DNA of 64,000 bases from Vicugna vicugna (lineage: Eukaryota): NCBI GenBank assembly GCA_013265495.1, contig MU060965.1, positions 744,001 through 808,000 of the forward strand, given 5' to 3'. Position numbers and translations under genes: made by a program. Shown here in pieces: positions 1 through 64,000 of the stretch. Under the pieces are notes generated by a model. It was not told the DNA's origin and made no database searches. It saw nothing but the letters and a program-made list of their open reading frames with translations. How positions within the stretch are numbered: the stretch's first letter is position 1; every line of letters begins with the position of its first letter.

Positions 1-1489
1 CAGGTCTCGAGAAAGAAGAGGGATGCCTGCCAGGTCTTGTGCAGCCCTCAGACAGACAGCATGGCTTCTGACCCCCAACGAGCCCCGAGTGCACCCTGGG
101 CCGTTGCTAGGTGGCCCCTGTGACATCAGCACAAAGTCAGAGGCCAGAGGTCAGCCCAGCAGCCCTTCATGCAGGCATGGGCTCCTTCCAGGGCCTCTGC
201 CTCTCCCCAGAGACGGCAGCAGGGCCAGACAGCGGGCGCCTTTGCACGCCTCCGCGGGCACTTCTGGTGCTGGGTCTGCTCAAGCCTTCGGTGGAATCTT
301 TTGTTTCCTTTTGGGGACGAAGGACGCAGGGGTGGTGGCTGTGGCTCCACTTGGAGTCCTGGGCCCTCGGTGGCATCCTGCATCCTCCCCCTGCCAGACG
401 GGGGTTCTCCACGTGGACTCGGCTCAGGGCCACACCTTTGGACACGCTCGGTGTTTCCAGTCTGAGCTGGGTGGCTGGCACTGCCCCAGCAGATGCCGGT
501 GGCAGGGCCCTCACAGCGGAGGTCCGCTTTCTGGCTCTGAGGCCTGGAGGTCCAGTATTGGGTGTAGGGGGGCTGGTTATCCCGGGCCTCTCTCCTTGGC
601 CGGCAGCAGCAGTCTCCTCCCAGTGTCCTCACGTGGCCATCCTCCACGTGTCTGTGTCCTGACCTCTTCTTAGAAGGACGCCAGTCAGACTGGCTCAGGG
701 CTACCCTCGTGCTCTCGCGTAACTTTAATCACCTCTTTATGCCTTGAAATGCAGCCACATTCTGGGGTCCTGGGAGTGAGGACACCACACGAGTGTTCAG
801 GGGACAGACTTCGGCCCCTAACACAGCCTCACAGACAATTTCTCCCACCCTGCTCAGCAGTTCTCTCCTCCCCACCCGAGACCACAGGCACAAGTCACAG
901 CAGGTGCTTCCCCCAGCACCCAGCCGACAGCCCTTAAATGTTCAGAATGAAGCAAATGTGACTAATTCCCTTTTTCCACATGCACATCCTCCCTTGAACA
1001 AGGCCACCCAGCCAGGTGGCTGGTGCAGGTCCCGCCATGGTGCCCAGGGACAGGGACGTGGCTCAGAGGCTCTGCTCCTGGTGTCAGGGTGACAGACGCA
1101 GCCAGGCTGGTGGGAAGCCGGGACAGCTCCTCTCTGGGTAGCAGGTTTCTGGAGACAGAGCCAGTGGACACAGACTGGGCCCCAAAAGCCCACCCCCCTC
1201 AAGCTGGACGCATCTCCGTCCACACTGGAGGTTTCCAGTAGGACACCTTCCCATGGCCCTGAGATGCCAACTCCACACCTTTCCATCCCAGGAAACATCG
1301 TGATTTCCAGCTCAGCCCAAAGCCCTACAGCTGGACCCCCCCGTCACCAAGGGACCTCACCTGCCATTGAGGGGCCCCCACCTGTCGTCAGGGCACATCA
1401 CGCAGCAGCCCACCTACCCCTCCACCACACACCCCCGTCTCCCATGTGTGCATGGCCAGCGGGCATGCCTGTGAAACCAAGCCAGTCTC

Positions 1490-2661
1490 AGAAAGAATAA
1501 AACGTCTATTTTAATTGACCAGTAAAATACATTGCAAATCATTAGTATCTTATAAACAGAAACATTAAGTTATAAATCCATGTTAAAAATTGCAGTTTTG
1601 TGCAGCCTAATAGCTATGTGTCCCAAGTTTCTTTTTTGCAACATTTTCCACCATTTTTGTGAGAACAGGTAACGCCACTGTGAGTCTGAACACAGTACCT
1701 GCAAAAGGCAGACAGAGGGCACAGGCCCCTGGTCCTCCATGTCTGAACAGGGCTCGTCAAAAGCCGTGAGGGCCGCTGGGGGGAAGTCAGCAACAGCTGG
1801 GGGCTGATGGCTGCATCCCGAGGCAGGACCCCGACTCCAGTGCAAAGCAGTGCTCGCAGCCTTCAGGGCTTCAGAGAGACGTGCTCCCGGCTCAGGTGTC
1901 TGCACCCCACGGGCCCAGGGCTCCACCCCTCCCTCTGTTTTCTCTGAGGACCTTTGTTTGGCTGCCGTGAGACACCTCTGTTCCCTTCTTCGTCCTCTGG
2001 GGGTATCCCAACCCCCTGAAAGGAGCAGGTTTGGATGCTCTGAGTTACTTGATGTCAAGGAGCTAATTAAAAAGTCCTTTAAAAACGTTAAGAAAATCAG
2101 CTTGAAAATAATGTGCATTCTATGTGTACAGTCTCCCCAGACGTCCACTGGGGCAGCGAACGTGGGTTCTACTTTCAGCCCCACTGGCAGCAAACAACAC
2201 CAGTCTGCTTGGTGTGGGGGCTGGGTGGACACCCAGCTCAGCCCGTCACCGGCTCCCGTGGCTGCTGGGGCAGGAGGCTCATAGGACAAGAGTGATGCTA
2301 ACAGTGTCCAGCTGAGTCGAGGCCGAGCGCTAGAGAGTGCGGCCCCCCAGAGACCAGCAGGGGCGAGAGTGCACAGGACGCAGGAACACATGCTCTGCAG
2401 AGGACGTGCAGTCCCCAGCACCTGTTCCAGAGAGGCCAGCTCGGGTCCCCTGCCTGGGTGGAATCAGGTGCACAGCTACTCCGGCAACCGCCCAGGAGTC
2501 CTGGAAATTCACGAGCTCAACGCCTGCCGTCTTGTGAGCGGCTGGAGTGCGGACCCCTCACCGGCTCCCGCCACTCCCGGGGCGATTCTCCCTCCTCCTT
2601 CCCAAGCATGGGCCTCCCTGGTGCGGCTCAGGGGCGTCCTGGGCCGGGCGTCCTGGAGGCT
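1490..2661 (-). other. RASA3: RASA3 3' UTR (left end approximate)
   Basis: Runs from the stop codon to an AT-rich block at about 1500-1660 that contains the putative poly(A) signal. Confidence 0.7.
1510..1515 (-). terminator. Putative poly(A) signal ATTAAA of RASA3
   Basis: Minus strand reads AATGTATTTTACTGGTCA-ATTAAA-ATAGACGTTTTATTCTTTCTGAGACTGGCTTGGTTTC, with an upstream UGUA element and a U/GU-rich downstream element. Confidence 0.7.
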
Positions 2662-2737
2662 TCACATGGTATGGGTGGGGATCTCAGATTGCTGCCTGAT
2701 GTAGCTCTGGAAGCTCTTGTCTCCAATGGGGTGCTCC
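2662..2737 (-). CDS. RASA3: RASA3 exon 24, coding part (canonical C-terminus)
   Basis: ctgcag|G GAG CAC...ATG TGA; 76 nt; [24 protein letters not shown]; stop at 2662-2664. Confidence 0.95.
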
Positions 2738-5700
2738 CTGCAGGGAAGCGGGGAGGAGAGGGTGAAGGCGGGTCACGGTGTGCGCACGCGTGGAGCAGGG
2801 GAGTCTTGTCTCCAATGGGGTGCTCCCTGCGGGGGAGCGGGGAAGAGAGGGTGAGGGCGGGTCACGGTGTGCCCACACGTGGAGCGGGGGAGTGGGAGTG
2901 GATGGCGCTCGGGCACAGTGGCACCCACGGGAAGTGTTCAGCATGGTGGCTCTGCCACGTTTAAGAAAAGGCAGCATTTCTAGAAGGTCGACATGGGTTC
3001 TCTCGATAGAGGCTGTTAAGGGGCCTGGAATGTGATGTGAACATTTGTGGAGCTGGGAGCAGAGATGGGGCAGTGTCCCTGGGGCCTCTCAGCATCCCGG
3101 GCAGCCTGGCCAGAGGTGGGGTCTCTTCCAGAGTCCTCACTTCCCTTCCCTGCCAGACCAAACCCAGGTCTCCCCGGAAGGAAGGAGGAGGGAGGGAGGA
3201 GGGAGGCAGAGGGTCTGGAGGGGCCGCACCGGGACACTGAGCGGCAGGCCTGGAGGTTGAAGTGAGACCCTGCTCTGAAGCAGGCAGGGGTCTGAGGCAG
3301 CCGCTCCCTGGCTCCCCGACATACTCACTGGCTCCCATACTTGGTTTTCTTGAACTTGTCCCGTTTGTACTGCGCGTGCTCCTGCTCCAAGGCCCCGACC
3401 CCAGCGATGACCTGCCTCAGGGTCTTGTAGGTCTCCTGGGGGTCGTCGATGATGAACGTGGAGTACTCCTCCTGCTCCGGCCCGTCGTACACGGACCTGC
3501 TCCCACAGGCCTCTGCGCGTCGGGGAGAGGCGGAGGTCAGCGCTGGGAGCCCAGGCAGGCGGCCCCAGAGCTGCATGGGGACGGGCTGACCGTTCGTGCA
3601 CATGCACACAAAGCAGAGCCACTCCAGGAGCTGGCTCATGCTGAACCCGAGTCCCTGAGGGTCCGACGTCCTGAGCGCCAGGGCCAGCCCTTCTCCAGGT
3701 GACCTGGCTCTGTCCACGCCCACTGGCTCCCCAAGCCAGAACAGGCAGACATCTGTCTGCTCCTGGGCCCAGGGTCAGTCTGGGGAGATGAACTTGAGGA
3801 AAGGGGTGCCGAGCTCCACCCAACACTCGTGAGGACGCGCCACGGCTGGACAAGCGGGGCACACGGTGGACAAGGAGCCGTCCTTGTGGGGCCACCTCTC
3901 AGCCAGTCTGCACCAGCAGCTCCCTAGGACCTCTGTCCCCCCACCTCTCAGCAGGTAAGTCTCTCATCAGACCTCCTCACTCCTGCCAAAGACCACACGG
4001 TGGCCTCTGGGCGCCCACCTGTCTGCTAACCCCTGAGCTGAGTCCTGTACTCTGGGGCCTCGGTGAGCCAGCATCAGGCCCCCCACCCTCGTCTGCAGCG
4101 TGTGCTAGTTCATCGCCACAGAGAGCTTCACTGTCTTTAAATCCAGCTCGGGGGAAAGCTCTTCTTACTGGAAAACCTCAAGTTTGTGCAAAGGGAAACT
4201 GGGAAGATTCAAAACTTCAAAGGAAAGGGGGTTCCTCACATGAGGAGTAAAGGAGTGGCGACCCGGGGCAACCGGGGCGAGTGAGCCGCACAGGGTGAGG
4301 TCCCGGAGCCAAGCGGCCCTGGCTACCTGCCTGGAGCCCCACTGGTTGTGATGACCAGGCCCCGGCAAGGCCCTCAAGCTCCAGAGCCTCAGGGATCCCT
4401 CTGGGAAGTGGGGGCCACTGAGAGACAGGACAGGAGTCACCGAAGGACCGAGATCCCAAGGTGGGGCGGGACAGGGTGCCAGCTGCAAGACCCCGGCCGA
4501 CTCAGCTCTGGGCACTGTGCAGACCGCTTCACAGGGCTGTGTTATAAAACCCTTGGATCAGCCCGGCAAGGTGGGGGTGGTGCGGCCCGCTCCTCAGGGA
4601 GGAGGTCAGGGCTCCCCAGCGTCGATGTGCCGTAGGTCTCGTAGCAGGTGGCAGGCTGGCTCTGAAGGAGACCCGTGCGTCCTGGTGAGGCCCGTCCCAG
4701 GGCACCAAGGAGCGTGGACGGGGGAGGGGTGCTGGGAGAGGCCCCGGATTAGTGGGAGGGAGCAGTTTCTAATTTTGCAAACATGAAGAAGGGAGGACCC
4801 ACGGCCAGCGTCAGAGGAAGGCTCGCGACTGGACCGCTGAACAGACTGCGAGCATGATGAGGACCAGACGGCACAAGCACACCCACTTCCTCTTCACGGC
4901 TTCCTGAAACTAAGGCTGGGAACCACTGGAGAGCGCGCGCTCACGCCAGCTCGGCCAGTAGCCTGTGACCGAGGAGCACACCTTGATGAGGTGGCAACGC
5001 GGCACCAAGACCTTCACCGCCCAGATGGGTCTACATCCTGTCATCTCTGCAGAAGCCCCACATGTCCCAGGGCCCTGCCTGCGCCCCAAGAGCTACCGCA
5101 ACTTGGGACGCTGGCCCTCACCTTGCATCTTCTCCAGTCTGCTCATGTACAAGCTGAAGAGGGAGGAGATGCGCTCCGTCTCCCGGTCCCCGTCGATGTC
5201 CAGCTGGATGTTGGCTGGGAGGCCGCTGCCCGAGCACCCCAAGAACATACGAGGGAAGTGTGAGTCGTCACGATACGGACTATTTAAAGGTCACTCAAGA
5301 TGGTAGAGGGACCTGGTGCTGCTCTTGTCCCGGACCAGGGCTGGGGCATTGGTCACGAGCATTTGGAAGTGACCACCCACAGCCTTGGAGGTACCCACAG
5401 ACTTGCCCAGACCTTTCTGCCACAAATAGTACAGACGCCCTGGTTGTGCGCCCTGAAGGGCGGTGGGCTGCCCAGGAGGGGTCGGTCCCTGTCCCCCGAG
5501 AGGCTGTGTGGGCCTCTGCTCCTGCCCCCACCCCAGCGCAGCCTCTAGGGGCAGCGGGACCCAACAGACGTTTATCCCGCGTCTCAGCTTCAGTGAAGCC
5601 GCGTCCCCTGTTCCCCCCTCAAGGCTGTGGGGGGGTCTGTCACTGTTCTCACAAGTCACATGGGGCTCGGGCGCCCAGGCCTACCCCCAGGACTGGCAGA

Positions 5701-8700
5701 GATGAACCCTCAGGAGGCCCAGCCGCCTCCGTTTCTGAAAGAGGGAGGGGGGTGCGCAGATGTTGGCGGGGAACTGAAGGCAGTGTGAGCAGGATGGTGG
5801 AAACTTCTAGACTCTTCTTGGAAGAAACAAGGCAGCACCCTCTCTGGGCCTTCTCCCTGCATGGAGACCCTCCTCCACTGCCCACGCCCTCCTCGAGGAC
5901 GGCCCGGACCCCCGGCAGAGCGCCCGAGGTCTGCGTGGAGCCTTCGCGGGCAGAGTCTCCTGATCGTGGGGAGAACTGCCTCGGAGGCTCGGCCTCGCAT
6001 GCAGCTGCCCAGTGGGCGGGGCTGCGTTTTAGCTCCAGTGCTGGCCCTTGGCCAAGCCTCCCAGTACACTTCACAAGCTGGACAACCGTGCCAGGCTGCA
6101 CTGGGCATCTGAGAGGCACCGACCTACCCGGTGCAGGGGGTGCAGCCGGTGGCTGTGTCCGAGGAGGCCCTGCAGCATAGCCAGTGGCCGTTGAGGTAGG
6201 CGGACGGGTGGTAGACTGTGAGCCGCTTCTGGTTGCACTGGCTCACTTTGGTGAGGATGTCAATCCAGGCCTTGGCCTCCACGCAGTTGTTGGCCTGGAT
6301 GTACAATGCCCGCTCAGGCTGGATGACCTGGAACATCTGCGGGGAGACGGGGACTCAGGGGCCGCACAGCAAACCCTCCCGCCCCCCTCGCCCACTCCAG
6401 GCAGGTGTTACCTCCCCTGTGAGGCTTCTCAGAGTCTCCACTGCCTTTTGTATTTCTTACTCATTCAACAAACATTCCTGAGTAACTTGCAGTGTCCTGG
6501 GGACATAGTGGTCCAAACATCCTGCCCTTGTCAGCTTGCAGCCAGCAAGAAGGACAATAATGAACACAAAGTGCGGGGACTGTGTGAGGGTGAAGACCTA
6601 ATGGGGGGTGGGCAGAGCCCTCCAAATAAACGATCCCCCAGCTGAGATCAGAAGGACGACCCAGGGTTCATTAAGCTGAGTGGGGAAAGCAGGGGTGTAA
6701 AGCCAGCAGCATGGGCAGTAGGTGTAAAGGCTGTGGGGCCAGGAGGGTTGGGCACTCCCAGCAGAAGCTGGCCAGGCTGCACACAGAGACGAGGCTGAGC
6801 AAGGGGGCTGGCAAGCCAGTGCCCTGGCAGGGCTGTGGGGGCTGGACTTGCCAGGAGTCAGGACAGCAAAGTCCATGGTGGCCTTCTGCAAGGGGGGTGG
6901 TGTGCACCCAGAGGAGAACAGGATTGGGGGGACTCCAGGAGGAGTCTGAGTCCAAGTTCCCAAGTAAATAGCCAGGACTCATTCAGAGATCGGAGGCTCC
7001 GCCCCCTACCGCACCCACACATGCACTGTTGCACAGGCCGCACACTGCACACTCCATGTGAGGCTGCAATCCCCAAAGGAGGGCAAGACTCTAGAAGGAA
7101 GCATTTTGTTCTGACTGTCCTCACAGGCTGGCCCCTCTGACAGGGCTTGGCATACAGCAGGCCTTGGAAAATGACTCTCAAATGGAAGAGGAGGTTGTCC
7201 TGGTAGTCAGCGTCGTGGAAGGCTACCTCTGAGGTAGGCAGCAGAAGAAACAGGCTGATGAAGAAGTGCTCAGATTAGGGGGTTATTCTCAACCCGATGG
7301 AATGAAGCCACTCACGCTGCTTCTAGAGTGCTCCCCACACTGGTTCCTTCTGCGGACGTTGGGGCCGTAGCCCACAGAGCCCCCATGCGGGGTTGGGGGA
7401 GTGATATCAGGCCCAGGGACGCCCGAGGTGAGGTGCCAGGGAGTCAACTTCCCTGAGGTCCAGAAAAGCGCCCCAGCCTAGCCACACGGTCGTCAGCTGG
7501 CCCAAGAAGTCGCCCAGAAGCCCAGGTATGAAGCCAGCGCAGGGCGCTGCACTGGGGCTGCCGTCTGTGGGCCGTGCTGGCCAGCCTGGGGCTCCCTCCA
7601 ACAGTCCAGCAAGCACTGCCCTCCGGGGACCGTGGGGCCAAGACCAGCCCCGGCCAGACGAGCAGATCCCCGGTGGCCACAGGCACCTACTGAACACCAG
7701 ACCACCCGGGGTACCCACGAGCACAAGCCAGATGGACACCAGGACCCTGAAGAGGGTGAGTGGTCAGCTGCTGGGGGCTGGGGGCCTGTGGCTGCTGGAG
7801 CGCGTGGCTCTGGGGGAGAGCCGTCCTCCCAGCGAGCGGTCGCTGGGGGCTCCTGGGGCAGGAGAAGGTTCAAGGGCAGCACAGAGCTGCCTGACACTGT
7901 CCTCAGCAGGGAGAACACGTTGTGGGGCCGCCCCTCCGCCCACTACAGCCCTCGGCACAGGAGGAGTGGTCCTCCAGCCTGGGACCACTTGGGAGTGCTC
8001 TCTCCCACGATGCTGGGCGGGCGGAGACCACACGGCCTGCAAATCCTCAGCCCAGTCACAGTCACGGTTTCTTTAAAGCTGGGAGACCAGGGATGATCGG
8101 CAGGATTCCACGTCTGGACTACGATTTGTTATTTCGTACTTATAGCCCCACGGTGCTTCGAAGAAGACTGCATGTGACTTACGTGAAATATAGCTAATGA
8201 AGTTGAAAAAGATAAAAAACATTTAGAAAACTAGGAAGAGAGAAGCAGAAATGGAGAGAGACTGGGAAGAAGGAAGAGCTAAGAGTGCAGATTTTCCGAT
8301 GGAAACAGAGCCCAGAAAAGCCCCTGGATCAGGCTCCGCACTGAGTGCCATGGGGGGTGCTCCCAGTTACTGCACCAGCCTGAGGCTGAGGCTGCTGGGA
8401 ACTTCCGTCCCCCTACAGAGACCAGGCCTGCGCCCACAGAGCAAGGTCGTCCCCACCAGGGGTGAAGCCTGTGCTCTCCCTTGGAGCCTTGTGGAGGGGG
8501 CAGGAGAGGATGCAGCGGCCTGTTTCCTCCCTGACAGCCTTTGGAGGTGCTCGGTGATCAGGAAATGCAGACACCTCCCGTCGGGTCCCCACAACACTGG
8601 GGAAGCGAGCACACAGCTGGGAACCCCAAAGCTGTGGGTGTGTGAATGGCCAGAAGCGGGCCTGATGTGAGGGCTCTCCCACAGCCTCGGTCCAAAGTCT

Positions 8701-11700
8701 GACTTTGAAAAGACTGAAATAACCAGCAGGCACACACTCTTGCTGGGTCAGGCCACACGTGGGTCCCCACAGACGTGGACCAGGCTCACACTTCAGTGGG
8801 GCCCAACCGTGTGTATGGGGTGTGCCTGGATCGGGGAGCTATTCCCATGGCCAGTCTTGGCCATGTGAGCATCTATGTGGTAACACCTGTGAGAGACTCA
8901 GCCCCCGAGAGTAAAACGGAGACCTGGGGGCCTCATGGCCCAACCAACACATGGGTAGACCTCCACGGGGGAAGAGAGCTCCCGCGGGAGGCAGCCGGCA
9001 GACGCAGCGAAGGGTGAAGGAGTCAGGAGCCGTGTGGATGGGCAAGGGCACAGCTGACTTGGTGCAGTGTGTCCCTGAGAGCGCCTGCCCAACCGAGGGA
9101 CCACGGGCCCCCGACACGAGTCACCAGCACGTGTGCCACCTTGTGAACCTCTCGATAAAACACATCACAAGAACCTGCTGCCGCTGACGACCTGACACCC
9201 AAACTGAGGGCTGCCCCCAAACTCTGGCCTATCTGCTTGTGGCTGAGTCCGCGAAACACAGAGAAGAGCTGAGGAGTGTTCCAGATTAAGGAGACGGCAG
9301 AGAACTAAGTACTAGCTGCTGACCTGGGAAAACAGCGGCTCAAAGGCCGTGACTGGATGTGGACTAGGGATAACGCCACATCAGCGCAGGGCGTTCTGAT
9401 CCCGGGGACTACAGGGTCACGGAAAAGGACATCCTCACTTGTAGGACGTGGTTCAGGGAAAACACACACATTCTACGCAGAGAGAGACGAGGAGGGCAGG
9501 ACACAACTCAGCAGGTGGACAAATGCAAACAACCAGCCTTACTCTATTCTCAGAACTTTCCCATAAATTGAAAACTAGATCTGAATGAACAGCAGGCCCC
9601 AGCTGACCCTGGTGGAGGGTGGGGGCTGCTTGCTCCAAGGTTCGGACGTGGAACCACACGGCGCCTGGTGGACACCCAGGGACTGCACACCCTGAGAGAG
9701 GACGCGGGAGGCAGGGCGGTGGTGGGAGGCGCAGGGCAGGGCAGTGGTGACTCACGTTCTTCATCTTGAAGGACTCCTCCTCCAGCGTCTCCACCGCCAG
9801 AATGTTCTCGATGGGGATGCTGCAGAGGGGCGGGTCTCCTGTGCATGGGGGGGCTGCCTGTGAGCAGGCCAGTCTCCCTCTCAGGGTCTCACACCCGCCC
9901 CCGACAGGACCTGCGTCCACAGGGCCGCCCTGGCTCCAGGAACCATGTCCGCACGCTTTTGTGGGGAGAGAGCACCTCCTTGGGGCCCCACGATCTAGGT
10001 CTGAGACCTTGGTTCCCATATGTGGCCCCGGAGGGCGACAGCCTCGGCCCACATCTGCCAAGGCCACGCTGGCAGAGCCCCACCTCCCCCATGAGGAGCC
10101 GCTCAACCCGGATGCAGGTGGTGACCCAGTAGAGACTGAGACAATAAAATACGTAAATTTTATTCCTTGGAATGAAATACGTGAAAACAAGTAAAAAGCA
10201 AACTTTTCTTGTTACCTTTGTTTTTCTGGTAGGTAAATTCATGGTTTGTCAAGCGGAACCATCTTTTCTTAAAATTCTTCATCCCAAAGCGTTTTCGACC
10301 CTGTGCCCTCTTAATCATGAACCTGGTGGGAACAGGACACGCCGGTGGGGCACGTCCCCAGCCCCCGCCCTCCCCAGCAGCCCAGAGTCACGCAGGCAAA
10401 ACGACTCTCCACTTCCGTACCTGGGAGACTCCATGCAGGCTGCAGGGTTTCAGTACCTTATAATTTTGTTTCCAAGTGACAGGATTTAAAAATCAAAAGG
10501 CAAATGCCGCTACTTTTGAAGTTTAGCCCCTACGCTGGTGTCAGGTTCAAGTCACAAGCCGACGATGCCAGTGGTCTACCAGCACTCCACTGACGCGGCC
10601 CCCCGCCCACCCCCACCCTGAAACATGGGCAAGAGTTGCTCCCAAGGAAAGTGCGGGCAGCAGGCCCACAGCCGTGGCAGGCTGTTCCCAAAGCAGAGAC
10701 CGGCGACTGGGTCTCTGGGCTCTGTGCCCTGACGGGAGCCCCTCCAGAGGGAGGGGCTGATGGGAGCAGACGGGCCCCTGGACTTGGGTGGGTGTGGGCA
10801 GCCCAGCAGGAGCACCTGACAGTCCCTCTACCCACCCCCTTGCTCCCGGGACAGCATCTCTCCACCCGCAGGTCCGGCAGAGAACAGGCCCAGGGGAGTG
10901 ACCCCTGCGTCTCAGACAAGCTCTGGGGCAGGCCTGGTGCGTTTCAGAGACGGGTCTGGGCGGCCTCTGACTGGACAGACTGAGAACCCCGCCCTGCCTC
11001 TCCCGCTGGCCTACCCTTCCTTAAGCAGGATGGGTTGCTGCACACTCTTGGGGTCTCTTCTCCCAGAGGATGAGATCAAATCTAAGAACTAAACGTGGGA
11101 AAGAAATCAGATCATTAAAAGGGGAACCAGCATGCCTGAATATGTCCGCTCCTGGGCAGCATGGCTCTAGGGGTGCTTTGTGTCTCTTTCTGGCCCCAGA
11201 GAAGAGAGCGCTCTGGGGTGTGGTGCCAGGGTAGGGGTCCCACCCTGGTCTCCACTAGGGCTGAGTAGCTTCTGGCCCCCACCTGAGTGCACCCGCGGCT
11301 GGTGCCGCACCTGGAAGGCTGCCGGGCTTCAGGCGACACCGGGAGGTCCCCAGCATTTGGCAGGTGACCCCCGAGTGCACTTCTAGTGGAGTTTGAAGCA
11401 GCCCTGCTGCACGCAACCCTACCCCAGGTTCTGCTGCTCATGCCCCACGACCGGTCTGGGTTCCTTCCACCCACTTAGCTGCCTCAGCTCCTCCCCTGCC
11501 CTCCCCTGGACACAGTTTTTATGATTTGAGAGCCAAATATGTGAGACTGCTTCTAAATAGGAGAAACAAGGAAAGCTCTAGGACCCAGAGAGATACTATG
11601 GGAGGGCTGAGTCCCTAACTCTGGGTCTGGGGTCCTGGGTGCTCGGGGCGGGGGCACCAGGAGCACACAGCCAGGACGGGGCAGGATGTGGCATCCCAGA

Positions 11701-14700
11701 ACAACTGGGCAATAATCACGTGGGTGTGACGTGCAGGCACCGAGGGAAAAGGAAGCCCCGACCTAGACCCCAGAGAGGTGCGTCCAGCAGCCCCGGGCGG
11801 CGAGAGCCCTGGACTCAGCGGTCCTGAGACGCTGCGAGCTCACCAAACAGGGTGAAACAGTGTGAAAGGGTTAATGGTCAATTTCACGTTATTTGGATTT
11901 TAACTCAATTTTTAAACAAGCAGCTCTGCTTCTGGGGAACAACGTGACTACGGGGCAGCGAGACTGCGTGACTTGAGTCCGATACTCACGTTTTTCACTG
12001 CGTCAGCGTATTTCTGCTCATTGAAGAATTCATAAAATGCAGCCATGTAGGATTCCTTAAAACTGGCCTAAAATGAAACAGGTCACTTAACGATGCATGC
12101 AGGTCTCCTGGCCAAACGTGGAAACGCTGGAGGCACAGGTGAGGACCAGCCTCAGCTGCGGTGACTGAGCGGAAGACGCCGGGTGGCCCTGGGGGGCGCT
12201 GCCCTGGGGGTGAGCCCCCTCAAGCTGCGTCTCACCAGGCTACCTCCGCCGGGCCCTTGTGAGGTCTTGTGACGAGTGACTCAGCACCCGCCTCTGGGGT
12301 CACTTGTTCCCAGATGCAGGCACTGGGGTCTCTTCTGTGAGCCGGGGGTAGGGAGGGGCTTCCTAAAGTGGGGAGTCAGGGCACCAGCAGGAACCCGGGG
12401 AGGGGTCTCCAGCAGCCGCCCCCACGCTGCACCCATGTCCACTGTGTCCATATGAGGGCATTTCGCTCCCCTAGGTGTGAAAATGAGGTGGGTTCTGTGC
12501 TGATCTCAGCCCCGCCGGGAGCTTCCAGCCACCAAAAACTAGGACTGCCTGCCAGGGAGAGAGGCTGGAGCTCACGAGCCACCCTACCTCTTTATTTTCC
12601 CCAGATTCACAGAAAGCTGAGTGTTTGCTCGAAGGGCTTGTCTACAGGGATCGGACCTGGCCCCTCATGGCCCTGCACAGAGCAGGAGGAGGAGTTCAGG
12701 GCTGGGGGCTTCTGTGGTCTCGGCTCAGCCCTTTCCAGACGGAGCCTAGCGGGCCCCTCCATGCAGGAGCCAGGTGCAGGCTCCATCCCCGAGGACGTCC
12801 CCACCTGGACCTTGCACCACTGCCTGTCATGAGGTGCCCTTGAGTGACAGGGCAGGGGAGATACAGATTTGTTATCGAAGGGGTAAAATGTGCTGGGGGC
12901 CCAGGGAGGGCAGGGGCTGCCCCTGGCTGCGTGTGGATGAGCCATCGGTCACCTCCACTGATGTTCAAGCCCCACTTGGGCCACCAAGGGCTGAGGAGGC
13001 AAGGTCTGGGAATCCACACCCGGCAGTGGAAGTATTAGCCACCTAGAGTGACATCACCACCTACAGGTGACACCATCACATACAGTGACTCCACCTCCTA
13101 CAGTGATACCACCACCTTCAGGTGATGTCACCACCTGCAGATGACATCATCACATACAGTGACGTCACCTCCTACAGTGACACCAGCACCTACAGTGACG
13201 TCACCACCCATGGTGACGCCATTGCCTGCAGCGACGTCACCGCCTACAGTGACGTCATCACCTACAGGTGACATCATCACTCACAGTGATGTCCCCACCA
13301 CCTGCTGTCGTCCTTTTCCTCCCAAAGAGTGGTTTCACAGCCTCGGGTGGAAGGTGCTTGAGCAGGTGGGGCAGTTACGCTCCTGGTCATGCAACTCCTC
13401 CCTGTCCCCCCCCACCATGTGCCGAAAAGAGAACTAAAGTCAGTGACTCACAGACTTGGACTTGGACAGGCTGCCGAGGGTCTGGATGGTCTTCGAGACG
13501 AGAGTCAGCGTCCTGGACGTCTGCGGGTCCTGCCAGGGACGGGGCCGGGGACAGGCTTACAGACAAGGTGTGACCCAAAGGGCTGACAAAACGAAGGCTA
13601 TCCCCTAAAAGCTGCCCCAGCATGAGCGTCGTCCGCGAGTGAGCAGATGAACACGCGGACACTATATCTGGAGGTGCCTCCAGACCGTCCCCTGAAGATG
13701 CAGCCCCAGGCCCCAGACCCCGCGTCTCCTCACACGCAGCAGTGTGACAAGAGCTGCTCAGGCCAGTGCAGGGCATATCCTGCCGGCCACCTCCCCTGTC
13801 GGCGCTCCCGCGTGACCGGCCTGGGGCCTCCCTGACCCTGAGTGCAGGTCGCGGACTTACTTCAAACCCACAAAAGCAGGAGTGGGCCCGTTCCCCTCGA
13901 ATCCCTCAGCCTAGGCTTTCCGCTTGGCGCCTTCTGTGAAAGCTCGGAGCCCGGCTCAAGAAATATCTGCTGACTGACTGGAGGGACGGCTGGATACCCA
14001 GGAGGTTGTAGATCCCCCATCCTCCCAGGGGCAGGGTTAGTCACGTAACAGCCACAGTGACACCCCAGTCACCCCTTAATAGTTTTACCGACACATCGTA
14101 GATTAAAAAGTCTTGAAACCTGCTTGAGACTAAGGAGTCTAGGGTAGGCGGCACGTTCACAGCCCAGTCACTACGTGGTGCTGCCTCTGCCCTCACACGG
14201 CTCCACAGACCCTGCCCAAGCCACCTGCTGGGTCAGGAGGGCTGGATGGTCCAGGCCTGGCCGACCAGTTCCCATGGCCGGATGCTGACGTACCGTGTGG
14301 TGGGGCGTGAGCTGGAAGAGGTTGGGGGACAGGATGGCTGGAGCGAAGAATCTCAGGAAGATGAAGCTGCTGACGGCCGTGTACCTCACGTCCAGGTCAT
14401 CTGCGGCCAGGACAGGGAGAGGACAGCAGTGGGCCTTGGGCGGGGCGCCTGTGACCAGAGCCCCACTCCTCTGAGGGCCTCCCGGAGGTGAGGGCCAGCT
14501 TGCAGCCCCTGCCCCGCTCTGTCTCTGTCTCTGCTGCTAAAAGCTCAGCTCTGTCCAGCAGCTGGGCTGCGACAGACAGGACCGCTCACCAGCCCTGGTG
14601 CTGCGATGCCGAGATGGCTGGGTGGGTGGTTTGCCACAGCTGAGCAGGAGGGTATGACTTGTTCATCTCCTCTCAAAGGGGTCTGGGGCTCAGGTGTGCT

Positions 14701-17700
14701 GGGTAACTGCCCTCCCAGTGCCGGACGGAGCCTCACTCCCTGAAAGCAGGGCTCCTGTCCGTGGAGGGCCCAGTACAGGCCCCATTGCTGGAGAGGACGC
14801 AGTGCCCAGCAGGCGTGGGGCCTTCTGTCTGGCCTGTGGGGATCGCCCTGGGGGCTGCAGCACCACACACTGCGCTGACTCACGGCTCCCTGGGGAAGGG
14901 TGGGCAGGGTTGGGGCGGGGCCTCTTGGACCAGGCAGGGCACCAAATGGCACTGCCCTCTCCTCGGCCTGGGAAGCCTGGCCCAGGCCGTGCTGGCACGC
15001 CACGTGCAGGCCCTCAGGGAATCTGACGCCCGCCTCCGGGGCAGGACCCTGCTTTGCCCCCGCAGAGGTCTGTACAGGGTGGCTCCTGGCAGCCCCCTGA
15101 GGAACCAGCATAACGGAAAAGGAGACTCTCCTTTGGGTTCCCTCCCGACCCAGTGACACAAAGGGCTCATCCTGTCTTTCTGGAAAATGCAGCAAAGCAG
15201 AGTCCAAGGACACTGGGTGCTGAGCTGAAAGGTGGCTTCTCTTGCTGCAAAGGCCCGAATGAAACACTGCGACACAGCGCGGCCCTAGCTCACACAGGGG
15301 TGAGCGCAGACGGGGGAGCCCTGGCAGCCCAGGGCACTTACCTTGGAAGCGCTTGGCGGCTGCCTCTCGCAGGGAGAAGAAAATGTCACACATGACAGTG
15401 GGGCAGCTCACCCCCGACTTGGTAATGACGTTGAAGATGCGGTCAACATACTGCCGCAGGTTCTCCTGTAATGGGGGGGCGGGGTGATGAGCGCTGCCTG
15501 CACCCGGCCCTCCCTCGGCTGACCCGCTGGCTGCTCAGAGCCCCCCACCACTGCGGAGAGGTAAGGGCAGAAGAAGGGGAGGGGACAAGGGAGGGGAGAG
15601 GGCAGGAGAGGAGAGAAGGCAGGAGAGGGGAGGAGGCNNNNNNNNNNNNNNNNNNNNNNNNNNNNNNNNNNNNNNNNNNNNNNNNNNNNNNNNNNNNNNN
15701 NNNNNNNNNNNNNNNNNNNNNNNNNNNNNNNNNNNNNNNNNNNNNNNNNNNNNNNNNNNNNNNNNNNNNNNNNNNNNNNNNNNNNNNNNNNNNNNNNNNN
15801 NNNNNNNNNCAGGAGAGGGGAGGAGGCAGGGGAGTGGGAGGGGTCAGGGGGGGGGAGAGGGAGGGGAGGGGACGGGAGGGGAAGGGAGGGGGAGGGTTGA
15901 CTCCCGGTCACAGGGAAGGACCCGGGTGCTGGCCAGTCACAGTGACTCATGGAAACAACTAGAGATGAGGGGGCATGTTGCGTTTCCTCCGCCCTGCCCC
16001 CCCATCAGCCTTCATGAAGAAGCCACATGGAAAGATTAAACAAGGATTCTGCTCTTTTAAAAAGTGGGCCAGAGCTCTGGGAGCAGCAGGAGGCGGCCCA
16101 GGTGGGGACCCATGCTTGCTGAGGTGAGGAGCCGGCTCCACCCCACAGGGGAGCTCCCGGCTCTTTGGGGAGCACGAGGGTGCAGAGCGGGTTAGCAGCA
16201 AAGTGGAGGCAGACGAGGTGGCAGCTGGGCGGTGAGGCTGTCCCTGAACATCTGCCCTCACCCGCCCTCCTGCTGGGCCCCATCCCTCCGGCCTCACCAT
16301 GTTGCTCTCCAGGCTTTCATGTTCCTTCAGCCGCACGGGGTCAATCTCACAGGACTTGTGACTCTGACAAATCTGCAAAGAGCATTCACAACCCAGAGAG
16401 TGTGAGCCCACTGCAGAGCGCCAGCGGGTGGACAGCCCCGCGGACATCGCAGTGGGTCCAGAACAGCCACCACGTGACGGACGCCGCAAGGAGCACGTGG
16501 GGTCGTGGCCAGGACACTGAGGGGTGCGAGGCCTCAGGCCCTGGGGGAACAGCCTTTCCTAAGACTGTTCTGCATGAGATCAGGTTCACCAAGTTTAGTA
16601 ATGTTCTCACTTTAAAGTTCTGCCCGGATTTGGCACAGAGGTCAAACCAGAACCATATCCTCAATGGTCTCTCATTGCTTTTGCGACACTTCTGGGGATG
16701 CGCTGCCTACACTGGCGTCCCCGGCGGGCGGTGTGAGAGAAGCTGTCCTCTGGAGGGGAGGCCAGTCACTCCTCCCTGGTTGTCTGACCACCGGTGGGAG
16801 ACAGCAGAGGCCATCTCCGCCCACCTGGCGAACTTGGGCGGGGGGTGTCCTCTGAAGGACGGGTTTTCTCTCCCATGTCCTTCTATCTTAGCAGAAACAT
16901 GAGCTTTCTTAAGTGTTTGTCTGATTTGAGAAAACGTGGAAGGATCTGGGACTCACTGGCAGGTCCCCAGGGGCGGCCGGGGAGAAGCTGACGGGGAAGT
17001 AGGGTCTGCGGGCTCCGGGCCCTGTCCCCCCGCCTTGCCCTCACCTCCTCAATGGTGGGCTTGAGGGTGTCATGCAGGTACTGCATCCCTGCCAGCTTCA
17101 TCGTCTCGTCGATGCACTTGGATGTCAGTGAGTTTCCTCGGAAAATGGTGTTGGGGTCCCTGCACAACAGTCACCAGTAGCGAGGTGTCCCAGGCAGAGG
17201 CTGCCCTGACCGACGCCTCACAGCTGGGAGTCCTGAGCTGGGCTCGCCTGCCTGTGCAATGAACCCATCCACCGCCAAAGGCCAACACACCCACGGCCAC
17301 CACCAACGGGCGCCTCCTCGTTCTGCGCTTTGAGGGCCCTTCTGCTCCTCTGGGTCTAGGTCAGCACAGGAGGTCACAGGGCACCCTCCACCAGGGCACA
17401 CTCCACATCCTTCTGTTCTGACGGTCCCAGGGCGCCCCGCCCCAGCAGAACCCGCCTCCCTGGAATGGCCACAGGCCCTGGAGCCAAGGCAGCCCGGCCT
17501 CTGCCGTGGGCTTGAGGTGGGCTTAAGACTGATTCGCAGCTCCCACCTCAGGCACCGAACCCCTCGGGGCAACGGGTGCTCCTCACCCCTTCCTGCCTTG
17601 AGGCCTGGGGTTTCCAGAGAAAAAGCACATCTTTGAAATGGGGAGTGGGGAGTGTATCTCTGGAGGAAACCTGTCCCCGGGAATCCTCCAGCGCCTGGCC

Positions 17701-20700
17701 CCCTGCCCTGCCCCTCACCGGACTCAGGCCTGACCCGGGGCCACACTCACTGGGTCCGCCGGACCTCGGCGCTGGCGATAGCGCAGATGAAAGGCACCAC
17801 CCGGCCATAGTGCAGGAGGAGCCGCACCAGCGGGACTGCCGCCTCCTGCTTCTCCCTGCACACCTCGCCCAGGATGTGGGCTGCAGACGCCGAGACGGGC
17901 TGGGGAGACAGCGGGTGAAGGAGGGTGAAGGAGCCCAGACCCGCGCAGCCCACTAGCTCGGTGGTCCCTCCCATCAAAGTGAATGTGCTCTTAGTTGAGG
18001 CAGAAAAACACATCTTTCATGAAAACCCCCATCAAAACCTCCAATCTACACACGTGCTCCGGGTGGGCCTGCTGGGCCTGTGCCTCCCCTGCGCCCCCAC
18101 GTCCAGCACCAGGGCCGGCGAGCAGAGGACTCATGACCTTGGGGTCCCCGTCAAACTAAGGGTAAGTCGCCAGCCATGCTGGGCTACCCCCAGCTCTGGA
18201 CGCAGTGGGTGTGAGGGCTCCCAGCCCAGCAAAGGGGGCGCAGCTGGCCCTGAGCACGGGGGCAGGGCCCTGGGGCGTGCCGCACACGCAGTACCTCCAC
18301 GTCCGCAGACCTCAACAGCAGGTCCCGCAGCGGGCCGTAGTAGTCGGAGGAGAAGACGTGGTCTTCTGTGTAGACCACGTTCAGCCGCAGAGACCCCAGG
18401 TCCCCCGGCTTCAGGCTCTTACTGCCATTGTCTCGGGGCTGAAGGAAGTACCTGGCACAGGACAAGGGGACGAGGCAGCGTGAGGCAGCCACACCCTCCA
18501 GGGGCTAGTTCCCTCCAGGGTCAGTCCACACCCTGCTCCATGTGGTCCTCCAGCCTCCGGTGGTGTAGATTCTGAGGAGAGGGGCTCTGGGAGATTCTGC
18601 AGGACACCCCCTGCAGGGTATGTGCACCTGGGGGGGTCTCCCACCTGACACCCCCTGCCGGGTCTGTGCGCCTGGGGGGGGTCTCCCACCTGACACCCCC
18701 TGCCGGGTCTGTGCACCTGGGGGGGGTCTCCCACCTGACGCACCCTGCAGGGTCTGTGCGCCTGGGGGGGGGTCTCCCACCTGACATCCCCCTGCAGGTT
18801 CTGTGCACCTGGGGGGGTCTCCCACCTGACACCCCCTGCCGGGTCTGTGCACCTGGGGGGGGTCTCCCACCTGACACCCCCTGCTGGGTCTGTGCACCTG
18901 GGGGGGGTCTCCCACCTGACACCCCCTGCTGGGTCTGTGCACCTGGGGGGGGGTCTCCCACCTGACGCACCCTGCAGGGTCTGTGCAGGCGGCCCTGCAT
19001 GGGATGTTTGTTATCAGGCTGACCACAGAGCCTCAGACTCAGGTGGAGGTGGGAAAGTGGAACAGTGGCAGGGACAGGCAGCCTGAGAGGGGTGAGCCGT
19101 GAGCAGCTTAGGAGGACGCCGGGGTAATTTACTCGTGAAGGTGAACACCCAGCAGCTGCCTGTGATGAGCAGAGCCTAGATGAAACGACTCTCACAAACA
19201 TGTGGTAGAGCTCCTGACGTCAGAGGGGACGGTGAGCTTGTGCTGCTGGCTGGGCAGAGCCCGGGCACGTAGTCACCTCGCTGTGCTCCTGACCAGACAC
19301 CCTTTCTCTTCCGCTCACCTGGGAGGCCCTGCAGGCACCCTGTCTACTCTGAGCGCACGGCCAGGTGGCCTGAGGTGCAACGTGGGCAGAGTGTGTCTGG
19401 CTGAGGCACCGACCTCCTGGGACTCAGGTCACATCTCTGTCTTGAGGCCACGGCCATCAGCCCAGCAGGGCCTCCTGCGGTCCAGCCCTGCTGGGCCCCA
19501 GGCTTAACGTCTGCACAGAACTGAATCACCAGTTCCGGTTCCTGGTGGCGGGACGCCCCTTGGGGCACAAGCAAACCAGTATCACAGAGAGAGCCTGCAG
19601 GTATGCAGGGCTCCGAGTGTGCTGTGCCATGTGTGTGCCGTGTGTGTGCCGTGTGTGGCGTGTGACCCGCACCCCCTCCCACCTGAGTCTGTTAAAGGAG
19701 ATGTGGGAAGTGAGGCCGTGGCGACCAAGGTGTCTGAGGCGCCTCGCACTGGCGTTTCCTCCCTGTGATGCCATGTGACCTATGAACTACTGTCACAGGA
19801 AGCCAAGGTGCCACAGGGACAAGAAGGGACACGGGGAGCAGAAACCTGGCCCCCAGGACGCATGGGGGTGGCCGAGACCCCAGTCGGGCATAAGTGGACA
19901 TTCGTCTGAAACCGGCAGGCCTGCGCCCTGCACCAGGGCACCTCCAGAGACGGAGGGTCCAGAGTGCAGTGGGAGGGGCGGGGGGCAGAGCAGGCGCGGC
20001 CCCCTCAGTGACCCGCCAGGGGACTCTGCCTGAGGCTCAGCCACCACCCTTCAGATGCTTGCTCAGCGTGGCCCCCCATCCTCTGAGCCCCGTGCGGACG
20101 GGAGTGGGAGGCCCCCCATGCCCTCACCAGGCCTCGTAGGGGCTACACTGCCGCAGCACTTTGAGTGGGATCCGCAGCTCTCCCAGAAACTCGTCCCCGA
20201 ACTTCAAGTTGCTGGCGTTCCAGAGGTCCACCCTGGAAAACACCAGTCATACGGGCCTCTTAGTGGGAGGCCGGAAGGGGCAGGGGGTCCCTGCACCCCT
20301 GCTCTCTCTGCAGAGAACCCAGAGCTTTTGGTCCCCCACTGGGGCACAGCCGGCGTATGAGGTCCCCCCGCCCTCGTGTCAGGCGGGGCAGGAGGGGCTG
20401 CAGGGTGCTGAGGCCATCAGCGTCCGTGTCCTGCACCCGGGAGGCCTGGTGGAGCAGGACCACGGCCCCGGGGGGCACGGTGCCCTCGGCCTGCAGGACT
20501 CGACGCAGGGTGAACAAGGACTGGCTCCCCTGGGCACGTGCAGAGAACGGCGCCGCCAGGGATGGGCCAGGCTGCCCACCTCACGGCCAGGACGCCCCAC
20601 GTCCATCATAGGAGGACATGTGGTGTCCCTGACGCCTCTCCCTCCACCTGCACTTGGTCCCTGCACCTGCCAACCTCGTGACCCGCCTGTGTGATCGCGG

Positions 20701-23700
20701 CTGGGAGGCTGACGGGGCGGCCACGTCTCGGTTGCCCCGTGTGGAGAGCCCATGCCCTCCTGCTGAGTGTCCTGACCCTCACTCAGCCTCTTCCCTCGGA
20801 CAGAATGCTCACTGCTCCCTTCAGTTTGGGGCTGTATGTGCATGACAGACGGGCGGCATTCCCGTGTTAACATTGCGCACACCCCACAGGCTGTAATTTA
20901 ACCCCTGGTCACTCAGGACTGAAGACCTGAGACCAGCTCGACCACACTGGCGTGTCATGGGGGAATTCCAGGAGATGATACCACCCTTCTTCCCTGCCAG
21001 GCTGAGCGCAGCAGCAGTCTGGGCGAGGGGGACTCAGGGGACGCATGTCCCACATCACAGCACCTTCCAAACAAAGGAAACAGAGACTGACCCTCCAGGC
21101 GGCATCTCAGCGATGAGACAAACCAGCCACCAGGCTGCCTCGTTTCACAGATATTCTCAGTTCACAGACACACCTAGGACGTCCCTTGAATTCAGAGCCC
21201 AGTCCTTCAGAAGCACTCCTTTCTCTGGGCGAAGGGCAGGGCTGGTGTCCAGGGAGCAGCTGGGGCACAGCACGCTTAGAACGAGGCCTGAGGCCTGGAC
21301 TTGCCTGGACACAGCACTTGGGGTCACTCTGCTTCTGGTTTACATTTTGAAATGGAAGACTGAAACTGACTGGAAACACTCAGGACGCGGCTCAAACCGA
21401 GACGTGTGTACAAAGGCCCGTGGAGGTGGAGGGACCCGCAAAGGGGAGGGAAGAGCCTCGGCCGACCCTGCACCTGCTGGTCGCCCCCCGCGCCCAGAAC
21501 CCCACTCCAGGGCCTGGTCACTGCTCAGAGCCAGGTTTTTGGGAGGAACCCAGAGTCCGCCCCCAACTGAATGCCCACGGTGCTTCCAGGGAACCTCAGG
21601 TGCCTCAGGAAAGCAATTTTCAACCACGTCAAGACTGGAGAGTCCCTCCGGTTCTTGGGGACGGGGCCGGTTAGGCTTCACTGTGGCCAGCCCCCCACTG
21701 TGACTCGGGTCTCCCACCCTAGTGGGGGCTACTACTCAGGGCTGCGTGGCCTTCAAGTGGACGCTGCGACCCTCGACCTCTAGGGTGACGTGTGCAGGCT
21801 GCACACCGACCTCCCTGCGAGGCTAGAGCGGCAGGACCCCGTGCCAGGTCAGGCCGCGCCCGCCTGAGGGGCAGGAAGCCTTGGCCTCCAAAGGTGCCGC
21901 GGAGCCGACCATAAAGCCTGGGCTGCCCATCCAGCCGCCTCCCAGCGACCTGGGGAGTTCCCGGCTCTAACTTCCAGCACTCCAGTGTTAAAGTAACAGA
22001 GAAAGAGGAACCCCTCTCTCTGCACCCCCACCATGTCAGGACAAAACAAAGGCAGGCGGGAGGTGCGATGGGCGGGGTGCAGCCGCCAGCAGGGACCTGC
22101 CCGCACACGCGCTCACCGGATCTCAAGCTTGTCCACGTCCTCCTCCTCGAAGTCGAAGTGGGACTTGCGGCTGTAGCTGCAGGGTCGGGTCACCTGGGGG
22201 CGGGGGGACAGCGCTGGGCCTGCCGCCCACTCACACCCACACTCCGTCCTGCATGCACACCCTGCCTCTGGGGACCCACTCGGCTGGAGTCTTGTGGCCC
22301 AGCTGCAAAGGGACCGTCCAGGGACAGAGGCGGCTCTTCACCTCAGCCTCGGGTCCTCCCTCCACACCCTCTCCAGGGCTACCAGACGGGGAGATTGCAG
22401 CCCCCGCACCTGAGAGACGTGGGGGCCAAGAACAGTGGGGAAAGGCCCAGGTCCTCTGCTGGCCCTAACGCACCCTTCACCTCATTTCCCAAAACTCCGC
22501 CTTCTGGCCCCAGCCTCACTACACCTAGACAGACCCCCGCAGCCTGGTGCTCCACACGCCCGCTGGGCCTGCAGACTCCCGGGGAAGCCCTGCCCGCGGC
22601 CCGCTGCCCGCCTGGGACAGGGCGCCTGGGACAAGCTCGGGGCCTCTGGGCCTTCTTCCTGCTGTCCTGCCCTGGGCGCGCCGTCCGACCTGTCCGGGGG
22701 ACCCATATTCTGAGAGCTCCAGGGGTGTCTTGTCTGCCTGCAGCTGCTCTTTTGCATCAAGACCTCACTATTTCTGGGGAAACAAGCCCCCTCCCGGCTC
22801 AGGGAAGAGGCAGAAGACACAAAGCCCCAACCTAACAAACGGTAAACCCCCAAAGGCTCGATAACTTGGAAAGTATTAATTTGTCAGCATTCAACTGAAA
22901 ACTGGGTTCTGCTGGAAGCAACAAGTGGCCTTTCTTCCAGGGAAATCAGAGCTGCAGGCTGGAGGGGGTCTCCCGTGTGCCAGATGGAACTCTTGGAAGG
23001 GCGTGCTGGAGGCCTTCGGACCCAGATTCTGCCAGACTCTGCCAGACTCTGGGGGTGGGTTCAATCACACCGGCCCCCAAACACCAACCTCAAAGTAAAA
23101 CACTTCGTCGAACTGGGGGTTGTTGGTCTTCTTTTTCACTTTTGTCTTCTTTGCTTCCGACCTGCAGTCGTGGGAGGAAGGATTAGGGTGGAAACAGCAT
23201 GGCTGACACTAAACCTGCCAGCCTGAGGTGAGCCACCAAGTGCGTGAGCAACGCATCTCCGAAGGTTCCTGTTTGTCTCTGAGCCCAGATGGTATGCAAA
23301 CCAGGAACCTCTACTGAGCCAAAAATACTCGCTGTGAAGAACACAAGGTTTCTTTCTCAGGAAGCAACTTCGGGGCAACAAAGGACACAAAATCCTCCAT
23401 GTCTGGGCTCCCCACGCCCCCACTGAACGACCCTCATCGCCTCCCATGCCCACGCCCTCCCCCGGCCACACTTGCCTGTACGGTCCTGCCAGTGTCACCG
23501 TGGCGTAGGGGTCACACTGCCCGTTCACGATGGGGAGGCCCTGGCACTCAAGGATCCTGAGGAGAGAGGTGGGAAGGGTCAGCAGGGGACAGGAGGCCCA
23601 CAGCCACCTCCCAAGACTGCCCCAGGGTCCGAGCTGTCAGCTGTCTCAGCAGCTTCGAGCCAAGAGCCACGCGTGGGCAGCGAGCTGACCGTCCCTGCCC

Positions 23701-26700
23701 GGGACCGTCTGGGGGCAGGAGAAAGTGTGTGTGCATTCCCAGGAAGGGCAGAGTGGCCTTGGCTGAGCAGGACATGGCTCTGGTGACTTCTGCAGTGATG
23801 CTCAGCCCCACTTCTGAGGAGTGGCTGGAGAGTTTTGTCTCCCGCAGTCCTGCCAGGTGGGGTCTGGGGTTATGTCTGAGTCATTGGTGGGGACCACGGC
23901 CCTGCAGGCGAGGGCACAACAGCTGCAGCCTGGGGTTGCCTCCTTCACACCCCTCGCAGCGGGAGACCTGTGTCAGGCTTCCCTCCCCTGACCCTGCTGC
24001 GGGCTGGGGCTCCCTTTGCTCCTAGATGGCAGTCACACCCGCCCTGGTTACTACCCCATCACCTATCACCCTGGTCTGTTGCTGGACTGTGCCTGCTCCT
24101 GCTCCTGGCCGGCCTGTGTTGAGCAGATGTGGGACCCTGTGAATGTCATGCTGTGGGTGCCCAGATCCTGGGGTCATCTGGCCCTCATGCTATCTGTGGT
24201 CAGGGGTCTCTGGTTTGAGGAGCAACTGTTGTCAGGGAGGTGCCAGCAGCCTTGCCCCACTGCCTGGTGTGGCCCCTGACGTCCATGCTGAGTGTCCAAG
24301 TGAGAACAGGGCCTTCCACTGGGCGGGGGGAGATTCGAATGACCCCAGGCCTGAGGTGCCCCACCTTGGGCGTCCACGCAGGCCCAGGGAGCACCAAGTC
24401 CCCCCTCCAGGACACACTCACAGTGGCCTTGACCCACAGCCCCAGTCTGTCTCCTCACCCACCTCAGGCTTCGCCTGGGAGACCCCGCTGCCCATGCCTG
24501 GTTGCACCCCCAGGACAAGAGCCAGCCCCTGGCTCACCTTGTCTGCCCCAACTCGGGGCTGACCACCCACCATCTGGACAGCTCACTTGACGGCGTCCAG
24601 CCCCAGTGACTGCCTGGCAGGAGGCAGAAGCCCTAACCCCACACTAGGGCGTTGAGGGTCTGGCTGTGCCATTCTCCCTCATGTCTGAAGTTGGGAGACC
24701 ACGGGTCCCTTGCACCTGGGGAAGCCAGGCGGCCTGGGCAGCTTCCACCTTCCTGGGAAGCCTCGAGGTGCTGACCCATCACCGGACGCTCCTGACCAGG
24801 CAAGGCCTCTGTCTCCTGGTTCCTCCTCCACGCAGCGCAGGCCTGTCCTGAGCTGGGAGTGGTCTGATGGACCCCTCTCTCCATTTCTCTGGCACTTTGT
24901 CTGGAGCCCCCGTGAGACAGGCTGGGTCTCGTGAGGGCCCACGGTTTCCACCAGCCTTAGCCCGTGTTCCCAGCCCTCTCTCTTCACTCTTTCTGGAGCA
25001 TTTCTGCTTCTCCCCCACTGCTGACCCTGTCCTGGTCACCTCCTCTCTCCAGGAACTACCTCATCTCTAAACAAGTATTTTCTGAGCTCTCGCCACATCT
25101 CGGACACATGTCCAGGGACGGGCATGGAGCCGTGAGCACAGACGCTCTGGTGGGGGGGGCTCCAGCGCAGGAAGGCCAGACGCCTTCGTTCCCACTTTAT
25201 GGACAAAGGAAGCAAAGCTTCCCACTAAGCTGGCTGCCCGTCCTCCTCCTCCAGCTGGACACACAGTGGGGTGCAGGGCCAACAGACCTCCTCACTGGGA
25301 TGGGTGATGGACACCCCACCTCCCTCAAAGCGGCAGTGAAGACCCTTCAAGACCCCTCAGGGATGAGGAGAGCAGGTGCTTCCAAGGTTACAAGCCACCC
25401 TGACCCAAAAGAACAGGCTGGACACAGAAGGCAGGTGTCTCTAAATGGCAGGGGCTGGGATTCGCCATCTGGGACCCGAGCTTCCTGGAGCTGAGGGGGT
25501 CCAAGGATGAGCGGGTCCCCACAAGCTGAGTGAGACCAGATCCCCGAGTCCCCAGTGGCCACGAATGGGGTTCTGCAAGGTCAACTCGGGGCTTGGTGGG
25601 GTGGGGAGACAGCAGGGACAGCGGGGCAGGTAGCTGTGATGTCGCTGGGGAGGTTCCTCACTGCAGCGCCCATCCTCCTGCTCTGGGCGCTGCACCTGTG
25701 GTCACCCGCTCAGGACTGCTCTTCCCAGACAGACGGTTCACTTCCACCCTCCGCCCTCAGAGGTGGGGCCACCCTCAGGACAGGGTCCTGGCCCACACCC
25801 CCTGTGCTCACCCTCCTGCTCTCCGCCCGCCTGTCCCTCCGTCTCCCCACCACTGACACAGCTGCATTGCTCTGTGTGAGGCTCACGTCAAGTCTTTTTT
25901 CAACATGGGATAAACTACAAGAAAACAGGCAGCTCTCGCCTCACGGCCACTGGACCCGAGGGCACAGCAACTATTTCAAGAACAAAAGGGAAAATGAAGG
26001 AGATCACTGAGCTCATGTCCACCACTCCAGACGAGAGCCCTCACCACGTCCCACGCGTGCCCTGCATGTGTCCACACCGTGCCCTCCTGCGGGTGCTACG
26101 GGGACAGCCCTGCAGCCTGAGCTGACCGGGCCGTCTTCAGCCATTAGACGATGAACGTGAGCAGACTATGCTGTGGGCAGCTGGGGCAGGACCCCCTTGG
26201 ACAACAGACAACGGGGGACCCTGCTCCCCCTCCCCCAGGCCTGCTGGTGGTCAGAGACCGTGGAAACCTAAAGCTGAACTTGGAGGCTTTGCCAGCATTT
26301 CCTAAGCCCAAGAAAAGGGTGTCACCAAATCTGTTGAAGCCCTCGCTGGCCGGTAGCAGGTGCCCTCGAAGACAGGACAGCTGGGCGGCTGTCCTGTCTC
26401 CGGCGGGCCCCCCACACCAGAGGGTCACGTCCCTTCCCGCAGGGCGGGCAGGCCCCTTCCCTCTGCAGGAGCCACCGAACTCTGCAGCACCCGTGGAGTG
26501 CTTGCGGGAGGGGCGGTGCACAACTCCTGACCGCTGCCCACTGATCCTGCAAGACTGGCCAGTGTGTTTGGTAAAGACACATGCGGGGCCTGCGGGGCAG
26601 GCAGTGGGAGCAGATTGTCCACGGGGAGCGCACCAAAGCCCTCGCTGTGGTCAGAGGGCCCGTGGGGAGTCCTGCGTGTGTCCAGCCTTCCTGAGGCCAG

Positions 26701-29700
26701 CTTCCTCCAGAACACCCGAGGGTCTGAGGCCCTAGAGGTCAAGAGTCCACCACAAACTCAGTGTGGAGACCACCCTCAGACACATGCACAGAGGTGCACA
26801 CACACACGTGCACACTCACTAAGCATGTGGGAGTAGGAGGGGCCTTGGACTCGGGGTTGGGGTCAGAGGTCAGGCATGGGCACCCCACCTTGCCATTTCC
26901 TTGTGTGTGACGCCAGGGCTGCGACCCCAGCCTCTTTGCCTGGAGTTGCACTGAGTGACTTTGTCACCTCTGGGATGGGCATTCGTGTTATGAAGATGTT
27001 AAGAACACCGTCGAGGGAGTCCTCAAGGCTGGAAATCCTGACTCACTTGTTGAAAAACCCAACCCACCCCACTCCCTGGAGGTTAGACGTACTCCCCGCA
27101 GATGGGCCACGGTGGCCATCCCGTCTCTTACCGCGTGGCCAGCTTGTGGCAGACGATGCCTGAGTCAGTGATGACCTCACTCAGCCTGAGCTCCAGGTGG
27201 ACCTTGCCCTGAAAGACACAAGGACACGGGGTCACGGGGCAGCCTTGTGCAGCAGGGAGCTTGGGTCTGCAGTCACAGACGCGTGGGGTCTGCCGCATGT
27301 CCACCCGCCCAATTTGGATCCCCGAGAGTTAAAGGCTCCAGCTCCGCTGACAGCTGGTCAAACAGCACAAAGAGCCGGAGCTCAGGGAGCAGCAGGCGCT
27401 CAGGGACCAGCAGCTCAGTGTGTGGCTGTCGCTTTGGGCCGTGTTCACTCTGCTGCCCCCGCAGCCTCGGGGGGGGGGCGGCGCAGCTCTGCCCCATGAC
27501 CCGATGCTTCTGTGCCCACCGGAGGTCGGACCAGAGGCCAGGAACCCGAGTCCTGCTCTTCAGGAGGGAAGTCAAGGATCCTGGGTGCTTCCGGGAAGAG
27601 GGCAGATCGGCGAGTCACAGGGCAGGATGGGCTGTTTCCGCCCACAGCGAGTGGGGCCACGAAGACAGAAGCAGACAGGCCAGCTCCCAAAAGTCCAGCC
27701 AGAGGAGGCAGGACACAAGTGTTTCCGGGTAAGAATCAGACATGGAACTCAACAGGATCTATCGTCCTGAAGCCCCTTCTGACTAAACTCTGGGCTCGGC
27801 AGCCGGGGGAGCCAGCGATGGCCATCTCGTCTCAGGAGGACCAGGGACATGGTGGGATGCTGGCTGCCGGGGGCACAGGGGTGGGGGGGCAGGATGCCTC
27901 CTGTCACTGCTCTACAATTCCCCTCGGCAGAAGCAGAGATACCCCTCCCTGGCCCTGAGCAGCCTCTCCCCTCCTCTCCGAGCGACTGGCCACCTGGCGC
28001 TCTGTCCACTCCTGCCTGGCCCAGGGCGTCTGCCTGGAGAACGTGCTGGCCTCTCCAGAAGAAACCCCAGTTCCGGGCTTGGCCTGGCCAGCAGCATAGG
28101 GTCTGGACCGGCTGCTGTCCCAGGACAAGGGGCTCCTCTGCCCCAGAAAAGGCAGCTCCCACGGCCAGGTCTAAACGGTACCAGAGTCGTCCTGCCGCTG
28201 TTTCTGGGCTTGGGGTGAGCCCCCAGGAAAGTGTTCTGAGAAAATGCCAGCAGCACTGATTATGAGGAGGGGCCCGCCAGTGGGGTGGAGGGGTGCAGGG
28301 AGCACCCTAGCTAGAGCCACGCCTCCAGACCAGAGGCTCCGGGATCCACTGGCTCAGAAAACAAAAAAGGAAAGAGGATCTGGTGGTGACATGAGTCAGG
28401 GTGACACCTCTGTCGCCCCAGCCCCATCTCGGCCCCTCAGGCCCCTACTGGGGGCTGACACAAGCCCCCACGAAAGCCGTTCTCGGGAATAAACCAGCCC
28501 GTCCCTCCAATGGCCTCTGGGATCGTGAGCTTGGAAGCAAGCAGATGCCCCCAGGCCAGAGCTCGGCCACAGGAGCCTGGGGGACAGGCTGACCTCGCAG
28601 ACAGACACCACGCCCACGACACTGACGTGGGCCGAGATGTGGGTGGCTAGCCCAGGCTCCCTGATAACATGGATGCCAGAACTGGCCTCCTCCGGGGGAG
28701 ACTGGGCGCTCAGGACAGCAGACTCCCGGGCACCCGGCTGCGGGCACGGCAGCATGCTATCCTTCCTGGCTGTCCCCTCACCCATGGCAGAGTGGCTGCA
28801 GGGAGGGCGGGAGTGATGGGCAGGTGAAACGGCCAGTGATGAGTCCCGCAATCTCGGACCAGCCACCGGCATCATAGCGCGTGGCCCCAAGTGACAGCAG
28901 TGTCCTCTCTGCATCTGTGAAGGGCTGATCTGGGTGGTGCCGCCCACCACGGGCATGTGCTTGGCTGGGGCAGTGGCCTCCCAGCGAACTGACCAGCTCT
29001 TCCCACACTCCTGTCAGGTGTGCGGACGCAGGGTCCACGACGCAGCACCGCCCTCCTGGCAGACCTCACCTGGCCCTGACCCCAGCCCAGAGCAAATCCT
29101 CAGGCTGGTAACTGGGAGTGGGAGGCAGGGGTGGAGAAGACAAGTCCCCAGAGAAAGAGCCGTGGCACGCTGCCCAATACCCGCGTGGGCGGGCCGGGAC
29201 TTCCGAGTCACCCCGAGGCTCGGCACAGCCCCCCAGGGGCACTGCGGTCCCTACAGAGAAAGGAGACACGGATGCTGACAGCTCGGACATGGAACTCAGC
29301 AGGAATCTCCATGAGAGGACAGAGTCCTGGTCAGGCTGGCGTCCCTCACCCACCCCAAGGTGCGCCGGGCGCCCTCAGACGGACACGTCCCCAAATGACG
29401 CTTGACTCGCTTCCAAGAAGCGAAGCTTGTGTCTGCTGAGGTGCGCCCTGACCGCTGGTGCCTGGTGCTGGGCTGAGGGGCCGCTGGCCACCCTGCTTCC
29501 TGTTTTCCCAGAGGAGTTCGGGCAGCTCCATGCCAGCAGGTCCTGTGACCCCGCGTGTTTCCTCTCTTAGGGCAGCCCTCCCTCCGCAGGGGCAGATCCG
29601 TCAGCTGTTTTGTTTCGCTGCAGTGCGGGTGATTTGCGGAGGAAGGCACGAGGGAAACAGAATACAGACCGTACACCACGGAGCGGACCCCCCAGAATCA

Positions 29701-32700
29701 CCCCGGGTCTGCAGCTCAGACGCCTACCTCAGTCCTCACCCAGCCCACCTTCCGCACAGACAACCTGGGGCAACGCCCAGGGGACTGGGGCACACCCTCG
29801 GAGGGGCAGGCAGGAAGAGCAGTTTCCAGGCTCGGTCTCTGAACCGAGCGTTCTCGGGACGAGCAGGGGTGTCTGCGCTGCAGCTGCTCAGCTACAGACA
29901 CAGCTGCCCCCACGGGCAGACGAGGGGGGCACAAACTAGGAGGACGTGCTGCACACACGGGGCAGAGCTTGCATTCTGCAGTAACTGTAACCTTTAGAAA
30001 TGCATACAGTAATCATTATAAATAAAAAATGTAAAAAGTAACTGCTTCCCAACTTGTTTTGACCCCAACAGGAGCGCTTTCCAGGGAGGCAGCCACAGGT
30101 CCCATGCTCGGCTGAGGGCGACCAGAGCCCAGGTGGCCGGTCTGGCCCTTGGGGGTCCAGACCAGGCAAGAGGCACTGAGGCGCGGAGGAGAATCCTCGC
30201 GTTTATGTGGGTCTGTGAGAAGAAAAACTCAGGACAGATCATTAAAAATTTAGACGTCACCACCTTCCCGGGTCTTGTTTGAGGAGAACAATGATAAGAA
30301 GCCTTAAAGAGCAACCAGGACTGAACAGTGTCACCAACCCACGCAGGATGCCCACCTGTTCAGAGCCCCCGGGCCTGGACACACGTCTAGAAACATGAAA
30401 ATCGTCTCACGGCCACCCTCAGACCCCTGTGGAAAGTAAACTAGAAATCAGTGACAGAAAGAAAGCTCGAAAATCCCAAAATATGAGGAGATCAAACATC
30501 ATACTTTCAAATAACAAAAGGCCAAAGACGTCTCAAGAGAAACTGAAAAATACTCGGAACTCACTTCTTTTCACAAGTCAAAATGAAAATAAAACAGCAA
30601 ACTTTGTGAGATGCAGCAAAAGCAATGCTCAGAGGGAAACTCACGGCAGTCACTGCACATCCTGGAGAAGAAGACAGACCTGAAAATCAGTAACCTAAGC
30701 CTCCACCTTAGGAAACCAGAAAAACAGAGCAAGTCACACCCAAAGTGGGAAGAAGAAAAGACGCAATAACTGGAGCAGAAATCGGCGAAACTGAAAACAG
30801 GAAATCAACAGAGAAAATAAACAAACCAAAGTCGGGTTTTGAAAAGATAAATAAAACTGATAAACTTTCAGCCAAGCAAACGAAGGGAAAAGAAGGCGCG
30901 AATGACTAAAACCAGAATCACTCCTGACCCCGTGGAACTCCCTGTGGTTCTGCCGGTGGATCCGGACGGTACCACCTGTCCCCCAGCAGAACCCGCAGCA
31001 GGAGGCCTGGGCTTCAGCGAACGCCGGTGCGTCAGTGTCACAAGTGCACCGCCAGACGCCCACACCGGGCGGCAGGGGCGGGGAGACATGGAGCTCCTTG
31101 CACTTTCCGCCCAAAAACTGCTAGAAAAATAAAGTTTATTAATTAAGAGAGAAAAGGCACCAGTGGTTCCAGTCCTTTTTCCTCAGGAAGGCATCGACCC
31201 CTGGCCTGGGGAGGGGACGCCGTGGCTGTGGGCAGACGTGGGCACAGCAGCAGGTGCGTCCTGCCGGCTGATCCTTGTCTATGGGGACTGAGAGGCCAGA
31301 CTGGAGCCCTGCACCCTCCGCCAGGGCCAAGACTGTTGAAGGGGGCAGAGGCGGGGAGGGCAGACCCCAGAGAAGCAGGACCTCCGTCCAGGGGAAAGGG
31401 GCTGCACCCTCCTCCCACAGAGAGACCCCCGGGTCCTTGTAAGGGACGACTGCAGACCCTGGTTGTCGGGGAGTCCTTAAAAAAGGACGTGTGATGCAGA
31501 GTGTCACTGTGAGGATTGAGAGCCAGCCGGCAGGACCGTGGCTTTGCTGGGGCAGCCCATCCGTGTCTCCCTTGGGGGCCAGATCTGACAGAAGTGGTGC
31601 TAGGCAGAGACAGCGGCGGCTGGGCATCCTTGGAGGAGTTGGGAGGGGCCCTTGTGGACAGGAGGGTGGCGCCAGAGTTCTAGCTGCTGTGCCCACAGCC
31701 CAGCAGGGACCGCAGGAGGGGCTGTCCCGTCCCTGCGACAGCCTCGCCCTGAGGCTGCCCAGCCCAGGTCAGGGAAGGAGCAGAGGGGCTGGTGTTGTGA
31801 ACCGAGCAGGTTACTGGAGACCCATAAAATGTCGGCTCCAGGGCAAGTCAGAATCTTTAAAAAAATTTTTTTTGCAGTGTAGCTAATTTACAATGTTTAA
31901 GGCGTGCAGCAAAGTGATTAAGTTATATGTATATATACAGACAGACAGATGTACACACATATACTCTTCCTCAGATCCTTTTCTGTTATGGGTTATTACA
32001 AGCTATTGAATGCAGTCCCCTGTGCTGTACTGCAGGACCTTGCTGTTCATCTGCTTTGATATGGCAGTGTGAATCTGTTAATCCTGAACCCCTGACTTAA
32101 CCCCTGCTCCCTCTTCCCCTCCCTGGTAACCACATGTCCTTGAGTCTCTTTCCGTTTTGTAAGTAAATTCCTATGGGCCATTTTTTTAGATTCCACATAT
32201 AAGTGACATCATATGGTATTTTTCTTTTCTTTTCTGGCTTACTTCACTTCGAATGACAATCTCTAGGCCCAACTATGTTGCTGCACATGGCATTATTTCA
32301 TCTTTTTATGGCTGAGTAGTATTCCACCGCACAAATATACCACAGCTTCTTTAAGTCACCTTTCCCCCCCATTTTGTCTGTGACTCACTGGTCTCCCATT
32401 GACCCTAGTTGTATGACGCTTCCTTTCTGACACCTTTAACTGTGAGTCACTGAGCAGATGGCTCGAGATACTGTGCTGTCCTTGGTCCTTCTGAAATGGT
32501 GATGGGGATATTTTGGGATGAAGTGTGGCTGCAGGAAGGTGCATCACTGCACCTTGAAAGGCCGCTGCCTGGGCAGCCTGACAACCAAGTCCCTGCGGGA
32601 AGCACTCACTCAGCGCCTGGAATGTGGTGTCACCATCTGTGATCCGCAGGGTGCCAGCACTGCACCACAGTCAGAGGAGCCACTCGCCAGGACTGGGTCA

Positions 32701-35700
32701 ATCACCCTCTGGCTGCATAACTCACATGGGCAGCAGTGACCCAGCGGGTCTGGATTGTGGAGGTCATTACACAGTCACGCATGTGGGACACCGCAGAGGA
32801 TTCACATGTGTGCTTGCAGCTGCACACGTGGGACTGATGAGATGACTGAGGTCGCCAGTTACTCGAATGTCACCTCGGGGCACCCAGCGAAGGGACACAC
32901 CTTTCTTTTATTTTCAGTCTTCACATGTGAACAGGCGAGCCACAGCCTTTTACATGTAAAGACTAATCACTGTTGCCCATGTGGTATTTTCTGAGCCTTT
33001 CTATGAATCTGTAATCATTTCAAAATTAAGTTTAAAAAAAATCAAGAAAAAGGAAAAGCTATGCTCAGCAGTCAAAGTGACCTTGAATCTGGGGACTAAA
33101 TGCAGGGAGAGCACGTGGGGTGCTGCTCTCCCCATGGCCCCGCGAGCCTCCAGTGTGGGAGTACCCGCACCGAGAGCAAGTCCAGTCCCAACAGGTGCTT
33201 CTGCTCCGGGAGCCGCCTTCTGAAGGCGCCGTTTCCGGGCACCTGAGCGGAGTGGGTGCCACTGACCTTCTGTGTCAGGGTCCCCCACGCTGTCAGGTGG
33301 GCACCGTCATCGGTTCTGCAGGGATTCTGGCGTCCCCCAGTTTCTGCAGCGGGTGTGGGCCCCCAGTCGGAACCGATCAGGTGTGAGGCACCCTCACGAC
33401 GGCTGATTGGCTCAGCTCCTCAGTAAGTCCTTCTGGGTGCAAGTTTGGGGATGACCCCCGTGACCGCCAGGGGCCTGTGCACCCCAGGCATTTTGTCCGT
33501 GACACAGCCTGCTTTACAGAAGACCAGCACCTGGAGCCTCCCTGAGCTCAGTGCCGGCCTGGTCCCAAGATTCCGGGCTCTGGTCCTGGACTCCAGGCTC
33601 TGGCCTGGGCTCCGGGCAGCTCTGGCTGGAAACCACACAAGCCAGGTGGCAAGAGCAGAGAAGGTGCAGGCGAACCTCTGATGGGCATCTCCTGCACGCT
33701 GAGCGTGGAGGGGGGATCCAACCCAGGAAGGGCCCTGCGGGGGAGAAACTCCCAGCTCTGGGGAGTGCCCCCCCGGTCAAGGGAAGCTGGTGAGCCCAGG
33801 GACGCCCAGACCACGGGGGCTTCGTTACTCCCTCATTTCTTCCAGCTCCAAACCTGCTCTGCTGAGCGTGAGTGGCTCAATAACCCACGGGTGCCCCCCT
33901 CCAGCCAACCAGGCTCAGCTTTGTTGTGTATTCCCCACGTTTTCTGTTCACTTTCAGTTATGTGTTAGGCCTTCCGTATTTTACGTTTTTAAGCTGCATG
34001 ACTAAGTCTGACGATAATCAGCAGGGCAGACAAAATTAACACGGCAACGCTCACTGTGTGGAGGGCATAGCTTGCCAGCCGTCATCTCGGTGGCGGCCAG
34101 AACCCATGCCCCTTTCTTCACCCACAACCAGAGTCTCTTCCACCCCGAGGCTCCCGTGCCCCACGGCTCGGCGAGGGCCTCACCTGCACCTCGGAGTCCG
34201 CGTCCACGTGCTGCAGCTGGAACCAGGTGTCCCTGTTGTGGTACTTCGGCAGGTCCTCCTTCCGAATGGCCACCTTTCCTAGAACATCAGCAGGGAAATG
34301 TGGTCACGAGAGGGAACAAGCCCCCCCCCAATAAGGGTGTGAGCAAAAGCGCTCCAGGATCACGGCCAACTGTCTCACACGGTAAAGTCCAGAACACGTA
34401 ATCGGGCAGAGTGACAAGGCCACATCCTCCTCCGTAAGATCAGCACATGCCTGTTTCATCCTGAAGGTGCCACGTCTGCCCCAGCAGAGCACGGCGCCCG
34501 GCTCGGCGACACCCGGGCAGCAGAGCTGAGCGGGGCGGCGGCAGCTGGAGGCTCTGCTGGGGACTCCGTGGAAATGTGCGTGCTTGTGCGAGCTACAGCG
34601 CAGCACTCACTGTCCACTCGGCGTCTCGGCATCTTTGCCTTGGCTCTTCTGCTCACCTCCCACACCGGCACGCAGCCAGGGGAAGGCCAGGACCTGTTAG
34701 CTGAAGGCCAGTCCTCCCGTCCACTTGCAGAGGGGACGCAGCACACCTGGCACTTCAAGTCAACACCAGCACTCAGCTCTAGCCACACAGGGCCGCCCAG
34801 GGCCGAATCCTGCCCAGCCACGGACCTCACAGGGGTTGAGGCCACGGCACAAGGAGTCAGCAGGCGGGAGCGATGGAAGGGGGAGGCAGCGGGCAGAAAA
34901 TACAGCAGGCACGGGCTGTGGAGAGGGCGCACCACGGAAATTCAGAGACGTCTGCGACAGGTCTACGGGGCCCCGCCAATCAGCGCTCAGTTTTGAGGAC
35001 AGGACGGCTCCCTGGGACCCACCGCAGGCTCCCCCACCACCTCCAACCCGCCTCCTCCTCGCCTCGGGGGTGTCCTGCCAGGCCCTGATGTGGACCCCGC
35101 CACCTCAGACCACCCCCAGTGCACCCTGTCACGAGGTCGAGCCCCCCCGAGAAGACGTGTCCCTCTCCACTTGGCTCCTGCAAACCCCACCCTTTTTCCC
35201 AATGGGATATGATTTTGAATCTTGCAGAAACAAAGCCACAAGAATCAGAAGTTTCCTGGAACTGAACTGGGTAATATGTTTCAGTGAAAAAGGATAAAGA
35301 AACCCTCAGACTCCATGGACTTCAGCTAGACGGGAGGATTCCACTTGAAGTCTGAAATTTTAAGTAACTGCAATGATTTTATGAGCTTTAACTGGGACAG
35401 GAAGCAGCCGTGTAGTTAATACTCAAACGACTCCAACAACCTGTACATCGTTCCTACCCCTTATTTCTGGAAGTACTTAATTTAACTTAAGTAGGTAGTA
35501 CAGGAACACAGCACAAAGTCTGAGACATTCAAAAGGATGTAAGACGCAGCCAGGAATAAGTCTCTCTCTGCCACATGGTTCCCCGGGGGGTCACCTGTCA
35601 GCAGCTTCCAGTCCCTCCTTCTAGAGACTCGTCACGTCCAAGAGTGCACGAGGGTGTATCAGTGTCTCTGCCGCGTTCTGGGCAGTGCCTGATCTGCGTC

Positions 35701-38700
35701 CGCTTGAGTGTCTCTGATGTGTCGTAACCTTCAGACTTGTCCTGATGGACCTGAGTGACACCAGACGGCCTCACTTTCCCACGTGGACAGAGTGGTGCTG
35801 CCGGCCTTCCCACCAGTAAAACCTCGCGTGTTCCTTCCCCTGACGGTGCCGCACCGGTCAGGTGGCTCACGGGGTGTGTGACGTGGGGAACCAGGCACAG
35901 CAGCATCAGAGGACGTGGGGACGGCCGGTACCCGGGGTGAAACCTGCAGGATGGTGACCAAGGCCAGACTTAAGGAGGGACCGCAGGCCACTCTCGAGAC
36001 AGCGCCGGCTACAGAGACGCTGTTCCCATCGCTCCTGTGCAACCTGGTGTCCTGGCAGGTGAGGGAGAAGCCAGGGCCCGCAGACGGAGAAGCAGGGACA
36101 AAAGTCTCTGTTCACAGAATCGACAAGACATACGCAGGAAAGCTAGCAGACCAGGTGTGCTTAGCGAGACCACAGAATACAAAGTTAATACATAAAAACC
36201 GACTGTGTTTGTACTTATGAGTGATGACAGTGAAAACTGAAATTGGAAAGATACCAACAGCACATTCACAAAATGATGCTTCTATGGCTTGAGCTTTTGG
36301 TGCATGACCTGAGAAATCTTTGTCTACTCCACCAAAGACATAAAATATATGGATAAATTTAAAATATATACATACATATATACGTATGTGCAAGATGTGT
36401 ATGCTGAAAACATCACGAAACACTGATGAGAGAAATTAAAGACCCAAGTTTGTGGAGAGACACCCCATGAAGGTCTGAAGACTCAGTTTTGTTAAGACGT
36501 TAACTCTCCCCAAATTAATCTGTAGACCAATGCAACCTTGGTTATTTTGGAAATTGAGAAGCTGATTGAAAATGTAAATGATAATTCAAAGGACCTAGAA
36601 TAGCAAAACAAGTCTGGGAGAGAACAAAGTTGCAGAGCTCACACTGCTGGTTTGAGACTTGCCATGAAGATACGGGAATCCAGACAGTGGAAGGAACACA
36701 GCTGTGTCAGTGCAACAGCACAGAGGAGCCAGAGGAGACCCCCGCCCCCACCACACACACAAAGCCACTTGGTTTTCAAAAGGCGCTGAGGGAACTCAGC
36801 TGCACGTCTATGAGGGAAAGTATGAATCCTGACTTCCACCTGTCACTCGAAATAAACTTAAATGTGAGAGCTAGAACTAAAATCCTTCTAGAAGAAAAAA
36901 CAAGAAAATCTTCAAAACCCGGGGGCAGGCAAAGATTTCTTAGGCATGACACCAAAAATACAGACCATAAAAGAAAGAAATTTGATAACCTGGACTTCAT
37001 CAAAATTAAGAGCTTCTCTCTTCAAAAGACACTGGTAAGAAAATGAGAAAACAAGCCACAAACTAGAAGAAGATACCTGCGAAACACGCCTGGTAAAGGG
37101 CTGCGTCCGGCACGTGCTGGAAAGAGCTGTGACCTCAGTGAGGGCAGAGCCCAGCTGGAAGGGCGAGAGGTGTGACCCACTCCCCACAGATGAGAGAGAG
37201 GCGGTAGGCCAGCGCACGAGAGGGCGCCCGGCACCATGCTTCGTCACAAACGATGCTGTGCACGTTAGAACGGCAAGAGAATTAAAAACAGAAGCTGGCG
37301 ACACCAAGCGCCAGAGAGAATCCAGAAGGGTGCAGCCAGAAAGGCAGTCCGGCGGTTTCCTGCAGAGGCAAACACACGCCTCCGGGAAGGAAAAGCTGTT
37401 CGCTTCTGCCCTTCTAGGTTCTCCGGGAACAAGGAAGATTGACAGGAGAAAAGCAGACGGAAGTTTATCCACGTGTGAATCTCAGATGTGCCTGTGGGAA
37501 CTCGGTGATGAGCAACTCAAAGAGGTGGCTGCACCTTGCAGCAACTTAACCTGAAACCACCACCACCAATTTTCAGAGACATAACGAGAAACAGGAAAAG
37601 GACTGGAGTTTCCAGGAAGGTGACTGCAGGTGGGAACCGATGCTCCAGAGAGCGGGTCAGCAAGGTCTGGGTGCGGGTTCCTTGGCGGCCCCTCGGGGCT
37701 GACAGGGTCTAGGGCGGCCTCGTCAGCTTCTGCCCGGGTTTGTGCTCCGCTGACCTTAGGACGGAGGGGTTCCCCTGCGTCTGCTCCTTCTCAAATGCCT
37801 TGGTGCAAACAAGCCCTGAGGCAAAGCGGTCAATTCAGGGGCGGCAGGGGTGCCCCGCGGCCTGACTCCTGCGTATTTTCTAAGAGAAATGGAAACACAA
37901 AGACCTGGGCAAGAATGTTAACCGTGGACACAACCCTAGCACTCATCAGGTGATGACTGGATGGACGTGGCAGGTCCACGCGACGGACACGCAGAGAGGA
38001 CGGTGTTGGGCCAAGCAGCTGGTGCCACGGCCACATTCCGCGGTTTCATTCATGTGGACAAGAAATAGATACGAGGTCGCGGTTGCCATGGGCAGGCATG
38101 TGAGGAGGACGCCAACTCCCGGGGCCGCGGGAGTTTCTGGGGAGGGAAAGTCTCCCTAATCGTGGTGCTGTTACAGCCCGGTGCACACTGGGGGACACCA
38201 CAGACTCTACCCCTGACATGAGTGAATTCGCCACCTGTAAACGATACCTCAATAAACCTTGCTTAGGAACGTAGGAATAAAGGTCTCACTCCCCTCCCCT
38301 CTGAAGAGAGAAACTGCAGAAGCCCCTCCAGCTCCGGGGCTGGAGGGACAGAGGGGCTGGTGGTACGAGCCAGGCCCCTGGGAGAGGAGGCTGGCAGAGC
38401 GGGGGAGGGACGGGGGCCCCGGCTTCTCCCCCTACTTGAGTCCCACCAGCCCTCACCCCCTCGAAGCCGGTACAGCCTCACCTCCATGCCTGCGTCTCCA
38501 GCACCCTCACTGGGACCCCCGCCCCGAGCCCACGGCCAGGCGCACATGCGGCCGCACCAGGGAACCTGAAGTGGGGCAGGCGGTGCCGGGGGCCCCACGG
38601 CAGACACTGCTTGTTTCCATGACACAAATTTATACCCTAGAACTTGGTTTCTCATCCCAGTAACAACATGATTACTAGTCGTAACTTTAAATTACCCCTG

Positions 38701-41700
38701 GAGGCCCCGACAGCCTCTTCTGCAGCTGTGAGAGTGACAGTGAAAGCACCTGGATCCGGCTGCGTGGGACACACCCTCAATTTAAAGCCACCAGGAATTG
38801 CTAAACCATGATTTTGCTGGTTATCTTTAAAAATAGCAGTGCCTTCAACAGAACGATTAATAACCAACTTGATTGTTTTGAGGGGACATAACTGCAGAAC
38901 CAATTTGAGCAAGCTCTCTGATTAAAATTAAGATACTTCAAAATTTCTTTTCCTCAGGATTGCCACTCAGAAAAAGCTCACACAGGCTCCAAGGGTTAAT
39001 CAAACTCTTCTTCATTCTGGTAAAATCTGAGCCAGCTTCATCCAGCAGAATGTCAACCCCAGCCAAGTGCTCGGCCCCTTCCCTTTCCTCTTGGGACAAA
39101 CCTCAGCGCACCCGCTGGACAGCAGGAGGTGAGTCCGGGCAGGAAATAAGCCACCACGACCCAGGAAGGACCACGGTCCTAAAAGGGGAGCCTGGTGACA
39201 GAGCCTGGGGTCAGGGCGGGTGGAGGGGGGCCCCTGGAGGGAGCAGGTGAGGGGGACGCGTCTGTCACCCTGCCAGCCCTGTCCCTGCCACAGACACGGC
39301 AGACCTGGTGCCGCTGCCCCCTGCCCTGCGGTCAGACAGGGCCACTCAGGCTCAGGAGAGCTTTCGCTCCACACGGCCGGTGCCCAGAGTCTCGGGAAAG
39401 CACAAATCTGAATGCTTGATTAAACACGAAATATTTAGACAAACCCTGGGAAGCTGCCTTCCACACGCTGGTGGGATGAACCCAGCAGGAGCGAGTTCTG
39501 AGGCGACGGCAGGGGAGGCCACCACAGGGGCCTCACGGAACGACCAGGTCAGTGTGGACATAACCCTCTGCTCCCTCGTCTCTGTGTACGACAGGTGCTG
39601 GGTCACTGGCTGTGCACCTTCAGGCAAGTGTCTAGTCCTCTCTGAGCCTCAGCAAGTGAGGGTGAGACCTCCCTCCTCGGGTGACTGAAAGGCTCATGCA
39701 GCACGGGGCCTGGCTACAGCAGGACTCAGCACATGCTGCCTCCTTTCGACTGTAAGAGCCACCTGAGGAACTGGGTGGAATTCCAGGTTCAGCCCTGGCA
39801 ACCTGGGTCCACTGCACGGATGGGGCCTGGGAACTTGGACTTCGTACACTGCTCGGCTGCAGAGAACACGTGGCTACATCTGAGCTCATCCCTACAGGAC
39901 TAGTGAGACTCAGAAGACTGAGATGCAGTAAAAAGGCTACCAGTGTCACGAGGGTGTGACAGGCAGACGGTGCAGGTCAAGAACGTGCAGGTGCAGGTGT
40001 TGGCTCTACGTGTGTTTATGGTGAGAGAGGTATAGTGGTAGAGTGGACGTGGGGAAGTTAAGCCCAGAGAACGATCTGGGTCAGATTATCAAAGGTCTTA
40101 AATGCACACTAGGGAGTATGGACTTCCTTCTCCAGGACACACCATGCAGTGTGGCCTCAAATTTGGCCATTTCTCTCTGTTTTTGTGTAAATCAGGCTCT
40201 AACTCCAGAAAAGGGTTTCTTTAGATGGGAAACTATCTATAAAACACACTGAACTTCTAAAATGGGATAAATATAATGTACAGAGGCATCTTCAAAAGTT
40301 GTCCATTCTCTGGACAAACATTCAGTGACTGCTGACCGGCTGCTGCCAGGTGTGGCAGAGAAATGATGGTCATTTCTGGGCCCTGACCCTCTTTGGAGCT
40401 TTCTCTTCGTGCCGTGGGAGCCAGTGGTCAGCTTTAAACTGGGAGGAGATGCTGACAGTCAGGCAGAGAACACACAGCTCTGGTACGGGAGTGGGGAGTG
40501 GCTGGAGGGGCGAGGGCCAAGCCGGAAGAGCTGGCTGCCACGGGGATAGGAAGAAGGGTGGCTCCCATTGCGGACCTGGTGGGTCAGCAGGAGGGGAGGT
40601 GGGGCAGGTGCGGGTTTAGCGGGCAGTGATGAATCTTCAGTGGCCACCATGAGACCAGCATGCCAGACACAACCCTGGGGCCTGCGGGGCCTGAGAGCTT
40701 AGGAAAAACCACTCACGGTGCGAGGTAGGGCTGGGGACAGACAGAGCTGCAGGGAGTGGCCACCTGTCTTGAGTGCTGCTGGCCTGGATGCAAACACGCC
40801 TGACCAGCCACGTGTGGGTGGCGAGGAGCTGGTGGGACGCCCCAGGAGTGGGGGACATGGTGACGCAGAGTCTGCAGGGTCAGATGCACGTAGACTCCAC
40901 TGCTCTGCCCAGGAGGTAAGCACCCAAACGCCTCCAGCCAGGAGTGGCCAGGCCACCAACAGTTAGCTCGGGTCCCACGGCCACAGCTAGGCCCACGCAG
41001 GGCTGCTCTGCTCTAATTGCGGTGCCTCGGGGGACAGACAGGGTTTTCCTGGGACAGAGCTGCACTTGCCAGACTGGTGGCTCTTGGCTCCTCCACATTC
41101 AAGGTGGGCTCACCCTCTCCAGGACGCTAGTGCCCCTGAGAGCACCCCAACATGTCCGAGAGCACACCAATACATCTGAGTGTACCCCAACAGGTCTGAG
41201 AGCACCCCAATACCACCCAACCCTCCATGGAGAGGTGCTGAGGGTCAGGAACCGGCAAGGCCTGGGGACAGGGGGAGGGTCACCTGGCACACTGGCCCCT
41301 TCAAGAAGCCCTTGGAAGTCATTTGGGGGCGCCCACCTTTGCCTCGAAGGATAGCCTCAAAACTTCTGCTGGCATGTCCCAGTGTCCCCACTTATGGGCT
41401 GTCACCCTGCATAGGCTGGCAGGCGGGGTCCGGAACAGCCAGCAAGGGCAGGTGGAAAATGCAGGCATGACTAGCTCAGAACGGGGTGTCCAAAAGAGGC
41501 GCCCCGATCCTGCCAGGACAAGACTGTTCAGAGGAGGCGGGGAGAACACGGAAAGCCCGTCGGCACCTACCTATGATGGAGTCCCTCCGGAACACGTCTC
41601 TGTCGAAAACGTAGAAGGACAGGTGGCGGAAGCTCCTCGGGATCTCGCAGTAGAAGTCTTCTCCATAGAAGGGGCTGGACAGAGACAGCAGGGCGGTTAG

Positions 41701-44700
41701 TCGTGGCCAGGCTGCGTCGCCGCGTGGGGCCCACCCGGCACTGCACCCGGGTTCCCATGGGAGGCGGGAACTGCAGCTCCTCAGCTGGGTGAAAATGAAC
41801 CAGTGCCAACAGGTGCGGACACCCTCCCCACGGCGGCCCCAGCGTTGCCCCTTCCCCTGAGACGAGTGAGCAGTGGGCTCAGCGCATGCAGCCCCCGGGA
41901 AGGCTCGCTGTCCGTGTTAGAAGCACAGCTCCAAGACCCTGCGTCAGACAGCACCTCCTTTTCTAGAACTCACGGTGACAACCGCATACCTCTTGCCTCC
42001 CTAGCAGGGCCTGCATGCAGAGCTGGAGCGAGGAGCCCCGGGTCGCGGGATCGTGGGGTCACGGAGTCACGGAGTCACGGGGTGAGAAGCGGGGGAGGAC
42101 TGCGCATCAGTGGGGAGGGGAGAAGGGCCGTGGGCGGTCGGATGAGACCAGTCCAGAAGGGCCCACGGCTGGTGCTGTCCACATGGGACCCACGGCCGAG
42201 TCAGGGAGCAGGAGGAGGGGCTGACCGAGCCGAGATTGGTGAGAACCCAGAAACCAGCCCTTCCAGCGTGAAAGGCCCCAGGATGGAGGTCATGCCTGAG
42301 AGAGCACCGAGGGCGGGCTTGCAGGCCGCGTGGTCCTGGTAGACAGAGACCGCCTCCCGCCACGCACAGGAGCCGACTCAGAGCACCGCACACCTGAGCG
42401 CGAGGCCAATCCGAGACACGTGGACGAAAACATAGGAATAATTCTTTGTGACCGGAGTTAGGTAACAATTTCTCAGATACAGCAAAAGCACAACAGCTAA
42501 AAGAAAAAACCTGGTAAGCCAGACTTCATCAAGATTAAAAATACTAAACATTTTTGCGTTTTAAAAGACACGAGGAAGTTAAAAGGCTGCTCCTCAGCCC
42601 GCGAGTCCACCTGGATGGAGCAGGGGCACAGCCTGGGCCTGAGCCGAGCCTGTAGCCAGAGGCCAGGAGACCCCTTGCTGGGGTTAACCTCCAGAGCCAG
42701 TCACAGGCCATGTCACCCGGGAATGGGGCTGCCCTCAGGCGGGGGGCACAGAGCCTGCGGGTGCAGGTTTGCCAGGAAGCTGTGACGGTCAGAGCCACCC
42801 ATGACAGCAGAAGATGGGGACGCCACAGGGCTGGACCGCCGGGGCTGGAGAGGGGAGGTGCAGCAGTGGGAACAGGGCTAGCACAGAGGCCCCAGGCGGA
42901 AGGAACAGGCAGACCAGGCGGCGAGGGTGCGGAGGGCGGCCCTGGGGACTGGGGACCTGGAGTCTGGGTTCCGGGTTCATTTTAATGAGAAGCACCAGAT
43001 GGTTTGAAGGAGTTAGATTTAAACTCCTAAATGTGTAGTTCATCCAACCTCTGTTTACCAGGGGCTGTGGTCCTGCTGGGGCACAGCCCCTGCCCGCCCT
43101 GCGGCCGTGGTCAGCAGCCAAGTGAAACCTTGGTGTTTGAGATGCAGTGGGTGCCACAGAGCCGGGTCATGTCCTGATGGGTGAACATCTGAGCACGTGA
43201 ACAGGGAAGGACCACGGGGAGACAGGGAAGAGGTTCCAGGTAGCCGAAACTGTGTGTGCAAAGGCCCTGGGGCTGCAGGACTCAAGGGTGAGGAGGCTGG
43301 TGTGGCCAGGACGAGAGAGAGGGGCTGGAAGCTGGGAGCTAAGGCCAGACCAGGCAGGGGGGTGAGCAGGGGGTCTGGCTCACAAAATACGGAAGGTGGG
43401 GCTGACGGACAGACTGCTGCGAGTGCCTGCTCCCTCGGGTCATGGAGGGTCAGGGGAGAGGGCAGGAGTGGTGGGCCAGTAAGGCAGCTGTCAGCAGGGA
43501 GGATGTGACCGTGGACAGTGCCCAGGGGACAGGACAGGACGGTCCCGCACCCGGACGGCGCTCCCCGCAGACCACAGCGGCTGTCCAGGCCAGGAGGGAG
43601 GGCGCGGCCACGGACAGCGTGGCAGCCCCCAGACCAGCAGCGACTCGACGGCCTTGGGACCGCTCATCTGCAGACACCGTTGCCCAAGTGACTGTGCCCA
43701 ATCCTTGCCCAAACTGAGCACACGTATCCCAGGAAGATGCCACTCTTCACAGAAAGCTGATTCATAAGTAGACTTGTATGTACATTTTTCCTGCATTTTC
43801 CTGTGTTCTCAACTCCTTTGTGGCCTGGATTCTGTTTGCTTTAAAAGGGACACGCCCGTGAAAAGGACCACCCCTTTCACCTTAACTGAAGAGAGAAAGC
43901 TGCTTTTTCTCTCCAAGAATAAAAATCTATTGAGGATTTAAAATCAAAATTAGACCCACTAAGAGGCTAGAATCAAAGACAGAGAGTAGCAAACGTCAGG
44001 GAGGACGCAGAGGAGCCTGAACTGTCATCCCCTGCTTGAAGGAACAGAAGATGGGGTAAACCCGGAGCAACCTCTGTGGCCCAACAACCTGCCCCAGGCC
44101 GATGCCCCGGAGCAGCGAACACACAGCCGCACAGAAACTGGGGCCTGCAGGCCTGCAGAAGAAACGACGACAGGTGCTCGGGAGGGGCCCTGACCCACCG
44201 GAGCCCCAGCCCCATAAGCTCCAGCACCCGCGACAACCAGACGCACCTGTCAGACACGATGCCCCGCGCGGGAAGCAGACTCCCACGGGCACGCGGTGTG
44301 TGGCTCCTACGCGATGTGCCCTGCCAGGCCTGCCCACGACGCAGAGCGGACGTGCGGTAGCCAGGGGCGGGGAGCAGCTAAAGGGAATGGGTTTCTTTTT
44401 AGGGAGATGAAAACGTTCTAAACGTGATTGTGGTGATGGCCACACAGCTCTGAATATACTAAACACCAACTGTACATCTCCAATGGGCAAATTACACGGT
44501 GCGTGAACTGTATCTCAAAAGCTATCTTTCAAAAACCAAAATTTTAAAAATACATAGAGATGTCAGAAGGTGAAAAACAGAATTACATTCTTGGGTTAGT
44601 ATATCCTGTCCTAGTTTTTTTCTCTAAAGATAAATGGATATAGACTAAAAGTAAAAACAAACAAAGACACATTTTTAAAATAAAAGTGGGATTACATCAT

Positions 44701-47700
44701 TTACCCTGACCCACAGTCAGCTTCTACCATTAGCATCAGGCTACGGACCACTGCCCAAATAAGTAAATAAAACGTTAGTGGGCAGACAGCTCCTGAGGTC
44801 TGAGTGACCACAGCTGCCAGGACACCCCTCTCACACGATGGGCAGCAAGTCCTCCGACTTCGCTCCAGAGGTGGCAGTAGCCCGGTGTCGGCCCCTCAGA
44901 ACAGATCCGGTGGCTCCACAGAAGCAGGAGGGCTACTTGCCGTGCTGGACCCTAAGGAAGTGGGACCCCGCCAGCACGGAGTCTGATCAACACTCACAAA
45001 CTCGGCTAAACTGGTGACCATGACAACCTCCAGCTTTCATCGAAAAGTTTAAATTATTGGTAAGGGTGCGTATCTATCAAAAGTGTGGGACCATTTTTTG
45101 TTTCATTTTGTGTTGAAGTGCCTTTGGCCCGTTTTCTATTAAATGTCCATCTTTTCATATTTCTTTCATGTTCAGGACACTAATCCACTGATAACTTTCA
45201 AATCTGTGTTTTAAGTTAAAAGACACAATGCTCATGCCCAACATACAAGGAATGCATTTGTTCATGACACCTGTCAGTTACAGGCAGGCAGGCAGGCAGG
45301 CAGGCGGCCTGGCCACTTCCGAAAATGCCCCACTGGAGCCTCCAGGGGGTTCCTGCACAAAGGCCACCTCGGCCCAGACAGCAGCACCTCTCAGGGTAGA
45401 GGCGGGAGCACCAGCACCTCCCACCTCGAGCAGGCCCACTGGATGAGACGGTGCCCCCGGCGCCAGCACACACCGGGCCACAGTCAAGGCCACCACTCTC
45501 GCTGGACAGGAGAGCCCGCACATGTCCCTGCAGGGCTGCAGAGGAGGAAGCATATCACGGACCACGGGCCAGGGCGAGACGCCCCCACACGCCTGCGAGC
45601 GGGTCTTTCCCTGCTGGGGGATACCAGGGGCCATGCAGCCCGAGTCCCGCCCGTCGGCACCTCCACCCAGTGTCTCTCGCACAGGTCAGCATGGCAGGTG
45701 TGGCCTTTATGCCCCCGCACAGTTGCAGGCTTTTCCAAATAAAGGAAAAGTGGGCCCAGAGGGCTTAGCCCCTTAAGTGCCGCTGTCTGACAGGGGAAGT
45801 TAATCCACGCAGCGAGGTGGCCAGCGTGCTAGGCGGGGTGACTGCTGGGACAAGTGCAGAACGCGGGAGCAAGCTTGGAAGGAAATGAGGAGAAGCTCTG
45901 ACACGGGGGTGGGGTGGGGGGGCGCCCCCTTTCCTCCTCCCTGAGCCCAGTTGTGCAGCAGCAGACGGCGGCGGGGGGGGGGCCCAGAGTCACTTCCCAG
46001 CATCAGCGTGAGGCCGGCCCCGCCCACCCTACCCAGTGGCCAGACAGCAGCTTTGCTCCTGAGGAAAGCGCCTGGTTTTCCCGTTTCATGCTGTGTCGCC
46101 AACACCAGCGCCCGTTTCCGGTGTGGGGAGCTGGCTTTCCTCTGGGCAGGGGGGCCGCATGCACCCCACATCCGGTCCCTGGTGAGAGGCCACTTGTGCC
46201 TTGATGTGCCACAGAGCAGGGGACCTGCGATGCCCCCACGGCCCCATGGCCCACCCCCTGGCCCAGCGAGACCTGGGAGCCAGGCAGGCAGGGCCAGTTT
46301 TCCACAAAGGGCACCAGCCTGGCTCTCAGCCGCTCAGTGTTCGGCGAATAAACGTGCAGGTGGCTAAACCATTAACTAAAACCTGGATTAAAATTCATTA
46401 AACCAAATACTAAGTGCAAATAGGGTTAGAGTTGGAGAGGGTGGGGAGGGTGCAGCCTGTGCCCCACACGGGCTGTTGGGGCCCGAGGGGTCCCAGCACC
46501 CGCGTGCAGCCCTGGGAAGGCACCTCAGATACAAGACTCCTACAGCTCCTAGAGGCAGGAGAAGACCCTTCCCCGTTCCTTCTAAGTCCACCTCCCACTT
46601 CCTTTAAACAGTGACTTTAAACTCCTGTAAAGTCCCCGTGCAGCCTGGCCCCTCGGCCTCTGAGCGCTCATCGTGAAAGCTTTCCTCTGAGGCTCCAGTA
46701 AGACCCTGCGTCTTACTCCAACCTCAGGGGTCACTGCAAGCAGCAGCCCCGCGGGGAAGGGCAGCTCCCAGGAGAGGTCGCTGCTCTGTCACCACGAAGG
46801 ACAGGGTGAAGAAGTGAGGGCCTGTCTCACAGTGGCGTGAAGATCTGAAACAGGGACCAGAGGCTGTAGCTCCCTTCAACCGGAAGAACACGCTGCGGTC
46901 AGATCACAGTTTCTGTCCAAACACTGGAGAGAAGTGTCCTGCCTGGACCCCACCTGGGCCAATCCGCTGTGGCCTCATGGGACACAGGGGAAATGTGGAG
47001 ACATGAGGGCGCTGGCCAGCAGGCAGCCTGGGGCAGGTGGACGGGGCTGCTGATGGCCTACCAGAAGCACCGGGACCCCAGCTGCACGTCCGTGCCTCAG
47101 AGCCCGAGCCATGGTGGGCGACCCACCACCCGTTTTCCTGGCCAGTGCAAGGCAGACGGCCACGTGGCCCCAGAACATTACTCTCTGCTCTGAGACTCCG
47201 TATCTCCCTCCCTCCGCAGAAACCCTGCTCACATGGGTCCACCAGACCCTGCTCGGCTCACCACCGACACGGGGCTCCCACATGCAGACCCTCCTCTCAC
47301 CCCCACGACCCCGAGAAATCACATATCCTTACCAACAAATTACAAACCACCACACTGATCTGTTAGGGCCCAGCCATGCTCCTTAAAGTACTTGAAACAA
47401 GGACTCCTAGGGAAAGCCAGCAGGACTCCAAAATCTTCAGAAAAGCCCTGGCGGGGAGGAAATTGGGGAGGGCCCCGGGGCCGTGAGCTTGTGAGGAGCC
47501 AAGAGGAAAGCCATTAACCACAGCGTCCTGACAGCCAGGCACTGCCTGGCCCACTGATCCGCAAGGACTGACCAGGGAGGGTGGACAGGGCAGACTCGGC
47601 TCCTCCCCACTTGGGACATCCTGCACGCAGACCCACAGCCTTCCCTGCAGGGTGGTCTCTTCCCGCAGGGGTCCAGCCACACCTGGGCCTGGGCACCGCG

Positions 47701-50700
47701 GTCAGCTGGGCATCTGGGAAGCTCTGAGAAAAGCTCTGCACCCTGTGACTTAGGGCCTGAGGGAGGATGGGAGCCAGATGTTGGCGGTGGGGGGATGCTC
47801 TGAGCTGCAGGCCCGCCCCTCAGGGAGCTCCCCAGAACCGTGGGGCAGGACCCACCTCCTCCAGATGATGTGGAATGTCTGGGCCTGAGGCCTATGTTTA
47901 TGTCAGAAAGATTTTAAGCTTTAACTTGAGAAATTAGAGAGAAGAGAAATGTCAGGGAAGATGACACTATTTGTAGAGTCTCAGTTTCAAAGTTGGTGTT
48001 TTCAAGTCAGCAACTTGGTTTTCATTAAAAACATCTGATAAAGTGAAGTCTTTCCTCCCAAACCACAGGCTTCCTCCCGTCCCTGTCAGATGCTTCTCCC
48101 TCCTGGAGCCCGCGGACCGTCCTCGGTTTGGTCACCTCCCCGGACAGCAGCCCTGCTCCTGAGCAGCATGCCTCGCTTCGGGAAGGCTCTCGCTGCGAAC
48201 ACGGGATGGGAGACCCTGGAGCCACTTCCAAGCGGACAAGCAAGGCGGGGAAACGGTCCTCTTACTAACCTCCACCTTCACGTGAAAAAAGGAAAAATAC
48301 AAACAAAAGAACAGAGCACCCCCGCCATCCCACTGCCCAGAAAAAGCAGCCACACTGACGTTTCTGTCCACGCACTCCAGGCCGCTTTTGGCGTCATCCC
48401 AAGTCCATGAACAAAAAGGAATCTTACTGCAAACACAACCTTGGAACTTGCCTTCACTGCTCAGCAGACATGCAAGCACGGTTCCCACCACAGCAGGGGG
48501 GCCGTGAGGGCTCTGCCTGTGGGAAGGAGGAGCCCCCCAGGCCCTGAGAGGAAGCAGGAGGGAGGGGCTCCCGGGCTGGATGGGGTGGTGCAGGCTGGGC
48601 TGGGGGCGGGGGGGAGCGGTCCGGGGGAGGTCTGCGACCTCAGGCAGCTCCGCACAGAGCCAGGAGCCGTCTTCCTGTGTGTCGTGGGGACTTTGTGGGG
48701 GAAGACAGCCGATACCACCCCCAAAATAACCGCTTAAATGGACAAAAGGAAACGAAAAACTGCTATTTCATGGAACGTTCCAGTAAACAGTTGGGCCATC
48801 CTGGCACTTAAAAGCTCTTATTTTTAACTACCTATTTTTTTGCCTGTAATATCAACATGTTCCTTTTACTGGATAAAATGGTGACTCCTCCAGGTGCAGC
48901 CTTTGCCCCCCAACCCTCCCCATTCTAGAGGCAGGAAGTGGCCCTCCGGGGACCCCAGGGTGCTCTCAACAGATGCGCTGAGGCAGGCGGCTGCGTCCTA
49001 GCCCTGGCCCTGACAACCCAATTTCACACATCCTTTTAGTTTAAATAAACGTAAAATAATGGCTTGCCTTCTAAATGATCAAAAACTACAGCTCTAGAGA
49101 GTTAAATGTGAACCAAGGCACTTGCAGCATCAGGAAGATTTTGTTCCCCCAAATCACTCTCCAGGGAAAGGGACGGCCTGGGACAAAGGCCGTGTTCTCC
49201 CCGACGCATCGGACCCAGAGAGATTCCAGCAGGAAATCCGCAGCAGAGCCCCCTCTCCACCTCCACACTCCACGTCAGAGACACAGGGAGAGGAAGACGG
49301 AAGCCAGCAGTGCCCGCTCACTGGTGAGCAGCGCCCCATCCCCGGGTCCCCTCCCCTTTCTCACGCGACACCGGCACTTCATGCGGATAGAGGACAAGCC
49401 TCTCTGGGCAGTGCTGACCGGTGTCAGGCCTGCCGGCTCTTCTGAGTCCAGGTCGGCAATGGTGCCAAATAAACGACCAGACCTGACAGGTCATGCTGAG
49501 CTGGAGGGCAACTCGGGAAGTCGGGGCCACGAAACAGCCGGGGGAGCAGCCACCCCCTTGGGACAACCATGAACCCGGACGATGGCCGTGCTGGTGGCAG
49601 GTCCAGGAGGTGATGTCCTCCCGTCTCCCAGGTGGGTCCCCTCCTTCCACCCTCGCAGCTGCCAGCGGAGCTGCCAGTCTGTGCCTCCGTCTTCTCCCTC
49701 TGGACACGGCCCCTCGGGAAGGTGAGCTGCATCGAACCACCACCTCTCATCCTCACAAGAGGCCTCTCGCCTTTGAGCTCCCTCGAGGTGTGATGACGCA
49801 TCCCTCTGCCTGCCGAGTCTCCACCTTCTTCACACTTTCTGTTCTTTGAGTCTCTGGGGTATATTTCAAATCCATTTCCTGGTTTACCAATTTTCCCTTC
49901 AGCTAAGTCTAGCCAGCTATTTAACTCATCCACTGAGTTTTTCATTTACATTCTTTTGAACTTCACTTCTGGAATTCTATTCAGTTCTTCCTCATCATGG
50001 TTCAGGCATTCTCCATTGTTTCTCCTCCTGCTTTCTCCTGTTTTCAGTCTTGTCTCTCATTGCTTTAAGTTCCCCACTCCCTGTTCCTGACGCCTGCAGG
50101 TCCGATTCTGCGGTCTGTAGTTTCTCTTGGCAAATGCAAGTGGCACTATCTCCTGTGTCCTTGGTGCATTTTCTCCTCTGAGCTCAAGTTCCCCGGAACA
50201 CTATCCCGGAAAATCCCAAGACCTGGATTGAAGGAGAGGACTGGATTTGCTTTCAACGGACCTACTGACCCTCCGTGGGCGTTACAAACCATGCATCTAG
50301 GACTGCACTAACGTATGTGGTGGGGTGGGGCTTTTGGACCACAGACATGGTGTGGATTCAGGCACATACTCACAAGAGTCAGTTTTTGGTTTCAAGTATT
50401 TGGCTCCAAGTGGAGGCACAAGAGTCCGTGCTAACTTCTCCCACGAAGCAGGCTTACCTGCTTTTGCCCTTACACACCGCAGAGTCGAGCTCTGGGGTAG
50501 CCAGCCTGCCCTCTGCAGTGTGAGTAGGGTTTTGCCTCAATTATAAACAGCCATGAACATCCACGTTTTTTAAGCTCTTGTAACTGTTTTGTGTAGGTTT
50601 GTCTCTTTCTCTGCTGTCAGTTTTAACTTTCTGCTTAACAGTACCCTCTCCTTATCTGGCATATGAGATAAGCACTCAATAAATATTAATTGAGCTAATA

Positions 50701-52418
50701 AATTAACTTTTAAAAAAAACTAAGCTTATTGAAGCTGTCTGTAAGGAAAGCACGAAGGGCTCAGATGCTCTGCCGAGCTGGGAGAGTCACCTCATGCACT
50801 CACTGGAGTCAGCTGGCTTCTTACGACAGTGTTTGGGGGCTGCCCCTGCTTCTGGCTGATTTCCCAGAAGAGACAGCATTACGGCGTCATTATTGTTTCA
50901 CTCTCAGTCTCTCTTTCCTGGGCCACCAAAACCAGAAACTATGATTTCTGTTTCTAAACTTGTATGAAACATTTTGAGGAATGGTCCCCATTTCTCAGTG
51001 TCACCAAAACAGAGGCTCCCAAACAGACTCCCTGCCCAGAGATCCTCGCCCAGCAGGTCCTCCAAGAGACCGGCCTCACAGACGCCAGCAGCAGTCCTGG
51101 GTTCAAGGGTTTCTGGCCCTTAAATACAGGAAGGACTTTCCTCCACTGAGCAAATGGAAAGGGCCCTTGAAGTTACAGCAACACCTTCACCATCAGCCCC
51201 AAAGCCACACTCAGCTCCTGACAAACTTCTCAGTCTTTTGGTTTTTCTTTGACAAGTTACTTCGGGGAGGCTGGAGTGTGCATGGAAATAACACAGACAA
51301 CTTAGTGGTGGGCCCCAGGCAGCCCTGCCAGCATCGCAGCAAGGTGCAGAGGGAGCAGGGCAGTGAGCGTCTCCACGTGTCAGGGGCAGGAGATCCCTGA
51401 CAGGCTCTAAAAGTTAAGTTGACTCAGTTGTCAGAATGTGCTATTTGCTCCCACTTAGAATTCATCTGCTAAAAATGTTCTCAGACTCAAAATAGCTCTC
51501 TGGAGGGACCCACACAACCCACAGCTCCAAGCCACAGGGCGGGGCCGCCATCTGCACCTGCCACGCGGTCAGACACACACTGGCTGAGACCCCACCCGCT
51601 TCCTGCACTTCACCCCGACTCGAACCACCCTCCCACTCGCCTGCCAACGTTGCAGAGAGGCCTGCCCCTCACCCCGGGCAGAGCGCTATGACTGTCGGGT
51701 GCCCTCACTTCCTACCCCAGGGTGCGGTTCAGGTCGAGCTTGAGGAAAATGCAAATTACGGCCCCACCCGAGACTCCGGGGCCGGCGTCTGCACGGCAGT
51801 GCGCTGTTTGAGTGAGTCTCCCACAGGCTGAAGCTGAGAAGCACTGACATGTTTCTTATGCAGCAAACTTCTCAATCTTAAGACCTACTAAATGTGGCTC
51901 TTCCTCACTGACCCCCTTCCCCAAATCCCATCAACAGATGCTTCCTTCATCTCTTACCTCTGGGAATAGCTGCCTCCAGGATGGAAAGAAGCTTCCCAGA
52001 CACTCACCCTCCCAAAACCCTTGGCTGTGCTCTCTGGTCGCACCCTCTCCAGCTCCTCTCAGGCTGGAAAGCCCTTGCCCACACCTCAGCAGGCAAATAC
52101 GCGCACGTGAGCTCAGTTACCGTTTCGGACAGAGAGCGTCTCCTGCCGCACCAGTAAACAGAGGATGCTGCCGCCACCAAGCCCGAGCGCTGGGCTGGAA
52201 CTGCCCGACGCGCCCCCTCCCTCAAACCGAGCGACCAGCCTGTCGGGGACACTGTCCACTCAGAGAGCTTCGTATCAAGTAGAGCAACAGCAGACATTAC
52301 CAGAGCGATTTCTCCACGATTTTGGTCCTGAAAACCTCCTCTTGGTCCAGGTTCACAGTGCAGTAACAGTCTCGCATCTTGTTTGGCCCCGGGTAAGTGG
52401 GAAGGTTTTTGGCTTCAC
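2662..52418 (-). CDS. RASA3: RASA3 (Ras GTPase-activating protein 3, GAP1-IP4BP), spliced CDS of exons 2-24; 5'-partial (exon 1 outside window)
   Basis: 23 exons with splice sites join in one open frame (2450 nt including stop). Domains C2A, C2B, RasGAP (IFRGNS arginine finger, FLRFF motif), PH (KKRWF) and Btk (H...CC...C) are in GAP1-family order. Sequence closely matches recalled mammalian RASA3. Confidence 0.98.
2715..2892. repeat. 89-bp tandem duplication (2 copies, 82/89 identical) spanning the intron 23/exon 24 boundary
   Basis: Copies 2715-2803 and 2804-2892 align without gaps with 7 mismatches. Confidence 0.95.
3329..3512 (-). CDS. RASA3: RASA3 exon 23
   Basis: cag|AG GCC...AGC CA|gtgagt; 184 nt; [60 protein letters not shown]. 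Confidence 0.97.
5122..5225 (-). CDS. RASA3: RASA3 exon 22
   Basis: cag|C GGC...CAA G|gtgag; 104 nt; [34 protein letters not shown]. Confidence 0.97.
6128..6336 (-). CDS. RASA3: RASA3 exon 21 (PH C-terminus and Btk zinc motif)
   Basis: cag|ATG...ACC GG|gtaggt; 209 nt; [69 protein letters not shown]. Confidence 0.97.
6458..6575 (-). mobile_element. L2 LINE 3'-end relic
   Basis: CTCATTCAACAAACATTCCTGAG...CTGGGGACATAG...CCTGCCCT resembles the reverse complement of the recalled L2 3' consensus; boundaries approximate. Confidence 0.6.
9756..9838 (-). CDS. RASA3: RASA3 exon 20 (PH)
   Basis: cag|GA GAC...AAC|gtgagt; 83 nt; [27 protein letters not shown]. Confidence 0.97.
10216..10322 (-). CDS. 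RASA3: RASA3 exon 19 (PH domain, basic KKR motif)
   Basis: cag|G TTC...AAA G|gtaac; 107 nt; [35 protein letters not shown]. Confidence 0.97.
11015..11088 (-). CDS. RASA3: RASA3 exon 18
   Basis: tag|TTC...GAA GG|gtagg; 74 nt; [24 protein letters not shown]. Confidence 0.97.
11990..12067 (-). CDS. RASA3: RASA3 exon 17
   Basis: tag|GCC...AAC|gtgagt; 78 nt; [26 protein letters not shown]. Confidence 0.97.
13044..13300. repeat. 18-19-bp minisatellite, about 14 units, consensus CAGTGACGTCACCACCTA (intron 16)
   Basis: Octamer cores start at 13049, 13068, 13086, 13104, 13123, 13142, 13160, 13178, 13196, 13214, 13232, 13250, 13269 and 13287. Confidence 0.92.
13452..13529 (-). CDS. RASA3: RASA3 exon 16 (RasGAP)
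   Basis: cag|GAC...TCT|gtgagt; 78 nt; [26 protein letters not shown]. Confidence 0.97.
14294..14400 (-). CDS. RASA3: RASA3 exon 15 (RasGAP, FLR motif)
   Basis: cag|AT GAC...ACG|gtacgt; 107 nt; [35 protein letters not shown]. Confidence 0.97.
15342..15465 (-). CDS. RASA3: RASA3 exon 14 (RasGAP)
   Basis: cag|GAG...CAA G|gtaagt; 124 nt; [41 protein letters not shown]. Confidence 0.97.
15565..15897. repeat. Purine-rich (GGAGAGGGGAGGAGGC-like) tract containing a 172-N assembly gap (15638-15809), intron 13
   Basis: The same CAGGAGAGGGGAGGAGGC motif flanks both sides of the N run. Confidence 0.9.
16298..16372 (-). CDS. RASA3: RASA3 exon 13 (RasGAP)
   Basis: cag|ATT...ATG|gtgag; 75 nt; [25 protein letters not shown]. 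Confidence 0.97.
17045..17159 (-). CDS. RASA3: RASA3 exon 12 (RasGAP, arginine finger)
   Basis: cag|G GAC...GAG|gtga; 115 nt; [38 protein letters not shown]. Confidence 0.97.
17751..17899 (-). CDS. RASA3: RASA3 exon 11 (RasGAP)
   Basis: cag|CCC...ACC CA|gtgagt; 149 nt; [49 protein letters not shown]. Confidence 0.97.
18295..18451 (-). CDS. RASA3: RASA3 exon 10
   Basis: cag|G TAC...GAG|gtac; 157 nt; [52 protein letters not shown]. Confidence 0.97.
18603..18988. repeat. 45-46-bp VNTR, about 8.5 copies (GACACCCCCTGCNGGGTCTGTGCACCTG-G(7-9)-TCTCCCACCT), intron 9
   Basis: CCACCTGAC recurs every 45-46 bp from 18641 to about 18958; unit length varies in the G run. Confidence 0.95.
20128..20232 (-). 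CDS. RASA3: RASA3 exon 9 (C2B)
   Basis: cag|G GTG...GCC TG|gtgag; 105 nt; [34 protein letters not shown]. Confidence 0.97.
22117..22193 (-). CDS. RASA3: RASA3 exon 8 (C2B)
   Basis: cag|GTG...ATC CG|gtgag; 77 nt; [25 protein letters not shown]. Confidence 0.97.
23089..23161 (-). CDS. RASA3: RASA3 exon 7 (C2B)
   Basis: cag|G TCG...GAG|gttggt; 73 nt; [24 protein letters not shown]. Confidence 0.97.
23476..23556 (-). CDS. RASA3: RASA3 exon 6 (C2B), ends at a GC donor
   Basis: cag|G ATC...TAC AG|gcaagt; 81 nt; [26 protein letters not shown]; only the GC donor keeps frame with exon 7. Confidence 0.95.
27132..27208 (-). CDS. RASA3: RASA3 exon 5
   Basis: cag|GGC...ACG CG|gtaag; 77 nt; [25 protein letters not shown]. 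Confidence 0.97.
30290..31130 (+). mobile_element. Old L1 (L1M-type) ORF2 relic, endonuclease end/linker with internal deletion
   Basis: A-rich; AAACTAGAAATCAGTGACAG, TGAGATGCAGCAAAAGCAATGCTCAGAGGGAAA, AACCTAAGCCTCCACCTTAGGAAAC and AAAACTGCTAGAA resemble L1 ORF2; boundaries approximate. Confidence 0.8.
31865..32355 (-). mobile_element. L1 3' end (L1MA9-like, Laurasiatherian/cetartiodactyl type), 5'-truncated
   Basis: Poly-T start followed by TTAGATTCCACATATAAGTGACATCATATGGTATT...CTTACTTCACTT...GGCATTATTTCATCTTTTTATGGCTGAGTAGTATTCCA; best-preserved TE in the window; subfamily call is from memory. Confidence 0.88.
34184..34278 (-). CDS. RASA3: RASA3 exon 4 (C2A)
   Basis: tag|GA AAG...CAG|gtgag; 95 nt; [31 protein letters not shown]. 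Confidence 0.97.
36115..37110 (+). mobile_element. Old L1 (L1M-type) ORF2 C-terminal relic
   Basis: GAGAGAAATTAAAGA, CTCCCCAAATTAATCTGTAGA, GGACCTAGAATAGCAAAAC, GCAAAGATTTCTTAG and CTGGACTTCATCAAAATTAAGAGCTTCT; ORF 36630..37046 ends in an L1 ORF2-like LDFIKIKSF. Confidence 0.88.
37870..38260 (+). mobile_element. Degenerate L1MB-like ORF2 end/3' UTR, likely continuation of the 36.1-37.1 kb element
   Basis: CTAAGAGAAATGGAAACACAAAGACC...GAATGTT, and a terminal CCTGTAAACGATACCTCAATAAA. Confidence 0.6.
39595..39660 (+). mobile_element. MIR core relic
   Basis: CTGGCTGTGCACCTTCAGGCAAGTGTCTAGTCCTCTCTGAGCCTCAG resembles the MIR core. Confidence 0.55.
40040..40140 (-). mobile_element. L2 relic
   Basis: GGGTCAGATTATCAAAGGTCTTAAATGCACACTAGGGAGTATGGACTT resembles the L2 reverse consensus. 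Confidence 0.5.
41136..41215. repeat. 20-bp tandem repeat x4 (CTGAGAGCACCCCAACATGT-like), intron 3
   Basis: Units start at 41136, 41156, 41176 and 41196; tails alternate (CATGT/TACAT/CAGGT/TACCA), suggesting a 40-bp dimer. Confidence 0.85.
41571..41674 (-). CDS. RASA3: RASA3 exon 3 (C2A)
   Basis: cag|C CCC...ATA G|gtaggt; 104 nt; [34 protein letters not shown]. Confidence 0.97.
42460..42585 (+). mobile_element. Short L1 ORF2 C-terminal relic
   Basis: CAATTTCTCAGATACAGCAAAAGCACAACAGCTAAAAGAAAAAA...GACTTCATCAAGATTAAAAA. Confidence 0.65.
43190..43370 (-). mobile_element. L2 relic
   Basis: GGGAAGAGGTTCCAGGTAGCCGAAACTGTGTGTGCAAAGGCCCTGGGG...GAGGCTGGTGTGGCCAGG matches the L2 reverse consensus pattern. 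Confidence 0.6.
44370..44550 (+). mobile_element. L1MB/MC-like 3' terminus
   Basis: GGGTTTCTTTTTAGGGAGATGAAAACGTTCTAAA...TGGTGATGG...TGAACTGTATCTCAAAAGCT followed by an A-rich tail. Confidence 0.75.
45100..45220 (-). mobile_element. Old L1 ORF2 C-terminal relic
   Basis: TGAAGTGCCTTTGGCCCGTTTTCTATT...CAGGACACTAATCC resembles L1M reverse sequence. Confidence 0.5.
45281..45304. repeat. (CAGG)6 microsatellite, read as (CCUG)n in RASA3 pre-mRNA, intron 2
   Basis: Read directly from the sequence. Confidence 0.9.
49830..50060 (-). mobile_element. Ancient L1 ORF1 (coiled-coil) relic
   Basis: Translation [19 protein letters not shown] resembles the L1 ORF1p heptad motif (N-S-x-D-x-L-N-S-R-L-D-x-A-E-E-R-I). 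Confidence 0.65.
52301..52418 (-). CDS. RASA3: RASA3 exon 2 (C2A)
   Basis: cag|GT GAA...CTC TG|gtaat; 118 nt; (G)[38 protein letters not shown](C). Confidence 0.97.
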
Positions 52419-52734
52419 CTGAAAAGCAAATGTGAATACATCATCAATCTAGCATAGATTTATTTAGTCTCCTTGCTAATCACCGACACATCTTCAAATA
52501 ATGGATTTATTTCATAACGATGCCCCTGTTTTATTTCTGAACACTCATCAGCTCTTTATAAGGCCTTGGTTTTCTTGCCACCACAAGTCAGTGTCGACGA
52601 GAAATGCTTCGTACAGTTAAAATGCACCTTAACCCCTAAAACAAACTGTTAAAGGCAGGGATCCACTGGCCTAGGAACTGAGGATTACCTGCTTTGTTTT
52701 ACCCACACTAGTCCCTCTGAGATTTGTAATATTT

Positions 52735-53060
52735 AAATTACGGCAAGATACACATAAGTTAAAATGTATCGTTTAACCACCTTCAAGTGCACCAACCTGC
52801 CGCACTCAGGGAAGCACCCCTGCTGCTCCACAGCCAGTCCCCAGCCGCGTTCCCCTTGCAGAACTGGAATCCCGCACCCACCACACGGCAACCCCTGCTC
52901 CCTCCCCCCAGCCCCTCACTTCTAGTTTGTCTCTAGAATCTGGTGACTCTCGAAACCTCACATACAGGGATCACACGTGTTTGTCCTGCGACAATGTCTT
53001 CAAGGCTCATTTGTGTTCCCGCCCGAGTCAGGAGTCCCTTCCTTTCAAGGCTAACATTTT
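52735..53060 (-). mobile_element. Degenerate L1MB-like 3' end
   Basis: ACATAAGTTAAAATGTATCGTTTAACCA...TTTGTCTCTAGAATCTGGTGACTCT...CTTCAAGGCTCAT. Confidence 0.6.
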
Positions 53061-54174
53061 GCGTATCTATTCATCCCCAGGTCCCTTTTTATTCTGCATT
53101 GAATTTGACACTATTAGGTCAAGATTATGCAGTAATTAAGGAGGACTCTTTTTCATTGATGAGTAAACTACAAACTCCAGCTGCTTTAAACACAGAAGGA
53201 CTAGCCAGTGAGGACAAGCCAGTAAGAGGAGCCCTGCGGGCCGCACCTTCCCTCCACCCCGAAGCCCGAGGGCCTGGCCGCAGGGAGACCTTTATCACAG
53301 CCACACGGAGCCAGAACCAGCGGAGCCTACAGGTCCCAGCTGCCGCTAAGCTTGTGGATTAAGCAGGGGAGGGGCACAATGGGGAGGGGCTTTCACCCTG
53401 GACGAGAAGCCCCCCTGGAAGCACTGCCTCAAAGGAGCTCGCCCCGGCCCCAGCCCCCGCACTAGGACGGGACGGCGTCGGGGTCGAGCACCCAGCACCG
53501 CCAGAGCCACCCAAGCGAACTGACCGTACCTGTTAGCGCCACTCAAGGCCAGAAGACCTGCTCTGGTTGACAGAGAAGGAAAAACAGCAACAGGAACCAA
53601 AGCAGAACCGAGCTCAGCACCAGAGCTGGGTGCCCAGCACAGCCACCCCACTGGCCCCAGCGAGCACACGCTGCTCGCTTGCAGCCATGCCATGACCTCC
53701 GCACAGAGGGCGGAGGTGAACGCGGTTTGCTTGAAGCCTTTCTTTCTAACTTTCCATTAACGTTATCACTTGAGATGCAGAGTAGGACAGTGAGTTAACA
53801 GAAGTCGCTCGATAACAGGGCCGGGGTGGGCAGTGTTTTCAGATGCACCAAAGTGTTCTAGGATTGTAACAGCGCCAGCTGTGACCTGCACCTGCGGCCG
53901 TCTCCTGCACCGGCTGGGACACAGACCTGCCTCCCTAGCCTCTGTCTCCCCAGCTGGAAAAGCAGGAGAACACCCTGTCTCCAAGGTTCCTCCAGCTCTG
54001 GGGGGACCTTCGAACCTTCGAATGTTCCAATTCAAAGGGTTCTGGGACGTTTTCTTTGGGGAATCATCAAGGGATCATCAAAGCCTCTCAGCTGGTGAAG
54101 GAGCAAGAAACAGATGCACGTTTTCATACAAGCACGATTACCCTAGAACACTGTGACGCTGTGTGCGATGCCCC

Positions 54175-54207
54175 TGAACACGCCATGAACATGCCATGAA
54201 CACGCCA
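54175..54207. repeat. 11-bp tandem repeat x3 (TGAACACGCCA), intron 1
   Basis: Read directly from the sequence; the middle copy has a CpG-to-TpG change. Confidence 0.85.
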
Positions 54208-55282
54208 CTGCACGGGAGTTGAGCACATGAGAACACAGCCAGTCTGAGAAGACATGTGTGATCCAAGCCAGGCTTCAAGTCTGCTATTACATGTCCAGAG
54301 ACATTTTCTGAAGGCTTCTGGCAGGTGTGAGAGGTCATGTGTGCACATACATGTGCATGCAGGGAGCGTGACGCACCCCAAAGCACGACAGCGGGGGAGT
54401 GGCCGGTGGGCTTCTCCAGAGATGGCAGGGTTGGGGGGTTGACAGGAGCGGCAGCGGGTCCCCGTGTGGTCTCTGAGCTGACCTCGCGCAGCCACAGCAC
54501 ACAGGCCACGTCTGAAGGGGCTCTCAGCCCCCCGCCCACTTTTGGAACTGATCTGCAGGCCCCCAAATCTTCCACCTCAAACCAGCCTGACTTTGCCGAC
54601 CGACCTCCCGGTTGACACCCTCCCGATGTGAATGAGGGCTTACCAGATTTCCTACTGGAATTTTTCTTTGCAACGAATGGAATATTTAGCTGCAAGTCCC
54701 TGTGTTTCTCAAAAGTAGGGCAAAAATCTTTTCTGAAAGCCTTACGGGAAATGGTCATTGGTGGAAAACACAGAACTGGGATTTGCTTCCTGTTTATTCT
54801 CCAAAGAACCTGAGAACACTAGCAGTAGTGGCTGACACTTCTCTGGGACAGGAGCAGCAGCTGGGACGCTGACCTGCCCCGTGCTGCTGTGGGAGCTCCG
54901 TACCCCCGCCCCTGGCCCCACCCAGACGGTCACAGAAACATCCTGGTTGCCACGATGATGCATCAGCAGAGAGCCAGCAGTGGACCTGAGCCAACGTCAA
55001 CAAGCCACTCAGGCCAGGAGGGCTGGGAGCAGGGCCGGCAGCCCGCCCTGGCCACACTGTCCGCCGGGCCCTGCAGCCGGGGGCCCCGCCATGGCCGAGC
55101 CGGGGCGCTATTCCAGCTCTTGGGCTGGTCCCAGCCCAACAACACTCAAACAGAGGTGTCCTTCACGTGGGTCACTTATGCCAAAGGCTGGGGCTGCTCC
55201 CCCCGACTGCTCCTTTTTGTCTCAGAACAGGAGAGAGACGCGTTCTCTTCCCTCGTGTGTGGAGACATTTTCCGAAGCAGGT

Positions 55283-55340
55283 AAAGCCACGCCTGGTATA
55301 CAGCAGGTGCTGATTCTTTGCTGAATGGATGGATGGATAA
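55283..55340 (+). mobile_element. L2 3' terminus relic
   Basis: CCTGGTATACAGCAGGTGCTGATTCTTTGCTGAATGGATGGATGGAT. Confidence 0.55.
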
Positions 55341-58224
55341 GTGCCTGGAAAAAGAAAAGTAAACTCTGGTTTCATTCGAAGAGCCAAATAGTTAACATCT
55401 TTCTGTGACTCCCTCCTGTTAACCACATCTCCAAAACGCAGACCCTGTGCTCACTACGACTGTCGGCTGGTAGACTGGATAAAGACAGCAAACCTGGTGC
55501 CGGCTCATCTCTGAACACAGAACTTACTGACAGAAGGAGGGGCAGCACTTAAAAAATGTGATGAAACAGCCCGGAGACAGCAAAGCCGGTTCCTAACCAC
55601 AGGAGTCAGGCCACCGTCTCGAGCCACCCTGGTCACAATGTCCGTGTGCTCTGGGCGAGCACTGCCAGGAGACCCAGACCTGAAGCGGCCGGGAAGAGCC
55701 ATGTGTGGACCCCTGCCTCCGGGAGGGGCTGCAGGTAGTCTCAGTGCCACCGCTGGGCTCAGCCCCAGTGAGGAAGCCCACTGCCCTTGGCGTGGGGAGC
55801 AGCAGGGCCATCTGTGCCCCAGGAGGGCTGTTGGAGACCCAGCTGGCCCGGCTGCCCCGTGTCAGTGGGGTCACCTGCAGGCGAGGGCTCCCAACGCCTC
55901 AGGGAAGAGGAGGCAGGAGGAAGGAATGATGATGCCTGAGGGGCAGGGCAGGCTCAGGGCTCTGACCCCCAGACCCAGACGGGGGCCTCCACCAGCAGAA
56001 ACACTCTGCCATCCACAGTTTGGGAACTTTGTTGTTTCTTACTTAAATGTGGTAGTTTTCAACTCAACTGCAGGTCAGTCCCTCTAAATGACACCTAAAC
56101 AGGTGTGCGAGCCCAGGACACCTGTCCACTGGTCATCTCAGCAGTGAGGGGACAGCCTGGGCTCTGGCAGGACCGTCGACAGCTGGGTGGTGAGTGCAGC
56201 TTGGGGTGGGACCACACATCGCCCACCAGTCATCTCAGCAGCGAGGGCAGCACAGCCCCCAGAGGGTCCCTCCTGCCTAACCTCCCGCCACCGGACTCAC
56301 ACTTACGCCTACAAAAGGCCTCGGGACATGATTTCCACCTGTCAGGGATCTTCTGAGCCCGTTCTTGGAAGCTGCTTTCCCGCTGTCTCCCAGCACAAAT
56401 CCCTGACCCGGTCTGCTGGCCCCCTGGGGGTGGTGACCGCGGTGTCCTGGGCTGGGAGCTGACCCTCCGGCGTCAGCCAGGAGCCGTCAGCACGAGGCAC
56501 TGCTCTCCTTACACAGCGATGTTTAAGTTCTGAATTACAGGTGCCCTTTAAAAACAGCGACTTCACATTTTTCTAACCCAGAGCTCCCCTACTCCTCCTG
56601 AAAACTCAGAAGACCCGATCACACTGGGCCACGTCCCCTCTCAGGGCACCTGCCTGCCCCCACGTGTGTTGTGACTGCCAGTCTAATCTCTGGGCAAGAA
56701 ACGCCACTGCCCAAAAGACCTCGTGGAAACTTCAGCGAATACAGACAGGAGCCCCAGCCCCCAGGCCTGCCCCTCCCCACCTGGCCTTGCTCCCGGAAGC
56801 TGCCATCTCCCCCTACATCCCAAGCAGCGGGAATTTCTGGCGGGATGGGCAGCCCTGAGGCAGGCTGCAGAGGGTGGGGGGGTAATTCAGGGCACAGATC
56901 TGCGCACCCCAGCAATGACAGAATTCGGGCTGACACCATCCCCGCGCCTGTGCTCCCACACCCGTGGGAGCTGTGGTCTCCACCCAGACGCCCCAGGCTT
57001 CCAAGCAGGCTGAAACTTGGGGTCGCTCCTCCTCCACCCGGTGCCCCTCCCGCACCGTGCCCCTCGGTGCAGACACTGCTACAAGAGCCCTGCAGCCCCG
57101 GAGCCAAGCTGGCCTCACCACCGGCAGAGCTGCCGGGTGGAACGGGGGGCCTGGGGACCTAAGGATCTATGACTGCCTGACGGAAAGCCACACATGTCTC
57201 CATTTTCAGACAGACATCAACCCCACCTAGAATGACTGCACCTTCCATCTGAATGGAATCCAACCCCTTCAGCACCTAAAACGCTCAATATTAGCTAACT
57301 TTGCTCTCACCGAGACTCTGTTCTCTCCACAGGGGAAAACCATGCTCCATTCTCTGCTTTTCCAGTCCAGCTAGAAATGCAAATGGTGTCTTTGGACAGT
57401 AACTCAGTCCTGAAATAAAAGCTGTAAAATTAAGTCAAGAAAAGGGGACAAGAAATCATTTTTTTCCTTTTATTTTTAGAATGTTGTTGTGTTGAATGAG
57501 TATTTCTGATTCTTTGGAAACTGAAATTTTGTGTCCCCGTTTACAAAGCATTTTCCCACCGAATGCTGCATTTCTAAGGGCTGCTGAGGCCAGAAAAGTA
57601 AGTGGCATTTACTGCTGCCACCTTAAGCCTGGGGACATAGGTGAGTGACCGGGTGAGGGCCTGAGGAGGTGGCGGAAAGGCTGTCTGCGAGGACCACGGC
57701 CGAACCTACCCTCTGCGCACCAGTCTCCCCAGACCTGCTCCCCCGCAGGGCCCCGTCCAGGGCTCTCTCCCTCGGGTCACTCTGCTCTGGGTGAGGAGGG
57801 CACCACTCTGCCTGCCCGAGGGTGCTGACTGTCAGACACAGTGTGGGGTCAGGGCTCCAGTCGCCCCTCCCTCACGCCCTGGAGGGCCCGCTCCAGCTGT
57901 AAGGGCTCTTCAGGTGCAGTTAAGTGGTCCAGATTTCTGTCCCCTCCTCAGCCTCCTTCACAGGCTGCAACGCGGTAGTTTTGTTCCTCCCGGACACACG
58001 GGGTGAACACAAGCTAACAAATCACAGTCTGGCCACTGCCTTTCAAGCTTGGCACCGCGTGAGGACACCTGGCCCTGGCCCTGGAGGAGCCCATCAGTGC
58101 CTCTTCCGCTGGGCTTTCCCGGCTCCCGCTGGGCAGGGGGGCGTGCGCCGATGGACAAAACGGGTGCACTGTCCACGGTTGCCACGGGGTCCGGGGTGAG
58201 ACGTGATCACTTGAAGGGTACACA

Positions 58225-58385
58225 GGGTCCCTCTGGGAAATTCAAAAGCTCTGGAAGTAGGGAGGGGCTGGTGAGACCACACAGAAACGCACTAAATGCC
58301 ACTGGATTGTACACTCTGAAGTGGCCAAATTGCTGAATTTATGCTGTGTGCATTTTTGCCACAATTTAACCAAAACAAAGAAAAG
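58225..58385 (+). mobile_element. L1MB-like 3' terminus
   Basis: CACTAAATGCCACTGGATTGTACACTCTGAAGTGG...AATTTATGCTGTGTGCATTTTTGCCACAAT followed by an A-rich tail. Confidence 0.8.
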
Positions 58386-58974
58386 GTGGTTTCAGGGCAT
58401 CGACCTGGGCCAGGGCTGTTCAATGGGACCCCGTTCCCTAGCTGCCACACGCCGTCCACGTCCTCTTCTAGAGCAAGTAGATACTTGTGTAAGTAGACAC
58501 CTTTTTTGGATTTCATGTTTGATTTCATTACTTTTTACCTGTAACCTCTTGGGGCAGAACGTACACTCGGCAAGCACAACTCCACCAACTTCACCCGCAG
58601 TGCGGCCGGCACCACCAAGACGGAGCACTTCCAGCACTCAGCGCTGTCTCACGCCCTCCGGGTCAGTGACCACCCCCCAGCCTGGCTCTGTTCGGGACTC
58701 TAAAACACCTGTCAGTCTTGCCAACTCGGTGCCTTGGAACGATGGAGCCAGAGCTGCTAATTCAGTAGGGTTGCAAAATGGTGACAGTGTCTGATTTTAG
58801 TGTCTAAACCGAAGCAATTCTGTAAGGAGACCCTGCCTTTAGTGCCCCACTGGTGAGGCCCACATGGGAAGTCGGGATAAACTGCTCATTATTCCCTCTT
58901 ATTTACCAGATTTTCAAACAACGGATTAGCTCCCTGTTCCCCTCAGAAAGTCAGTAATTTCAGGTTTTTGTAAA

Positions 58975-59245
58975 TTTTTTGCAATCACTGTTTTTTATTC
59001 AGATATATAATTTACACATCATAAAATTCAACTTTTTAAAATGTACAATTCAGTGGATTTCAGTGCAGAGTTGTACAACCATCACCCCTAATTCCAAACA
59101 ACGCCATTGCCCCCGAAGCACTCCCGCCCCAGCCCCTGGCGCACATGAATCCATGTCCGTCCCTGCTAATCTGCCTCTCTGGGGCGTTTTGTATCACGGA
59201 ATTGTGTGGCCTTGGCCTCGCATATTCAAGGCTCACCCACGTGTG
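58975..59245 (-). mobile_element. L1MB-like 3' end
   Basis: TTTTTTATTCAGATATATAATTTACACATCATAAAATTCAACTTTTTAAAATGTACAATTCAGTGG...GTTGTACAACCATCACC. Confidence 0.8.
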
Positions 59246-59269
59246 ATCTCACTCGGGACAGTAGGTTCT

Positions 59270-59330
59270 AAGGTGACCCGGGGCACGTGGCCAGCCTCTC
59301 TAGGCCTCACAGTCCCCGTCTGTAAGCCGG
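59270..59330 (+). mobile_element. MIR core relic
   Basis: GTGACCCGGGGCACGTGGCCAGCCTCTCTAGGCCTCACAGTCCCCGTCTGTAAG. Confidence 0.45.
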
Positions 59331-62300
59331 GCGGCTGCTCAGCAGGACAAGCGGCTCCCTGTCCGTCCACCCGGTGGTTCTCAGAGTCTGGGGCCCAGGC
59401 CAGCAGCAGCAGCACCTGGTTAGAGAGACAGATTCCAGCCCTCCGGCCCCGCTGCCTCAGGACAGAGCACGCCCACATGAGAACCACTTACCGTCCAGCA
59501 GGCTGCATCTCCCCCGCCCGCGCCCCTTTCGGGCATGAGGGAGCCAGTATTCCAGAACTTTTCACCGGTTTTCACGCTGTCTGGTGAAATGCCCTTCTCC
59601 CCAACACGACGCTCAGGGCCCTGCGTCATCCAGGCACCTCCCCTGCACTGCCCTTGGTGGCTCACGTGGGGCCCTCACCTCCGGATTCTCCTTCCCGCCC
59701 CACCCTCCAGAGCAGTACACTCCTCAAAACAAGCGCAGCCCTCAGCCGGGCCCCCAGGCCCCTAAGCTCTTGCCCACCACACACCAAGTGGTCTTCACCC
59801 ACGCGGCTCGCACTCGAGTCTAGACCCCTGCACCCTACTGCGGCACTGCCCCCCACCGCACCTGTGCCTCCTCCGCCCTGCACGAAAGCTGGGTGCTGGG
59901 CCCCCATTCGCGTCACTGGCGGGTCTGAACAGGAACGCGCTCGCAGCCAATGGGCACCCACCCAGAGGTCAAAGGTCCTGGGCTTGCAGGGTGACCTGGG
60001 GCTCCCCGCCTGCGTTTCCTCAGCTGAGCAGTCACCACGCTGCAGGCCACACACATGCGGCACCGCATAGACGAGTCAGGGGAAGTGGAAAGTGCCACAG
60101 TTGTCCCGTGACCCCACCGGGGCCACTGGACTGTCCCCGCCGGCCTCACTGCCACCAGCAAGCACCCACGGCCCGTGGGGGCCAGGAGGGCAGTGCCTAC
60201 AGCCAGGGAGCCCGGGGGCTGGAACGGACGCTCGGCCAGCACAGGACAGTGGGCAGGAGGCTGGAGGTGGGGGTGACTCTGCTGCTGGCGGCAAGGCAGA
60301 CGCTGGCTTCCTCGTGCCTGAGGCCGGGGGGCGGGGGAGGCGGCACTTAGGAGGGGTTTAAGGGATGAAGTAAGCAAAGCTTTGCCATTGTTTCTAAAGG
60401 GCGGTGGGCTGTCCTCAGCTGTGACTCACCCGCTGAGCAGGTCTCTGGGCAGGAGGGCAGAAGCTGGGATCCCAGACGCCGCATCTGGGATGCGCGTACC
60501 CGCAGGCTCACTCTTCAGGCCGCTGCGGCAGTCCCTCAACCCCAGAGGCCCAGCACAGCTCTCCAGAACCTGCCACCCCCGCAGAGCCAGCCCCAGCCGG
60601 CCCCGCGGCTCCAGCATCTCACTCTGCTTCGCGCAACAGCTGTTCAAAACTCCAAAATCACTTCTGACATTAAGACTGGTCTAAGGAGGCAAGACACTGC
60701 CCAGTTTACCATCAGCTGCCCTGGACATACCTTGTACCGCGCACCGGGCTTGGGAGGGAGGCTGCATCACTGGTTAGACAGCCCACAACAGCCGCTGGAG
60801 GCCCTGCTGGAGGCGGAGAGCTCCAACCACCGGCCCCTCAGAGTCAGGAGGCAGTGCGGCCGCGGTGGGAGCCTCTGGCCCCACTTCAGTGAACCAGCCA
60901 CAGAGATGGTCTCTAATCTGCTGTCCCTACAGTGAGCCACAAACTGAGAGCCCGCACTGGCCGCTGGGTCTGAGTCCCAGTGCAATTTTAGAGCAGGAGA
61001 AAACTGCAAATTTAAGACTCTGGTTTTTCCTTCCTCATTCATTACTTGAAACACAGGCCAAGAGTGAGGTCGAGTTCCCAGTCCAAGACACAGTTGTGTT
61101 TTTGTCCCTTCGCCTGATGTCACCACCCTGGCAAACTGGCAGCTCACACAAACCCATGCAGGTGGTCAGGCATCCCCATCCCCAGAGAACTCAGCATGAC
61201 AAGCCCTGGCCTATCCTGGACCCCACGGGGTGGGCCTCCCACCCTCCAGGGCAGGCTGCCAGAACAGAGCAGCAAAGAGAAGGTGGGGCCCGTGGTGGGC
61301 GGGTAGCTGCCCCACACCCCGAGGGCTTCCCTGGGCCACCAGCCATGGGCTGGCTGGCTGAGCCTCGAGGGTCCGGTTTACAGCAGAAGCTCTTGGAGTG
61401 CAGAGGACAGGTGCTGGTGGGGCAGGATGCCTGTCGCCTGCTCTGAGGATCTTTATCCCCAGATCTGTCGAGCAGCCCAGCTGAGGTCAGGCAGCGCCAG
61501 GGTGAGGGGCTGCGGGGAAAGCGGCTCTGGATCCCCAGCCAAGGGCCGAGCAGCCCTGGCCGCCCCCACCCCTTCAAGGCCACAGCCACATCCAGGGGCC
61601 ACTGCCAACGGAAGAGAAACCCCCTCACATTTTCACTGGCAGCAGCTTGGCAGCAGCTCCCCCTATGTCCAGGGGCGGGACAGAGCTTTACGAATGGCGA
61701 AGGTTTATTATAACAATGTTTGTGTTGTCAGGAAAAGGAACTGCTTCTGACACTGGACGGAGCGCAGCCCGATCCCCGGCCTCCAGAGCCCCGCGTGCAG
61801 GAGAGGCAAGGGCCCGGAGGGCCAGGCGGGCACGCTGAGGCCACACGGGAGGCCACACGCAGAGGTGGGTCTGATGAAAGGCTCTCTGAAACACACAGAA
61901 AGGTCCGAAGTGAACATGCAAAGGATACAGTTGCGTACCTGGTATCTAGTAAGTGCATGTGCACACAGTGTATCTTCAGCAACAATGGAGAGGAAAGGAC
62001 TGAACAGAAGGACCAAAACGTTACAGCGGCAAACCTTTCAGTGAGGAAGTGACTCACTGTTTTCTCATTCTTGAAAATTTAGAACTAGCTTTTGCAAAAT
62101 TTCTATAGAATATGCATTATGTTTATAATTAAACAAATGCTTATAAATTTAATAGCATCTGAGATTTATTGTAAATTAAAATTTTAGATCTAATCTCTTT
62201 TGCCAACAACTCCTTTCTTTTGCACAAAACACTGACATAGTCAATTTATTATGTGTAACAATGAAGGCCATTTGTCATGACCAAGTTTAAATGCAAAATG

Positions 62301-64000
62301 AAGCAGTATAATTCAGAGCTTTGTGAGTAAATACCCACTTTACCCTAAATCAGAAACTCACTCACAAACCCCACTGGGGACGAGTGTTTCCACCCTCAGA
62401 GGCTGAGTCCCGGCAAACGGAGATTTAATGACTTTGTGAATTGTTTTCTGTTTCACTCCAGAGCCAGCCCGGCCCAAACTATGGCACACGTAGGAAGCCA
62501 CCTGCTGCGTCGGGCCCATGATGGGCACCCCACGCACACACTGGGAGCAGGTGCAGGCCCGTCCTGAAGGCTGGATGCTTAAAATAAAGAGTGTTACAAA
62601 AAAACCTTTTTATTTATCTATTTTAAACATTTTCACTACAAAAGAAATACATGTTCACATAACCAGTAATGCTACGTAAGAACACACAGGAAGTCCCTCA
62701 CCACCCTCCCTAACCTGCGCCCCCGCCAGGCTATAACCAGCACTGTCTGGTCCGATTACACCCAGACCTTGCTCGCGACCCCACAGCCCAACTGCGTGTG
62801 GGGGGGTCCTTACGTTGGTCCCCAAAACTGGACCACACTGCGTGACTCTGCCAGAAGCTTTCCTCTCCTTGCCACCTGATACACTTGCTCTGCCAGTGGA
62901 TTTAGGAATGCCGCGTTCCCCAGGAGGGCCGCCGTAGGACATGCCCAGTGCACCGGGCCCTCCAGGCTGTGGGGTCAGACCAGCGCAGCACCAGAGGAAT
63001 GCGGCTGTGTTCCCCTGGGACTGGAGGAGCTCACGCACGGGGCCTGGGGGCTCCCAGCACAGACCTGGGCGTGGCCCGCCCACCGGGGGGCGGGGGCTGC
63101 AGGTGGGCGTCTGTGCCGCACGTCCAGTCCTGCGCCTGCTCCCGTTGGGCCTATCTCAGGGTATGAGGGCCCGGCCGCCGTGAGCCAGCAGGTGGGACGC
63201 CTGCTTCAGGCTGTCACTTGGACAGGAATCGTCCTTCTCACGGAATCAGACCTGTCATCTTTTTAGCTGGCTGATGACGTGAAAGTTCCCCGGGTTCCAG
63301 AGAGCATTCACAATATTCTCCAAAATGCTCCCGGTATTTTCGTCTTGTTTTTTCACTTTGTAACCTTTAATGTGTATGGAATTGGTTTTACATGGTTTGA
63401 GCTAGAATGTGACTCTTCAAGACAGACGGCCAGTGAAGGCAGTTCCACTCACTGAGAACCACATTTTCCCCAGGACGAAGGCACCGGCTCTGCTGCCGGC
63501 AGGTGCCCTCACGTGTGCTGGCCTGGGCTATAGCCTCTACACTTTTTGCCTGCTGGGAATCTAAGAATGTCGACAGCATTGTAGAGAGCTGACCACGTCC
63601 ATCTTCTGCAAGACCACACACACGCAAAGCAACAACCTGTCACTGGCTGGTCTCCAGCTTACAACCACACTTCCACACTAACCGACACACAGAGCAGCCA
63701 CCCAGCCCTACACCGTCCGAACAGCTTCCTCTGGCTTGAAGTCTAGTGACACTAACAAACCAACTCTGGACATTCCACACTGATTCTTTAATCTGTTGTA
63801 ATCTGAGTTTATACCATCCACCCCCCACCCCCCGCTTCATCACTGCTGCCTGATTAAAGCTCATTTTACGGAAGCCTCTGTGGCCGCAGTCGGCTGTGCG
63901 GAGTCTGGGCCTGTCCGCCCCACCACTTCTATTTCTAGCTCCCAGAATCTGAGCCTCTGGCTGGCCTAGACCGTCTGCTTTTTTCAACCAAGGGCCAATT

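What the first reader, a model, noticed from the sequence alone, without database searches (positions are those of the whole stretch)
2628..2892. Duplicated, intact splice acceptor for the last exon could give a frameshifted Pro-rich C-terminus
Seen: an 89-bp tandem duplication copies the putative branch point, pyrimidine tract, AG and first 23 nt of exon 24. The upstream copy keeps a good acceptor (CCGTGACCCGCCCTCACCCTCTCTTCCCCGCTCCCCCGCAG|G at 2826). Splicing exon 23 to it adds 89 nt and gives [65 protein letters not shown] (65 aa, stop 2628-2630) instead of the 24-aa canonical tail. The stop is in the last exon, so it would escape NMD. The 23 exon-derived nt are identical between copies, while the 66 intronic nt have 7 differences (suggestive only). 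Established: 3' splice-site choice often favours the first competent AG after a branch point. Inference: this may be a lineage-specific isoform with PxxP and S/T-P motifs, or the upstream site is actively silenced.
Basis: partly seen in the sequence, partly recalled or inferred. Interest (0 to 1): 0.8.

Follow-up and report, generated by a model that had tools for sequence, protein, structure and literature searches.

The report
Duplicated last-exon splice acceptor in RASA3
An old 89-base tandem duplication, seen only in this lineage, gives the last exon of the RASA3 gene two complete and almost equally good splice acceptors, but I could not obtain RNA evidence, so the proposed frameshifted protein tail remains an untested possibility.

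Summary
An 89-bp tandem duplication (2715-2803 and 2804-2892, 82/89 identical, no indels) copies the branch-point candidates, pyrimidine tract, AG and first 23 exon bases of the last coding exon of RASA3 (minus strand). The downstream site (2737) gives a 24-aa tail conserved from fish to mammals. At least five other vertebrate lineages, including gray whale, have one module, so the duplication is lineage-specific. The divergence between copies suggests it is millions of years old.

By motif the upstream site is competent: it is the second-best acceptor candidate in the intron and outscores three real neighbouring RASA3 acceptors. It has mild handicaps: two fewer uridines near the AG, a stronger predicted hairpin over the AG, and intron-like sequence downstream.

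Whether it is used is untested. Two very large protein collections hold no spliced ORF with the new tail, but this species is hardly represented in them.

Most likely reading: the canonical site dominates and the upstream site gives a minor, NMD-immune by-product. First-stage notes report similar duplicated acceptors elsewhere in this genome; none has been checked.

The parts
2804..2892 (-). Upstream copy of the 89-bp tandem duplication. It holds branch-point candidates (A at 2862 in GUGAC and at 2852 in CUCAC), a C-rich pyrimidine tract, the AG at 2828-2827 and 23 exon-derived bases (2826-2804).
2715..2803 (-). Downstream copy, which is the canonical 3' splice site module. Its branch-point candidates are A at 2773 and 2763, its AG is at 2739-2738, and the last exon starts at 2737.
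   Evidence: tblastn of orthologue P0024 places the tail at 2739-2665.
3329..3512 (-). Penultimate coding exon ('exon 23'), encoding [11 protein letters not shown]...KYGSQ. The donor is CA|GTGAGT, with GT at 3328-3327.
   Evidence: The peptide matches 87 RASA3-type ORFs.
2738..3328 (-). Last intron as canonically spliced (591 nt). It would be 502 nt (2827-3328) if the upstream acceptor were used.
2662..2737 (-). Canonical coding part of the last exon. It encodes the 24-aa tail [24 protein letters not shown], with the stop TGA at 2664-2662.
   Evidence: 12 of 24 positions invariant from fish to mammals
2628..2826 (-). Hypothetical coding part if the upstream acceptor is used: 65 aa, of which 58 are new, with the stop TGA at 2630-2628.
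   Evidence: No transcript or protein evidence was found.
2822..2838 (-). Predicted local hairpin (GCUCCC / GGGAGC, 5-nt loop) enclosing the upstream AG, at -11.3 kcal/mol.
2733..2749 (-). The same hairpin at the canonical AG. It is weakened to -8.4 kcal/mol because the -9 C-to-U difference makes one pair a G.U wobble.
1495..2661 (-). 3' UTR of about 1.17 kb, with the variant polyadenylation signal ATTAAA at about 1517-1512.
   Evidence: read from the sequence. The poly(A) site itself is inferred.
6127..6336 (-). Exon carrying the end of the PH domain and the BTK motif.
   Evidence: Pfam PF00779, E = 3.5e-15
14174..14536 (-). Open frame containing a RasGAP-domain exon with the FLRFFAPAI motif.
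   Evidence: Pfam PF00616, E = 2.1e-7, above the gathering score

Best explanation
A real 89-bp tandem duplication, specific to this lineage and probably millions of years old, straddles the last intron/exon boundary of RASA3. It created two complete 3' splice-site modules 89 nt apart, each with its own branch-point candidates, pyrimidine tract and AG.

The downstream module is the productive one, because it yields the C-terminal tail conserved across vertebrates. The upstream module is a competent competitor by sequence but is mildly handicapped:
- It has two fewer uridines at -5 and -9.
- Its AG sits in a tighter predicted hairpin.
- Only 23 nt of real exon follow it before intron-like, pyrimidine-rich sequence.

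I therefore expect the upstream site to be a minority choice, roughly 1-30% of transcripts. The resulting mRNA would carry 89 extra bases and a frameshift, would escape NMD, and would be a tolerated by-product rather than an evolved isoform.

Shown: the duplication, its anatomy, its restriction to this lineage, the motif strengths and the conservation of the canonical tail. Inferred: which site wins, and by how much.
For: - The duplication and all coordinates are confirmed.
- The gene is RASA3. It has BTK and PH motifs and a RasGAP exon, and source names for related proteins say so.
- Gray whale and at least four other lineages have a single module, to which both window copies align.
- The canonical tail is intact and conserved from fish to mammals.
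- Rough consensus-matrix scores are 10.92 bits (downstream) and 9.95 bits (upstream). The next best AG in the intron scores 7.98, and the real acceptors of exons 21-23 score 9.74, -1.19 and 4.38.
- Both copies have identical branch-point candidates at -36 and -26, and each AG has its own AG-free zone of 65-79 nt.
- The hairpin over the AG is -11.3 kcal/mol upstream and -8.4 downstream. The AG unpaired probability is 0.14-0.35 upstream and 0.50 downstream, in three different sequence contexts.
- At -5 and -9 the whale matches the upstream copy, so the canonical copy's uridines are derived.
- No ORF with the new tail exists in the searchable part of 5.8 billion proteins or among 1.84 billion representatives.
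Against: - There are no RNA data at all for this locus, so the split between the two sites is a prediction.
- The handicaps are small: about 1 bit and about 3 kcal/mol.
- The upstream motif CCCCGCAG is also used by the real exon-21 acceptor and by the whale's functional site.
- From memory of classical duplicated-site experiments (Reed and Maniatis 1986), the site nearer the donor can be preferred when all else is equal.
- The negative protein searches carry little weight. No ORF of this species appeared even for the genomic exon-23 frame, and full-length isoforms would be hidden inside clusters.
Confidence: 0.45

Rival explanations
1. The upstream acceptor is effectively silent (under 1% use). 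It would be a pseudo-acceptor kept out of play by the hairpin over its AG, its C-rich tract and the lack of exonic enhancers after the first 23 nt. The duplication would then have no consequence for the transcript.
For: All three handicaps point the same way. The duplication has persisted long enough to gather 7 differences in a gene whose tail is conserved across vertebrates. No trace of the alternative tail exists in protein collections.
Against: The upstream site outscores three genuine RASA3 acceptors nearby and has an intact branch-point candidate and AG-free zone. Sites this good that lie 89 nt from a used site are rarely completely unused (general knowledge, not tested here).
Confidence: 0.28
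2. The upstream acceptor is used in a large share of transcripts (30% or more). This would give a stable mRNA and a lineage-specific RASA3 isoform whose last 17 residues are replaced by 58 new Pro/Ser-rich ones, possibly with a function of its own.
For: The upstream site is competent and retains the ancestral functional motif. The stop lies in the last exon, so by the established rule there would be no NMD. Proximity to the donor may favour it (from memory, not tested).
Against: It would remove a tail conserved from fish to mammals. The new tail is simply a translated pyrimidine tract followed by out-of-frame exon, with no relatives. The canonical copy, not the upstream one, carries the derived tract-strengthening changes. 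The identity of the 23 exon-derived bases is not significant (P = 0.11).
Confidence: 0.15
3. The duplication is an assembly artefact, or an allele that is not fixed, so that many or most individuals carry a single acceptor module.
For: Public DNA runs fall into two groups of word share, 0.86-0.89 and 0.92-0.95. A single-copy allele would give 0.87-0.89. The best holder may be the assembly's own sample.
Against: The two copies differ at 7 of 89 positions and share no 31-mer, which a simple assembly stutter would not produce. The run at 0.95 is unlikely without the duplication (P = 0.012-0.05). Runs under three organism labels reach 0.92. SNPs alone could explain the lower group.
Confidence: 0.1

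Closest known systems
Alternative 3' splice sites (A3SS events) arising from duplication of acceptor sequence, ranging from NAGNAG tandem acceptors to disease duplications across intron/exon boundaries such as USH2A c.3812-3_3837dup (PMC11311777)
   Same: Two AGs compete for one donor, and the copies arose by local tandem duplication. The outcome depends on relative site strength and context. In the USH2A case the alternative acceptor was used only at a low level.
   Different: Here the whole module is duplicated (66 intron bases with branch-point candidates and tract), not just a few bases. The sites are 89 nt apart, so each has its own branch point. The exon is terminal, so exon skipping is not an option and the frameshift product escapes NMD. 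Usage has not been measured.
Branch point to AG scanning and AG exclusion zones (Gooding et al. 2006, PMC1431707)
   Same: Each acceptor here has an AG-free zone (79 and 65 nt) that contains its branch-point candidates, as that model expects.
   Different: The model explains which AG is chosen after a given branch point. It does not decide between two duplicated branch-point/AG modules, which is the real question at this locus.
RASA3 (GAP1-IP4BP), a GAP1-family dual Ras/Rap GTPase-activating protein (PMC7588890)
   Same: The window encodes RasGAP, PH and BTK-motif exons and a C-terminal tail that matches named RASA3 proteins.
   Different: None of the other lineages whose locus reached the acceptor has the duplicated last-exon acceptor. 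A library search for papers naming RASA3 with 'alternative splicing' and 'C-terminal' listed 12 of 14 papers, and none had RASA3 in its title or abstract. I did not open them.

Membership tests
RASA3 / GAP1-family RasGAP gene | RasGAP catalytic domain | tested here: met
   PF00616, E = 2.1e-7 and 31.5 bits (cut-off 28.3), on the frame at 14174-14536(-) with the FLRFFAPAI motif
RASA3 / GAP1-family RasGAP gene | C-terminal PH domain followed by a BTK zinc motif | tested here: met
   PF00779 at E = 3.5e-15. The PH fragments score below the cut-off because the domain is split over exons. There are also matches to BTK PH-TH structures.
RASA3 / GAP1-family RasGAP gene | Two N-terminal C2 domains | tested here: inconclusive
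   A C2-like frame at 23139-23636(-), containing 'QCDPYATV', gave no Pfam hit on its own. The whale orthologue's gene call does carry C2.
RASA3 / GAP1-family RasGAP gene | Orthology to RASA3 rather than RASA2, RASA4 or RASAL1 | tested here: met
   The exon-23 and tail peptides are 83-98% identical to proteins that sources name 'RAS p21 protein activator 3' (Myotis) and 'ras GTPase-activating protein 3-like'.
Alternative 3' splice site (A3SS) event | Two AG acceptors downstream of one donor, each with a pyrimidine tract and a plausible branch point | tested here: met
Alternative 3' splice site (A3SS) event | Both junctions observed in transcripts | not testable with these tools
Searches for protein-level traces were negative but weak.
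Functional lineage-specific protein isoform | The new reading frame is conserved or constrained in relatives that carry the duplication | not testable with these tools
   No close relative's sequence could be fetched. The best exon-23 DNA identity was 92%, and all outgroups are single-copy.

The most novel reading that the evidence does not exclude
The upstream acceptor takes a large share of RASA3 transcripts in this lineage. A Ras/Rap GAP whose C-terminal tail is conserved from fish to mammals would then be made, in part, with 58 new Pro/Ser-rich residues born from a translated pyrimidine tract, and this state would have been maintained for millions of years. Together with the other duplicated acceptors noted in this genome, it would also be a natural experiment on how a cell chooses between two complete 3' splice sites.
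Probability: 0.12. Interest if true: 0.5.

Novelty: new member of a known kind. Interest (0 to 1): 0.3.

Why it matters
If the upstream site is used, part of this animal's RASA3 would lack a tail that has been kept since fish. RASA3 is a Ras/Rap1 GTPase-activating protein (PMC7588890). That would be a clean case of new coding sequence arising from intron signals.

If the site is silent, the locus shows that a full, high-scoring acceptor module can be ignored. That is useful for calibrating splice predictors.

In either case the effect is confined to one gene in one lineage, and a few thousand RNA-seq reads would answer the question. The broader value may lie in the set of similar duplicated acceptors that first-stage notes report in GC-rich genes of this genome. 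If those are real, they are repeated natural competition experiments.

Tried and rejected
1. RNA and DNA read laying. I chose X7, X14, X23 and X27 on window:1450-3600. No junction data could be obtained.
2. Exon-23-anchored search of 5.8 billion proteins. It returned 87 ORFs, mostly unspliced genomic frames ending KYGSQ. The four spliced ones (P0016, P0019, P0024, P0069) and two spliced cluster members (P0098 whale, P0100 Myotis) all carry the canonical tail, and none carries the new tail. None came from this species.
3. Alternative-tail searches. No candidate turned up among proteins of 42-135 aa. Among the representatives, only shifted-frame genomic ORFs of other mammals (P0102, P0103) matched.
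4. Fetching relatives. Only distant mammals and fish were found, and no sister species, so the duplication could not be dated by phylogeny and the new frame could not be tested for constraint.
5. Identifying the host order from SINE signatures and self-similarity. The window is almost free of interspersed repeats. The only hint is that the tail resembles the whale's.
6. Considered and rejected: re-splicing of the 89-nt insert. The exon 23/upstream-exon junction does not recreate a GT donor, and the GTs inside the insert would leave an intron of about 50 nt or less (read from the sequence).
7. Considered and rejected: a structured RNA or an opposite-strand gene at the site. There were no Rfam hits in 1-8000, and only one weak inverted repeat.
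8. Literature. I found no report of this RASA3 event and no direct precedent for a fully duplicated terminal acceptor module.
Full report
**What is there**

The minus strand of the window's first 15 kb or more carries the 3' part of RASA3.
- An exon with the end of the PH domain and a BTK motif lies at 6336-6127 (Pfam PF00779, E = 3.5e-15; BTK-type structures).
- A RasGAP-domain exon lies within 14174-14536 (PF00616, above the gathering score).
- The peptide of the penultimate coding exon matches 87 database ORFs. Related proteins are named by their sources 'RAS p21 protein activator 3' (Myotis) and 'ras GTPase-activating protein 3-like'.
- tblastn with orthologue P0024 maps the last four coding exons to 6336-6127, 5225-5123, 3512-3329 and 2737-2665.
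- I did not verify that these are exons 21-24 of 24.

**The observation**

Tandem Repeats Finder and the repeat finder agree on one 89-nt unit in two head-to-tail copies, 2715-2803 and 2804-2892, with 82/89 identity and no indels.

Read on the minus strand, each copy carries, from 5' to 3':
- 66 intron-derived bases. They hold the same two branch-point candidates: GUGAC with its A at -36, and yUCAC with its A at -26.
- A C-rich pyrimidine tract.
- CAG|G.
- The first 23 bases of the last exon.

- The donor is CA|GTGAGT after 3329.
- The upstream exon start is 2826 and the canonical start is 2737.
- The canonical stop is at 2664-2662 and the frameshift stop at 2630-2628.

The seven differences lie at -60, -51, -47, -29, -18, -9 and -5. 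Three are CpG transitions, three are other transitions and one is a transversion. That none falls in the 23 exon-derived bases has probability 0.11 by chance, so it says nothing about selection.

**Is the duplication real DNA?**

The two copies share no 31-mer, and an assembler stutter would not create seven substitutions.

Public DNA runs labelled as several closely related organisms hold 0.86-0.95 of the sampled words of 2500-3400. A single-copy allele would hold only 0.87-0.89. The best run, at 0.95, is unlikely without the duplication (P = 0.012-0.05). The runs at 0.92 are not decisive, and the group at 0.86-0.89 is what a single-copy allele would give. I therefore consider the duplication real (about 90%), but a presence/absence polymorphism is an open lead. 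Direct confirmation was lost together with the read-laying run.

**Evolution**

Loci fetched through the protein hits reach the acceptor in the following cases:
- gray whale (L006)
- two unidentified mammals (L005, and L011-13)
- a lineage only 74% identical in exon-23 DNA (L016 and L017)
- a lineage only 79% identical in exon-23 DNA (L018)

Each has a single module, and both window copies align to it. The duplication therefore arose in the window's own lineage. Judging by the tail sequence, that lineage is nearest to cetartiodactyls, but this is a weak inference.

No closer relative could be found. The only clock is the divergence between the copies: 7.9% in all, or 4 non-CpG changes in about 80 sites. 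With textbook mammalian neutral rates of 1-2.2e-9 per site per year, this suggests roughly 10-25 million years. The Poisson range is about 3-60 million years. Gene conversion, or the high mutability of this GC-rich region, would bias the estimate in either direction. This age is an inference.

At -5 and -9 the whale reads C, like the upstream copy. The canonical copy's two uridines there are therefore derived.

**Which acceptor should win?**

Here each AG has its own AG-free zone (79 and 65 nt) containing its own copy of the candidates. If the upstream branch point is engaged, the upstream AG will be used. If the downstream one is engaged, the canonical AG will be used. The decision is therefore taken when the tract and branch point are recognised.

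Points that make the upstream site look competent:
- On a rough consensus matrix (frequencies recalled from memory, so approximate) it scores 9.95 bits, against 10.92 for the canonical site.
- The next best AG in the intron scores 7.98.
- The genuine acceptors of the three preceding exons score 9.74, -1.19 and 4.38.
- Its CCCCGCAG motif is the one used by exon 21 and by the whale's functional site.

Points against the upstream site:
- It has two fewer uridines close to the AG.
- A perfect 6-bp hairpin (GCUCCC/GGGAGC) encloses its AG. It is predicted at -11.3 kcal/mol, against -8.4 for the canonical copy, where the -9 change makes a wobble pair, and -3.5 to -5.1 in the outgroups. The AG unpaired probability is 0.14-0.35 upstream and 0.50 downstream, in three context sizes.
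- After 23 nt, the 'exon' that follows it is the second copy's branch point and pyrimidine tract. That is intron-like sequence and lacks the purine-rich elements of the real exon (inference from composition).

All of these effects are modest.

**Functional constraint**

The canonical tail is intact and has 12 of 24 positions invariant from fish to mammals. The downstream site must therefore be used productively.

The new tail's Pro/Ser richness is what one gets by translating a C/U tract and then an out-of-frame exon. It has no relatives beyond shifted-frame genomic ORFs of other mammals. In the genome this frame is closed 12 codons upstream of the AG and has no start codon. Any database protein joining KYGSQ to this tail would therefore have been strong evidence of splicing, and none exists. 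That absence is weak evidence, for three reasons:
- Even the genomic exon-23 ORF of this species is missing from the hits.
- Length limits excluded long ORFs.
- Full-length isoforms would be merged into the canonical clusters.

**Conclusion**

The proposed isoform remains untested.

My probabilities are:

| Reading | Probability |
|---|---|
| Canonical site dominant, upstream site a minor NMD-immune by-product | 0.45 |
| Upstream site essentially silent | 0.28 |
| Upstream site a major isoform | 0.15 |
| Artefact or non-fixed allele | 0.10 |

The event belongs to a known kind: alternative 3' splice sites born from local duplication. It would be a new instance of that kind. Interest is moderate to low until junction counts exist.

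First-stage notes list several more tandemly duplicated acceptors in GC-rich genes of this genome, including LAMA5, ARHGAP39, PRKAR1B and KIF16B. They are unchecked. They suggest a regional tendency to duplicate rather than anything special about RASA3, and together they could make a useful test set.

Noticed in passing
window 2500-3400 (public DNA runs): The word shares of DNA runs fall into two groups, 0.86-0.89 and 0.92-0.95. A single-copy allele would give 0.87-0.89. The duplication may therefore be polymorphic, or a copy may have been lost again by unequal exchange in some individuals or labelled relatives.
   Followed up: partly
window 18603-18987: A 45-nt unit is repeated 8.5 times (92% matches, also readable as 136- or 181-nt units), and each unit carries a run of about 8 G on the plus strand. 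The array lies in a RASA3 intron and is the strongest tandem array in the window.
   Followed up: no
window 13039-13289: A minisatellite with nested periods of 18, 36 and 74 nt and 74-80% matches.
   Followed up: no
window 15638-15809: A run of 172 N, which is an assembly gap or masked stretch. I left it as it is.
   Followed up: no
window 5225-5240 (minus strand): The acceptor of the exon encoding [19 protein letters not shown] has almost no pyrimidine tract (GGGGTGCTCGGGCAG|C). It scores about -1 bit on the rough matrix, yet the exon is conserved. RASA3 acceptors in this GC-rich region are far from the consensus.
   Followed up: no
L006 (gray whale GCA_029890035.1): The deposited whale annotation splits RASA3. 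One product of 1206 aa carries C2, RasGAP, PH and BTK. A separate 224-aa 'hypothetical protein' holds intron-derived residues plus the last two exons. This looks like an annotation artefact.
   Followed up: no
window 28000-51000, plus strand: AATAAA occurs 38 times in the window against about 4 expected, mostly on the plus strand between 28 and 51 kb. These are probably AT-rich element fragments lying antisense to the gene.
   Followed up: no
Future sessions should lay window:2400-3600 instead.
   Followed up: yes
P0102, P0103: Gene callers have produced ORFs in other mammals that read the single RASA3 acceptor and last exon in the same shifted frame ('...AGSTP.ETRASR.TSG...'). These are unspliced genomic frames, not isoforms.
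   Followed up: yes
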